From Calcarisporiella thermophila CBS 279.70 (Eukaryota; Fungi; Calcarisporiellomycota), in NCBI RefSeq assembly GCF_041956535.1, contig NW_027192198.1, positions 698,811 through 762,810 on the forward strand: DNA of 64,000 nucleotides, written 5' to 3'. Shown piece after piece: positions 1 through 64,000 of the stretch. The position numbers were made by a program, and so were the translations under genes. The notes under the pieces are model-generated. The model had not been told where the DNA came from. It worked only from the letters and a program-made list of their open reading frames with translations, and made no database searches. Numbering within the stretch: position 1 is the first letter of the stretch; each line of letters opens with the position of its first letter.

Positions 1-2016
1 AAAACTCCTTCATTGGTTTTGAGTAATTCAATATTGGTAAATGATATTGAATGAAGCCAAGCCCAACGTGCTGTAAATCTGGGGGTTTATATGGGCCAAG
101 CTTTTGCATATGAAATTAGTCCCCCCCTAATTTAAGCAATTAAATTAATCGTGGTGTCCCCTGCAACTCCCCCCATTCCACCATCATGCCACGAATGGCG
201 CTCAAAACCATGCTACTACGTCACAAAGCGCAGTGTGGTGCAACTTTTCGTTAGATAAACTACAAGCTACAATAATACTTATATTTATATAAATGCTTTC
301 TCTGTGCCAGATCAAAAGGCCAAGGAAAGAGGAGAGGGGTTTCATGTGAAGATGACTTTCTTTTTGGAGAAAAACGGCTCTCCATTGAGTAATAATATGA
401 CAGCCAGCTGGCAAAAGTAGGTAGAGGTACAGCCGTTCTGATTCACCATTTCCAAACTTAAGACCTCTTTTAAATATTCACGCCTCGTGGAGGAGGCTGG
501 GACAACCGAGAATAATCATCACCATCGCCACAAAGAGAGTTTACATACAAGTTTTCAAAATAAAAAATCGCTTTTTCAGGCTTTCCATATAAGCAATTAT
601 GCAGGTGCCTATCGATGCAAAACTGAGCTATCTACTTATATTGTGTAGATTGTTGTGGCCGCGAGGAAAGACAGCATAAATTAAACAAGAGAAAAGCATA
701 TAAATAGAACCCTAAAGACTATCTAGTGTTCTGCACACAGCCAACTTCATAACGGTCCTCTAGAGATGGCTAGTTAATTCAAAATAGTCCATTTACCCAC
801 GCCAAGCTGACCTCCCCGCTTCTAGATACCATTATTGAAAATGCCTTGGGATATAAATGAATCGTATCCTTCTGCTTCAAATAAAAAATTAAATCATTAG
901 CTTTCAGTTTACAATGAAATCTTCTGACAGTCGGCTCGGGGATCAAATCTTCGATTTGTAGCCGTGGGCGGTTCAATGCGGAGCTTTCAATCAAAAACTA
1001 TGCAGTTTATGGCAGAAGTGGTGGCAAACTAAACCGATCAATAGTGATGACATAGAGTCCATGGAAGCTGGGCCATTTGTCATCGCCCTAGGTTGACGAA
1101 GTCCTATTCGCCTTTCACACCATCAACCCATACATCACAGCTCACTTGGTGTCATTTTCTGGCCTAAGGGTCATGCCACGGACTTCTTTAGACTCCGAAA
1201 TATTTAAGACAACCTGCATGCTTATTAATGTTACCTGAGAGGAGCCCTTTGCAAGAGTGCCTTCTCCTCTCCCCTCTCCCACTTCTAACTAAGACTATCA
1301 TTAAGAGGCGGAGTAAGATACAGAGGGAATATAGCTTACAATGAAAACCGGAGAGTTCATTTGGCCTACATCATATCCACCAAAAGGTGAACAAGAAATA
1401 TCCAACTTTGCATCTGACTAATTCGATGCCAAAACAAAAAGTGTGCCACAGTCAGCTTACATTCACCTAAAATTGATTGTCTCCATTATGTCTGGTGATC
1501 CCAATTACTAATAGCATAGCTCTTGCCAAAGGAGATAGGTAATTATACAAACTAGAGTAATTGAATCATCTACAAAAAAAATGATGTATTTCAACGAAAG
1601 ACAGCTTATTTGGGAATATTAAATGAAATACAAGGCCTTTAATCGCCTTCAAATTTCGGTTTTTGTGCATGAAATGCCTCCTGAGTGGATTAAGAGGGAT
1701 GAGAAAGGGTATTAGCTTAGAAGAAGTTGGCGTACACGACACGTACATCTTGCTTTTTTGTTCACATTGTGGAAACTGGTTCGGAATATTATGCTCGGAA
1801 AATCTCAAATGTGACGTAAGACACCTCAAAGACGAGCATGATGAAACAAAAGGTAAATTTTATCCATAGGATTATTATTAATCGATTTGAGAATACATCT
1901 ATAAATATGGGATGGGGTTTACACGTCCTCTCCCATAGCAGCTACTCATTCGTTCCAATCCTCACTATCTTAATAATCCCCATCAATACATTTATTAGTT
2001 AAATACACTTCCAGCA

Positions 2017-2553
2017 ATGGACAGTCTCTATTTCACTGCCGCCACCGTCCGCCGTACTTGGATCGTGTTCTTCATATTATGGATCCTCTACGGTCTCTCT
2101 GCGTAAGTCCCGAAATAGGATGAAAAAGGGCCTTCGGGGTGACTAATACTATCCTTTCTACCGTAATGTCTTGTTATTAGATTCCTCCGTTATGCTCTTG
2201 GTACCTCAGCTAAGGCAAAGAGTGATGAAGCCGGGACAGCGGGAGCAACAGCAGAATCTACTGAAAAAGGCATAACAGGCGTGGTTGGAAATGATCGCCT
2301 TCACCGCGCACACCTGGTTCTCCGTGACCTCGTCTTAACCCTTCTCTCTGCAATCCTTATCAATGGATTTGGACGTGTGACTACAATTGCAGTTGAGGCT
2401 CTCTCATGGTGTTTCCTCGGTCTTAGCTTGATTTGGGCGATCGTAGAGCTGGTGACAGAAAGCCGCCCAGCTCGCGCCGTTCTTGCCTTCCTTACCTATG
2501 GCATAGCTCTGGCTCTCTTCATCCTGGCGTTTGCATCAGGATGGCACCTTTAA
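2017..2553 (+). CDS. Small multi-pass membrane hypothetical protein (2 exons)
   Basis: ATG 2017 (MDSLYFTAATVRRTWIVFFILWILYGLS), GTAAGT...TTAG intron 2103-2180, then joins ORF 2281-2553 with 3 further hydrophobic segments. Confidence 0.75.
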
Positions 2554-3081
2554 TTACTTCCGGAAGGACCAAAGGCGTTGGAGATAATGAGACCCGGAAG
2601 AAATATCAACTGTAATTGTCGTTAATGTATTTCAAGAATATAATATTTAAATACTACTATCCTCCTTATGTATTGCTATCCCTTTCTTCAATGTCTCGTA
2701 TTTTTATTCATTGTAAGCTTCACTATGGTCGTCTATTATAACTTAGATTAAAGATTCTCTTTTGAAAATTTTCCTTCGCAAAAATCCCAGCAAGCACAAC
2801 AGTGGGCAGCACACCCATGCCTAAAAGGCTATGGGCATCCTAGGACGGCTGTCCAGTAACGAGAAATAGTAAAATGTCATTGACAGGAGGCGATTGAGTA
2901 TCGGCACTATGGTCCTGGTAGCAAGGAAGATTGCATCATTTTTGCATCAAGTCAAAACAGAGCTGGGACTTTTTTTTCAAATTGGATGATACCGGCCACA
3001 TCCACTCATTTTAGCTAAAATTTAAATTTCATAGATATTCAATTCGAGCTTATTTCGATAAACATTCTTCTTGGTACTATA

Positions 3082-4517
3082 ATGAATGGCCAGCTCGGTT
3101 CAAGTGAGCCTGGCTCATCCAAGATTGCCATCATCACCGGAGCCAACAGGTATAACTAGTCATCCATCTCATTGTCTTCGTTTTCAGCAATTAAAGACCA
3201 ATTTGTCACCGTTTTTATATTTATTTATTTCCTTGGGTAAAGTGGAGTAGGATTTGGTATAGCTCAGCGCATTTTGGAGCATGTAGCACGCACATCCGAA
3301 AAAATCACGGTTGTTTTAGCTTGCCGTAATCAAAAGCGGGCGCAAAATGCGCTTGATTCGCTTTTGTCTCAATACCCAGGGTCCGATATCAAGATATTAC
3401 TAGTGGATCTCTCGTCAGCAAAAAGCGTTTGGGCTGCATGTGAAGAGGCGAAAAAAAGGTATTATATTATCTATTTATTATTTTCCTGGAAGCGAGGTGA
3501 ATAAACCTATGATTTCTGCGGAATAGATTCTCGAGGATCGATTATTTGTTTTGCAACGCTGGGGTGCTCCCTATACAGAAATATGACTGGTGGCGAGCAA
3601 CCGGGCTGCTGACGCACCCTAAAGAATTCTTGTCCAGATCGGAAATAGTTGTGCAATCAGTTGGTGAAATGACTGAAGAGGGGCTAGGGTTTGCCTTTGC
3701 TGCAAATGTGTTTGGTCATTATTTGATGGTCAGTCATGTTGAAACATATTAGATTAGTTGACTTTGAAGATGACTGAAACCTCTCTTCGTTATTTAAGAT
3801 CCGGTACCTGGAAGACTTGATGGCAGCAGCAGGTGAAGCGCGAATTATTTGGACTGGCTCGTGTACCACTGAAGTCGACCACGTGTATGACCTAGAGGAT
3901 TATCAGGCAATAAAGAGGTACGCGGTCCAAATCTTTTTTATTTCAACCCCACTCACTTAATCTCTAACCCCTATGAATTGCTGCTTGGTTCAGTCAAAAC
4001 CCGTACGAGGCCACAAAGCATTCGGCCGATCTCATTTCAATTGCGTTGAACGATCGTCTTAATGGCCGAAACATTTATTCCTTTACTACCCACCCCGGCG
4101 TAGTAGTTTCAAGTATCGCCAATCTTCCCTATGCAATTGAAAGATTAAGATCGATTGCACACTACATTGTAAGGAGTTTTTTTTTTCGTGGGAAGGAGAG
4201 GAGGAAACAATCGTCCTTATTATAAATGATCTGCTAATCTTGCTATATTAACATGTCTATAGGCGCGCGTCGCTGGTCTCAATAATCAAACAATTTCGGG
4301 CTGGAACGGAGCCATTTCCAATATTTACGCTGCTTTTAAACAGCCCATCACGGTCCTTGATCCACGGTCGCAATATGGGAGCTACTGCTATCGTCTTGGT
4401 GAGCCATTTGTATGTGAAAATACAATCAAGCACTATGACGAAGATCTTGCAAAGAAGCTTTTGGAGAAACTAGACCGATTAGCAAACGCAATAGAACGAC
4501 AATACTCAAACAATTAG
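3082..4517 (+). CDS. ERG27: 3-keto-steroid reductase (SDR family, ERG27/HSD17B7-like), multi-exon
   Basis: IAIITGANSGVGFG Rossmann motif, VVLACRN, VDLS, LFCNAG, FAANVFGHY, IIWTGS, PYEATK (YxxxK), THPGVV; GT-AG introns. Confidence 0.85.
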
Positions 4518-5183
4518 GCTATTCTTAGTGGATACCATTTCTTTATTCTAGTTTATGGATTGAGTTTTAATACGATTATAACAAAATAATTATCATAATA
4601 ACATTAACGTTATGGCTGAGCCACAATTCGCTGTAATATGACCTAATATATCAGCTCCTATTCTATTTTACATGCATAACACTATATGGGCAAGGAAAGA
4701 TGAGTGCATAGAAATAAATTGACATGGCGAATGACAGATGCTACATCAGGTCAATCGATTGAGTAGAATTACATGTACAAATTTTTTTTCTCAAAGCTTA
4801 CTCAGGAGAGGATTGCAATGTCGGGATCATATATAATGCTAATAAAATAATTATGAATGGCGATCTTCCCATCCTTGGCGTGATCATTCACTTGTGGTTA
4901 TTGTACATTTTAAAGGATGCACTCTCTTCATTTTGATGTATACGGAGTCACTTTCATGCAAGTAACTCCTACTAACAAAGAGATATTAAAATAAGAGACC
5001 GGTCATCGACCTTTATTATCCAATGTGTATGGCACAGTAAATTCCTCCGTACAAGTAATGACAGCTTTTGAAAAAAAAGCAATTAGGCAAAAGTCGTGTT
5101 GGTACAATAAAACACAGTTTCCAAGAGAATGGTAAATTAATTTAACAAAGAAAAATGTCTGTAAAGAGAAAGCTATACTAGGG

Positions 5184-6931
5184 CTATACTGAGTATTCGG
5201 GAGGATCCAGCTCGGTTGCCAAAAATCCCGATGTAATGAGGGTGCCTATCGACTGCCTCCGCGAATACGATGGTAGTTCTGCTGATTCTTGAATAGAAAA
5301 CGCGTCGTCCACCGCCATGTTTCTGGTTGATCGAGGCAAAGCCGACGCTCTTCGGCTAATACTTTCGGGTGCAATATTCTGGTCTCTATCGGGGCCGGCC
5401 AATCCTTCACAAGCAACAAGACCACCCGCTGCTTCTCCAGAACCGAGACGAAGTAACTCACTGGGTAGCTCTTGACCCTCTTCCTGCCCTATTAGACTCT
5501 GGAGGATGCGCAACTGTTCACTTGCGCGTTCTCTGCGTGCTTGCTCTAGCTGCCGTTGCCAGTAGCCGACCTCGATCTCCATTGCACGTAGTTGGGGGAG
5601 GAGAATTTGGCGAAGAACACTCTCGAGCTTCATGCGGTAGCCGCGGAGATTTGCAATGGCGTTGGTGCAATTTTCAGCTAAAGGGTGGAGAAAATTTAGC
5701 ATTCTAGAGTCAATCTATAACTCGTGTTACTTACTGCTTGCGGATCCGGCTATTTCAGGCGAGGAAATTTCAGGTAAGAGTCTTCGTAATATGCTACGGG
5801 CTTCGTTATAACGAGCACATCCTTGCTCCGCTAGCTGCTTCGATACTAGAAAGTGAAAGAAGACAATTTAATTCATTTAAGCCAGTTAAGCTACAGAAAG
5901 CTTTAGAAGAATCCAGAGGCAAAGGCCCCAGTACTTACGTTTCCACCCACTAGAATTCATAGAGGAGGCCTCAATAAATGGGTTCTCTGCCCAAGCATCA
6001 AGAAACTTTTTCGCGCCAGGGACATGTGTCATGCTCTTTTCTATAAGATCCCGCGCGCTATGTGTGATGCGTTGTGCTCGTTTGAAATTCTCCAATTTAG
6101 CCATAAGCTATTAGACATTATTATAAATAAGATTAGTAATAGGATTAAGCTTAGGATGTAAATGTCTAATTGGACTACGGACAGCCGAAACTTACCACAG
6201 GGAGGCGAGACTCAGCAGCCAGGATTTCGGTGGTCAGAATACGCTCTACGGTGCTGCCTTGCTGATTGAAGTTAGCCAGGGCCTTTCATCAGTGAGAAAA
6301 TACATATTCATTATGTAAGAAAAGTTTAGTTGCCAGACAATGAATAGGAAGAGCTAACATGAAGAACACTCACCGTGTGGTAAAGGCTGTCCAGCTCTAA
6401 AAGAGTTTCCTCGTATTCTAGTTTCTTCTCGAGGAGATCTTCTTTCTAAACCAATTTGTCATGTGTGTTTAGCCTTGTGAATGCAGACTAAAGATTCAAT
6501 ACATTGAATACCAGTTTCTGGGCATCGATGAGTTCCCTCTCCAAACGCTTTACCCGCCGCTCCTGAATCTGTTCTCGCGCGATTGTGTTTCTGAATTCTT
6601 CCTTCCTCTCTCCCTTTTGGTCACCTTTCTCATCCCCTGTAGCTCCACCCCCGCTGAATAATTTTGTAAATGGGCGCGAATCTAGCTCATCAAGTGCTTT
6701 TGTAATGTTAAGGACATGTTTGCGTAGAAGTCCAAGCTGATGCTGCTCGCTTTGCAGACGGCGTTCCAGTACTTGGACGAGTTGGATTTGGGATTGAGAG
6801 GAAAATGGAGTGTGGGAAAGTTTGCTAAGCTTCGTGAAGAGGGAGCGGAAGCGCTGCACCTGTACATCGGTGGGTTCGGTGGATGGGAGGGCGGGTGGTG
6901 GGGAAGACGATGTGGATGGATGTTCTGGCAT
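5184..6931 (-). CDS. Hypothetical coiled-coil protein, multi-exon, C-terminal LPSY/PPEY motifs
   Basis: Colinear minus-strand ORFs 6488-6931, 5886-6104 and 5184-5702 separated by GT-AG introns; coiled-coil-like composition. Confidence 0.6.
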
Positions 6932-7402
6932 TTATTATCGCTCTCGATTTTAAAATTGATTCATATTTGTTAAAAATAACTGAAAAGCTAGAAATACATA
7001 ATCCTAGAGATTAAATGGAGAATTTGTGTTACCGTATTCCCTACCTATCCACTCATTTAGAAATTATGCGCCAAGACCACAAGGGATGTATCCGCAGTGA
7101 TCACCCTGTGAAAGAGAGCGACGGGCTTTTTTTTTTCTCATTCACTAGGAGTGCGAGTAGTTGTGAAAAAAAAAGCACATTTATTATTTTCGATATGGAT
7201 TTCCCAAAAATTAAACAAAAAAATAAATGGATCAAACAATGTAGTAAAGAAGAAAAAAAAGAGTAAGGTAGCATGTCGAGGATAACAACCAACCCGAAAG
7301 AAAAGTGGAACTGCTTGAGAGGAAATAAAAATAGTATCTTGCTGCGCAATAGAGAAAATTAGGACGAAACTAAATTCATTTATGACGTAAAAGATTTAGA
7401 TA

Positions 7403-8503
7403 TTAAAAGGTCGCTAGGTGCACAAGACGTTCAAGAGGATTGGGTACGGGGTAGGCATAGGGCTGGGGCTCCACCATGGCGCCATCGTCTTCGTCGTCGT
7501 CGCCCTCCTCATCCTCCTCTATCCTCTCGCGATCATAGCTATCTTCATCTTCGTCTTCATTCTCGTTTTCCTTTTGCTTCTTGGTTTGCTTGGGCTTCTT
7601 CTTTGCCGGCTTCTCCTTAATGGTCTTCACCTTTACATTCTGAGGATTTTCTACGGGGGCCGCCTCTGGTTGATGCGATGGGGCAGCAGCGGCGGTTGTG
7701 GTGGTGGGGTTGCTAGGAAGGAGCAAGGGAAGAGCGTCAAGAGCAGGCAACTGGCGCTTCTTCAAGTGAGGCAGCTGGGGGATGACCCGCATAACGTTGT
7801 TAAGCGGGTTCGGCACATTGTTGGGGTCGTAGTACGGCATCTTAACGTGGTGCTTCTTTTTCTTGTGGACCACCTCTTCCTCCTCCTCCTCTTCCGCGTC
7901 CTCGTCTTCATCCTCGTCATCATCGCCGTCGAATGGCTTTGACAGATCCTCTTTTTCGTACTTGCCGTGCTTGCCCTTGACCTTTTCGCGAAGCATACCC
8001 GGCGGCTCATCGTCTGAATCTGGGTCATCGTTCATAAATCCACGTTTGGACAGGCCTAGGAGCGAGGCCAGCAGTCCCTTAGAGGCGGGGGATGCTTGTT
8101 GCGCGGGATCTTGCGCCTTTATCACTGTGGATGGTTCGGGAGTTTGAACCGCGTCTGCGGCTTGATTGGGGTCCACTTGACGCTGGATATCCTGTGGATA
8201 TTGGGTGCCTGTTGGCTGAGGCACATCAGCAGTAGGAGTGGCGGATGTATTGTTCGGGCTACTACTCAGCGTAAAAAAAAATCCAAATATTTCCAGTTTA
8301 GCTCCATGCTAGAGCGACTTGTACGCATCAAAAGAGGGGTCTGCTTACACCAACAAAGCGCCTATAATAGGAAGCTTGCCCAAGATATCAAGCTGCCGTT
8401 TGTCAATTGGAAGGCTCTCAGTGCTTGATTTTTCCAAAGGAGCAGCTTGGGAAAGAGCGGTCATGCCCACCAGTGCCGATACAAGAAGGATGGATTGTTT
8501 CAT
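7403..8503 (-). CDS. Secreted acidic, low-complexity protein with KR (Kex2-type) sites, 2 exons
   Basis: Exon 1 from ATG 8503 reads MKQSILLVSALVGMTALSQAAPLEKSSTESLPIDKRQLDILGKLPIIGALL (signal peptide). A phase-2 GTAAGC...TAG intron joins it in frame to ORF 7403-8224. Confidence 0.75.
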
Positions 8504-9631
8504 GATTTTAAGTTCTATTGGGGCTCAAATAAAAATAAACAGGGGGTTCTACGAGTACACAAAAGAGCCTATTCACAAATCCAACGAATTGAAGTGGATG
8601 TGGTCAGAGAAGAGGGTAGAGTAGAGAACAGAAAGGAAAAAAAAAAGAAGAGATACGGAGGTTCAGCAGAGGTATTTAAGCATAAAATGGGTAAAAAATT
8701 TTAGAAAACAAAATTTCAAAAGAAGATCAGGCGAGTAGGCATTCAAATATATAGGCGGGTACAAAAAAGAAAGAAGAGGCGTTAATCGATCTCCTAATGG
8801 AGCGGAATGCTGGCTACAGGAACGCATTTTATTCAAATATTTGGTAAAGGTATGTGGGAGAGGGGACGTGGCCTTAGAGCGAAGAAAATGTCCTTGATAA
8901 ATCCGCAAAACCATTGGCCCAAATTTGGCTGTACGCATTTTGCTTACAGGGTCAATGCGCAGTAATCTACGGCTCGCAATCGATAATGCTGGAAAGAGAC
9001 TTGGCTCTAGAGAAAATCATTCCGGTGATCGTTCATTCCTTGGTTAGGCTAATACTATCCCTTTCTCCCCTTTGTATTATCCCGTTATCTCTTCCGGATG
9101 TTTTGTCGATGAAAAAAAAAAAGCCCCCATATTTTCAATCTCTCCTTCGTACTTGACTCCCAGAATTTTAATAAAGTGACCGTGGGCTATGTTTAAGTTC
9201 TGGTCCGTTTTCTAAAGTATAGGCAGAAAATCACATATGATAATGATAGAATATCCTTATGCAGGATTGCTCAAGCGATAAGGGTCGGTAGACATCACAA
9301 GGAATTTTCCAGTCAGTTAATTAGACTTTATTCATATAGCTTCGGGGAGGAGGGGAAAGGGTCCTGCACGTTTGAGGTGCTAGAGTATCGGTACTTGTTC
9401 CCCTCTTATAATGGAATTCTATTTCTTGAAATGGTTGCTCTTTTGACCCTCACAGATATACACCACCATAGAGAGTCGTTGTCGAAATCGGCTGGGGATT
9501 CCTCAGTCTATAAATATAGTTTTTATTTTCTCTTTGTTACAAGGAAAGTTCATTGAGCGACAAACTAAAAAGCAAGATAAAAGACAGGATGCAACGTGTA
9601 CGGGTGTAAAAGCTAAAATCAAAGATTAAAA

Positions 9632-11888
9632 TTAACGACTCCACTGCCTACTGCCACCTTCGGAAGATTCCTTGTGAATCAAATTATTCCTCTGCTTCAC
9701 ATACACATCTTTCCCATCCTTTTTCTGGTATCCTGCTCCGAAACCCCCGCCTCCGCCACGGCGTTGAACTCGGTCCGTTTTACCTGATGCTCCGATGTTG
9801 ATATTGACTTTGGGTGGGACAGGGAAACCAAACGCCTTGCCGACTTTAGCCAGGTCAAGCTCATTCACATCGAAAATCTTCTTGAGAGAATAGGACGCGT
9901 ACGCCTGAAGATACGAGCGATAGCCATCGCGGGCAGACTTGTTGAGATAATAGTTCTTCTCGATGAGTCTTTCCAACTGTAGAAACAATGGTACATGCAT
10001 ATTAATAACTGGAAAATATTGTGAAGCAATCCCCAAAAATAGCTACCTGTGATTGCACATTTGCGATCTTGTTTGCAGGAAATTGGTATTCATTCAAAGG
10101 TACTTTGGCATGCTTCAGGTAGCGGAGGAAACCGAGTTCGCTTGGGAGTAGGAAGAGTAAACTCTTGCCCATGCGGCCAGCACGGGCAGTTCGTCCCACG
10201 CGATGGATGTAATCACGCGGGTCATCCGGTGGATCAAATTGAATGATCCAGTCGACGGCGGGGATATCGAGACCACGCGCAGCAACATCCGTACAAAGTA
10301 GGATACCATGGTCTGCATTACAGAATTCAAAGAAAGTGTTCGTTCGCTTCTGTTGTTTTTGACGACCCTATTGAGGAAAAGAAAAAAAAAAACACGAGCC
10401 AGATATTAGTATCACACGTGGACCGAGGGAGCGAAGGGGGAAAAAATCGTATTTACATGAAGGTCCAACACTGGGATGTCGATGTAGTTGAGCAGCTCAC
10501 CGTGGTATTTGACGGAATTGCAGCTGGAGAAGAAGACAACGACCTTCTTCTTCAAATTCTTTTTCAGGAAGGTAAAGAGCAACAGGAATCGTTTGTCACT
10601 CTCACACACAACATATCCTTGCTCAAGGCCATCTGCCGTCGAGGTATCCTTTTTTTCGTCGACATTGATGTAAAGTGGATTGGGTTTAAGAGCAACACGT
10701 GCTAAATCGTCGACTTTGGTTGTCTGGGTCGCCGAAAACAAGAGAGTCTGGCGGTCTAGAATCGGGGGAGAGAGTAAATATATTTGCTGGCTATACTAGA
10801 AGCTTTCTTCCTATACCTTTGGGGAGGATTCTGATAATCTGTTTCATTTCTTCTTCGAAACCGACCTCTAGGATACGATCTGCTTCATCAATCACGAGCG
10901 CCTTCAAATTTTTAAATACAAATCCTTTGGTGTTCTGTAGAGAGAAAAACAGATTAATGGCGATTAGAAAAGAGCACGAGGCGCACCAAGAGTCAACCCT
11001 ACCATTAGATGATCCAGTAGTCGGCCAGGGGTTGCAATGATAAGATTGACTCCCTTAACCAATTTGTCCGCTTCAGCCTTGCGGTTGGCTCCTCCCATCA
11101 CTATTCCATAGGTTTGGTGATGGTATTTGAGCAAGTCTTTGGCCACTCCGAAGATTTGCAGGGCCAGTTCACGTGTTGGCGAGAGCACAATCACACCCGT
11201 TCCTGTGCGAGAAAACAACAGAAATGAAGTCCCTCTTTAAGAATACTTTTCCAGAAAAAAAAATCTGACTTACCATTTCGTGGTTTGAATTTGAGTTTAG
11301 ACAGGAGCTCAATGGCGGGAATAAGAAATGCCATCGTCTTTCCTGATCCGGTCTTTGCCGCGCCCAAAACATCACGCCCTGCCATGAGTGGGGGAATGGA
11401 GCGGGCCTGGATTTCGGTCATTTTCTTAAACCCAATATCAACGATCGCCTTCTTAGTGTTTTCAGACACATCCAGCTTATCAAAATCGTAATTGAGCTCT
11501 TTGGCTGCTTCATCTGTAACAATATAAAAGGGTTATATAGGAAAGATAGGTTGTGTCTACAAAAACTCTTCGTCAAAATACCTTCATCATTGGTGGCAAT
11601 ATCAGACGCATCCCAAGATCCAGAATCATCCCGTTGTGAATTATGATTTGCTTGCTCTTCTTCTTCATCTTCTTCGCTTTCTTCCGCATTCTCTTCTTCG
11701 CTTGCATCTTCAGTAGCCTCCACCTCTTCTTCTTTAATTTCTGGCTCTACCTCCTCTGGCTGCTCGACAATCTCCTCCTCCTTTTCAACCAACACTGCCG
11801 TTTTATCCTCCAACTCCTGCTTCTTCCGCTGCTTGGTCTCCCTTTCTACTCTCTTTCGTTTTGCACCACTTGATTTTACTTTTGGCAT
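9632..11888 (-). CDS. HAS1: ATP-dependent DEAD-box RNA helicase HAS1/DDX18
   Basis: [52 protein letters not shown] motifs; C-terminal [11 protein letters not shown]. Confidence 0.95.
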
Positions 11889-12636
11889 TGTATTTATTAA
11901 TTCGAATGGGGTGAAACTAGCTGTTTAGAGTAATCTATGTAAACAAATTCGTTCGAAAAAAGCTGTCACAACAAGCCACATTTTCTTCAAGCTTCTGGCA
12001 GTGGAAATTAGAGTCCGAATTGACGATGGCCTTCGAAATCGGTGCTGCCAAAATGCACAGTGGTTAATATGGATAAATCGAATCATTGAGTGACAAGCCA
12101 AGGAGAATGTCACTGCTATTTTTCAAGTTCTTGCCTAATCTCTGTTAAGTTAGCTTTGCATATGTTTGCAATTCGCTAATAAATGGACCTTTTTCGCCTT
12201 GTATTCTGGATGTGGATATGGATACCTTAAGCAAGCTAGGTGATGGTTGGCCTCAGATAATAGTCCCTCTCAGTTTATCTTGATTGAAACAACTCTTTAC
12301 ATTAAATACTTTCAAACGGATAAAATGGTAAAATAAGGGTATTGTCTTACTTATATAGCAGCTAAACTCGCCCTTGAGAAATGTATATTTTATTTTGGGA
12401 CAACAATAACTCCAGAGGAATTTAAAAGTTTGTATAAGTTTATGGACCCTTATTCAAACCAGTGTCATGGATTCACGGTGAGCCAAAATGATCGAGGAGG
12501 GAGCTGTCCTGCACTTGTAATAGTCACTTGAAAATGGGAAGGCGCAGCTTAATACTTTTTGAATCACAAAAAATAACAACAAAAATTTTTGCCTATAAAA
12601 CGTGAATAACTCCAATAGACAGACAAACACGAAATA

Positions 12637-14298
12637 ATGTTGGACATTAATTTACTTTTGGCTGATAAGGGCGGAGACCCAGAGCTTGTTCGCGAGTCGC
12701 AGCGTCGTCGCGGTGCTCGGGTCGAGCTCGTTGATGAGGTCATTGAAATCTATAAAGAATGGGTCATAGGTATATTGAAGTGTCTTGTCAAATCTTGCAG
12801 AATGGACTCATCAGATGAGATGTTTCTGGTCATAACTAGTGCGGTTCGATCTCGATCAGATCAACAAGAAAATGAATGCTACACAGAAGGCGATTGGACT
12901 TAAGATGAAGGTGAGCTCTGCATGGATTGTTCGCGCAGGTTGGGATTTAAACTCATCCTTTCACAGGCCAAAGAAGATGCCAGCGAACTTGTGGCCGAAA
13001 AGAACAAACTACAGGAAGAGAAGGAGGCACTCACGATCAAGGTGGCTGAAAAGGAGGAGGACTGGAAGAGAAAACTGGCAACAATCGGCAACATCGTGCA
13101 CACCTCCGTTCCCACTTCGATGGACGAAGCAAACAACGAAATAATCCGCACATGGAATCCTGATGGACTAGTGCCCGAAAAGAAGACGACCATTCATCCG
13201 CATCACGAGGTATTATACCGTATCGACGGATACGAGCCAGAGCGTGGAGCAAATGTCGCTGGCCACCGAGGATATTACCTTACAGGCAACGGCGTGGACT
13301 TGAACATGGCTCTTGTTATGTATGGCCTGAACTTTTTGGCTAAGAAGGGCTACAAGAAGATCCACACACCCTATTTCATGCGAAAAGATGTAATGGCAAA
13401 GACGGCACAACTCGAGCAGTTTGACGAAGAGCTGTATAAAGTATGCTTTTCCCCTAGAGATCCACGTTAAAGTCCAATGATTAATCGGTTTATTCCCTGA
13501 CTGCTCCCCCATTAGGTGACCGGCGAGGGTGAAGACAAGTATTTGATTGCCACTTCAGAGCAGCCCATCTCTGCATTCCACTGCAATGAATGGTTTGAGA
13601 AACCCGCCGAACAGCTTCCTCTCAAGTGAGTATCCCCATCCCCCCCCATGTCTAACACTTTGGAGTAAATAATCAACCGATGGATAGATACGCCGGTTAC
13701 TCGACCTGTTTCCGCAAGGAAGCTGGTGCCCACGGCAAGGACACATGGGGAATTTTCCGCGTGCACCAATTTGAGAAGGTCGAGCAATTTGTGTTGACAG
13801 AGCCCGAAAAGTCCTGGGAGATGTTCAACGAGATGATTGCCACCTCCGAAGAATTCTTCCAGTCGCTCGGCCTTCCCTACCGCGTGGTCTCGATCGTCTC
13901 CGGGGCACTGAACAACGCCGCCGCCAAAAAATACGATCTTGAGGCTTGGTTCCCCTTCCAGGGTGAGTACAAAGAGCTGGTGTCCTGCAGCAACTGCACG
14001 GATTACCAGTCTCGTCGTCTCGAAATCCGATGCGGCGTGAAGAAGATGGGTGATAGAGAGAAGAAGTATGTGCACTGTCTGAACTCCACCCTGTGCGCAA
14101 CAACTCGTTCTCTGTGCTGCCTGCTCGAAAACTATCAGACCCCTGAGGGTGTAGTCGTCCCCGAAGTATTACGGCCTTACATGGGCGGGCGGGATTTCAT
14201 TCCGTTCGTGCGGGATGCTCCCAAGAAGGTATGAGTCACTTCGGTTTAGCCCTTTTCTTATTTTCAGCTAATGGTACTTTATCACCCTCTAGAAATAA
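12637..14298 (+). CDS. SES1: Cytosolic seryl-tRNA synthetase
   Basis: [74 protein letters not shown]; last mini-exon AAA TAA at 14293-14298. Confidence 0.95.
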
Positions 14299-14578
14299 TT
14301 TGGCAACTTAATTTAGACGCAAATATCCTGATGAAGATTGGGTTGACACTGATAAATAAAACGCTTCTCTTTTTCACACGCCAAATTTTTGTTTATCGAT
14401 TTGTTTCTTGATGTCTTTGCATTCGACTTCTATTTAGGGTGTCTTCGAAAAAAAAAAATACACGATTAATTTAGCTCTTCTCCAATTTCTCTAAAGGTGG
14501 CTTCGAATTCATGTATAAAAAAGGGCACAAATTCGAGAATCATCAAATCAAAAATCGTAATAAGCTAGGAATTATCGA

Positions 14579-15031
14579 ATGGTAATCGAAGCAATGTTGA
14601 AGATCATCACCACCTCTCCCACCTTACATCCCCTCCTTCTTCTCCTATAGCTGTTCTACTCCTTTTTCAAAACCCTCATTGGGCAACAGGTCACGGTTGA
14701 GCTCAAGAGTGAACTGGCCATCACAGGCACCCTCGTGTCGGTTGATCAATTCCTTAACATCAAGCTCGACAACATACGCGTTGCGGATGAATCCAAATAT
14801 CCACACATGGTATCCCTGATAGCTTTTCCTATGCCTAGAGGATGTCCTGTAGTATACTAACCAAAGTGGTGGGGTGGTCGATAGATCTCGGTCAAGAATT
14901 GCTTTATTCGGGGCTCTGTCGTGAGATATGTGCAAATGCCAGCCGCCGCTGTGGACACCGCATTGCTCCAGGATGCAGCAAGGAGGGAAGCAACACAACA
15001 ACATCAGCAGACGGCCGCAAAGGCATTTTAA
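14579..15031 (+). CDS. LSM2: U6 snRNA-associated Sm-like protein LSm2 (3 exons; not in ORF track)
   Basis: ATG|intron|LFYSFFKTLIGQQVTVELKSELAITGTLVSVDQFLNIKLDNI...YPHM|intron|ISVKNCFIRGSVVRYV...LLQDAARREA. Confidence 0.93.
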
Positions 15032-15801
15032 AATTTTTGGGAGAGGCAGAGAGGGGTGTGTGTGTGTGGAGGGGACAAGCTAGTTTCTCGCGGCTGACAT
15101 TTTAATATTTTGGCGTGTTGGCTGCAGTTAACAGAGTGAGTATTTTTTTACTCTTTGCACGCGAACAAATGATGATATGTAGAGTATCTTATCTCTTTGA
15201 CAGAAACCCCTATCTTTTTGTGGTTTCAGTGATATTTTGCATGCGAAAGAATAACCTGACCTCTTTTATTTTTCGTTTTTGCCAATGCTATATCGTCAAA
15301 TGGAGACAATATCTAATTGACTCTATTAATATAGGATGAAGTGTTTACTATTCTCCGGGCCTTTTCTGCGAGTGGTGCTCATTTCCCATTGTATATTGCC
15401 GTTTTTTTTTTTTCCCCTCGATCATCACTAATAAAAAATAAATATAGCAGAAAAAAGAAATATTGATCTTTTTTCTATTTGAAAGATCATTTTCAAACTG
15501 AAAAGTAAAAGAGAAAACAGACAAAACCGAAATACATTTTAATGTGAGACCAAGAAATAGAGAAGGAAAAATAGAAGAAAGAAAAAGGCTATAGGAAGGG
15601 CAAAATGAAGAAGGGTACTATAAATTACAATTAATGTTTCAGTATCAACCAAGAAAAGTAAAAGAGATAGTATAAAAGAAATATGTGGGGTTTAAATTAA
15701 GATGAAATGTACAAAAATAAAAGAGAGAGATCCCTTGAGGGCTGAAATATCCTCTCGGCTCAGTGGTAAGCCGACCGTGAAATGAAAGCACGGGGTTTTT
15801 G

Positions 15802-17081
15802 TTATTTTGGCATTATCTCTTCCTGCACGGGCGATAATTGCGAGATGGGACGGTACATCCGTCGGGTGGTTGAGATCTTTCTTGATCTCCGATTGGCAGA
15901 GGTCGGATCCGCTGCATTCACGGTAACGCTGCGGGCAGCAACCAGAGCGGGAGAAGGCTGCTCACCCTCGGGGGTATCGACAATGGATGCTCGCCTTTTA
16001 GTTGGCTGTAGGATCTCACCCCTATCGTCCAGATCGGCAGTGCGCTTAGGCATGGCAGATTCAATTGCGTTGGTAAAATTGTTAGTGATGGAGGCTAGCC
16101 GGTTCTGCCAATCCCCGAAAATGCCACCCACGTTTCCGCCTAATTCACGACCATTTGTAAACTCGGAAGGAGTTGTGTTGGATGAGCCTGGAATGCCCGC
16201 GTTGGAGTCAATATCAAAGGTAGCATGGTGATGCTTGGCCAGCCACAAATGGTCATGCTTCTCAAGCTCGATCAAAGAGTTAGGCCGGAAAACAAACGCG
16301 GACATCTTAATCCCTTGCTCGATGTTCGCCAGCTCCTCGTCATGCACTGGCTCGACGGCAGGCGAAGGGTCGGTGCTTTGATTGACTGTGTCAGGTTGGG
16401 CTGGAGCTACTGTATCAGGTTCCTCTTGGACGGTCTCTAGATTCCCAGTCAGCGCTTGTAGGGCAAGCTGGCGATTGCGTTGAATATTGCCGTCATCCAT
16501 ATCTTCATCTTCGTCATCATCCTTATAGGCGAGGGAGGGAGAGGGCTGGAGAGCCTATGTAAACAAAAGACTCGTTCAGAACAGTCCAACAACGAGAAAA
16601 TAAAAAAAAATCGAAGCCATACCATTTCTTCTATCATAGCGGACAGCTTCCTCCCGTCGCCTAGCAGTCTCGATTCTCGCAGCTCACATTCCTCCACTGC
16701 CTTTGAGAATCGCCGAATTTCCTCATCGCTCATCAATCGCGCTTCACCATCTCCATATGCACTAGGCTCTTCCCCTAATGAGGCATCCATTTCTCTTGCT
16801 ATATACTGGCGTTCTGCGAATTGCGTTGTTGCAAATGGTCCGTCTTCCACGTTATCGAAGGAGGTGAGCAGAGACTCGAATTCGTTATTGCTGTACCGAA
16901 AAACATGAGCATCTTCATCATCAGAAATCGATGCTGAATCATATGCTGGGAAATAATCGCGGCCGCGACGACGAGCACTTTGAGGGAAACAAGAGAAGCA
17001 AGAGAGGGCAGGAAGGCATGTCGAGAGGTGTAGAAAGAACTTAGGGCAGGATGGGCTAAACTTTGGGGCGTCGTGGGCCAT
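15802..17081 (-). CDS. Hypothetical, largely disordered protein (2 exons; start uncertain)
   Basis: Overlapping ORFs 16449-17081 and 15802-16500 joined by a GTATGG...ATAG intron around 16554-16622. Confidence 0.6.
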
Positions 17082-17338
17082 CTCCGGGAATGGATGTCAC
17101 AGAATGCTTTATGAGCTACAGATGTTCACTCCGAGATGCTGCCCTAGATGGTCGGATTGCAGTTAAAGTCGCCTCACGCGCGAAAGGAAATTGGGGGACG
17201 TTTCCTAATGAAAAAGCCCGTTTGAAATAAAAATTGTACAAGCCACCCAGGGACACCGATTCGCGTTTTCCCAGGAACCGCGTAGTGAGCTGAAATAAGC
17301 AGAAAAAGCATCGCGCTATTGGAGGAGGGAGAAAAAAA

Positions 17339-18538
17339 ATGAGCGCTGAAGAGGATGAGAATATAGCCTCCCTTCGTGATGAGGTGAATCAGTTACGCGA
17401 ACAACGTAAGTATCCTTCTTTAGATGCTCTGAAATTCAGCGATTTAAGCTTTCCTCCAAAAGTTCGCCTTGCCCAAACTCGTCGCGATCAACTTCGACAG
17501 CTCATTGCTGATGAGGAAGCATCCACAGATCTCCGCGGGTTAATTGCAAGCGCCTCTGGTAGTTTTGCTCTCTTACCTCGCTAGCTTTACTTCCATTCAT
17601 TGAGCCATTAATTATGACACGAATAGAGAAAAATAATGAGGATACCCATTTTCAGCGTGATCATTACCAACTTATCCAGGATTTAATGGCTGATACCGAA
17701 GCACGCCAAGCAGCTGAGTTAAATTCAGCATACAGGCTGGCGGGACGCACGATGTTTCCAGTGAAAGGTGGACACGTTGGCATTCGATTGGAGACATTCT
17801 ACAAAGGTGAGCGAGGCTCTTTGGTTTGGGAAAAAAGCGAGTATAATTGACCCACTGGCCGTTAGGAAAGTACCATGAGCCTTACTATATCATTCTCCGG
17901 CATGATATCGGTAATGACCGCCTCGAAATTACAAAGCATACGATTCCTCCCTTTATCCCGCTCCGATCACTGGAACAGCTCTTTCTGAACGACAGTTTAG
18001 AGGTAAGCCTAGCTAATTGTCAAGGTCATAACTGCTCTACAAAACTTCTGTTTGCCTAGGCATTCTTAAAAGAGCTGGACGAGTATCTTCAGGGATTTGT
18101 TTTTCGACGAGAGCAGGTGAAAGCACTTCAAACTTTGAGCGGGAGGAGGGTTAAGGACTTGGCCACCAACAAGGCATTTACGTATGTGCAATTCACGACC
18201 CAAGTTAGACGGAGGTAGGTGGACCTAGTGCTTCTTCTAGTATATCGACCGAAACTTAATTGCCCTTGATGCTCGATACTGGGCATTAGAGTCATCCAGG
18301 TCAACCTCATCTACGAGGATCTAAAGGAATCGCTGCCAACTAGACTTGCCATCATGGACAAGCAGGAGAATGAGGAAGGTGAGTGAAGGGCTGTGGGCGA
18401 TGGCTTGTGTCTCTTTTTAAACATTGCTCCTTCTTTTTCTTATCCCTAGGCATTGGCAGGAGATATTTTGACAAGGAGAAGCATTTTCTCAAGCAGGATT
18501 TGGTGGAGGCGTTTGATCAAGCTTTCCCTCGTGAATAG
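17339..18538 (+). CDS. MCM21: Kinetochore protein CENP-O/Mcm21, multi-exon
   Basis: N-terminal coiled coil, then AYRLAGRTMF...VGIRLETFYKGKYHEPYYIIL...ITKHTIPPFIPL...LQGFVFRREQV, typical of the CENP-O family. Confidence 0.8.
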
Positions 18539-19277
18539 GGGAAACCATGTGTTGCCATCTTACATTGTGCTCATCTTGTATTTATGCATGTAATACTAGT
18601 GCCTCGAACCTATAGTTTAAAAATAAAAATAACTTTTTTTTTCTATTCTTGAAACCATGCAGATACATGTACTCGAGAGAAGCTTTTTTTGGAATTTCCG
18701 TTTCCTTTTCTCTTCTGTGTGTGTACCAGACACACATACCACCCGAAACCATAAAACATGGGCACACCTTGTGCTCGGGCGGTTCATTTCTCTTCAACCC
18801 CAGTTTCGGGTTCCCCATTTTTAAGGTTGATATATTTGTCACTTGGCTTCATGGCTAGGCGAATGTCTCTCGAGAGGGGCGGTGGAATTCAGGGTTAAAT
18901 GGCAATGTTTTAATTCGAAGACATTGTCCTGTAACTTGCACAGTTGATCACAGAGAGATGAGAGCCAGAAATGAAAAAATAATGCCCCATTAATTCAATC
19001 ATTATATAATTATATATATATGAAAAACCACAGGAGGTATATCTACTCTCCTACCGATATACTATTCGCATTTTAAAGAGGTAAAGGGGAGGGGGAAAAA
19101 AAATCATCTGAGAAAACAACAAGCGATACATACAAAAAGAGATAAAGGAGTTGAGCGAAAAAAACAAGTTGGAAGACACCTAGAGCATGCGCCGCGTCCA
19201 AAGATATATATGGAAAGATATATAAATATACATTATAGAATAACAGGGGGAGGGAGAGGGAGGGAATCATAAGCGGA

Positions 19278-20607
19278 TCACATTAAATCCTTCAAATTTT
19301 CCTGCAAAATGGTGGTGGCGACCACCTGCATTACCTTCTTCAGCAACTTCGTGTCGGTCGCGGTCGTCGTGTGTAGGTAAGTCTGCTTATTCAAGTCTCT
19401 GCTGAGGCGCAGGAACCGTCGCTTGAAATAGGCTGCCCCCTTGACCTCGTCGCGCTCGGGCCCGCAGTAGTCGGGGAAGTGGGTCTTGATGGGCGAGTAC
19501 TGGACCTTGTGGCTGAAGAGGTCCATCTTGTTAAAGAAGAGGATGATGGACGAAGAAACGAAGTAAGGGGAGTTGACGATTTGGTCGAAGAGCAACAGTG
19601 ACTCGTGCATTTGGTTCTGGGCAAAAATCGCATCGAGATTGGGGTTAGCAAGTCGCAGACTATAAGGGGAGGCGGGCAAGCGCGGAAAAGAGGGGGGGGG
19701 GGGGGAGGAGAGAGAAGCACTTACAGAGTCTCGGTCCTCATGCAACGCCGAGTCATATCCGCTCAACCCGACAACAAAGAGCACCGCTGTCACGTTCTCG
19801 AAACAATGAATCCATTTCTTGCGCTCGCTTCGCTGCCCTCCTACATCCACCATTCTGCGAGGGGATGGCGTCGATAGGTCAGCCACCCATTGTATGGCCG
19901 CGGAGAGCGCCAAGAAAGGACACACTTACTTGTAAACTAGCGGGTCGATATGGAACTCCACCTCCACGATCCCCGTTGTTTTCGAACGGCACTTTAGGAT
20001 GTCCATATCCGTCGGGACATATTTTTCATTGGAGATGCGCTCAAGGTCCTCCATGAAGCTCCCAAAATTGTCATGCAAGGCGTACTCGTTTCCCCTTAGG
20101 AATGCCCGCCGCACTCCTTCATCCTTCCACAATTCCGTGAGCGCGTAGCGACATTTAGCGGGTATAAAGTCTCTTGCCACCATCTGCTCGATGTTAGAGC
20201 CCTCGGCCAGTATTATCCCGGCAAGCCGCTTATTCTCCTCGGAGGCAAGTGGTATATTGAAGCGCTCGGCTGCTTCAAGCACTGAAATCATTCCCTCGAG
20301 GACATTTGAGAAGACGATGGAGCGATAGGCTAGACGCTCGTGCGGCGAGAAACCGCGGGCGTGGATGAGACGCATTTGCTTGAGGATGGTGGATTTCCCC
20401 GATTCACCAGGGCCTGTCGGGTTAAGGAGAGGCAGCACTGTCAGCCAATGTCATTGAATGTCATTGGTAGGCAGATGGATTACCTAGAAGGAGAATCTTG
20501 ACCTCGCGCTTCATCCGATGTCTGTCATGCTTGAGATTTCGTTCTATTTCTCGGCTGGTCGCCTGCTGCTGCTTCAAGACTTGGGATTTGGAGGAGCAGC
20601 CACCCAT
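19278..20607 (-). CDS. Heterotrimeric G-protein alpha subunit
   Basis: MGGCSSK myristoylation/palmitoylation start, KILLLGPGESGKST, RSKTTGI, DVGGQRSERKKWIHCF, FFNKMD, TTATDT. Confidence 0.93.
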
Positions 20608-20675
20608 GGCGGTGTAGGTGGGCAATCAAGGAATGGGGCGCGGAGGCGAGGAGGGAGCGGGAGGAGCGGAGGGGG

Positions 20676-20708
20676 AGAGAGTGAGTGAGTGAGTGAGTGA
20701 GAGAGAGA
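20676..20708. repeat. (GA)n/(GAGT)n microsatellite upstream of the G-alpha gene
   Basis: gagagagtgagtgagtgagtgagtgagagagaga. Confidence 0.8.
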
Positions 20709-21202
20709 TCGGAGTCGGGGGAATGGACAGGGCGGATGCGCGTTCGATCTCGAAAGGAGGGGGAGCGAGAGAAGTCTAGAAACCGAAGGCGAGACGGGGG
20801 CCAAAGCGGGGACGAGCGGAAAAACAAACGGCAAGAGCAGCGTCAAAAAAGTCAAGGGCAAGTGATACACGCACGGTGATGAAATTTTTTAGGTTGGGAG
20901 TGTTTGGGAACTTTTAGCTTTGAAGCACGCGGTGGGGCGTTGTTGCACAACCGCAATCGGTCGTGAAGAAAAGACACCTTGTTCTCATTAAGGCCGGATA
21001 ATTGGAAAACAAATTAATTGTGTAAGTCATGATAAAACAAAGATGCAAGAGAGAGGGTTAAACAGGGCTCGCTAAACAGAAAAAGAAAGGGGGGGGCTAG
21101 GGCGGGGGCTAACGAGAGCGGGCGCAGGGAGGATACGCGGGGGCTAATTACAGAGGGGCGCACGCCACGGGCGAGACGGGGGAAGGGCGTTGTTGGCCGG
21201 GC

Positions 21203-23880
21203 TCATGCCAGCACCTGGAGCTTGCCGCCCAAGAGCTGTCGCATTCGCCCCTTGAACTCGTCGCTCACTCCTCGGCACTGGGTGACGTCGAGCCATTCCA
21301 GCCTCGGGCACCCCCTCAGCACACATGCCACGCCCATGTCCGACAGCCTGACACAGCCTCGCAAACTCAGTTTCCTGAGCGAGAACCCCGCGGAGGACAC
21401 AAGCGCATGGACGCTGCGGTCGCTGACCATCGATCCACAGAACGCCACGTTCACCTCCTTCAGCCGGATGCAGCCCTCCGCAAGCAGCGCCAGCGCGACA
21501 TCCGTCAGCGCGCAGCAGAACGACAGGTTGAGCCGGAAGAGGCCCGGGCACGACTCGGCGATGCAGGCCATGGCGCGGTCGCTGAGAAAGGTGCAGTCGC
21601 TTAGGTCCAGCTCTCTAAGCGCAGAGAATCGGCATCCCGCCCACGCCTCGAACCCTTGATCCGTGATGGTGGTGCAACGCTGGAGCGTGAGCTGCTCCAG
21701 TTGCCCCGCCAGAGCGGTCAACCCCTCCATGCTGCGGTCGGTGAGCGACTTGCAGTAGGAGAGCCGCAGCCGCGTCAGCCGCGACCCATTCGCGCCCCCC
21801 CCGGGGGCCCGCTGCATGGCGCTCCAGTCGCGCCGCCGTCCGCCCGCCCCGTGCACCAGCGCGATGATCCCGGAATCGAGGACCCTTCTGCAATTGGACA
21901 GATCCAACTCATGCAATTGGTGCAACTCCTCCGCAAGCATTTGGACTCCGGCGTCCGTCACATCCCAGCAGCTTGCCATATCCAGCACTTTAATCCGACC
22001 GCAGTATCGCGCTAAGCTCTCCACCCCGCGATCCGTGATGTAGAAGCACTTGCGGATGGACAGCCGCTCGACCCGGAGCCCAATGAACCGCATCAGGGCG
22101 GTGAATATCTCGTCGTTCAGGCGCGGGCCCCACGGCGAGAGATCCACACTCGTGAACAGATCGGGGTGCGTGCGGAGGACGCGGTTCCACTGGCGGTTGA
22201 CGCGAAGCACGCCCATCGCCTCCGGCACGGACAGGTGCCCAAGAATCCTGGCCAGGATCGCGTCCGGCACCTCCGCTTGGGCCAGCAACGAGCGCGGCGC
22301 AACCTTGCCCAGCGCCTTCGCCGTCTCGGCCAACGCGGCCGACCGCGACTTGATCAGCCGGTCCTGGCTCTTGGACCGAAAAAGCTGATTTCCGGAGATA
22401 GTTTCTACCGTCAAATGCCGCCGACCCTCCTGCTCAGAGGTCGCATGCAGCTCCGCAACCGCATTGGCGCTAGCCCGGCGCTTACGGGGCGCAGCATAGG
22501 GGCCCGCGACCGGGCCGAGATGATCGGGTGACTCGGGGTAAATGTCGGCCGTGGTGTTATAGAGGAGCCCGACCAAAGAGGGCGCCTTGGCCGGGGAGAT
22601 GATGATATCCACCTTTCCATTGGCCTCCTCCATTGTCACATCCACACTAAGAGCTTCGAGAGGCGACTCCTTCTGCTCGACCTCCTAGAGCGAGGGGAAA
22701 AAAAAAAGCAGAAAAAAAAAACATCCCCAGCATGGGGCGGGTCAGCATGCGAATCCACTTCACACGGTTTGCAGTCTAGAATCAGGGAACCAACCTGCCG
22801 TTTCTTCCACTCCTTGTATCTTTTCATCCCGATGTCTCGCACCTGCTCGGCGGCTTCGGGATAGTGCTTCAGTATGAAATCTAAATCCTTTTTCTTCAAC
22901 ACAAAGACTTCGATTCGCGTGGCGGCTCGAATGCTCGCCGTCCGTGGAACATTGGTCAAAACGGAAATCTCTCCAAAAAACTGGCCGGGCAAGAGCCGAC
23001 CCAGCAGATCCTCCCTTGGCCCCGCGAGTACCTCGACAAGTCCCGAGCGCAAGAAATACATCTCTCCTCCAAGCTCTCCCTCTCGAGTCACGTAATCGTT
23101 GGGCAGATAGGTGCGGGGCTCAATCACAAGGGATATCTGGTGGAGAATCTCGTCAGAGCAGTTCTGGAAGAGGGGGACCTTGGAGATCTCGCCCCGCAGA
23201 TCCCCCTGATTGAGATCCTCATTGGCAGGTTGGGCCGCAGCCCGTTTTTTCATCAGCATGGCGTAGCGTTCTTCGGCCTCGAACCGGATTATCTACAGAG
23301 GCACGATGCAGGGTTGAGAATCAGGGGCAATGAATGTGAATGGAGAGATTTCTCCAATTTACCCGCTCCATTTCCGGATACAATGGTAAAACCGCCTTCA
23401 AATCGTCTGCTCTTAACGCGGCAATAAAGCATTTTGTTCGTGCCACTATCGTGGCCGTCCTTGGTATACTGAATAGAATCCCAATCTACAAAATAAAGCC
23501 CACAGAGATGAGAATGATTCATCTTTCCCACCATGAAATCAAGATTGTTATACTTCGCCGAAGAAGCTTCCACCGGCCAATTCACAGTAGACGCTCTCCT
23601 CATCCTTTGAGCACACTTTTACGCGTCCCCTGAGCAGAAAAAACATGGCTCGTGCAGGCTCGCCTTCGCGAATAATAATATCATTGGGCGCGAAGAATCG
23701 GCAGTGAAGCCGGGAGGTGAGATGGGCTATGAATTGGGGGGATGCTCTGGAAAAGAGGGGATGGGAGAGGAGTGAGGAGGAGATGGAGGAGGGTGTCGAG
23801 GGATGAAATGAGGAATTGGCGGGAGGGGAGGGGCGTAGAGGAGGGGGAGGGGTGGATGGCGGAAGTTCGATGTCGGTCAT
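21203..23880 (-). CDS. Cyclic-nucleotide-binding (2x cNMP) F-box leucine-rich-repeat protein
   Basis: Two CNB domains (IIREGEPARAMFF...FFGEIGILFSIPRTATI; VTREGELGGEMYF...FFGEISVLTNVPRTASI), F-box (VPDAILARILGHL...VNRQW), cysteine-containing LRRs (LxLxxCxxlTD). Confidence 0.88.
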
Positions 23881-24369
23881 TTTACGTGATCAAAGCTAGT
23901 GATGGAGGGCACAGCGGGCAGCTGGTGGACGGCGTGGAGGGGAGGAGGGGCAAGTATCAGAATCGACAGGAAAAGCCGCTGTTTTCACAGTAGAATGTGC
24001 TATAATAACAGAGGAGGAGGGGGGAAGAAGATTACGCAGAGACAAGTAGCAGCGGTGAGGGAGATTTCTCTCCAACCTTTCATTTTTCCTTTTCCTGCTC
24101 GTATGGAAACTCCGAACATATTGTACTTGAAATGTATTGCAAGGTGGAAACTAATGCAAATGAAAAACTCGAACCGGAAAAGTAAAACGGCAGACACTTT
24201 TTCCCACAAGCTTAGCATAGAGATCCAGCAAGATGTATGCGAAAGGAACCCAACTTGCCTAAAGAAGCGGCCCCACCGTGGTTCGGTTGAGAGGTGGAGA
24301 GGCGGAGGGTGGCCATGGCCATCTCCAGTGAGCCACGGTTTTGGGTTGTTTCTTTCAAATTATTGCAGA

Positions 24370-24460
24370 TAATAATAATCATGATGGAAACAATAACAAT
24401 CACAACAACAACAACAACAACAACAACAATAGTAATAATAATAATAATAGTGATAATAAT
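24370..24460. repeat. Compound (AAC)n/(AAT)n microsatellite
   Basis: acaacaacaacaacaacaacaacaatagtaataataataata... Confidence 0.85.
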
Positions 24461-24645
24461 AAAAAAGTCTTCTCTACGTAAAAGTATAGGGGAGCGTTCC
24501 CAGCATCACGCTCTCGATATATATACATCGATACATTGACAATGGAAAAAAGAATACCTCACGACTAAGCTGGCTAGCTCTGTATATGACTGTTTAAATA
24601 GTATTTATTTATAGTGGTGTAATCATACAACAGTGGGATGGACCA

Positions 24646-27317
24646 TCAGTGGCCGTCTCGTCTCAAACTCGTAAGGCGCCCGATCAGCCGAACTAAATCC
24701 TTGGACGATGTCAAATGCCAGTTGGCCATCGTCTTCTTATTGGCCGTCCCGATGGTGATGCAGAAGCGCTCTCGCGCCACGGATCCCGCCTGCCGAATAG
24801 CGCGGAACATGTCCTCATCGGTGCGATCATCGCCAGCGCAGAGGACCAATTCACCCTCTCCGGCGTGGGCCGCGAGCAGGCGCTGCACTACTCCTCCCTT
24901 GTTGATGGAGGACGGGCGAACTTCGAGATTCTTCTTCCCAACGAGAATGTCGACCGGCAATTTGGAGACGATCGCATGCTTCAGATGATTCTGGCATTCT
25001 TTTGCTTGGAACTCGCCATAGGCCGGGTCGGCCATCCGATAATGCCAGGTTATGGAGCACACCTTGTGCTCGATAAAGGATCCTTGTGTCCGCTCCATGT
25101 AGTAGTTGAATATGGCATTGACTTCGGCTTGCCAGCTCATGTCAAGTTGCTCCGTCAAATTCACCCATTTCTCGCTACCAGGTTGCCGCATAAAGCACCC
25201 GTGCTCTGCACTCAATCCTAGGTTTCGAATCCCCCCCAGCCATTCGGCAAGTGTCTGCTGGTCTCGCCCCGAGATCACCCACACCACATTCTGAGGATCA
25301 TCGCATAGCATCTGGAGATACTTAAGCATCTCCTCACTGGGCGTTGCTTCGTGGGGTTGCTTGCGGATGGGGGTGAGGGTTCCGTCATAGTCGAACATGA
25401 GGAGGCGATGTTTGCTTGATTTGTATTTCTCCACAAGAACTTCCTCATCCAGAAGTGGAGTGGGGCACGATTGGTCGGGGGTGCTTGCATTGGCCAGTAA
25501 CTGCATAATCAGGTTGGTTGCCCAGTACTTTGCGGTATGTGCGGTTACATGGTTGTAGAGCTGCGCGTGCTTGACTACTTTTTCTTCAGGCGACATGGTC
25601 AAGGCCTCGTGGATCGCATTCGCCACCATACTGTAATCCCAGGGGTTCACGTGGATGGCCGCGGCTAGTGATCCGGCGGTGCCCGTGAATTCTGACAGAA
25701 TCAGGGGGCCATGCCCCTCGCGTTGGCAGATGACATATTCGAGTGATGTGGTGTTCATCCCATCGCGAATGGATGTGATCAAGGCTACATCTGCGACGGT
25801 GAGGAGTGCATAATACTCGTCCCTGTCTATGTGTTGATGGTAGTGGTGAACGGGTGTGAATTCCAGCGAACCATATGTCCCATTGATGTCCGACACGATT
25901 TCCGAAATCTTGTGCTCCAATTTTGCCGACTCACGCACCCCCGGCGAAGTCACCTGTATCAGAACCACCTTGCCTCGCCACTCAGGGAAATCTTCGAGGA
26001 ACTTCTCAAAGGCGGCCAGCTTCTGCTTAACTCCCTTGACAACGTCCAGCTTGTCTCGGGCAACAATGATCTTTTTCCCAGCATACATCTCTCGGATAGC
26101 CTTGATCTTGGGGGCGACTCCAGGGGCCTTCCGCCATGCGTCCACGCGCTCCGCATCTATACCGATAGGGAAGGTTTGTACCGTGACAAGATGGCCCTTG
26201 GCATCCACTCCCGTCGGAGTTGATTCGTATCCTAATACACGCGTGCAGCTACTGATGAAGTGACGAGAGTAGGAGTAGGTCTGGAAGCCAACTTGGCTCG
26301 CGCCCAGCATTCCTTTCAAAATCTCAGTGCGTTCTGTAAACGAAATGAAAAAACAAAAGGGTCCATTAGCAAGCGATATACGAGAGCGCCATTTCCCTGC
26401 TTCCAAGATACTAACTCGGTAGACACCGGAAAATCTCAGAGCTACAGAAGGGGGCATGGTGGAAAAGCCCAATGTGCGCCGAGGGGAACATCTCTCGTAA
26501 CATATGCGGAAGGAGAAGCAAATGATAATCATGTACCCAGACTAGGAACAGGGAAAGAGTTCAAAAACCAGGCTCCAAGGCGTTGGAAAAAAAAAAGACT
26601 TACTAATATCCCCAGGTTTATAGATCCGTTTAATAGCTTCGGCGAATTGGCGGTTGACGGCAACGTAGTCATCCCAGTGTCGTGACTGGTCTTGCGCCTC
26701 CATCGCGGTATCCCAGACCAAGTAATGAAGTAACGGCCACAGCACTTTTAAGTAATGAACAAAGTTAATTAGTCATCCATAGGTGCCAATTTCTCCACCC
26801 CCCCCCCCCCTTCAACCCTGTTTAAACTACCTGATTTGCAGTAGCCTTCATAGTGACCTGCCGATATTTTGTCCTCCAAAAATACAGGGACAATCTTCCC
26901 TTCTCTCCAGAGTTGCTCTTGTAAACTTTTCTTGTAATGGGGATATAGCATGCAAGATTCTATTAACTCGCCCTTTTCATCGGAACAATGGCCCACCCAT
27001 CCAACGTGAATCGACTCTCCCCATTCCTCCTGCAGCGAGCGAATGCCTGCATATAAAGCCGAGTGGCCACGGCGAGTTGTGAAGTGCCAGGTTGGATTCT
27101 GGAGCTGTTGTGGCGAGGGCCGTCGGGAAAATTTGGCCGTGGGGGTGGAACTGTTGGTCGCAGTGGAGGATGCGGAGGTGGCGCAAGGGGTGGTGGGGTG
27201 TTCGCCTTGGAGGATGCAGTTGACGGGGATTTGATGTGTAACACTGATGATGCGGCCTTTGCCCTCTTGAACCCGAGTTGGAAGAACGGAGGAGAGATTG
27301 ATTTGTTTGGCGACCAT
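24646..27317 (-). CDS. TPS2: Trehalose-6-phosphate phosphatase (GT20 + HAD domain)
   Basis: HYEGYCK..LWPLLHY, FPIGID, RDKLDVVKGV, RDGMNTTSLEY, LILSEFTGTA, HAD motifs FDYDGTL, AEHG, CAGDDRTDEDMF. Confidence 0.92.
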
Positions 27318-27686
27318 GGGAGTTTACAGAAAACTATATAGATGCAATGACAACAAGCTACAGTGAAAGAAGATAACTGGTGTGGCCAGAGAGGGGAACG
27401 TGGAAAGAAAGGGAAGGGATTTGATAAGCAGTAGTTTCAAGAGGAAAAAAAATTAAGGGCTAGGGTTTTTGGAGCGATAATTATCTCGGGCGTTTGAGAT
27501 TACCAAAATTTGGAATTGCAGAAGACGTCACTTCCCAGCGGAATATTAAAACGGCGTGGATAGGACAACCACGATAGCGGCAACAAAGACCACTTTTTAG
27601 ACCATTAAGAGAATTCGATGTTTTATTTCCCATTTTTTTGCTTCTAAAACACATTAACCATTAATATATGTTCCAAACCCCTCGGA

Positions 27687-29289
27687 TCATTGAGTTGCCT
27701 TCACTTCGTCTGCAATGGCCCTGCTAATAATCAGCCGCTGGATTTGGGCCGTGCCTTGAATCATCGGATTGCATAAATAGATTAGATTTCAAACAAGATG
27801 ATAAGAGACGAAACCTTAATTACCCTCATAAATTTGGAAGATTTTTGCGTCACGCATCAACTTCTCTACTGGATATTCCGTATTGAAACCATTACCACCA
27901 AAGACTATGGATGCACAGAAATTCAGCTTATGAGGGACACCCTTTTCCTTTGCAAAACCTTCTCCACTTACTCTGTACAGCATCCGTAGCACACTTGTTT
28001 GCGACGTCCGCGGCAAGCTATAAGAGGAGCCATCAGATGTTATGACACATTCAATGAGTAGCGTTGAGCAGCGTTGTCAATCTGGATTCTTACCGCCTTT
28101 GCAATCGATGAGTAGTAGGTAGGTCTCTGGCCCTGATCCTTGAGCCAACCAGCCCGCCATACCATCATGCGTGCACTCTCAATACCGATGGCCTAGGAAA
28201 TAACAAAATTGGGTCAGAGAATGCGAGGGGCCAGCGATAATTCGCATAGGATGTTTACCATATCGGCTAGCATGAACGCTACGCTCTGATGGTTGATGAT
28301 TGGCTTGCCCATGGTCTTGCGCTCAAGCGCGTATTTTGCTGCCTCGTCCATTGCTCGACGGGCAAGTCCCACTGCGGCGGACGCAACCAGAGGTCGGGTA
28401 ATATCAAAGGCCGCCATAGCAATCTTAAAGCCTTGACCAATCTCTCCAAGCCTGTTTTCATCGGGAACCTCCACATCCTCAAACGTGATTCCGCGAGTAT
28501 CACTAGCACGTTGGCCCATATTGATCTCTTTGCGGCCCACCTGAATACCCTTGCTGTCCGCATCAACAATGAACCCAGTAAAAGCCTTACCAGCATTGGC
28601 CTGAGGATCCGTCTTTGCTAGGACGAAATACCTATATTCAAAAACACGTTAACTTGAATCAATCGATGCCTCCAAAGCGAGCCAATTTTGTATTACCAGT
28701 TTGCCTTTCCACCATTAGTGATCCACATTTTCTGTCCATTAATCACCCACTTATCCCCTTTTTTCTCTGCCTTGGTAGAAATTCCCGCTACATCCGATCC
28801 TGCACCAGGCTCTGTGACACAGTAGGCCGCCATTAAAGGCTCCTCGGTCATCCGCCCCAAATATTTTTTCTTCTGTGCATCGTTGCCAGCAACAATCACT
28901 GGTGCTTCTGCCAGTCCGTTTGCCTCGATGGCTGTCTGTATCCCCGTGCATCCGTATGCAAGCTCTTCGCTGACGAGGGAGCAATCGAACACACCGAGAC
29001 CCAAACCACCATAGGCCTGAGGGATGTGGGTGTTAACCAGACCTAGCTCCCAAGCCTTTCGGATAATTTCAACTGGATATTCACCAGTTTGGTCATGGTG
29101 TGCCGCTCGTGGGATGATTTCTTCTGCAGTAAACTTGCGAGCAAGATCCTGCATGGACTTTTGTTCTTCAGTCAGCGAAAAGCTAGGGCCAATGCTGCTT
29201 GGAGCTGAGGCAAAGGCCCTCGAAAGCATAACCGAAGAATACCGCCTAAAGCTGGATGTAAGCGGCTTTAGTTTGTTGATGATGGGCAT
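27687..29289 (-). CDS. ACADM: Mitochondrial medium-chain acyl-CoA dehydrogenase
   Basis: Arg/Ser-rich presequence, SFSLTEEQK...[89 protein letters not shown]. Confidence 0.92.
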
Positions 29290-29899
29290 GGCGAAAATTA
29301 GTGAAAATAGAGAGAGATGTAGCGAAGGGGTAGGGGGTAGAAGCAGGCAATTTATGGCTTGAGCTGAGCCAAAAATGCAAAAAGCACTTGACATGTGATA
29401 TTCAGATTGCAAATACAGTCACGAGATGGCTGTAATAGAGAAATTGCAGGCTCTTCTTCTCTCTTTATTGTTATTGTTTATCGCACCGGTGCATGGCCAC
29501 TCCACTCAACCGGGGCCTAATCCTTCCGGGATGTTTCTTTGCATAGAGCAAGAAGTCAATCTGCCACAGGCCCATTTGAATTTGAAACTTGGTCAGTGGC
29601 TTTTCTGGATCCTTGGATATTATAAAGTTTAAGTTAGCTTGTTGAGGCACATCAATTCAATAGTATCTTGGGTTTAGCTCTCAATTCGTAGATTGTTTTT
29701 CGATTAAGTATAAGAATATTTATTTTTCCAAGTCCATTATTAGATCGGATGAATGGAGGGAACAGATTGATCTAATTAAAGAGGCACGGAAGTAGCCAAA
29801 ATACATTAAAAATATGCTAAATTTACAAAAATATGTGAAATGGAATGTCTATTTGATGGGTGGGGGTGGATGGTGGGCGATATCGAAACGAGTTCGATT

Positions 29900-30103
29900 C
29901 TATCGCATTGAGTAGAAAGAGTACACTTGGGCGGCTCGCCTGTAATTCGGGTTGTTTTGCAAAACGCGCTTCTTTTCTTCTTGAGAGGGTAAACGAGTCT
30001 CAGTGCGGATCACTTTCGGGTCCGATTGAAGTACAACGTAGTAGTCTCGATGATCATATCGAGCCACGGGTTTCTTAGTGAAGTGAGCAATGATATCTGG
30101 CAT
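29900..30103 (-). CDS. Putative 67-aa basic protein
   Basis: Single-exon ORF with ATG in A-rich context and TATATAAAA about 50 bp upstream; no recognisable family. Confidence 0.4.
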   Translation of the reverse strand: MPDIIAHFTKKPVARYDHRDYYVVLQSDPKVIRTETRLPSQEEKKRVLQNNPNYRRAAQVYSFYSMR

Positions 30104-30765
30104 TCTGATGTTGTGTTTATGTTTCTAGCCATGGCGGATTTCGATCATCTTTTATATAGATAGCTTCGGTAGAAACTCTTCAACCCTCCGTGCTTTTCTG
30201 CCTATCGCGATCGTTTTTTTGGTGATAGGATGAGTAAGCCTAGCCTGTTGAACATTCTAACTAACAAATCCTCTTTTGAGAAAAAAAGCGATACTCGGCC
30301 GTCCGAATCTGTTGGCCAATAGAAATTCATGACGCCACTAAGCGATTCCCGGCTATTAGTTTAAGTAGTGTCTACTTCTGAAATATGGCATGTTTTAATA
30401 TGGTTAAACTCCGAGCTCGACTGTGTTTCCATCAAGCTCTCCTTACTGTGCTGAAATGGATCTCTCATTTTTGACAATGTGATTCAGTGAAATTGCTAGC
30501 ATACTATTTACAACTTCATCTATGTCTCTATGCTCAGCGAATTAAATTTACAGTTAGTGAATACGATACATTTCATCATAGATCTATTTTTCACAGTTGG
30601 ACAAAGGGACTGTAGCACTTCAGAGCTATTTTGGGAGAAGTGTTTGGAAAATATAAAGAAGTATCACGTTTATAAAGGATACTGAAAGAAAAATTAAATA
30701 TTTGATTATTGATGAAACCTCATCTCGGATTATATATACAAGAAATTCAGATTTTGGCAGAGAAT

Positions 30766-31164
30766 TTATCGGCGCCCGAGTTTTTCAGATTCCTTCTTCA
30801 AATTCTCTTTAAACGCTTGAACAAAAGTATTTACTCGGTGTGATCCTTCTTGAATCAATGGTTGACCTAAAATTACGCATATATAAAAAGGGGTGTAAGT
30901 CCAGATGCACCTATATTCGTATCAGAAAGGAAAAAGAATAATGCCCAAACTTGAGATTTACTTTGATTTTGAAGCTTGGATACTTTCTCGTGAGTCTTGG
31001 CGGCCATTCGATGGAAAGTAGGACTTTGCAATAGCTGGTAAAACAAGAAATAAAATAAGAAAGAAAAATGAGTACCCCTGTGTATAAGCAGATGTATATC
31101 GTGATGGATTCACCCTTTCCGTAATGAACTGATTTGCCCAGTAGCTAATCAAACGTCCGAACAT
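30766..31164 (-). CDS. Small mitochondrial MRX7/NCBP2-AS2-like protein (3 exons)
   Basis: Spliced translation MFGRLISYWANQFITER|LLQSPTFHRMAAKTHEKVSKLQNQ|SQPLIQEGSHRVNTFVQAFKENLKKESEKLGRR*; the LLxSPxFHR motif is characteristic of the family. Confidence 0.7.
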
Positions 31165-31304
31165 TTTTATAAAAATGGTATTTTGTGCAGATGGAAGCTC
31201 TCAAAGCCGATTCAACAAAGAAAATAAAAAATGACGAGCTGCGCCACATTCTTAAATGGCACCCTAAGTCGATATTATAAAATAATGACATATAAGTTGT
31301 GTCG

Positions 31305-31999
31305 TGTTACAGGCAAAGGGAGATTTCGTGGAGAGCTGTGCGGATTCCTTAATAATAAAAATAAGAGATTGGTCTTTTAATAAAAGACTAATAATAAAAC
31401 TAATAATAATAATAATAATAATAATATAATGAAATAATAGCTTATCCTCACCTTAATAATAAAAATAAGAGATTGGTGAGGAACAGTAAAACAAAATAGA
31501 GGGGTTTAAATAGAATTAAGAGATAAAGGAAATAGCTCAACTGGTGTTCAAGGATAAATAAAGATAAACCAACAAAATAGCAATCAACCTCAACAAAGTA
31601 ACCATGAGGGAGCATAAGAGTAACCACGAGGGGTCGGCAACGTAGCGGTAAACAATGCTATTGGCTGCTCCACTTTAAAGATATCGCGCTTCCTGAATTT
31701 TTTTTTTTTTGATCAATCAACGGAGACTTTTATTAGTTTCCGTAGCTTACAAGAGTTTAATGATTACAATGAAATAAGAAAAGGGGGGAATAAAGGGTAA
31801 ATTAGATGTATATAGTGATCGGGTATTTGGTGAAAGGTATGAAGTAAAGAGGAGGGGAGGAGGGAAAGAGCGGATTGGGAGAGAGGAAGGGTTGCTTCGT
31901 CACTCCAGTTTCAGTCTTGCTCTATCCGATCGCGCTTCCTGAATGCCTATGTGACTGCCTCTGTGACTTCCCCGTACAAAAACCAATTATCTCGTAACA
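31305..31999. mobile_element. Solo LTR, family 1, copy A
   Basis: Begins TGTTAC, ends GTAACA, flanked by GTCG at 31301-31304 and 32000-32003; near-identical to 51050-52160. Confidence 0.85.
31699..31928 (-). mobile_element. 5'-truncated LINE 3' end nested in LTR1-A
   Basis: Poly-T tract, TSD ATCGCGCTTCCTGAAT at 31683-31698 and 31929-31944; sequence matches the 3' end of the LINE at 47164-47534. Confidence 0.85.
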
Positions 32000-32003
32000 G
32001 TCG

Positions 32004-32300
32004 NNNNNNNNNNNNNNNNNNNNNNNNNNNNNNNNNNNNNNNNNNNNNNNNNNNNNNNNNNNNNNNNNNNNNNNNNNNNNNNNNNNNNNNNNNNNNNNNN
32101 NNNNNNNNNNNNNNNNNNNNNNNNNNNNNNNNNNNNNNNNNNNNNNNNNNNNNNNNNNNNNNNNNNNNNNNNNNNNNNNNNNNNNNNNNNNNNNNNNNNN
32201 NNNNNNNNNNNNNNNNNNNNNNNNNNNNNNNNNNNNNNNNNNNNNNNNNNNNNNNNNNNNNNNNNNNNNNNNNNNNNNNNNNNNNNNNNNNNNNNNNNNN
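32004..32300. other. Assembly gap (N run)
   Basis: Run of N. Confidence 1.
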
Positions 32301-32525
32301 TTTCGTGTGCTCAAGATAGTTTAAGGAGATATTTGAAAAGAGATTGAAAATATAAAGAAACTAATAATACTCTTGTTACTTCTTGTCCTTACAACACTTA
32401 AGATCTAAAGACTATTTATACACTTAAATTACGTAAAGTAAGTCACAGAAAATATAATCCGAAGGCTGAACCAAAGTCTCGCTACGGAATATTAAATAGT
32501 AACAAACTATTGTCCGTGAAACCGC

Positions 32526-32827
32526 TTTTTTTTTTGATCAATCAATGGAAACTTTTATTAGGTTAATAGTTCCCAATATTACAAGAAGCAGACGTGAAAG
32601 AGCTTGACGCGAAGTAAGTTATCCACGTCATGTTGACGAGCATCGCTCATTGCGTCAGTAATAGTCGTTATTGTTGTGTTTATCGTGAAAGTCGTGTTTG
32701 TCGTGTTAGAGCCAAAGGGCAAGTGGACAGCAATCTCAAGAAGCGAGTGCTGGTGGGGATTGCGGGGTTCGAACCCGCGCCATTTCGATTATGGCACCTG
32801 AAGTGGACCACTGCACCACCTCTCCCC
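32526..32827 (-). mobile_element. tRNA-headed SINE (SINE-A) nested in LTR2-A
   Basis: Minus-strand head GGGGAGAGGTGGTGCAGTGG...GGTTCGAACCCC...TCCCCACCA with A and B boxes; poly-A tail; TSD GTCCGTGAAACCGC at 32512-32525 and 32828-32841; absent from the second LTR2 copy. Confidence 0.85.
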
Positions 32828-32910
32828 GTCCGTGAAACCGCTACTATTCGCCTATTTATCCTAGCTTACAGCATATCCCTTCTCTAGCACACGACAGTCG
32901 TCGTCACTTA

Positions 32911-32983
32911 GGGGAATTAGCTCAAATGGTAGAGCGCTCGCTTAGCATGCGAGAGGCACGGGGATCGATACCCCGATTCTCCA
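32911..32983 (+). tRNA. tRNA-Ala (AGC)
   Basis: GGGGAATTAGCTCAAATGGTAGAGCGCTCGCTTAGCATGCGAGAGGCACGGGGATCGATACCCCGATTCTCCA; cloverleaf, AGC anticodon, G3:U70, downstream T-run. Confidence 0.97.
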
Positions 32984-33188
32984 CTCCATTTTTGTTTTGT
33001 CCTAGGGCTGTTTCTTATTTCCAAAGCACGCCTGAATACATCTTTTGACTAGCTGCGTCATATTTCTTAATTTGTAGTGTGCTCTTTCTCTCCAAAATTT
33101 TGGCAGCCACAGAATTTCAGATTATGTTCAATTTTCTTTAATTATCTTGCCAAGCTCACGATTTTCTATTGAATCTTTGAAAGAAAAA

Positions 33189-34101
33189 ATGTCCACCAAG
33201 AATCCAAATTCCGACGATGAGCATAACGAGAATCATGAGCAGAAGAATCAAGACTATACCTCCTTTACCAACACTATACGTAAACGTATGCGTGATTTGA
33301 TGAATCCTTCGCAGGATGAAGAGCGCTGGGACGAATATTGTTTGCAATGGTGTAAGCAACAGAGCGGTTCACGGCGATTAGGTGAGGATCCTGAATGCCG
33401 GATGATTTGTTTTCAGAGACAGAGAGAAGAAGATAAGTGGTGGCGTGGATACCGGGTTATTGCGCTAAAAGGAACCAAGACTTGCAATAGTCATATTGAG
33501 AGTGAGTATTTCACAAGATTATTGTATATAAAGTGATTTAATTATTGGCATGTTGTTATCAGATATGAGCCAAAGCATGGTAGATAATCAAGATGTAAAA
33601 GATTCGAGGTGGGTTTTTTCCTCCAATTATGCTCTTTATTCTAAATCTCTAACAAACATAATTCTAGTAGAATTGATAAAAACGAGGAAGCTGTGGTATA
33701 CGAAATCGATATTGGGGAAAAGGTTGAGCAAGCTGGCGCTGAAAGTAATGAATTATTTGGTTTTCGTCTTACACTTTGGCTGTGCATTTACCTATATCAC
33801 TTCTATTTCAGCAACCAAAGTGATCAAACGAACATTCACACCGGTATTTACTCTTCTTACTCGGTATACCAACTCCTTTACCGACGGAACACAATCGGCC
33901 TTTTTCGAGAGATTTGCCGAAACTGTAAAGCGAATGGACGCAGTGCATCTAGTGCACAATGGTGCTGGAAAACTATGGGGTGTGTGGAGTGGGCGGCGAG
34001 AAGGGGAGGATGAAAATAAAGAAACAAAAAAGCGTTCGACTGCAACTACCGAGAAAAATTTAAAGGAAAATGAAGATAAAGGGGATCCGAAAAGCACATA
34101 G
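33189..34101 (+). CDS. Hypothetical protein with Cys motifs, multi-exon
   Basis: ORF 33147-33536 (EYCLQWCKQ...PECRMICF) spliced through short exons to the 3' part of ORF 33550-34101. Confidence 0.6.
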
Positions 34102-34326
34102 CGTTGTTGATGTATGTTTTACTCCGTCTTGTTTTTTTATGTAAATTCTTTGTCAGCCATTCTATCGACACATGCTCAGTTTTAAGCAATATTTTTTTGC
34201 TTGTTATTATATTTTACTTTTATTTTTACAATTCTTCTGTAATTTATTTTGATTAAGGGAATGGAATATACAGAGTAGTGGAGATATTACGTTGAGATAT
34301 ATAGAGGCTTAAAAGACGAGGGAAGT

Positions 34327-37300
34327 TTAATTTTTTGGGCCCTTTTCCTTAGTGAAACCGAACCTACTCAATGAGTCATTTCCCTTGTCGGCAGGGCGTT
34401 TGCTCCTGCTCGCTCTTTTTGAATTAGACATGATTGCATCCTTCCTCCCTTCTTCTGTCGAGGAATTCTCCCCAACACTCGAGGTCCTGAGCAGTAGAGA
34501 CGCAGGGCTGAATCCGCTCATATATGTTGACGACTCCCTATTGCTATCGAGCATCGATGAAGAATTCGAAGAGACTGATTTTTGTGATGATTCGACTCCT
34601 AGGTACGACCGATAGTCGCTCTCCTCGTCATCTTCTACTAGTATGGCTGCCTCCTGCGATAAACCATCCGATGTAACTGAGACCCTCAATAGGCTTGCCG
34701 CTGATCTGAATCCGTTAGCTGATGAGGGGAGATTGTTGGAAACAGTGTTCCGATGTAGGTGGTTGTGCTTGAGTCTCGAGTATGGTCCCATGCCATCTCT
34801 AAATTCGTCCATAGTTGTACGGGGCCGCTTCCAGGCTCCAAATCTGGGATTTTCACTTGTGCTACCGCCATACCGTTTCTCACTACTCTGACGTTTTTTA
34901 AACATGGCGTCTCCATAGGCACTGTACCAGTTCCCAGCGTACCGCGGCTGTAGACTCCAAAAATTATCAGAGTCATCCTCCCCATTGCTTGCATGTTTTC
35001 CGTCCTCGTCTGAATAGTTTAGATCATCCTCCGCAGGTTTATGGTACAGCAAATCCTTCCATGTCTTTTCTTCAAGTGGCTCGCTTTCACTTGGGACAGG
35101 TCGCCCGAGAAGTACAGCCAGCTGTCTTCTCATTTCCGTATCAAGTTCGGGCAACACGGTCGAGAAACTCGCTTGTGGTAAATCCCGAAGAAACGGTGAT
35201 AACATGCGTTCGCCGTTGTAGCCACCGGTAGTGCGAAGCAGGGAATTGGTGCAATAGAGGAAACATTTTGCGCGAGTCATTCCGACATAGAGCAGACGCC
35301 TACCAAATATCCAAGTAAGAGCCATTTTATATATGGAGTTAAAAATACAAGCGAGATCGTGTTACCTTTCTTCGTTCTTCTCTGCAACTGAATTCTGGCT
35401 CCGCGTATGAGGGATTAATCCATCCTCACATCCGATAACAAATACGCATGGCCACTCCAACCCTTTCACATTTTTGTGTATCGAGCGCGTCATTACAAAA
35501 ATTTAAATGTAATAAATTTAAATAACCTACCTTTTGACGCGTGGAGAGTCGCAATGGTAACGGCCTAAAAATATTCCAATTTAGGGTTTCCTTGAGGCTA
35601 GCAGCGGAATGAAAACATAAATTCTTACATTTTTCTGCCTTTCATCAGAATATTCTATATCTGATGCCAGTGATGCCGAAGTTAAAAAGGTCGAGAGAGG
35701 GCTAGTCGAAAATAGTAAGGATCAGATTGCGCAAAGTGAGCCAGTCCTTCTTTGTATAAAACCTACGAATCTACTGAATTTTCGATCGGCCCATTTTCAA
35801 CCTCACCGGATGGGTCTCCACCTGTACTAGAGGTGCACTCAAAACGGGTGGCGAAACTGATCAATTCCAGTACATTTTCAACGCGTGCGTCCGCATCCTG
35901 GTAGTTTTTGCGCAAATGCTCCTCATAGCCCATCTTCTCGAGGATTAGATAGATCAACGCGGGAATACTCACATTCTGAATTTATTGCAAGCGATGGCAG
36001 CAATAAAAAAAAGGAAAAGGTTAGCAAGACTTCGAAATTATTGTTCCAAGATGTTCGCACCCACTTTATCAATCGCCTGTTTAAGTGTGACTATGGTTTT
36101 CAAGAAGTCTGTCAAGCCTTTTTTCGGTAATCGTTTAAATTCTGCAGTCGATTTTCCTGCGACAAGGTTTTTTACAACTTCAATCGGTGACAATTGGTGT
36201 TCAGTAGCGATTCGAAGGATCGCGTCTATCGTCTTTGGCCCAATCTCACGTTTTGGCACGTTAATTATTCGCTCAAATGCAAGTGTATCCCGGTCATTTT
36301 CCACGAGGCGCAAATACGCGATAATATCTTTAATTTCCATTCGATCGAAAAACTTGTATGCGCCAACCTAATTCGATTGTGTATTAGAGCATTTAGCATG
36401 AATAAAATAGCAGAGAAGAGTAAAAGAGAGGATCCAAATGCATACCACGTTGTATGGTATTCCAGAACCCTGTAATGCGGCTTCGACAGCACGCGTCAAT
36501 ACGTTCACTCTTACAAGCACCGCAAAATCTGAATAGTGAAGCATTTGTCGGGTTTCATGTGTGAGGCGAGCAATCTCCTGTGCAATAAGCTGGGCCTCCA
36601 TCTCTTGATCTTGGGTCGTGCATACGCTTACCAACACGCCTCGCATGTTTGAAGTCCAAAGTCCTTTAGCGATTCGGTCGGTGTCTGAATTAGTTTCAAA
36701 GGAATGGGAGAGGGGGGGGGGGGCAGCCACAAAAGTGTGCAGCAGATTTAGACGCTACTAAGTCTTTTGGCAATAATATAGATAGCATTACCTTTGGATA
36801 CCACATGGATCGCACATTCTAAAATCGACGCCGTAGACCTGTAATTCTGTTCCAGCCGAACTATTTCCGTACCACTAAAGTCTTTGCACATTTTCTTGAA
36901 ATTAGCTACGTCTGCGCTCCGCCAGAGGTAGATGCTCTGATCTGGGTCTAGAAAGGGATAGAACTAATAAATAGGCGGCTTCACCAGGTTAAAACGAAAG
37001 CAAATATGTAACCTCCAACAACAGTAAGACATTTGCTTGCTTTTGCAAATAGTTTAACAAGTTCATACTGTATACTGTTGGTATCTTGAAACTGATAGTT
37101 GGGAAAGATTTTAGCAGTCGTATCAGAAACCCCGGGAACAACACCAATATATAATACCTCGTCAACTAATACGTGTTCTACTCCTTTTAAAATGTTTTTT
37201 TCCGTCCTAAATAATTTAAGGGCAAAGACAAGGAGGTCATCAAAATCCTGTTTACTCAAAGTATTGTTAACGACAAAGGTGCGATAGCAAATGAATACTC

Positions 37301-38216
37301 AATTGCATACCAAACTATTATTTTCTCTCAGCTTTGATTCATAAGCTTTATACACACATGCGACATCGGATTTGAAGGGGTATTTTTCCTTAATGGCTTC
37401 AGGACTCATATTATTGCACTTGGCTTTTGAGATTTCCGACATGTACACCTCTAAAATATAAGGACGTTTGAGTGACAGAGCCATAAGCACCAAGTGAGCA
37501 CTCTGCTTACCAACTTTTCTCTCGAATATATTCAACTCTTTTAAAATCTTCTTCAGGATATTTTTACTATAAAGGAGCACAAAAAATCCGATTAATAAGT
37601 TGATTGTAAAATAACAAATAAAGAGAGCAGCGGACCTTTCAGAAGCATCAGCAATCACGAAATTAGAATTCAACTTGATATAGCCACCATGCTTTCTAAG
37701 ATATCTAGCACAAATGGAGTGAAATGTGCCCATCACGACATAATCTGTGATTTCTTGTCCAAGAAGCTTATCGCTGCTCAAGCGCGAGCGCATCTCACTC
37801 GCTGCTTTATTAGTAAAGGTGACAACCACAACATTGCATGGGTTAAGTCCCTGCTTCTCGATGAGCCACGCGACGCGAGATGTAAGAACTATACCACAAA
37901 AATCATAATATTAAATATATCGCGATTATTATATGGATCCACTTAGGTTTAATCGTAAGGCATCACCTTTTGTCTTCCCTAAAAAAGGTTCAATCAAAAA
38001 TTATGGAATAGGAATATAATATTGTTATTAAATTGGCCCAATTGAATGCTCAACCCTGAGAACATCCAAGAACTCTTCAGCTTGAATACCTGAGCCTGGA
38101 CCAGCTAAGACTTGTAACGATTTGGCTGTGTTAGTTACAGCTGTGAGCTGTGCAGGATTCAGCTCGGTCAAGTAGGCGTCTTTTATATTTCTGGTATCGA
38201 CAGAATTACTTGTCAT
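34327..38216 (-). CDS. SRS2: UvrD/Srs2-family SF1A DNA helicase, many introns
   Basis: LNPAQ..AV, AGPGSGKT, VTFTNKAASEM, GTFHS, VLVDEFQDTN, VGDPDQSIY, LEQNYRST, INVPKREIG, TLHASKGLEW, ERRLLYVGMTRAK. Confidence 0.9.
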
Positions 38217-39984
38217 TGTAAAAAGGGAACATTCACACTATAATTATAGTAACTTATTTAATTTTTTGAATTTCGCGACGAATTTAAGGGTGCTTTTTAA
38301 TTTGGGACTGTTCATCAAGTTGGGGTGTAAAAAACTTTGAATTGGCGCAGTAAATCACTAGTTGAATATTAGTTGATAGTCGAACACCTATTTTAAAGTG
38401 CGAATAGAAATGAACTAAAAGCAATTTATATCATGAATGGGCTCATAGGACTAACTGACGATTATTTAAAAGGACGAGGAATATATATTTTGCAAAATAA
38501 TATATCTTGTCTAACAAGAATGTTAGTGTATTTCAGAATTATCGTCTGATAACGAACAGCAGAAAATTAAATTTCGAATAGTAAGATACCATAAAAGATT
38601 ATAACGAGCCCCACTAGATTTGAGCTCACAAAACACTCTTAATTAAGATAGCTTATTACTATGAATCAACATACAGTACTCTTTATTTGAATAATGCTCT
38701 AAGATAGAGCTAAAGCTTAGATATTCTCATCATGTTTGCCAGATAGAAAAATCTAGAGCCAGTTGAGATATATATTTTATTTCCTTTCGATATTCCAGAA
38801 TTTCCCAGATCTAGAGATAGTAGTGCCAGAGTGGCTGGAAGCAAGTAGTGGCATTGGTGGTCGCATATGAGCTTCGCAAGATTAATACCAATTCAAGGTT
38901 AATAAATGTAAAACCTATTCGTGCGATGTAACAATCGACGGAATTTGGGGATGGATCAGGGTAAAAAATATTATAGCTCTCAACACGAGCAAGCATGTAA
39001 TTAGGATGGAATGTGAGTGGGGTTGCGCACACTTTTCTTCTTAAGAAAGAGCTTCCGTATTCTCACGAGTTTCCCTCCCTTATTCGTTATTCCAGCTGCA
39101 TTTTTTGATTGCAAAGATAGCACCTGATCCCTGGATTCTCTTGGAAAGTTATCGTAAAGAAGCTGTTACTTCTTGCAAAATGGACGCGTAAGATCTCGCT
39201 CCCTTTTTTGCTTCACTTAACTTTCGATGAAGAGGGGAGCTTAGTTCTATACGCCACCCAACACGGCAATAAACTTTAAATTCTCGTGTGACGTAGTATA
39301 AATAAATTGGATTCCTGGTAAATAGGGAATAAATCTTTACGCCACTTGCAAGTATATTAACAGGGACTTGTAGAGCGGCAAAGCTATGTTTCTAGCGCGC
39401 TTCACAAGAGATGGCAATTAATAGGTTTTCATCTGACCATTTCTTGTTCTATTGGTCCAGCACAGTGTCTGCCAAAATGAATGAAACCCTCCACAACTTG
39501 CCCAACGTTCGAGGCTTCTCCCATGAAGGACAACTTGTATATCTATTTTTAACAGTGTTGAAAAGCAGAAAACGCGCGCAGGCAGCATCCACCAAAACAA
39601 CTTAACCTCTCATTTGTGCCACGGCTGTTGTTGCCCTAGTGAGAGTAACGGAATCAAAATTGAAACTTGTTTCCATGCCAGCTATTGTGAGAAAACTCGC
39701 ACGGGTTGTGCCATTTTAGTAATCGTGTTCATTAACATTAAAGATTGGCCTAAAGACCAAGGAAACAGAGCATGGAATGCTGTGGTGGAGAAACCATGTA
39801 TCCATATGCTGTGGTTATGGAAAAGAAACATACTTTTAAGCCCAGTTTTTGGACTAATGATAATACATTATAAAAGGAGATAGAGAATAGATTTTATGGA
39901 GTATCTCATTCTGTCAATTATATTCGCACTTTTTCTTGAAATCCAGAGACTTTTATCCTATTCTGCGCTTTTCTGAAAAGAAAC

Positions 39985-40878
39985 ATGAAGGGTTCCACCA
40001 TTCTCATTACTCTTACCTTTGCTTTTAATCTGATCACTACTTCGCAGGCAGCTTTGGTCAATTTCGAAGATAAGGCTGTATCCATCAAACATGATCAGCC
40101 AGTTGCCCGTGGCTTTCATAGTGATGGGATAAGTATTATCGGGGTAAAAGAAGATGGGAAAGAAATCCTAAAGCGAACAGAAAGCATTGAAGAGAGAATG
40201 AGGAAGGAAGCAGAGAGGAGACGAGTGGAGGCAGACAAGAGGAGAAAAGAAATCCATCAACAGAATGAGGCTGCCGCTGAAAGGATGAGGCAGGAGGCAG
40301 AGAGGAGAAGAATGGAAGCGGAAAGGCGGCGAAAAGAGATATATCAGCAGAACGAGGCCGCTGCTGAAAGGGCGAGGCATGAGGCAGAGAGGAGGAGAAT
40401 GGAGGCGGAGAAGAGACGAAAAGAAATTCACCAACAGAATGAAGCTGCCGCTGAGAGGATAAGGCAGGAAGCAGAGAGGAGAAGAATAGAAGCGGAAAGG
40501 CGACGAAAAGAGATACACCAGCAGAACGAAGCTGCCGCTGAAAGGGCAAGGCATGAGGCAGAGAGGAGGAGAATGGAGGCGGAGAAGAGACGAAAAGAAA
40601 TTCACCAACAGAATGAGGCTGCCGCTGAGAGGATAAGGCAGGAGGCAGAGAGGAGAAGAATGGAAGCAGAAAGGCGGCGAAAAGAGATACACCAGCAGAA
40701 CGAAGCTGCCGCTGAAAGGGCAAGGCATGAGGCAGAGAGGAGGAGAATGGAGGCGGAGAAGAGACGAAAAGAAATTCACCAACAGAACGAAGCCGCGGCT
40801 GAAAGGATGAGGCAAGAGGCAGAGAGGAAGAGAGTGGAGGCAGAGAAGCGAAAAAAAGGAAGTTATCATAAAATATAG
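39985..40878 (+). CDS. Secreted protein with 29-aa charged tandem repeats
   Basis: Intronless 297-aa ORF; signal peptide MKGSTILITLTFAFNLITTSQA; ILKR site before the repeats; TATAAAA at about 39869. Confidence 0.85.
   Translation: MKGSTILITLTFAFNLITTSQAALVNFEDKAVSIKHDQPVARGFHSDGISIIGVKEDGKEILKRTESIEERMRKEAERRRVEADKRRKEIHQQNEAAAERMRQEAERRRMEAERRRKEIYQQNEAAAERARHEAERRRMEAEKRRKEIHQQNEAAAERIRQEAERRRIEAERRRKEIHQQNEAAAERARHEAERRRMEAEKRRKEIHQQNEAAAERIRQEAERRRMEAERRRKEIHQQNEAAAERARHEAERRRMEAEKRRKEIHQQNEAAAERMRQEAERKRVEAEKRKKGSYHKI
40192..40857 (+). repeat. 87-bp coding tandem repeat, 7 full copies plus 1 partial
   Basis: Unit ER(M/A/I)R(Q/H/K)EAERRR(M/V/I)EA(E/D)(K/R)RRKEI(H/Y)QQNEAAA. Confidence 0.9.
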
Positions 40879-41360
40879 GATGAAACGCTAAAGAGAGAAA
40901 AGAGGGTAAAATGAGATAAAATCATATAGGAATAGCAAAGAATTTGTTATTCCTGAATTTTTATTAGCTATAATATCTCGTCCTCCCTTTTTTTTTGACA
41001 AAGATATAAAATACTTCTAGTTATTAGTTATTTAGTTTAAAAAGTAGTGTGAGGTTGGTTATTTAAGTATTCTTAGTAATACAGTTTTACTGTGTATCCG
41101 TTCTTTGCCTAATTCTATACATGTTTATCGTCTCACATCTTTTGATTAATTGAATTATTTAGAGAATACTGAAAATATCTTATCACTATCTTTAATAAAG
41201 TTACAATATGTTATACGCAGTAAATAAGACTCAATTTACTCGTCCTCCTCCAACCATTCCTCCTCTATATCTTCATCTTGCGAATTCTCCTAATCTTTAA
41301 TCATCACTATAATCATTTTTTAATTGGTGGATTAAACTTGGTAGAAAATCTAGAGTTGGA

Positions 41361-42258
41361 TTATTTTATTTCTCCTGCAGCAGCAATCACCACAGGAATA
41401 AGTGGCTTCTTTTTGAAATTGGTCCTGGTTCTCTCGATTGCCTGCACAACATCCATACCTGAGAAGTGGAATTTAATGAGCAAGAGAGTGTTAGAAGAAG
41501 CATCTGATATGACTAGATTAAATTCATTACCGCTGAGTACTTTTCCAAATACTACGTGTTTCCCATCAAGAAATGGAGTGCTCACGGTCGTAATAAAAAA
41601 TTGCGAGCCATTGGTGTCTGGACCGGCATTTGCCATGGAAACAGTGCCTGGCTCGATGTGTAAAAGATCGAAGTTCTCGTCAGGAAAGGTCTCGCCATAG
41701 ATGGACCATCCTCCTGTGCCATCCCCTTTTGAAAAATCACCTCCTTGTATCATGAAATTTTTAATAACCCGATGGAACGTGGAGCCTTTATAGCCATATC
41801 CTTTCTAGCATGGTATGTTTTTTTTTTAAAAAAAAAATATAAAGACGCATTATTAGCATCTAGCATATGAAAACTGCTACATTAGAGTCACCTCATAAGT
41901 AGACAAAGCTCGAAAATTTTCCACTAATATAAGTAAATTGTGTCATAGAATCTTGTTAATAATTCTGTTCTTCTCAATAAAGATTTTTTAAAAGCGCTAA
42001 AATATATCTACCTGTCTTTGGAACGGCCTTGCCATAAAGTCCAATGATAATGCGGCCCAGGTATCTATTTCCTTGGTTGATATCAAAATAGACTAGCATT
42101 TCATACAATATGAATAATAAATATATAAAAAAATAAAAGAATATGGATGTTCGCGTACCTCTATGGGTGATAGTAGTGTCTTTTGATGCAAGCACAGTGT
42201 TAAGAGCTGAGAGCAGGAAAATAAATATAAGTGCTACTGGAAATTCCATAAAGTGCAT
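41361..42258 (-). CDS. Secretory-pathway cyclophilin (cyclophilin B-type PPIase)
   Basis: Signal peptide, [72 protein letters not shown]. Confidence 0.9.
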
Positions 42259-43130
42259 ACTTGGAGAACAGATAAATAGTAAGTAAATAGGAGAGTGAAA
42301 AAATAAATAATCAAATTGAATAGCATGGGCAAGGGTTTGCAATGTTGGTTCTGTTTACATGGGTTGGTAGTAGTTCATAAATGTTATTTAATAAAGTATT
42401 TGTCTAAGCCTTATTTTATATTTGCAAATAATCGATATGAGAGCGGGTTATTGCTTCACTTAGAAAGAAAGTAACCTAATATTTTAAGAGTATATATAGA
42501 TTGCTGGTTAAAAGTCGTATAAATTGAAAAAATGAGATCATAAATATCACATCGGGGGTGTTCACACTGCCCGCTTATTCGGATTACTAATTTAAAAATT
42601 AAGCGAAATTCTGCATTTTAATTGGCCAACTTAGTAAAACAGAATCAGCAAAAAATTCAAAATAATCACTAAAAAACACCTCTCGAGTCAGTATTTCGGC
42701 TTGAGTGTATAGTAATCCCAACACGTTTCACAAGTTGAACTATAGAACTAGAGAGCACCAAAATTCTAGTGTGAATGGCCCTCGAGAAGAGAAAAATATT
42801 AGTGATACATGGTTGGTTGTGAATACTAAATATTCACAATAAGAAGATAATCAAAAAAGCAAGCGTGAACGCGCCCTTTATTTGAATGTTAGATGCCCAA
42901 ATTAACCAATAGCCAGTTGTTGTAATATTTTCCTGTTTCTTCAAAGAAAATATTAAACTAATAAAAGATCTAATGTTACCATGATGGTGAGTAGTAAAAA
43001 TACATCACTAGCTTTCGTAAAAAGTAAATGAAGCTGGCAATAGCAACATATATATATATCAATGATACAAAATTCAATGCAATGGCAAATTTGATTACTT
43101 TATCTAATGGGTTCAACGACGATTGATATT

Positions 43131-45527
43131 TCAGAGCAAATAAGAATGACGTGAAGTCACGTTTCCCTCACTGAGTGTCAGATCGTAACAATTAGGAGAT
43201 AGTGAAAATTCAACTGCTTGAAGCCATGGTGCAGGATTTGAAATGGTGCTGAAATTCGCTGTGCCATAATCTAGAGGTCCTGAGAGAACTTGTATAGGAT
43301 CTACTGCATTAGTAAATAATATTTGTTCTAACAAACTCGGATATGATAGCATCGAAGAACAAGGGGACCTGACAAACGTGGATAGCGAGGCTTGGCTTGG
43401 ATTTGAGCAGATAACTTCAGCGCTAGAATTAAAGAAAGTTCGATTGAGTGAGATATGGTATTCATTGGAACAAAGCTCTGGATTTATGTCTGAAGCGTAT
43501 TGTGATCTTTCGGGAGTACAATTAATGGTGAGCGAGCCAGATGAAGGTGTGTGTGATGCGGCCGGCGAATGTAATAAAACCGCATGCATCATCAATTCTT
43601 GTGGCGATACATCGCTAGTAGAATTTACATTCATCAATGATCCAAAACTAACTCGTAGTGCTGGGACTAATTCCATTGTACTTTCGTTGCTCCCCTCTAC
43701 TCCAATGGGGGGTAAATATTTCGCACTATTTTCATATTGTGACTGTATATCTTTTACTGCCCGAACAATGAATCGTTGTTAGTAATATATTTGCTCGTAA
43801 GCATTCTTTGTGTTCTATGCAAATTATGGATTGCCTCTTCGCGCCTATCCAAAACTTTGGACCCCACAATCATTGCGAAAATGCAAGCGCTCGTGTTTAA
43901 TCCAAAGATTATGATCGGGTGTAGCGGTAAATTCTCCTGATTTGGAAGGATTAGCTCTGAGATGCTTACGACCATTTCGGCGGAATCTAAACATTCTGAA
44001 AAAGTTTCGACGGTGATAAATGGTGTCTTCATTTTATCGTTAAAAAAAAACGAGTGAATTTTAAGGATGTGAAGAAATAGTAATATTTCCAAAGTATTCG
44101 CTGGATTCAGATCTACTGGAATTTCGTGCATCATCTTATTAATTTCTTCTGAGATTCTCGGCGGGTCTTCTTGTGAATGTGTGGAAGCATGGTCAGTCAA
44201 CCTGATGCCGTTATGGTCAATTATATAAAAGGGGTTTGATGTTGTTAGCATATCCCACTGCCAGATATTGGGCACCTTAACACTGAGATAAGTGCAGGTA
44301 TAAATGAGCGAATGAGACGAATGTGCTCCTCTTGGTACAGAAAATACCCATTATCTCTATCCAGCTTGAAGAGTGTGGATTCGTGTTCGCTTTTGACGGG
44401 AAGTTTTATAGAAGCATTCATTAAATGTTCATAGAAGCCAAAATCAATTTGAAATGTAGCATATGTAATTGCTATGCGTAATGCCCACCAAATATTATTG
44501 CGCAGCTCCCGTTCGACAGGATCAATTTGCAAATCGAATTGATCCGAGTCTTGTTCTCGAATCCGTAGATCCCTGGACATCCTCAGTGCAATAGTGATCA
44601 ATGGAGATGATTGTTGAAAATTTCCAGATGACGCCTAGTAACAGCTCAGAATATAGAGACCCTGCAATTTTGTGAGAGAGGGTTGGTACGGCTCGTGTTC
44701 TAACAACCACATCGCATAATCTATAAATATCAACCCTTTTCCCGTGGCTTTGCGGTCAGAATCCAACCTTAATACCTTTCCGAAAACTAGTGCGTACAGA
44801 AAGGGATCGATTCGATTTTCCACATAGTTCTTGATCATGATACTACGATTGAGGATCAGGGGAAATGCGTATCTCGTGAACCACGCGTTGATGAATTTTA
44901 TTGCTGTAAAGGAGTTGACCGATTTGAGAGGATCTCTATATTTGAAGACGACTCTCTTATTTTTGCTATTCTCCAACTTATTAGGGATAGGAATTATATC
45001 AGACCAATGGATTTTCTCATCCAGAGACAATGCGCTCATCTTTTTTACGAGAATGCCAAGCAAATTGTTGCAAAGGGCATAGGTAGCAGGCGAATGTTTG
45101 TAATTGAGTCTTTCAGACCATCTCGTTCTCCATATAGGTTGATAAGCCGAAATGGAAGTATACGACGGCTAATTAAATGAAGGACATAATGTGATTAAAG
45201 GAAGGATAGCGTTTGAAAATGGCAGCTTCAACTTACATTCATGCTAATACAGAATCGATCAACCTCCAATGCATGATTTTGGACTATTGTCTCGTAATCG
45301 CCATACAATAAAAAGATGTTTTCATGTTGCAGAAATTTATTGCGGGGACGGCCTCTACGAACAGGCGTATTTGTGTACACGCAAACTACTTCATCTGCTT
45401 TACAGCGCAAACAACCACTAGGATCACCGTTGCATTTTAGCTTTTTCAGATGACACCTAGAGCATGCCTTTCGGACTCGAGGATGTTTTAGTTTGAAGGT
45501 GATTTCTTTAGAAGACAAGGCATTCAT
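43131..45527 (-). pseudogene. Zn(II)2Cys6 fungal transcription factor, disrupted
   Basis: ACSRCHLKKLKCNGDPSGCLRCKADEVVC cluster plus fungal TF middle region (DPVERELRNNIWW). In-frame TAG at 44635-44637 and frame changes near 44280 and 43780 without evident introns. Confidence 0.75.
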
Positions 45528-46489
45528 AAGAGAGAGTATTATATCCTATGTCGATTTGATTTAGGTTGGAAAGGAGAAATTTGTAAAAAAAATTAATACA
45601 AATTAGCTAAACGTCAACCATCATGAAGCATTAAATATTCTTGAACGTTGTTCCAAACGAACGACATTTTACATCCATATATAAGCGACGTGTCAGTTTG
45701 TTCGAATCAATTACGGGTTATTTGGCTTTAAATGGTTCGATCTAGGTTTTCGGCGTACTATCAAAAATTTTTAAGCGGACAATTTTATTTCCGCTTTAAC
45801 AATTATTGATAATCGATAATATTGTGATTACTTCTTGCCTCGCAAGGGCATTTTTTATTTTAAAGACTTATGTGAAGCTATTTATAAGAGATATATTTCA
45901 TCTTGTTCCTCCTTGTATTTTTGATTGATATAATCGTTAATGTTGTAGACTATTTTTTAAAATATATTTATATTTATCATATCGTACGGATGGGGTTAGC
46001 TAATATAGGTTTGCAAATACCTGAGCATAAATTATCTTAGTGACCGTAATTGTTTCCAGCTATTATAACCATATACAACATGTCTACTTGGAGCGCATTC
46101 GAATTTTCGTACTGTCTTTTGGATTCATTCAACGAAAGTTTTACTGAACTCCAAATATTAAAAGGAATTAATGCTCAGCGTATCTGGAAGTCGGATATAT
46201 CAAATAATTTTCGTAGCTATCTTGAATAGCGGGTTGGTGTAATTAATGTAACTAATGCATACTAATGGGATTAACCCAAGATTATCATGGTGGTGCTTAA
46301 CGAGCAGGTGAGCATGGGCCACAAATTGGAAATGAGTGTATCCTTCTTCCTCTACATAAGAACTCTTGGAAGTACTCTTTTTTATCACTTATGGACGCAG
46401 ACCACCATTTAGATCTCACGAATTTTTTGCAAATCGAGTCCTAGTTTTTCAACGAGTGCTATCGATAAAGGGAGGGATTAGAAAGGAGA

Positions 46490-47146
46490 TTTTTATTGTC
46501 ATTAGCGAGACTTCATTGTATGAGAAGGCTCTTAATTAAGTACAATAGCTACATTAATGAAGGAATCGAATGAAAGAAAGGTTAAGAGTTAAGGAAGAAT
46601 ATGAATTCGGGGTGGTATGGTGGACACAACGTTATATTTAACTCAAATTGGAAAAAGTGTGGCAAACCTCATCTAACTGTGGGTATCAGAGTAAGGTTGA
46701 TAAACGAGATGAAAGGTGAAAGGGGAGAAGAGTTAAGGAGAAGTAGAAGTAAATGTTGCTGCATCATTCCAGTACCAGTGCCACTCTAATAACACTTTCT
46801 TCAACCATTTGAACCACCTGCTTCAAAACTGTTCCATTTGTCGCTTTCTTCGTTCTATTGTTAATTCGGCTCCTATAACCCCTCAATATCCAGTTTGGCA
46901 CGGTTGATGATAGTCTCAATTGAAGACAGAGGCAATACTAGAGCAAGAGCCAGACACGACAGGACGGAGAGTTTGGAAAAGACAGAAAATACTGATAGAG
47001 AACATAGACGCGACAAGCAAGGCACAGAATTATTAGAGAATCCAAGCACGTTTTTTTGTGCTGGTGGGAGTTACGGGATTCGAAACCCGCACCATCTCGA
47101 TGGTACCGAAGAGCGGTTACCACTAAGCTACTCCACCCCCTATCCC
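46490..47146 (-). mobile_element. tRNA-headed element with a LINE ORF2-derived 3' body (SINE-B)
   Basis: Head ...GGAGTAGCTTAGTGG...GGTTTCGAATCCC...CCCACCAGCAC; body encodes degenerate ETIINRAKLDIE-GVIGAEL; degenerate TSD (14/17) at 46471-46487 and 47147-47163. Confidence 0.65.
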
Positions 47147-47163
47147 GGAGGGAGTGGAAATGA

Positions 47164-48016
47164 TTTTTTTTTTGATCAATCAACGGAGTCTTTAATTAGT
47201 TTCTGTAGCTTACAAGAGTTTAATGATTACAATGAAAAAAGAAAGGGGGAATAAAGGGGTGGGGCTATATTTAGGTGGCAAGGTGGAAGTTAGATTTTGA
47301 CAATTTATGTTAGCCCAGAAAGGGAGAGAAGAGAGGAAGGCAAAGAAACGCAAGGGGGTAAGAACATAGAGAAGGTGATAAACGTGGAGTAAGGGAATAA
47401 AGGGTAGATTAGATGTATATAGTGATCGGGTATTTGGTGAAAGATATGAAGTAAAGAGGAGGAGAGGAGGTAAAGAGTGGATAGGGAGAGAGGAAGGGTT
47501 GCTTCGTCACTCCAGTTTTAGTTTTGCTCTATCCTAACTTTCTATTACCGCTCCCTGACTGCACCACCTTCTTCGGAATAACTCTATCTCTCATCTTATT
47601 CGTGCCTTTATCAGTTCACCTCCCATAGCCTCCTCGATGTCCATTTTGGCACGGAGGATGATTGTCTCGGGTGATGCTCGAGTGCATTCGAAATGGTAGG
47701 CAATTCGGTCCCGATGAATTTGCCATAATACCGAATCAAAGACGATTTGAGCCGCGTGTTTTATGTCCTCGGGGCTTCTGGTAGGTCGCCAAGTACGAGA
47801 TTTCTGGGATCCAGCACCTGAGTGTTTAGGGGACCTGAGATGGTGTGGATACACCTCTCCGCCCAATGCCACACTGACGTGAGTTCGGGGCATTCGAAGA
47901 AGGTGTGACGGATGGGGTCCTCGGAGCGTTACAGCGGGTATATTTCGTGTCATGGCCGGACGGGATCCGGTGCTTTCCACCAAAGATGGCCGTAATCCTT
48001 CGTGTCATGGCCGGGG
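47164..48016 (-). mobile_element. 5'-truncated L1-clade LINE (zf-RVT C-terminus + 3'UTR + poly-A), degenerate
   Basis: Poly-T on + strand. With frameshifts it translates as HRIPSGH..xTRC..ED.IRHTFFECP...VLWQIHRDRIAYHFE...ETIILRAKMDIEE...FRRRW. No TSD found. Confidence 0.8.
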
Positions 48017-48078
48017 CTTTCGAGAAATTTTCGAAAAAAAGGAATTATATCCTATTCCTAAAAAAGGAAATCAAGATC

Positions 48079-48151
48079 GGGGAATTAGCTCAAATGGTAG
48101 AGCGCTCGCTTAGCATGCGAGAGGCACGGGGATCGATACCCCGATTCTCCA
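48079..48151 (+). tRNA. tRNA-Ala (AGC)
   Basis: Identical to 32911-32983; followed by TTTTT. Confidence 0.97.
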
Positions 48152-48528
48152 TTTTTATTTTCATGGATGTCATTTTAGAGTTTCAGGTAGTCTGATGGGC
48201 TTTTAATTCTAAAAAACGGCTTAATATATACATTATTTATATTTTCAATGATAGTGACATCAAAGATATATGTGATAATGAAATGAGTATATTATAATTC
48301 TGTATCATGTGAATGATGGTAAAGATAAGTATAAGGATACCATGACGTAACAAATGAATTAAAATTTCAAAAATGAAAAAAAAAGAGCAGAGGAAAAAGA
48401 GGAAAAAAGGAGATTATTGTATCCTATCAAGGTCAGCGACTCTCGAACAGTTTCTTATGATAGAAGGAAGTGAAGTTAGGATATATTTATAATACAATTA
48501 TACTCTAATTTCACCACCTACGAAACTA

Positions 48529-48751
48529 GTTACTTCTTGTTCACTTCTTCTAACAAAGACTAAGATATGAAGGCTATATATACACTTAAAATAGCTAAGT
48601 TACGTAAAGCAAGACACAGAAAATATAATCCGAAGGCTGAACCAAAGTCTTGCTACGGAATATTAAATTGTAACAAACCAATGTTCGAAAAACGGCTACT
48701 ATTTGCATATTTACCCTAACTTACAACATATCCCTTCTCTAGCACACGACA
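48529..48751. mobile_element. LTR family 2, copy B (partial, diverged, lacks SINE-A)
   Basis: Aligns with 32375-32525 plus 32842-32896 and ends CTAGCACACGACA; left boundary not resolved. Confidence 0.65.
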
Positions 48752-48779
48752 CAGTTGAAGAGAGTGGAGCGGGGAGACT

Positions 48780-49083
48780 CGATCATGGAATATATTACAA
48801 GTTCCAGGGATATTCACGTCGACTTCGTTTGTCGGAGGACGAGGTAGTCTATCGGTTTATCGATGGTCTAAAGCTTCATTGTCACATTGCAGTTCGGCTA
48901 AGATATCCCGAAACTTTGGAGGAGATAGTGGCAATTGCATCCAGGCATGAGACGGCTACAGCGCCAATCCATATATCAGCTCTTCGGGGAACGGCATCCA
49001 GGAAGGGATATGATAATGTTAGTGAGGATCCAATGGATCTGTCGACAATTAATGACAACAAGAAAAGCGGAAAACTCGAATAG
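48780..49083 (+). mobile_element. Ty3/gypsy gag remnant
   Basis: YRFIDGLK...VRLRYPETLEEIVAIA and DPMDLS motifs typical of the gypsy Gag C-terminal region; no pol follows. Confidence 0.6.
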
Positions 49084-49758
49084 TGAGCCGGCTAGTTGCC
49101 AGGAATTGGCAAGGGAAAAAGCCAAAGATTTCTCTGATAATCATTTTATTCTTTAAGATATGGTGTGATAGATACTTTTGTGGGGTGATCAGTATACTTA
49201 ATATCATACGATTAACATATTTATCCAGAATCACCTTATATTCATATATATTACATACTTGTGATACATTATCTTTAGTATAAAAAGGAGAATACCTTTA
49301 ACTAGAATAAAGTGTGCTATTTTGGTATTGAGATAGAACCGGATTACTTTACAATCCACTTTGTGTCGTTTATTAGTCTTCTGAAGTGTTTAAGGAAGGA
49401 CAATCAAGAGCCTAGGGATAACTAGAGGATTGTCGAGATATACCTTATTAGACATATATTCGACGCAACAAATTGTTACGGGCGAAAGAAGATTTGTGTG
49501 GAGGGGTGTCCGGATCTTGATAAAATAAGAAAATTTATCTTTATAGTTCAGAGAATCGGTATAGAACATTGAAATAAACCGAGGGGTTTAAATAAGTCAA
49601 GAAAAGCTATACGTAAAATTAAGAGAAATAACGAAATCGAGAGCATATTAAGGTTGTCGAAATCCTTGTTATACATGTCGTGCTATCACGCTATTTTCGT
49701 CATGATACTCGCGAATATTGCACCTTCAGCTTACGCTACACTCGTGCTACACTCTCGA

Positions 49759-50624
49759 TTTTTTTTTGTTTCTCTAAGGACGCGGGAACTTGCGTCCTGT
49801 GGTTTATTTAATATATGTTACGAATGTGAGATGTGCTTCCAAACAAGTATTAGAAAAACATGGGATATAATTTAAAGAGTTCCATGCTTGGCAATGTCGG
49901 GTTAAGTGTTCTTTGCTTCCTCGAAGTCGAAGGCTACTTCTTGGGTGTCATTGATCTGGATTAGCGAGCTCTTTCCCCATTTTTGCTTGAACCCTTCTTC
50001 GTCTTTTTTCCTCTGTGCCTGTATCCATTGTCCTTTGATTGCTATGAGAAGATCTGATAAAAAGATACACTTGAATGCGATGTCCTCGTGTTCTTGGTTG
50101 TCCATTACAATTGCAATCCTGGTCTTATGTATACTCCACACCATGATGTCGTGTAACAACATGGAGACTTGTTGAACTTTGCCCCGCGTCTCCTCGTGGA
50201 ATCCAAAGAGTTTCTAGTACTTATGCATGCTTGTCCAGGGCTTATCGAGGATCTTTTGATGGAGCCTGTTAAACCACCTCCACAGATCTCCAATTCTCGC
50301 ACATTCAAAGAAGGATTGTTCTATCGTCTCTGTCTCTTCTCGTCGGCATCTCTTGCAGTTGGGGCTAGAGTGGTCGAAGTGTTGGGCAATTCTTGCTGTT
50401 ATTAACTTATGTTGAAGGAGATGCCATCGAAGGACCTTTTGCTTTGGTTCGCTTGGGCGTCTTGGCCAGCTCTTCCAGGCTCTTCTCCGCGCTCCTTCAT
50501 CTGAGGCAATGTGCGCCCATTCTCTAGTTACCGCAACTGGATCTGGTGATATCTGGTATAATCTGCCGAACTTGATAGAGTAGAGCTTGATATTGACACC
50601 TGCTATTTTCAAGTTCTGGGTGGG
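49759..50624 (-). mobile_element. 5'-truncated L1-clade LINE, second family
   Basis: zf-RVT: WHLLQHKLIT...CKRCRREETETIEQSFFEC, then VWSIHKTR...FKQKWG; poly-A; TSD GTGCTACACTCTC(G/A)A at 49744-49758 and 50625-50639. Confidence 0.85.
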
Positions 50625-50640
50625 GTGCTACACTCTCAAG

Positions 50641-50955
50641 TTTTTTTTTTTTGAGATTAAAGGATCTTTTATTGAAAAGTCCCCTATAAAGTTAAATGAA
50701 AGGATTTGCACGCTATTTCTAACGCTCAACCATTGCTTACATGTATTTCTTCTGACAAGTCACTATATTAAACGTATTTCTTTTTTTTCCTGAGGACGAT
50801 CAATATCAAATTATTAAGAACGAAGTAGCTTATAGCTCGATTTTTAGAGTATGTCCCGGACCCATCTCTAGTACAGGTGCCGTCGCCGGGAATCGAACCC
50901 AGCACACATTGGTTAAGCCCCGGGACTCTTAACTACTGTGCCATCCAGGGACGGC
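50641..50955 (-). mobile_element. tRNA-headed SINE (SINE-C)
   Basis: Head GCCGTC...TGGCACAGTAG...GGTTCGATTCC...GACGGCA; tail AATAAAAGATCC plus poly-A; TSD GTGCTACACTCTC(A/G)AG at 50625-50640 and 50957-50972. Confidence 0.8.
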
Positions 50956-51049
50956 GGTGCTACACTCTCGAGTGACTTGGTTACTAACCTAACCTAAGAC
51001 TGTCAATGTGACTTGCCCGTACCAAAAACCAATTTTCTCTCAACAAAAT

Positions 51050-52160
51050 TGTTACAGGCAAAGGGAGATTTCGTGGAGAGCTGTGCGGATTCCTTAATAA
51101 TAAAAATAAGAGATTGGTGAGGAATATTAAAACAAAATAGAGGGGTTTAAATGGAATTAAGAGATAAAGGAAATAGCTCAACTGGTGTTCAAGGATAAAT
51201 AAAGATAAACCAACAAAATAGCAATCAACCTCAACAAAGTAACCATGAGGGAGCATAAGAGTAACCACGAGGGCGGCGAGTAACCACGAGGGGTCGGCAA
51301 CGTAGCGGTAAACAATTCTATTGGCTGCTCCACTTAAAAGATATCGCGCTTCCTGAATGCCTATTNNNNNNNNNNNNNNNNNNNNNNNNNNNNNNNNNNN
51401 NNNNNNNNNNNNNNNNNNNNNNNNNNNNNNNNNNNNNNNNNNNNNNNNNNNNNNNNNNNNNNNNNNNNNNNNNNNNNNNNNNNNNNNNNNNNNNNNNNNN
51501 NNNNNNNNNNNNNNNNNNNNNNNNNNNNNNNNNNNNNNNNNNNNNNNNNNNNNNNNNNNNNNNNNNNNNNNNNNNNNNNNNNNNNNNNNNNNNNNNNNNN
51601 NNNNNNNNNNNNNNNNNNNNNNNNNNNNNNNNNNNNNNNNNNNNNNNNNNNNNNNNNNNNNNNNNNNNNNNNNNNNNNNNNNNNNNNNNNNNNNNNNNNN
51701 NNNNNNNNNNNNNNNNNNNNNNNNNNNNNNNNNNNNNNNNNNNNNNNNNNNNNNNNNNNNNNNNNNNNNNNNNNNNNNNNNNNNNNNNNNNNNNNNNNNN
51801 NNNNNNNNNNNNNNNNNNNNNNNNNNNNNNNNNNNNNNNNNNNNNNNNNNNNNNNNNNNNNNNNNNNNNNNNNNNNNNNNNNNNNNNNNNNNNNNNNNNN
51901 NNNNNNNNNNNNNNNNNNNNNNNNNNNNNNNNNNNNNNNNNNNNNNNNNNNNNNNNNNNNNNNNNNNNNNNNNNNNNNNNNNNNNNNNNNNNNNNNNNNN
52001 NNNNNNNNNNNNNNNNNNNNNNNNNNNNNNNNNNNNNNNNNNNNNNNNNNNNNNNNNNNNNNNNNNNNNNNNNNNNNNNNNNNNNNNNNTCCCCGCTTCC
52101 TGAATGCCTATGTGACTGCCTCTGTGACTTCCCCGTACAAAAACCAATTATCTCGTAACA
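51050..52160. mobile_element. Solo LTR, family 1, copy B (with a probable insertion hidden in the gap)
   Basis: TGTTAC...GTAACA, AAAT on both sides (51046-51049, 52161-52164); CGCTTCCTGAATGCCTAT duplicated across the gap. Confidence 0.85.
51366..52089. other. Assembly gap (N run)
   Basis: Run of N. Confidence 1.
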
Positions 52161-52171
52161 AAATCAGGATT

Positions 52172-52244
52172 GGGGAATTAGCTCAAATGGTAGAGCGCTC
52201 GCTTAGCATGCGAGAGGCACGGGGATCGATACCCCGATTCTCCA
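52172..52244 (+). tRNA. tRNA-Ala (AGC)
   Basis: Identical to the other two copies; followed by TTTTTT. Confidence 0.97.
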
Positions 52245-52648
52245 TTTTTTCATAAGATTAGTGTCTTTTTTTTTTCGCTTTGAGAATTATATTCATTTTA
52301 TCTTTTTTCAAACTTAGGTAAGGGCCCCAAAGTGGATATTGGATGATGATGATATGAAATCGTAATCCTCGGGTAGTGGACTCAAGCTATCATTCAATTC
52401 GATATGCATATGAAGAATTTGGACCTAGATTAAGAGTATTAGAGAGGTACTCTAGGCATCAACCCAGCAATTGATTATGACCTATTAATGGACAGCTATA
52501 TAGGTTAGGAGTAGGATTAATTGACGTAGCGGGTGTGTATTGTAGTGAATATTTCTCTCTTTTGAGTTTTGAAAATGAAGAAAACAATCTAAGAACAGTA
52601 AGTTTATTTTATATTCTTTGAGAAAACAAATATAAACTTGAAATGCTA

Positions 52649-53284
52649 TTACAATTTCCTTTCTTTAAGCAGAGCCATCTCAACAGCGGCAGCGCCCCAA
52701 TCCTCCCCGTGATTATGGCCTTTGTTTGCTCCGGAACCCAATCCTGCGCGCTCAAGAGCCTGCTCATCACTCAAGCACGTCAAAACGCCGAAAATCACTG
52801 GTACACCAGTATCAAGTTGCACTCGCATAATGCCCTGCGTTACCGCCTCACAGATGTATTCGAAATGCATAGTTCCTCCTTTGATAAGGACACCAATGCA
52901 AATAACTGCGTCAAAAGCTTGTGTTCGCGCTTGTGGATCGCGCTGAGAAGAAGGCTTATTAATTGGTTTAGATTCAGTGGTGGGATCATCGAGAAGTGAT
53001 GCTTCAGAGGTAAGAAGATCGTTGGCATTCGCAGCGGCTTGAATTTGGCTAGCGGCGATTAGGCGATGCGCGCCAAATGGAAGCTCGTAGGAACCTGGGA
53101 CAGACTGAACAACAATATTCTCCGGGCGCACCTTGAATTTGCCGGTCATAGTTTCAATTGCACCCTTTACAAGATTGTCAACAATGGTAGCGTTCCATCG
53201 AGAATGAACAATTAAAATACGGAGGTTAGAACCATCCAATGAAGTTGAGAGAGGATTGAGTCCCTTGGAGAATTCAGTGGCCAT
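52649..53284 (-). CDS. RIB4: 6,7-dimethyl-8-ribityllumazine synthase (intronless)
   Basis: LRILIVHSRWN, VPGSYELP, FDAVICIGVLIKGGTMHFEYI, PVIFGVLTC, HNHGEDWGAAAVEM. Confidence 0.95.
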   Translation of the reverse strand: MATEFSKGLNPLSTSLDGSNLRILIVHSRWNATIVDNLVKGAIETMTGKFKVRPENIVVQSVPGSYELPFGAHRLIAASQIQAAANANDLLTSEASLLDDPTTESKPINKPSSQRDPQARTQAFDAVICIGVLIKGGTMHFEYICEAVTQGIMRVQLDTGVPVIFGVLTCLSDEQALERAGLGSGANKGHNHGEDWGAAAVEMALLKERKL

Positions 53285-53950
53285 ATTATGCGGTAGAAAA
53301 TGTAAAGGATTGTAGTAGACGAATTTTTTTACTAGGTGTTGTAAATACGTGTCACAACTCGAGATTTCCAAAAAAAAAATTAGGCAAATCCTTGTCAGAT
53401 ATCTGGTCAAAAGAGTAACGAGAGTAGGAAATTCAACCTGTCTTAAGGATAATCTATGAGTTATGTGTGCCAACACTCTATAACGTAAAGTATCACCTTC
53501 TACATAAAAAAGCTAAGTATACTTGGACAAATGGCATATACCAGAGTATATCCACACTTCGATCTATTTTGATTATGAGGAGTATCGACGTATGAGAGTG
53601 CACACAAACTGAAAACTGTAAGCACAAGCTATGAAGAGAATGTTATATAGGATAGCTCCGGAAATAGGACTCTAGTGAAGTCCGCTTTTAAAAAAACCAA
53701 GTAAAATATAAGCATTCAGACATTTCTAATCCTCAAATTATAAGTCCAAGTTGCAATGTTCCTCACGATCCACTTCATTTCAGAAACAGTAGGAGCATTA
53801 AAATGTAACCTTTTGTATCCTTGAACATCCAGTTTAAGAGAGCAAATTCGGTACAGCCAAAAACAGTGACATAAATTTCTATAGCCAATCATATTTTGGT
53901 ACGCGCTTATTCGCTATTATAAGGCAACTTGATACTTCATATTCAGTTCA

Positions 53951-55355
53951 ATGAAGGATCAACCAACAATGACTTTTGTTGTGCCTCGTCGAAAGATTGT
54001 GACCAAGGAAGATTTAGAGCGCTTCCATGAATCGTCTGCATATAACGAATTTGTCAAGTTTATCGAAAATCTAAATGAATCAGTTAAAAGCGTCAAAATC
54101 AGCTACCAATGCCATGAATCCGAAGTTAGTATTTTTCTGTATGCAGTTTTCGCAATCATATTAATCTTGTCCTATATTCCATAGATAATCACAAAATTAC
54201 TCAATCTCCTTGAATCTATACATCAAATTTGCCGCGATATCCCTCCTGTTGAGAATTCCAAGAGTCGATTTGGAAATCCTGCCTTCCGCGATTTCTACGA
54301 CAGAGTAGCTGAAGTAAGTGATATTCTAAATAAACTAAAATATACAGTTCGAAAAATATAATCATGTGCTTCCCGCAAAAAGAATGCCCCTCAGCTGTTG
54401 CAGTCATTGTTGGATCAGTCGGCAATTATAGAACTGTCAAAGTACCTCATAGAGAGCTGGGGAAACAGGACGCGTATTGATTACGGCACAGGACATGAAG
54501 CAAATTTCATTGCATTTCTGTAAGCAGTACTTAACTTGAATTTCTTGTAACATTCTTATCTAATGCATTCTTAAGGTTTTGTATAGAAAAGCTTGGGTTG
54601 ATCGGGGAAAGCGACTACCAGGCATTAGTGCTACGTGTATTCGTCAAGTAAATCAACCTATGGAATCCATTTTTATCTGGACTAGAATATTTATACTTCT
54701 TATATCTTTAATTCAAGATATATCGATGTGATGCGCGCGCTACAATTTTCATATTGGCTGGAGCCAGCTGGGTCGCACGGTGTATGGGGTCTTGATGATT
54801 ATCATTTTCTCCCGTTCCTTTTTGGTTCAGCTCAATTAATAGGCCACAAATACATGCGTCCGAAATCAATCCATGATAAAGAGATAGTTGATGAATTTTC
54901 TAAGGATTATATGTACCTTGCTTGTATCAAATTCATAAATTCCGTAAGTTTTATTATTCTCACGGAATAGTATGGATATTTTTTTCATACGGTATATTAT
55001 TGCGTAGGTTAAAACTGCATCTCTTCGATGGCATTCACCCATGCTTGATGACATTAGTGGTGTTAAAACATGGGAAAAGGTCAACCAAGGCATGATTAAA
55101 ATGTATAAAGCTGAGGTGCTTGGAAAGTTGCCAATCATGCAACATTTCATGTTTGGGAGTTTGATCCCGTTTGAGGCCAGCAGTTCACTATCCGATGAAG
55201 ATGAGAATTCCAACTCAATCACAGAAGATGAGCATGGCCATGTGCATGTATATGCAATGGGACAGGAGTTTCCAGAGTGCTGTGGTATCAAGATGCCAAG
55301 CGCAATTGCCGCAAATCCAGATCAAAGGATTGCAAAGAGGCTTCCTTTTGATTGA
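53951..55355 (+). CDS. RRD2: PP2A activator PTPA (Rrd2-like), multi-exon
   Basis: [71 protein letters not shown]. Confidence 0.9.
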
Positions 55356-55903
55356 TATACTATCAGTATATACTACTTTTTGTGATTCAAGCACACCACA
55401 CATTTTTTCTGATTTACTGTAAGTAATCTTTACTTAACCTATACCTCTCGGTTAAAAAGTACAATCTAGATTACAATTTCAAACTCAAATTCATGTAGTT
55501 TCAATATTTCAAAATAAACTTCTAAATTAACACATAATAATTGACAAGACATTTGTTAGAATTTCTTGAGGCCGCATATTTTTAGCGGCCTTCAAAGTAT
55601 GAATCTTAAATTTCCAATTCGTGATTTCGTGTCTTAAGATATACAGAGCTGAATTTGGACACTTTTACTTGTAGAATATCTTAATATTAAATGAGACATT
55701 TTTCCTTTCTATCGCTGGAGAGAGCATTGAACGCACAAGATATATCATAAAAATAATGTCGTTCAAATAAAGCTCCTCCGACAAATTTCAGCTATCAAAC
55801 GCGTTTTAAAATCATAAGAGTAGTCACAAGTGACGTTATCTTAATAACCTATTCTTATCACTTTTTTTCTCTTGATGTAATAGCAAGAGTAAAGTGGAAC
55901 ATT

Positions 55904-57813
55904 ATGCCCACTGCACAGAGTAGCTCGCATTCACCTATGCTTGTTTGTCAAAGATGTAAACAGCCATTGCGGATGGATGAGTCCTTGAATGATCTAAGCC
56001 CCGCGGCCTTAGATCTACTCTTAGGTATAATAATTGCGATCAAGTTAAATACCATGCTAGCAATGATTTATACATGTATTTACGTATTTATCTGTTATTT
56101 AGGACCACTTTCTCATGATAGTAATATAGATAAATCACGAAGTGGTAAAACTTCAGAGAATTCCGCAACCCCGCCAACTCGTCAAAATCGAAATCGCACC
56201 TCCACCCCAACGCCTCGAATCGCCACCACTTCATCTCCTACCACTAAGTCCATTCTATCCACTCCTCCATCGGAATCCTTTGTCATGCTTTCTCAATCTC
56301 AATTGGCCCTTCCTGCCACTTCGAATGATAATACTTTGCCTGTCATAGATGAAAATTTGCTACCTCATACAGAACAGAGTAGCCTTAGCTATCGGATAAA
56401 GGTTGCACAAAAGCTCTTCGAGCTGATGAACTCACGATCTGATATTGCACACCCTATGTGCCTGGAATGCACAGACACCCTTCTGGAGGGTCTGGGAAAA
56501 CAGTTGGCAGACGCTTCACGAGAGAGAGATAGCTATATTGAATATTTAAAGCGATTAAACGCAAATGCATTGGATGAGCATGAAAGAGAACTGCTGGCTG
56601 AAAATGTTGAAAAGGTGAATATTGATTTGAGATTTCATGTGTCTACCTCTTATTTATTGCTTATTTGATTCTAGGCTGCGCAAGCCGAACAGGAAGCAAT
56701 CGAGGCTTTAAAGTCTATTGAGAGAGAACATGATGCCTTGAAGGAAGAGTTAGCGCGATTGAATGCAGAAGCTGAAGAACTTGAAAACATTGAACAAAAG
56801 TAATTTTGTTTTTCGATTTTTCGATTACTAAAGGCAGTACATATATAACACGACCTATTGCAAGTAGGCACTGGCAAGAATTCAATGCATTTCATTCTCA
56901 ACTCTACGATTTCCATAATCAGCGCGATAGTGTGAATCTGAAATATGATCATGACTCTAAGCAACTGGACCGCCTCCAAAAGGCAGATGTCTACAATGAT
57001 ACCTTCTGTATTAGTCATAACGGGTATTTCGGGACAATTAATGGGTTCCGTCTAGGGCGCCTTCCGAACCATCCAGTGAGTCTTCATTTAGGCGTCTCTT
57101 TAATTTATTATGTCCTGTATTAACAATTAACTTTTCAGGTGGAATGGAGCGAAATTAATGCTGCTTGGGGACAGGCATTATTATTACTATATACTCTTGC
57201 AAAAAAATTGAATTTTAATTTTAAAACGTGAGTTTGAATTATTGAGTTGATATTGGACATTGTTTTGATACTCTTTTTACTCTATTAGATATCGGCTTAT
57301 ACCACTTGGATCTTTCTCCCGGATTGAGAAAATTGAGGGAGATTTCGCCAGTTATGAATTGTAGACATTCGATAATTTTTATTTAATTTTATTTTTCTCG
57401 CTCCTCTAATTGATTTTCACTCCTTCACTTGTAGATATGGTTCAGGAGACCTTCACATTGGCCGCTTATTTTTGAACAGACGGTTTGATCTAGCCATGGT
57501 TGCATTTTTAAATTGTTTACAACAACTTGGCGACTACGCTGAGCAGCAAGATCCCAATTTAAAACTGCCTTACAGGTAATATTTTGGCTTTTTGTCTTTT
57601 GTTATCTTTTTACCCCTTTTAATTTTTTTTTTCGTTATTATTTTTTTTAGGATTAACAAAGATAAAATCGGTGATGTTTCTATACGGCTACAATTTAATC
57701 ATGACGAAATATGGACGAAAGCCCTCAAATATACCCTCACAAATGCCAAATGGATTCTAGCATTTGTATCGTCGTCGACTTCAAACCCCAATAATGCGTT
57801 ATCTGCACAGTAA
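55904..57813 (+). CDS. VPS30: Beclin-1/Vps30/Atg6
   Basis: [74 protein letters not shown]. Confidence 0.93.
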
Positions 57814-59329
57814 ATCCACTCTGCTTTTTATCACTTTTTTTCTTTGCAGAAAACATATAGCCATTATTTAATCCATAAAAAGATTTATTTTGTATAATAT
57901 TACATCTACGTGTACAGAAATAAAATGATAAGATGGAGATGAGCATTGATATGTTCGCACTCAAGCATTTTTACGTGGCCGCCCTCGTGGTCGCGCGGGA
58001 CTGTTTGGATTCTGTACAGCAAGCAGAGTCGATTCACGCTCCTTTTCTACTGGCTTTAGCATATTTCCAAATACATTGGGTTTGAAAGCACTTTCCTCAC
58101 TAAGAATATGCGGGTGTTTATTAGTAAAAGCGAGTGTGAGAGCAAGTCTGGTAATTGCATATCTTACTCTTCTGACGGCGTATATCCTTCATAATAATAC
58201 GAAGAATTGAAATCGACATGGTAGGATTTGGTGTTTGGATCGTAAAATGGACCACGTTCTTTGCGAGCCCAGAGAAGCAATTTGTTCCTAACCGAGTGCA
58301 GAAACTGATGAGTTTGCATTATCCATTATCTGAAAACAATATAAATACAAAACACTGGCCGGATATATTACCATTCTATGGAATTATCAAAGTGAAAGGA
58401 TCAGAAGCAATAAGAAAAAAATAAGGAATTTACGTTGTGGAGTATAATTCTAGTTCCAATTCATCACGCTTCTTACCTGCCGTGTCATTATAGGCTTGTC
58501 TCTTCTTCAACTCTCTTTTTCTCTCTACGATGAAAACAAACGAAAAAAAAAAAAGAAATAAAAATCGCCAAAACATAGATTTCATAGTATAAACACACAT
58601 ACCATGAAGATTACTACTGGTTATAAACTGCGATGTGAGATCCTCATGCAGATCGGCCATTATCCACACTTTCACTCTTCCGACTCGGCTTTCCTCACTG
58701 CTCATAATCAAGATATGAAACGTCACACATTCACATTTATGTTCGGAAACTCTAAGTTAGTGTTGACTCCATATTAGGAATTTAAAAAAAAAGTGTGAAA
58801 AAAAAAAAATAGTAAACGAAGCATTTCAACTTTAGCGTTCCATTTCCTAGAGTCAGCAATATTCACTCGATCTAGAGACAGTAAAGAAATTCAAGATTAC
58901 AAATTCAAAATTATTATTACGCGTTAAAATCCAATGAGCTCGAAATGGGACCGACAAACAATAGTTATCACAAGGTTTATTAGCTTGATATTAGAGCATA
59001 AGTATAGACAATATTTTATTTTATGAGTTTTATCGACTTTGCCAAAGCAACTAAATTATGATTGTTATTATGAGTGAAAAACAAAATGTTTATATAATGC
59101 GCTTAGAATATATAAGGAAGAAACACCCAGGAGAAAAAAATAAAGAATAACCAAAAGCAGAATTCCAGAGGAAATGCCAAAGTGTGAACAAAGAAAAAAG
59201 AAATAATTACCCAAGGTTTCAACAATACACACGCACATAGAGATACAAAAATGCGTATGAGGGATAAAAACTACATGATTAAGAGGTCAAACTACTGGAA
59301 AAGTAGTCAAAAGAAATATCCCAAAAGTT

Positions 59330-62300
59330 TTATAATGTGGTCCAACCTCCGAGGTCATAACTCTGCTCGATTTTACGAGCAACATGCACAGGAATGCCAT
59401 GCTGTAGCCAAAGCTTACGGACTTCATCATATCGCCTTCGATTCAAAAATTGCGGACGACCTCGCCTAAAGGTGTATATATTGGTAAGAACATAGAGAGA
59501 TGGGGAAAAAAATATTCCAATAAGCTTAGACAACTTACCGAAGTCCTAGGTCCACTTCACCGTGCAAATCCAAATAAGGTGGATTCATAAAGCTGCCATT
59601 ACGGTGGTGTAGAAGCAGTAATGCACATTTCTTCACCAAAAAGTAGAGCCCGATTTCACCTCCACAACTAGTAGCGGTAAAGAATTAGGGTATACCACAT
59701 ATTTTTGTGTTAAGCGAAAGATATACTTACGACTTCATATGAATATTGCACTCTCCTTGACCCTCGTTCGAGCAACAAAAGCTCTGGCTACATACAAAAG
59801 TTCCACAAAATAGACATAATGCTGGATCAGGAGGACGCCAATTACAGTTTTTGCATACACGCTTTAAACTCTCGTCAAATAGTGAATCAAGTCGATGAGG
59901 TAGACCAACCAGTTCATAGATTGCGGGATGGTGAACCGCGATGATTGTGTTAGTTGTGTTTGTCAAACGATCCTGGTGATGGTTCGGATGGGAGGCACGA
60001 TACTGAGCGAGATGGCGACACCAGCCATTAATAATCGCAAAAGCAGTTACACCGCCAAACAAACCCGAAAACGATGGTGAAGAATTGGATGACCCTGTTG
60101 CAGCCTCAAGTGTACCGGCACATAACTCATGCATAGTAGGGAGATTGAGGTAACGACACATACGATCAAATTCAGTTTCATCCGTGGGAATTCCAAGTTC
60201 GCGTGCCCTTGGAAACTGGATCCCATAGCGTGCATGCATTAAGATTAAGCAACGCCTAAGGAAGGGAAGGAGAAAAGCACGGGCAAGGCGGACAAAAGCG
60301 TGTAATGGCGTGGTCGTGAAGAAACGCCCCACCGCTTCATCTCCGTGCCCACATGACCGAAGCAGCCAAGCAGTGAAATCGCGCAAACGCTCTGTAAGCT
60401 CGTTTTCCTGAGCGCCCCGACTTGAAGACGCCTCTTGAAACTGGAGAGTGCGTTCATCGGTTGTCCAAGTATGCCCTGCCATAGATGACTCTGCAATCGC
60501 GATCAACGTGCGCACCACCTCAGCAGTGTAGCACAAACGCATTAGATGGTGAGCAGCAAGATTCCAAGACGAGTGGGTCGTGAGCTCCGCAAGTACCATA
60601 AAGGGGTCTTCAAGTAATAACGGCTGAAGTTTTCCGTACATCATCCCTGAGGCGACGGCAGTGTTATCGCTAGGCCAAGACCTTTCTATCAGCAGCTGTC
60701 TTAATCGGCGGGAAAGAAGCCTATTCATAGAGAGGGCACGCTTATCAGTGCGGGATACCATTTCCAGTTGAGTGACTATTGTTTGCGATAGCACACGAAG
60801 AAGCGCTGTCGTCTGCTGACTTAGTCCATCCACCACAGTGCCTGATCCACCTTCACCCTCGACTGAAGGAGCACCAACTCCTCGTTGTGCAGCCTCATTG
60901 CAGGCAATTGTATACCCGAACAGGTCCCAAAGAAGCTCAGCAGACTTGGCAGCGGTATCATTTCGCAGGCGATTGCGCTTAGTGTGCGGGTGCAGTTCAA
61001 GCAGCACCGCGGTGAGTCGCACATACATCTTCCGAACAGCCTCAATCTCAGTAGTACCCACAAGGATGGTGCTGGGGGTGTGTGCAGTCGAAGGAGGTTG
61101 CGTTTGTGACGACGAAGAAGAGGAGGAGCCTGCCTCTAGGACACCGTTTGAACCCTCTGCTCCCTCTGAGAACAATTCTTGATAGAGCTCTGACGGTCCA
61201 TCATTGACCATCGGGGGACGCAAAAATTCCTGTAAAAACTGGGGGAACTGTGAAGGATTCTGCCGAAATTGTGAGGAGAATATTGGGTGGCGTGTACGTC
61301 TGACCCCACTTGCTGGAGAAGCATCCTCTGATTCTGCCACAGTACCACTAGAGTCTGTCTCAGTTTGGAGATTCCCCTGGTATAAGAATCTTCCTGTTGG
61401 CAAGGGCCAGTGGTCAATCTCTTCGTTACACACTCCGCGCCACACTGCCTCCTCCAAGTTGTCTGCAAGCGATCCTAATTGAAAGTCGAGGCATTCGCGC
61501 AGCTCTGTGTCGGGGAATAGCACGCCTGGATAAGTCTCTCGCATGCCTTTCCAAATCACGGGCAATATAATATTTCCAAGGGATTTACAGAGCGGACAGA
61601 TAAACTCCATTCGATCAATGTTCTCGGGATGATTGCGAGCAGGTTGAGCATTGTGTCGCTGTTCAAGCGACGCACAGTAGGTTTCAAAACAGCGAACATG
61701 CATGAAGTGGCCACAAGTAGAAGCATAGGTACCAGCGCGGTGTGAAGAAGAGCGGAAGCCCTTACACAATAGTCGATGTCCTGTTGTGCCAGGAGGATGT
61801 AACATCTCAGCTCCAGCAGAGGCGGGGTTTGGATTGGTCGAAATGGAGGGATTCGGAACGGGTTCTGAGGAGCGAGCAACGCCATAAGGACGAAGCCCCT
61901 CGGCCGACACATCCAGATGCTCAGGAATTTGCAGGGCCTCAACAACAAAGTCTGCATCCTCCATAGGAGTTATCCTTAGCATATTGGAGGGTTGAATCAA
62001 TCCAAGCATTCCATAGAGTTCGCCAGGTTTAGCTTCTTCTTTACATACAATGCAAGTTCCAGATGGGAATGGCCATACCACCTCTTCCGACTGCACTTCT
62101 GAAGAGCCTTCTTCCGCAGAAGCTGCCGCTCCTGTGGCAGGAAAGTCGAGCGCGTCGTCCATGTATCCCTCTTCCTCATACAATTCCTCGTGCTTCTCCA
62201 AAAAACTCTGCTGCGCCTTTGCAAATTGCTCCATGATCTTGGCCTGCCGCTCTTTGGCAGCTTGCTTTTTGCGCTCCTGCTCCGAGATATCTGTGGAGGT

Positions 62301-64000
62301 GGGTTCTGCCGTCGTTTCAGCAGCTTCTGCGCGGGCCTTGTAAAAGTTGCCTAGCACTTGCTTAGCCAATGGGGGTCCAATCTCTTCCAATTGCTTAAGT
62401 ATCCAATCGATTTTAGGGTGGATTTCTTTATAGGTCGCATCATTAACATAACGCAATAGTAGATTCAGGAGGCTCATCTGACCATATTGAGCCCCTTGCC
62501 TGACCGGAAATTGTTCAAAAGTCGCATGGCGTACAAATCCGCCCATGCCATTTTCAGAGTTGGAGGGAATCCCATTCTCACCCCTACTGCTCTCCTCATC
62601 CCCCTCGGGCTCTTTCCGCTTGCCTTTACGAGAGCGCCATTTTCGCGCTTCTTCGTTGTTTTCATCCAGGAGGGCGAGCACGCATAACTGAAGTGCTTCA
62701 TCTACAAGTGTATCACTAGTAATTTTTTCATCGGTTATTGCGTTCCAGAGCGCGTAGAACACAATCTGTGTCATGGTCTTGGAGTGCATTGCGTTTCCAA
62801 TATTAACAAACGGGCCGGACTCAACCTTAACAAGCTTGGGGAGCAGGAGAGGTGGGATATTTCTTGTGCCAGATTGCATCTTTTTCTTTTTTAACACTTC
62901 TTCTGCTTCTTCACGATTATTGCGTGTATAATGTACAAAATAAACATTGACCTCGTCGTAATACTCATCTCGAAGCTCATAAAGTCCGTGATCAGACATT
63001 CCATCAGGCGCTTTGAAATTAGCGAGTTGTAGCAATATCTCATCAAATCGAGGATTCTCATTTAGGCGCTCGGGGATGCGACGTGTCAACTCCGAGTAGG
63101 CAATCGGAGACATGCAAAGCCCATGAATTATCTCACGTCTAATTTCCTCTTCAACGCCCATTCCCGTAGCCTTTGCCCGCTCACTCATACTGATAATGAG
63201 GAGGAGAAGGAGTTCTTCTGCCAGGAACAGAGTTTGAGTATGGTCGTAAAGATGGTGCTCCGTCTGGCCGCTGAACCATCCGACAAGATCGAAGCGATCA
63301 AGCAACGACACAAGAAGTATGTCTGGATCAACAAGAGCAAATGCCACCTGCAATAGATAAATATCCGTATCGTATGTGTTTTCTCGCAAAGATACGTCAC
63401 GGTAGTGGTGTGCCTGACTACGAATGCCATACCCATTGCGAACCCAGAGTGTTGATCGAATCTGAGCAAGCAATACCAATACTCGAATTGGATAATCTAT
63501 CACACTCAAAAACTTCTCGCGAACCCGCCGTTGCATTCTCTCTTCTGCATAACCAGTATTTATCTCGTCCCCACTGTCATCGGCCTCCTCACCCCAGCTA
63601 TCAAAGCTCATCACCATATTTTGGAAGCCGTCCCATCCAAGCTGACGTAGTTTTTCATCTTCCAATAAAGCCACATTTTCAAATAACTCGGCAAGGAACC
63701 AATGAAGCGGGTGGTGGAAAGAGACAGGTTGTGATGCAACACTGAATTTGACAACACGAAATGTTCCGGAATGTACTTTCACTGAATGGAATGAGCTAGC
63801 GGTGTGAGTGGAGGAAATCCAAGCATCCTCGTCGCGATTCACCCATTGCACAAGCTTGCGCAGCACTTTCCTTATTGCGAAACTGATCACTTGTGGATTT
63901 GTTGTGAAGCACTCCGAGAAATGACGACATGAGCGTGATAATTGTAAGGTCAGATTGAATGCATGCACCCAAGTTTCCGATTCGTACTCAACATGCTGAT
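59330..64000 (-). CDS. UBR1: E3 ubiquitin ligase UBR1/UBR2 (N-recognin), 5' part outside window
   Basis: HVEYESETW, VSFHHPLHW, WVRNG, split RING (CIVCKE...TCGHFMH..C...EFICPLCKSLGN), C-terminal PALCLFCG...GECN.H, PYLDLHGEVD.GLRRGRP. Confidence 0.93.

Follow-up and report, generated by a model that had tools for sequence, protein, structure and literature searches.

At least two LTR retrotransposons, which their coding relatives place in different Ty3/gypsy families, probably integrated one after the other at the same four bases, GTCG, at positions −14 to −11 from the mature 5′ end of a tRNA-Ala(AGC) gene, a reading to which we give a probability of roughly 80%. Within the window (the whole stretch of DNA that was analyzed, 64,000 nt long), DNA that is unique up to 31300 is followed by GTCG, an LTR of one family (LTR1-A), GTCG, 297 N, an LTR of a second family (LTR2-A), GTCG, the 10 nt TCGTCACTTA and the tRNA gene. 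We state the count as "at least two" because the left junction of LTR2-A lies unread in the N run. The presence of 75 Fungal_trans domains in the genome identifies the host as a fungus.

Anatomy of the stacked LTRs

The locus consists of the following features, all positions being those of the window:

31301–31304, no strand: GTCG, distal copy of the 4-bp target-site duplication (read in the sequence)
31305–31999, plus strand: LTR1-A, complete solo LTR, TGTTAC...GTAACA (GTCG on both sides)
31699–31928, minus strand: 3′ end of a LINE, 5′-truncated, with poly(A) tail, nested in LTR1-A (read in the sequence)
32000–32003, no strand: GTCG, middle copy, the right duplication of LTR1-A (read in the sequence)
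32004–32300, no strand: 297 N, assembly gap (left junction of LTR2-A unread)
32301–32896, plus strand: LTR2-A, complete 280-bp LTR, TTTCGTGTG...CACACGACA, with a SINE inside (280/280 identity)
32527–32827, minus strand: tRNA-derived SINE, poly(A)-tailed, nested in LTR2-A (read in the sequence)
32897–32900, no strand: GTCG, tRNA-proximal copy, −14 to −11 from the mature tRNA 5′ end (read in the sequence)
32901–32910, plus strand: 10-nt spacer TCGTCACTTA from target to tRNA (read in the sequence)
32911–32983, plus strand: tRNA-Ala(AGC) (ARAGORN; Rfam RF00005, 58.6 bits)

A sequence-only reading of the window had placed GTCG three times (at 31301, 32000 and 32897) around the two LTRs and had set the target 11–14 nt 5′ of tRNA-Ala. 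Both placements hold: all three copies are read in the letters, and the last is separated from the tRNA by exactly 10 nt. Pol III transcription presumably starts within that spacer, which would also encode the pre-tRNA leader, and a run of five T (32989–32993), six bases past the 3′ end of the gene, is likely the Pol III terminator. The gene itself is identical in sequence to copies at 48079 and 52172 (repeat family D3). On the far side of the stack, 30950–31304 is single-copy, with one match in the 28.2-Mb genome; it matches none of the repeat loci compared, and a candidate older LTR layer in this flank ("...AATAATGACA") was rejected on these grounds. Without either insertion the site would read ...AAGTTGT-GTCG-TCGTCACTTA-tRNA. 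A scan of a metagenome collection that may omit records of this genome found no match to the LTR1/GTCG junction or to the reconstructed empty site.

LTR1-A has the structure of a solo LTR, with terminal inverted repeats, identical flanking duplications and no internal sequence. Its length is 449 bp after subtraction of the nested 230-nt LINE fragment and one copy of that fragment's 16-nt duplication, and other solo copies of the same subfamily measure 449 bp (locus L027) and 452 bp (L026). A 105-bp internal duplication (31374–31478 in LTR1-A) marks this subfamily and is common to many copies. The LTR1 family as a whole has at least 48 matches in the genome; its solo copies range from 345 to 452 bp and carry perfect 4-bp duplications wherever both ends are readable. 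LTR1-A is about 92–98% identical to its relatives, and its end is joined to GTCG at this locus only. The LINE fragment has its poly(A) tail as a T run at 31699–31710, is flanked by the 16-nt duplication ATCGCGCTTCCTGAAT (31683–31698 and 31929–31944), and is 92–94% identical to 47159–47249 and 47393–47534 (repeat families D4 and D6).

LTR2-A is complete outside the N run. With the SINE and one copy of its duplication removed, it is identical at 280/280 positions to a solo LTR2 on contig C24, and it is 100% identical to four other copies. The boundaries of the family, TTTCGTGTG...CACACGACA over 280 bp, are set by five other genomic copies with the 4-bp duplications ATAA, TAAC, CATC, ATAC and CAAA; at this locus the right end, ...CACACGACA, falls at 32896 and GTCG follows. 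We rejected a 5-bp duplication (GTCGT) for LTR2, which fails in 2/5 of these copies (ATAA followed by a, and CAAA followed by a). LTRs canonically end in 5′-TG...CA-3′, to which LTR1 conforms, whereas every LTR2 copy read starts with TT (TTTCGTGTG). Because LTR2-A is complete, its first base is 32301, directly after the N run, and the content of the gap is not a missing piece of it. The sequence-only reading had expected the second LTR to open with TG at 32004, and this did not come true. Its proposal that both LTRs are solo stands for LTR1-A, which has its length and both duplications in place; LTR2-A, with the N run as its left flank, is probably solo as well. A full-length LTR2 element here is unlikely, the gap being estimated at only about 297 nt.

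The SINE within LTR2-A arrived as a separate insertion. It is flanked by a 15-nt duplication of its own, GTCCGTGAAACCGCT (32512–32526 and 32828–32842), is missing from other LTR2 copies, and has a 3′ tail similar to that of the LINE. Its tRNA-like head (32754–32825) scores 19.3 bits, below threshold. As the only tRNA-like sequence that might provide another explanation of the layout, this head was considered as the real target and rejected, since 69 nt separate its 5′ end from the LTR2 end and its own 15-nt duplication lies within the LTR.

The assembly gap and the number of layers

The two sides of the gap appear to belong together. The GTCG to the right of LTR2-A equals the duplication of LTR1-A, which would occur with a chance of 1/256 if the two were unrelated. 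We nevertheless considered an artefact, either a scaffold misjoin or a third GTCG present by coincidence, in which case the two LTRs never had a common target. The junction does fall within the unread gap, and both contig ends are repeat edges, the likeliest place for scaffolding errors; against this stand the 1/256 match and the same architecture at other tRNA genes, where it is read free of gaps (see below). We regard an artefact as very improbable.

What the gap contains bears on the number of layers and leaves the successive use of one target in place. If the N run is empty, the middle GTCG (32000–32003) is also the left duplication of LTR2-A. Such direct abutment, with a spurious gap, is a real possibility that we put somewhat below even odds: both contig ends are compatible with a direct join of GTCG to LTR2, and gap sizes are estimates only. 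The junction that it predicts, GTCG–TTTCGTGTGCTC, has no match anywhere in the genome.

Alternatively, the gap may conceal a further repeat of about 0.3 kb, most simply another solo LTR, making a stack of at least three layers; this would refine the main explanation without replacing it, and we rate it a little below an even chance. A second 280-bp LTR2 plus GTCG would occupy 284 nt, compared with 297 N. N runs in this assembly are located at repeat edges, and their lengths look real where the ends of a hidden insert are visible: gaps of 393 and 724 N correspond to SINE-sized inserts with visible target duplications, and one of 4982 N to a LINE-sized insert in another LTR2. Other junctions in which LTRs of different families meet across 4 nt were assembled without a gap, so that a tandem of 100%-identical LTR2 copies may lie here, and stacks of at least three LTRs are found elsewhere in the genome. 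The compatibility of the contig ends with direct abutment and the approximate nature of gap sizes weigh on the other side, as does the lack of any unplaced contig with a matching junction. Some other content, neither an abutment nor a repeat of this size, takes the small remainder and is unlikely.

tRNA-proximal insertion across the genome

Position just upstream of tRNA genes is a property of both families genome-wide and is not confined to one locus. LTR1-type right ends lie 8–16 nt 5′ of about 10–11 tRNA genes, namely Ala(AGC), Ala(TGC), Arg (two genes), Asn, Trp, Gly, Glu, Leu and Phe, and another right end is found 22 nt away from an additional Ala gene. Every LTR1-type copy beside a tRNA shares the orientation of the gene (12/12). 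One family, LTR4-type, appears to be placed 1–2 nt nearer to the gene. LTR2 ends lie 11–18 nt from tRNA-Ala, Pro (two genes), Thr, Asp and Ile, in both orientations, and one is found 11 nt from the tRNA-like head of a SINE. Both LTR1 and LTR2 show the narrow insertion window just 5′ of tRNA genes that defines targeting of this type.

Stacks with a single repeated 4-mer also recur. About twelve junctions in the genome join two LTRs across 4 nt, and the 4-mer is constant through the stack wherever the outer flanks are readable. For example, AGTC is common to three to four LTRs at tRNA-Asn, AAAT to the stacks at the sister tRNA-Ala (52172) and at tRNA-Gly, and AAAA to the stack at tRNA-Ala(TGC), with TTTT, ATAC and TTTC at further stacks. 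One could read the many LTR–LTR junctions exactly 4 nt apart as a nesting preference, in which LTR2 is attracted by the LTR1 end or its duplication and the tRNA gene plays no part. We consider this highly unlikely. LTR2 copies occur 11–18 nt from tRNAs with no LTR1 in between (L001 at Thr, L006 at Pro and L015 at Asp), LTR1 copies sit directly against tRNAs with unique DNA on their far side (L019, L030 and L036), and in stacks with a visible tRNA the array stops 8–16 nt from it.

The elements that share this window are distinct. We found no nucleotide similarity between LTR1 and LTR2 (local score 26, compared with 22 ± 3.5 for shuffles). On contig C9, locus L072, joined to the 5′ part of LTR1, encodes Retrotrans_gag, an aspartyl protease, RVT_1 and RT_RNaseH, with H2C2 and rve in the next ORF. 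For LTR2, a gag remnant beside the diverged LTR2-B (48787–49080) is 79% identical to contig C65, which holds a single uninterrupted ORF of 1418 aa (gag-PR-RT-RH-IN) and, at its end, a polypurine tract followed by TGTCGT; among solved structures, Ty3 Gag-Pol (7q5b, E 1e-133) matches the C65 polyprotein best. The diverged LTR2-B and the TGTCGT start after the polypurine tract are what would link LTR2 to C65, as no full-length LTR2 element is assembled in this genome, where the candidate loci end in N. Both L072 and C65 have the Ty3/gypsy gene order gag-PR-RT-RNaseH-IN, and the pol proteins of the two families are 35% identical across PR-RT-RH. Judged by these predicted coding relatives, both LTR families are Ty3/gypsy elements. 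The earlier suggestion that unrelated families used the same bases is therefore borne out for the LTR sequences and their one 4-bp target, and needs amending for the elements themselves, whose coding relatives both belong to Ty3/gypsy.

These patterns suggest a mechanism in which it was most likely the Pol III initiation machinery at the tRNA gene, and not the upstream DNA, that set the position of the integrases. Since LTR1 replaced all DNA upstream of −14 and the next element cut the same 4 bp, the ruler would have its fixed point on the side of the tRNA gene, where TFIIIB/TFIIIC are the likely anchor. Each integrase would make a 4-bp staggered cut. Because a ruler that measures from the gene should direct the second element to the tRNA-proximal copy of the duplication, a later element would re-use that copy, thereby regenerating the 4-mer and moving the older LTR outward, to give GTCG–LTR1–GTCG–...–LTR2–GTCG–10 nt–tRNA. 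LTR–LTR recombination would have left LTR1-A solo, and probably LTR2-A likewise.

Non-LTR retroposons at this locus point to a second distance from the gene. There are 55 nt between the LINE fragment (230 nt) and the right end of LTR1-A, and 54 nt between the SINE (301 nt) and the right end of LTR2-A; both retroposons are on the minus strand, with poly(A) and duplications of 15–16 nt. Elsewhere, LTR1-B and an LTR at tRNA-Asn each contain a hidden insert 49–50 nt from the LTR end, and a LINE-sized insert on contig C3 occupies exactly the same LTR2 position as the SINE in LTR2-A. Over this handful of sites, non-LTR inserts fall about 61–85 nt from the tRNA. The two LTRs have unrelated sequences, so these insertion sites are better accounted for by a distance measured from the tRNA than by a sequence preference, and we infer from these few sites that LINEs and SINEs are targeted by distance from the tRNA. 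It would follow that LTR1-A adjoined the tRNA when the LINE fragment arrived.

Together, these distances suggest an order of events. LTR1 would have integrated first; the LINE 3′ fragment would then have inserted about 70 nt 5′ of the tRNA, within LTR1; LTR2 would have integrated next, at the proximal GTCG; and the SINE would have inserted last, about 69 nt 5′ of the tRNA and by then within LTR2. The greater identity of LTR2-A than of LTR1-A to its relatives (100% versus about 92–98%) fits this order.

Comparison with known tRNA-targeted elements

Ty3 provides the closest precedent. Ty3 integrase has been described as sitting on TFIIIB, where it binds TBP and Brf1, and as joining the LTR termini to positions −6 and −2 relative to the start site "with extreme precision", creating a 5-bp duplication (PMC8632968). 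Its C-terminal SH3 domain and vestigial chromodomain bind TBP and Brf1 (PMC8632968). PMC8632968 and PMC5911963 offer Ty3 as a precedent for TFIIIB-guided, nucleotide-precise integration, and PMC5911963, PMC5006619 and PMC5014426 describe similar windows for related fungal and amoebal elements.

The elements described here resemble Ty3 (Saccharomyces cerevisiae, Metaviridae) in the Ty3/gypsy gene order of their coding relatives, in LTR ends within about 10–16 nt of mature tRNA 5′ ends at a site reproducible to the nucleotide and, for LTR2, in the use of both orientations. They also differ from it. Both families duplicate 4 bp of target where Ty3 duplicates 5 bp (PMC8632968), and LTR ends lie 8–16 nt from the tRNA, compared with 15–17 nt for Ty3-type elements (PMC5014426). 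Unlike Ty3, LTR1-type copies beside tRNAs are found in one orientation only, and LTR2 starts with TT. The sequence-only comparison, that the site is used "as Ty3 does", accordingly survives for a 4-bp target 11–14 nt 5′ of the tRNA gene and gives way for the length of the duplication.

The integrases add a further difference. The C65 integrase aligns with that of Ty3 through the C-terminal SH3 region (to Ty3 residue 1451) and ends 15 residues later, which leaves no room for the 66-residue Ty3 chromodomain, the part that contacts Brf1 in Ty3; the tether may therefore differ from that of Ty3. The L072 integrase continues for 64 further residues with no Pfam match. By analogy, then, these elements would work like Ty3, with at least one lineage lacking one mechanistic hallmark, a likeness that does not imply membership of a Ty3-specific clade.

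Other tRNA-targeted elements show overlapping sets of these features. DGLT-A of Dictyostelium, also Ty3/gypsy, inserts 13–33 bp 5′ of tRNA genes, and the window here is tighter. Like DGLT-A, C65 has a single-ORF gag-pol and no chromodomain, the copies 5′ of tRNA genes are mostly solo LTRs, and non-LTR elements co-occur that aim at a more distal window 5′ of tRNAs (PMC5006619). Unlike DGLT-A, the host here is a fungus, and the likeness may be kinship or convergence. Among fungal Ty3/gypsy elements, Tj1 (Schizosaccharomyces japonicus), Tyl3, Tyl6 and Ylt1 (Yarrowia lipolytica) and beta/Tca8 (Candida albicans) have likewise been shown, or found, to insert a few bp 5′ of tRNA start sites (PMC5911963, PMC5014426); Tyl3 makes a 5-bp duplication, compared with 4 bp here. 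The TRE5 non-LTR elements of Dictyostelium insert 40–54 bp 5′ of tRNA genes, compared with about 61–85 nt for the LINE and SINE inserts. Like TRE5, the LINE fragment and the SINE keep a near-constant distance to the tRNA whichever LTR sequence they hit; unlike TRE5, they have a fungal host and include a SINE partner. The review table has tRNA-targeted non-LTR elements for Dictyostelium only. A non-exhaustive term search of PMC5911963, PMC5006619, PMC5014426 and PMC7175516 gave no mention of stacks of different families with one common duplication.

A Ty3-type mechanism would be expected to produce just such a stack. With the pattern repeated at numerous other tRNA genes, the finding carries a known mechanism over to new families and overturns nothing. 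One broader possibility, tentative and in our view rather unlikely, is that this genome hosts an independent, Dictyostelium-like community of tRNA-targeted elements with a non-Ty3 tether: several Ty3/gypsy lineages sharing one 4-bp target per tRNA gene in ordered LTR stacks, at least one of them lacking the Brf1-binding chromodomain, and a LINE/SINE partnership at a second distance of about 61–85 nt.

As an unusually clean natural experiment on integration positioning, the stack points to a ruler common to families with unrelated LTRs and pol proteins only 35% identical. Read with the LINE fragment and SINE nested in it, the stack also dates transposon activity at a single gene in relative terms. 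The set of fungal Ty3-like integrases, one of them without the Ty3 chromodomain, is material for studying Pol III targeting. The genome-wide system, a fungal set of several LTR lineages plus LINE and SINE elements that all take their position from tRNA genes, is of greater interest than the single stack.

Layering and orientation of LTRs upstream of tRNA genes

The sister stack upstream of tRNA-Ala 52172 (window 49150-52171) has three layers, in which an LTR4-type end is followed by AAAT, LTR3, AAAT, LTR1-B and AAAT in that order.

Layers of the sister stack (window coordinates)
about 49469: first layer, LTR4-type end, ...CGACGCAACA
49474-51045: second layer, LTR3, with AAAT on both sides
51050-52160: third layer, LTR1-B, with AAAT on both sides

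The LTR4-type end lies 1 nt nearer the tRNA than the AAAT target does, and at tRNA-Ile on contig C3 (locus L048) an LTR4-type end is 2 nt nearer than the CAAA target of LTR2. These displacements suggest that integration offsets differ by family. All LTR1-type copies directly facing a tRNA gene (12/12, loci L018-L046) are in gene orientation, none having its left end toward the gene. Both orientations occur for LTR2, and both have been reported for Ty3 and DGLT-A.

Position of non-LTR inserts

Poly(A)-tailed non-LTR inserts on the minus strand (LINE fragments and SINEs) are separated by 49-55 nt from the right end of the tRNA-adjacent LTR. Whichever LTR adjoined the tRNA, this distance corresponds to about 61-70 nt from the tRNA; for LTR3 the insert site is at about 85 nt.

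Non-LTR insert sites (minus-strand inserts)
window 31683-31944
window 32512-32842
window 51349-52111
locus L048, 553-5835
locus L021, 1038-1430

The same position was struck in two LTR2 copies on separate contigs, one carrying a 301-nt SINE and the other an insert concealed by 4982 N. Non-LTR elements in this fungus thus seem to be placed by a second ruler that is anchored on the tRNA.

LTR2 activity, coding elements and assembly gaps

Across 225-280 bp, five LTR2 copies (loci L001, L002, L004 and L005, and window 32301-32896) show 100% identity. All five start with TT instead of TG, and every one that was read through is a solo LTR. No full-length LTR2 element was found among assembled sequence, where candidate loci run into N. 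This pattern points to very recent activity of LTR2 from an unassembled source element.

Locus L072 (G000:C9:524000-532000) is a rearranged LTR1 element, in which the 5′ LTR breaks off near position 253 and is fused directly to gag (1330); downstream of this join are a gag-PR-RT-RH ORF and an IN ORF, and an inverted LTR1 (6909-6103) occupies the expected place of the 3′ LTR. Locus L074 (G000:C65:1-4290) is an unplaced 4.3-kb contig made up of a single uninterrupted Ty3/gypsy gag-pol ORF of 1418 aa, whose integrase has an SH3-like C-terminal domain and no chromodomain; the contig terminates in a polypurine tract and TGTCGT.

Across the window and loci, N runs begin and end at transposon edges, often directly after the TTTTTTTTTG that belongs to a poly(A) tail seen from the opposite strand. 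The present assembly therefore underestimates both repeat content and the number of inserts.

Retroelements beside SINE tRNA-like heads

At window 47040-47534, about 18 nt separate the end of a poly(A)-tailed LINE 3′ fragment from the tRNA-like head of a second SINE, with the fragment on the upstream side. It is a further instance of a retroelement situated immediately 5′ of a Pol III-type promoter.

Second SINE
window about 47055-47140, minus strand: tRNA-like head

A solo LTR2 flanked by a TAAC duplication lies 11 nt upstream of a SINE tRNA-like head at locus L005 (G000:C3:45354-48578), on the minus strand near 1470-1500. SINE copies are apparently handled as Pol III genes by the integration machinery, which hints that they bind initiation factors.
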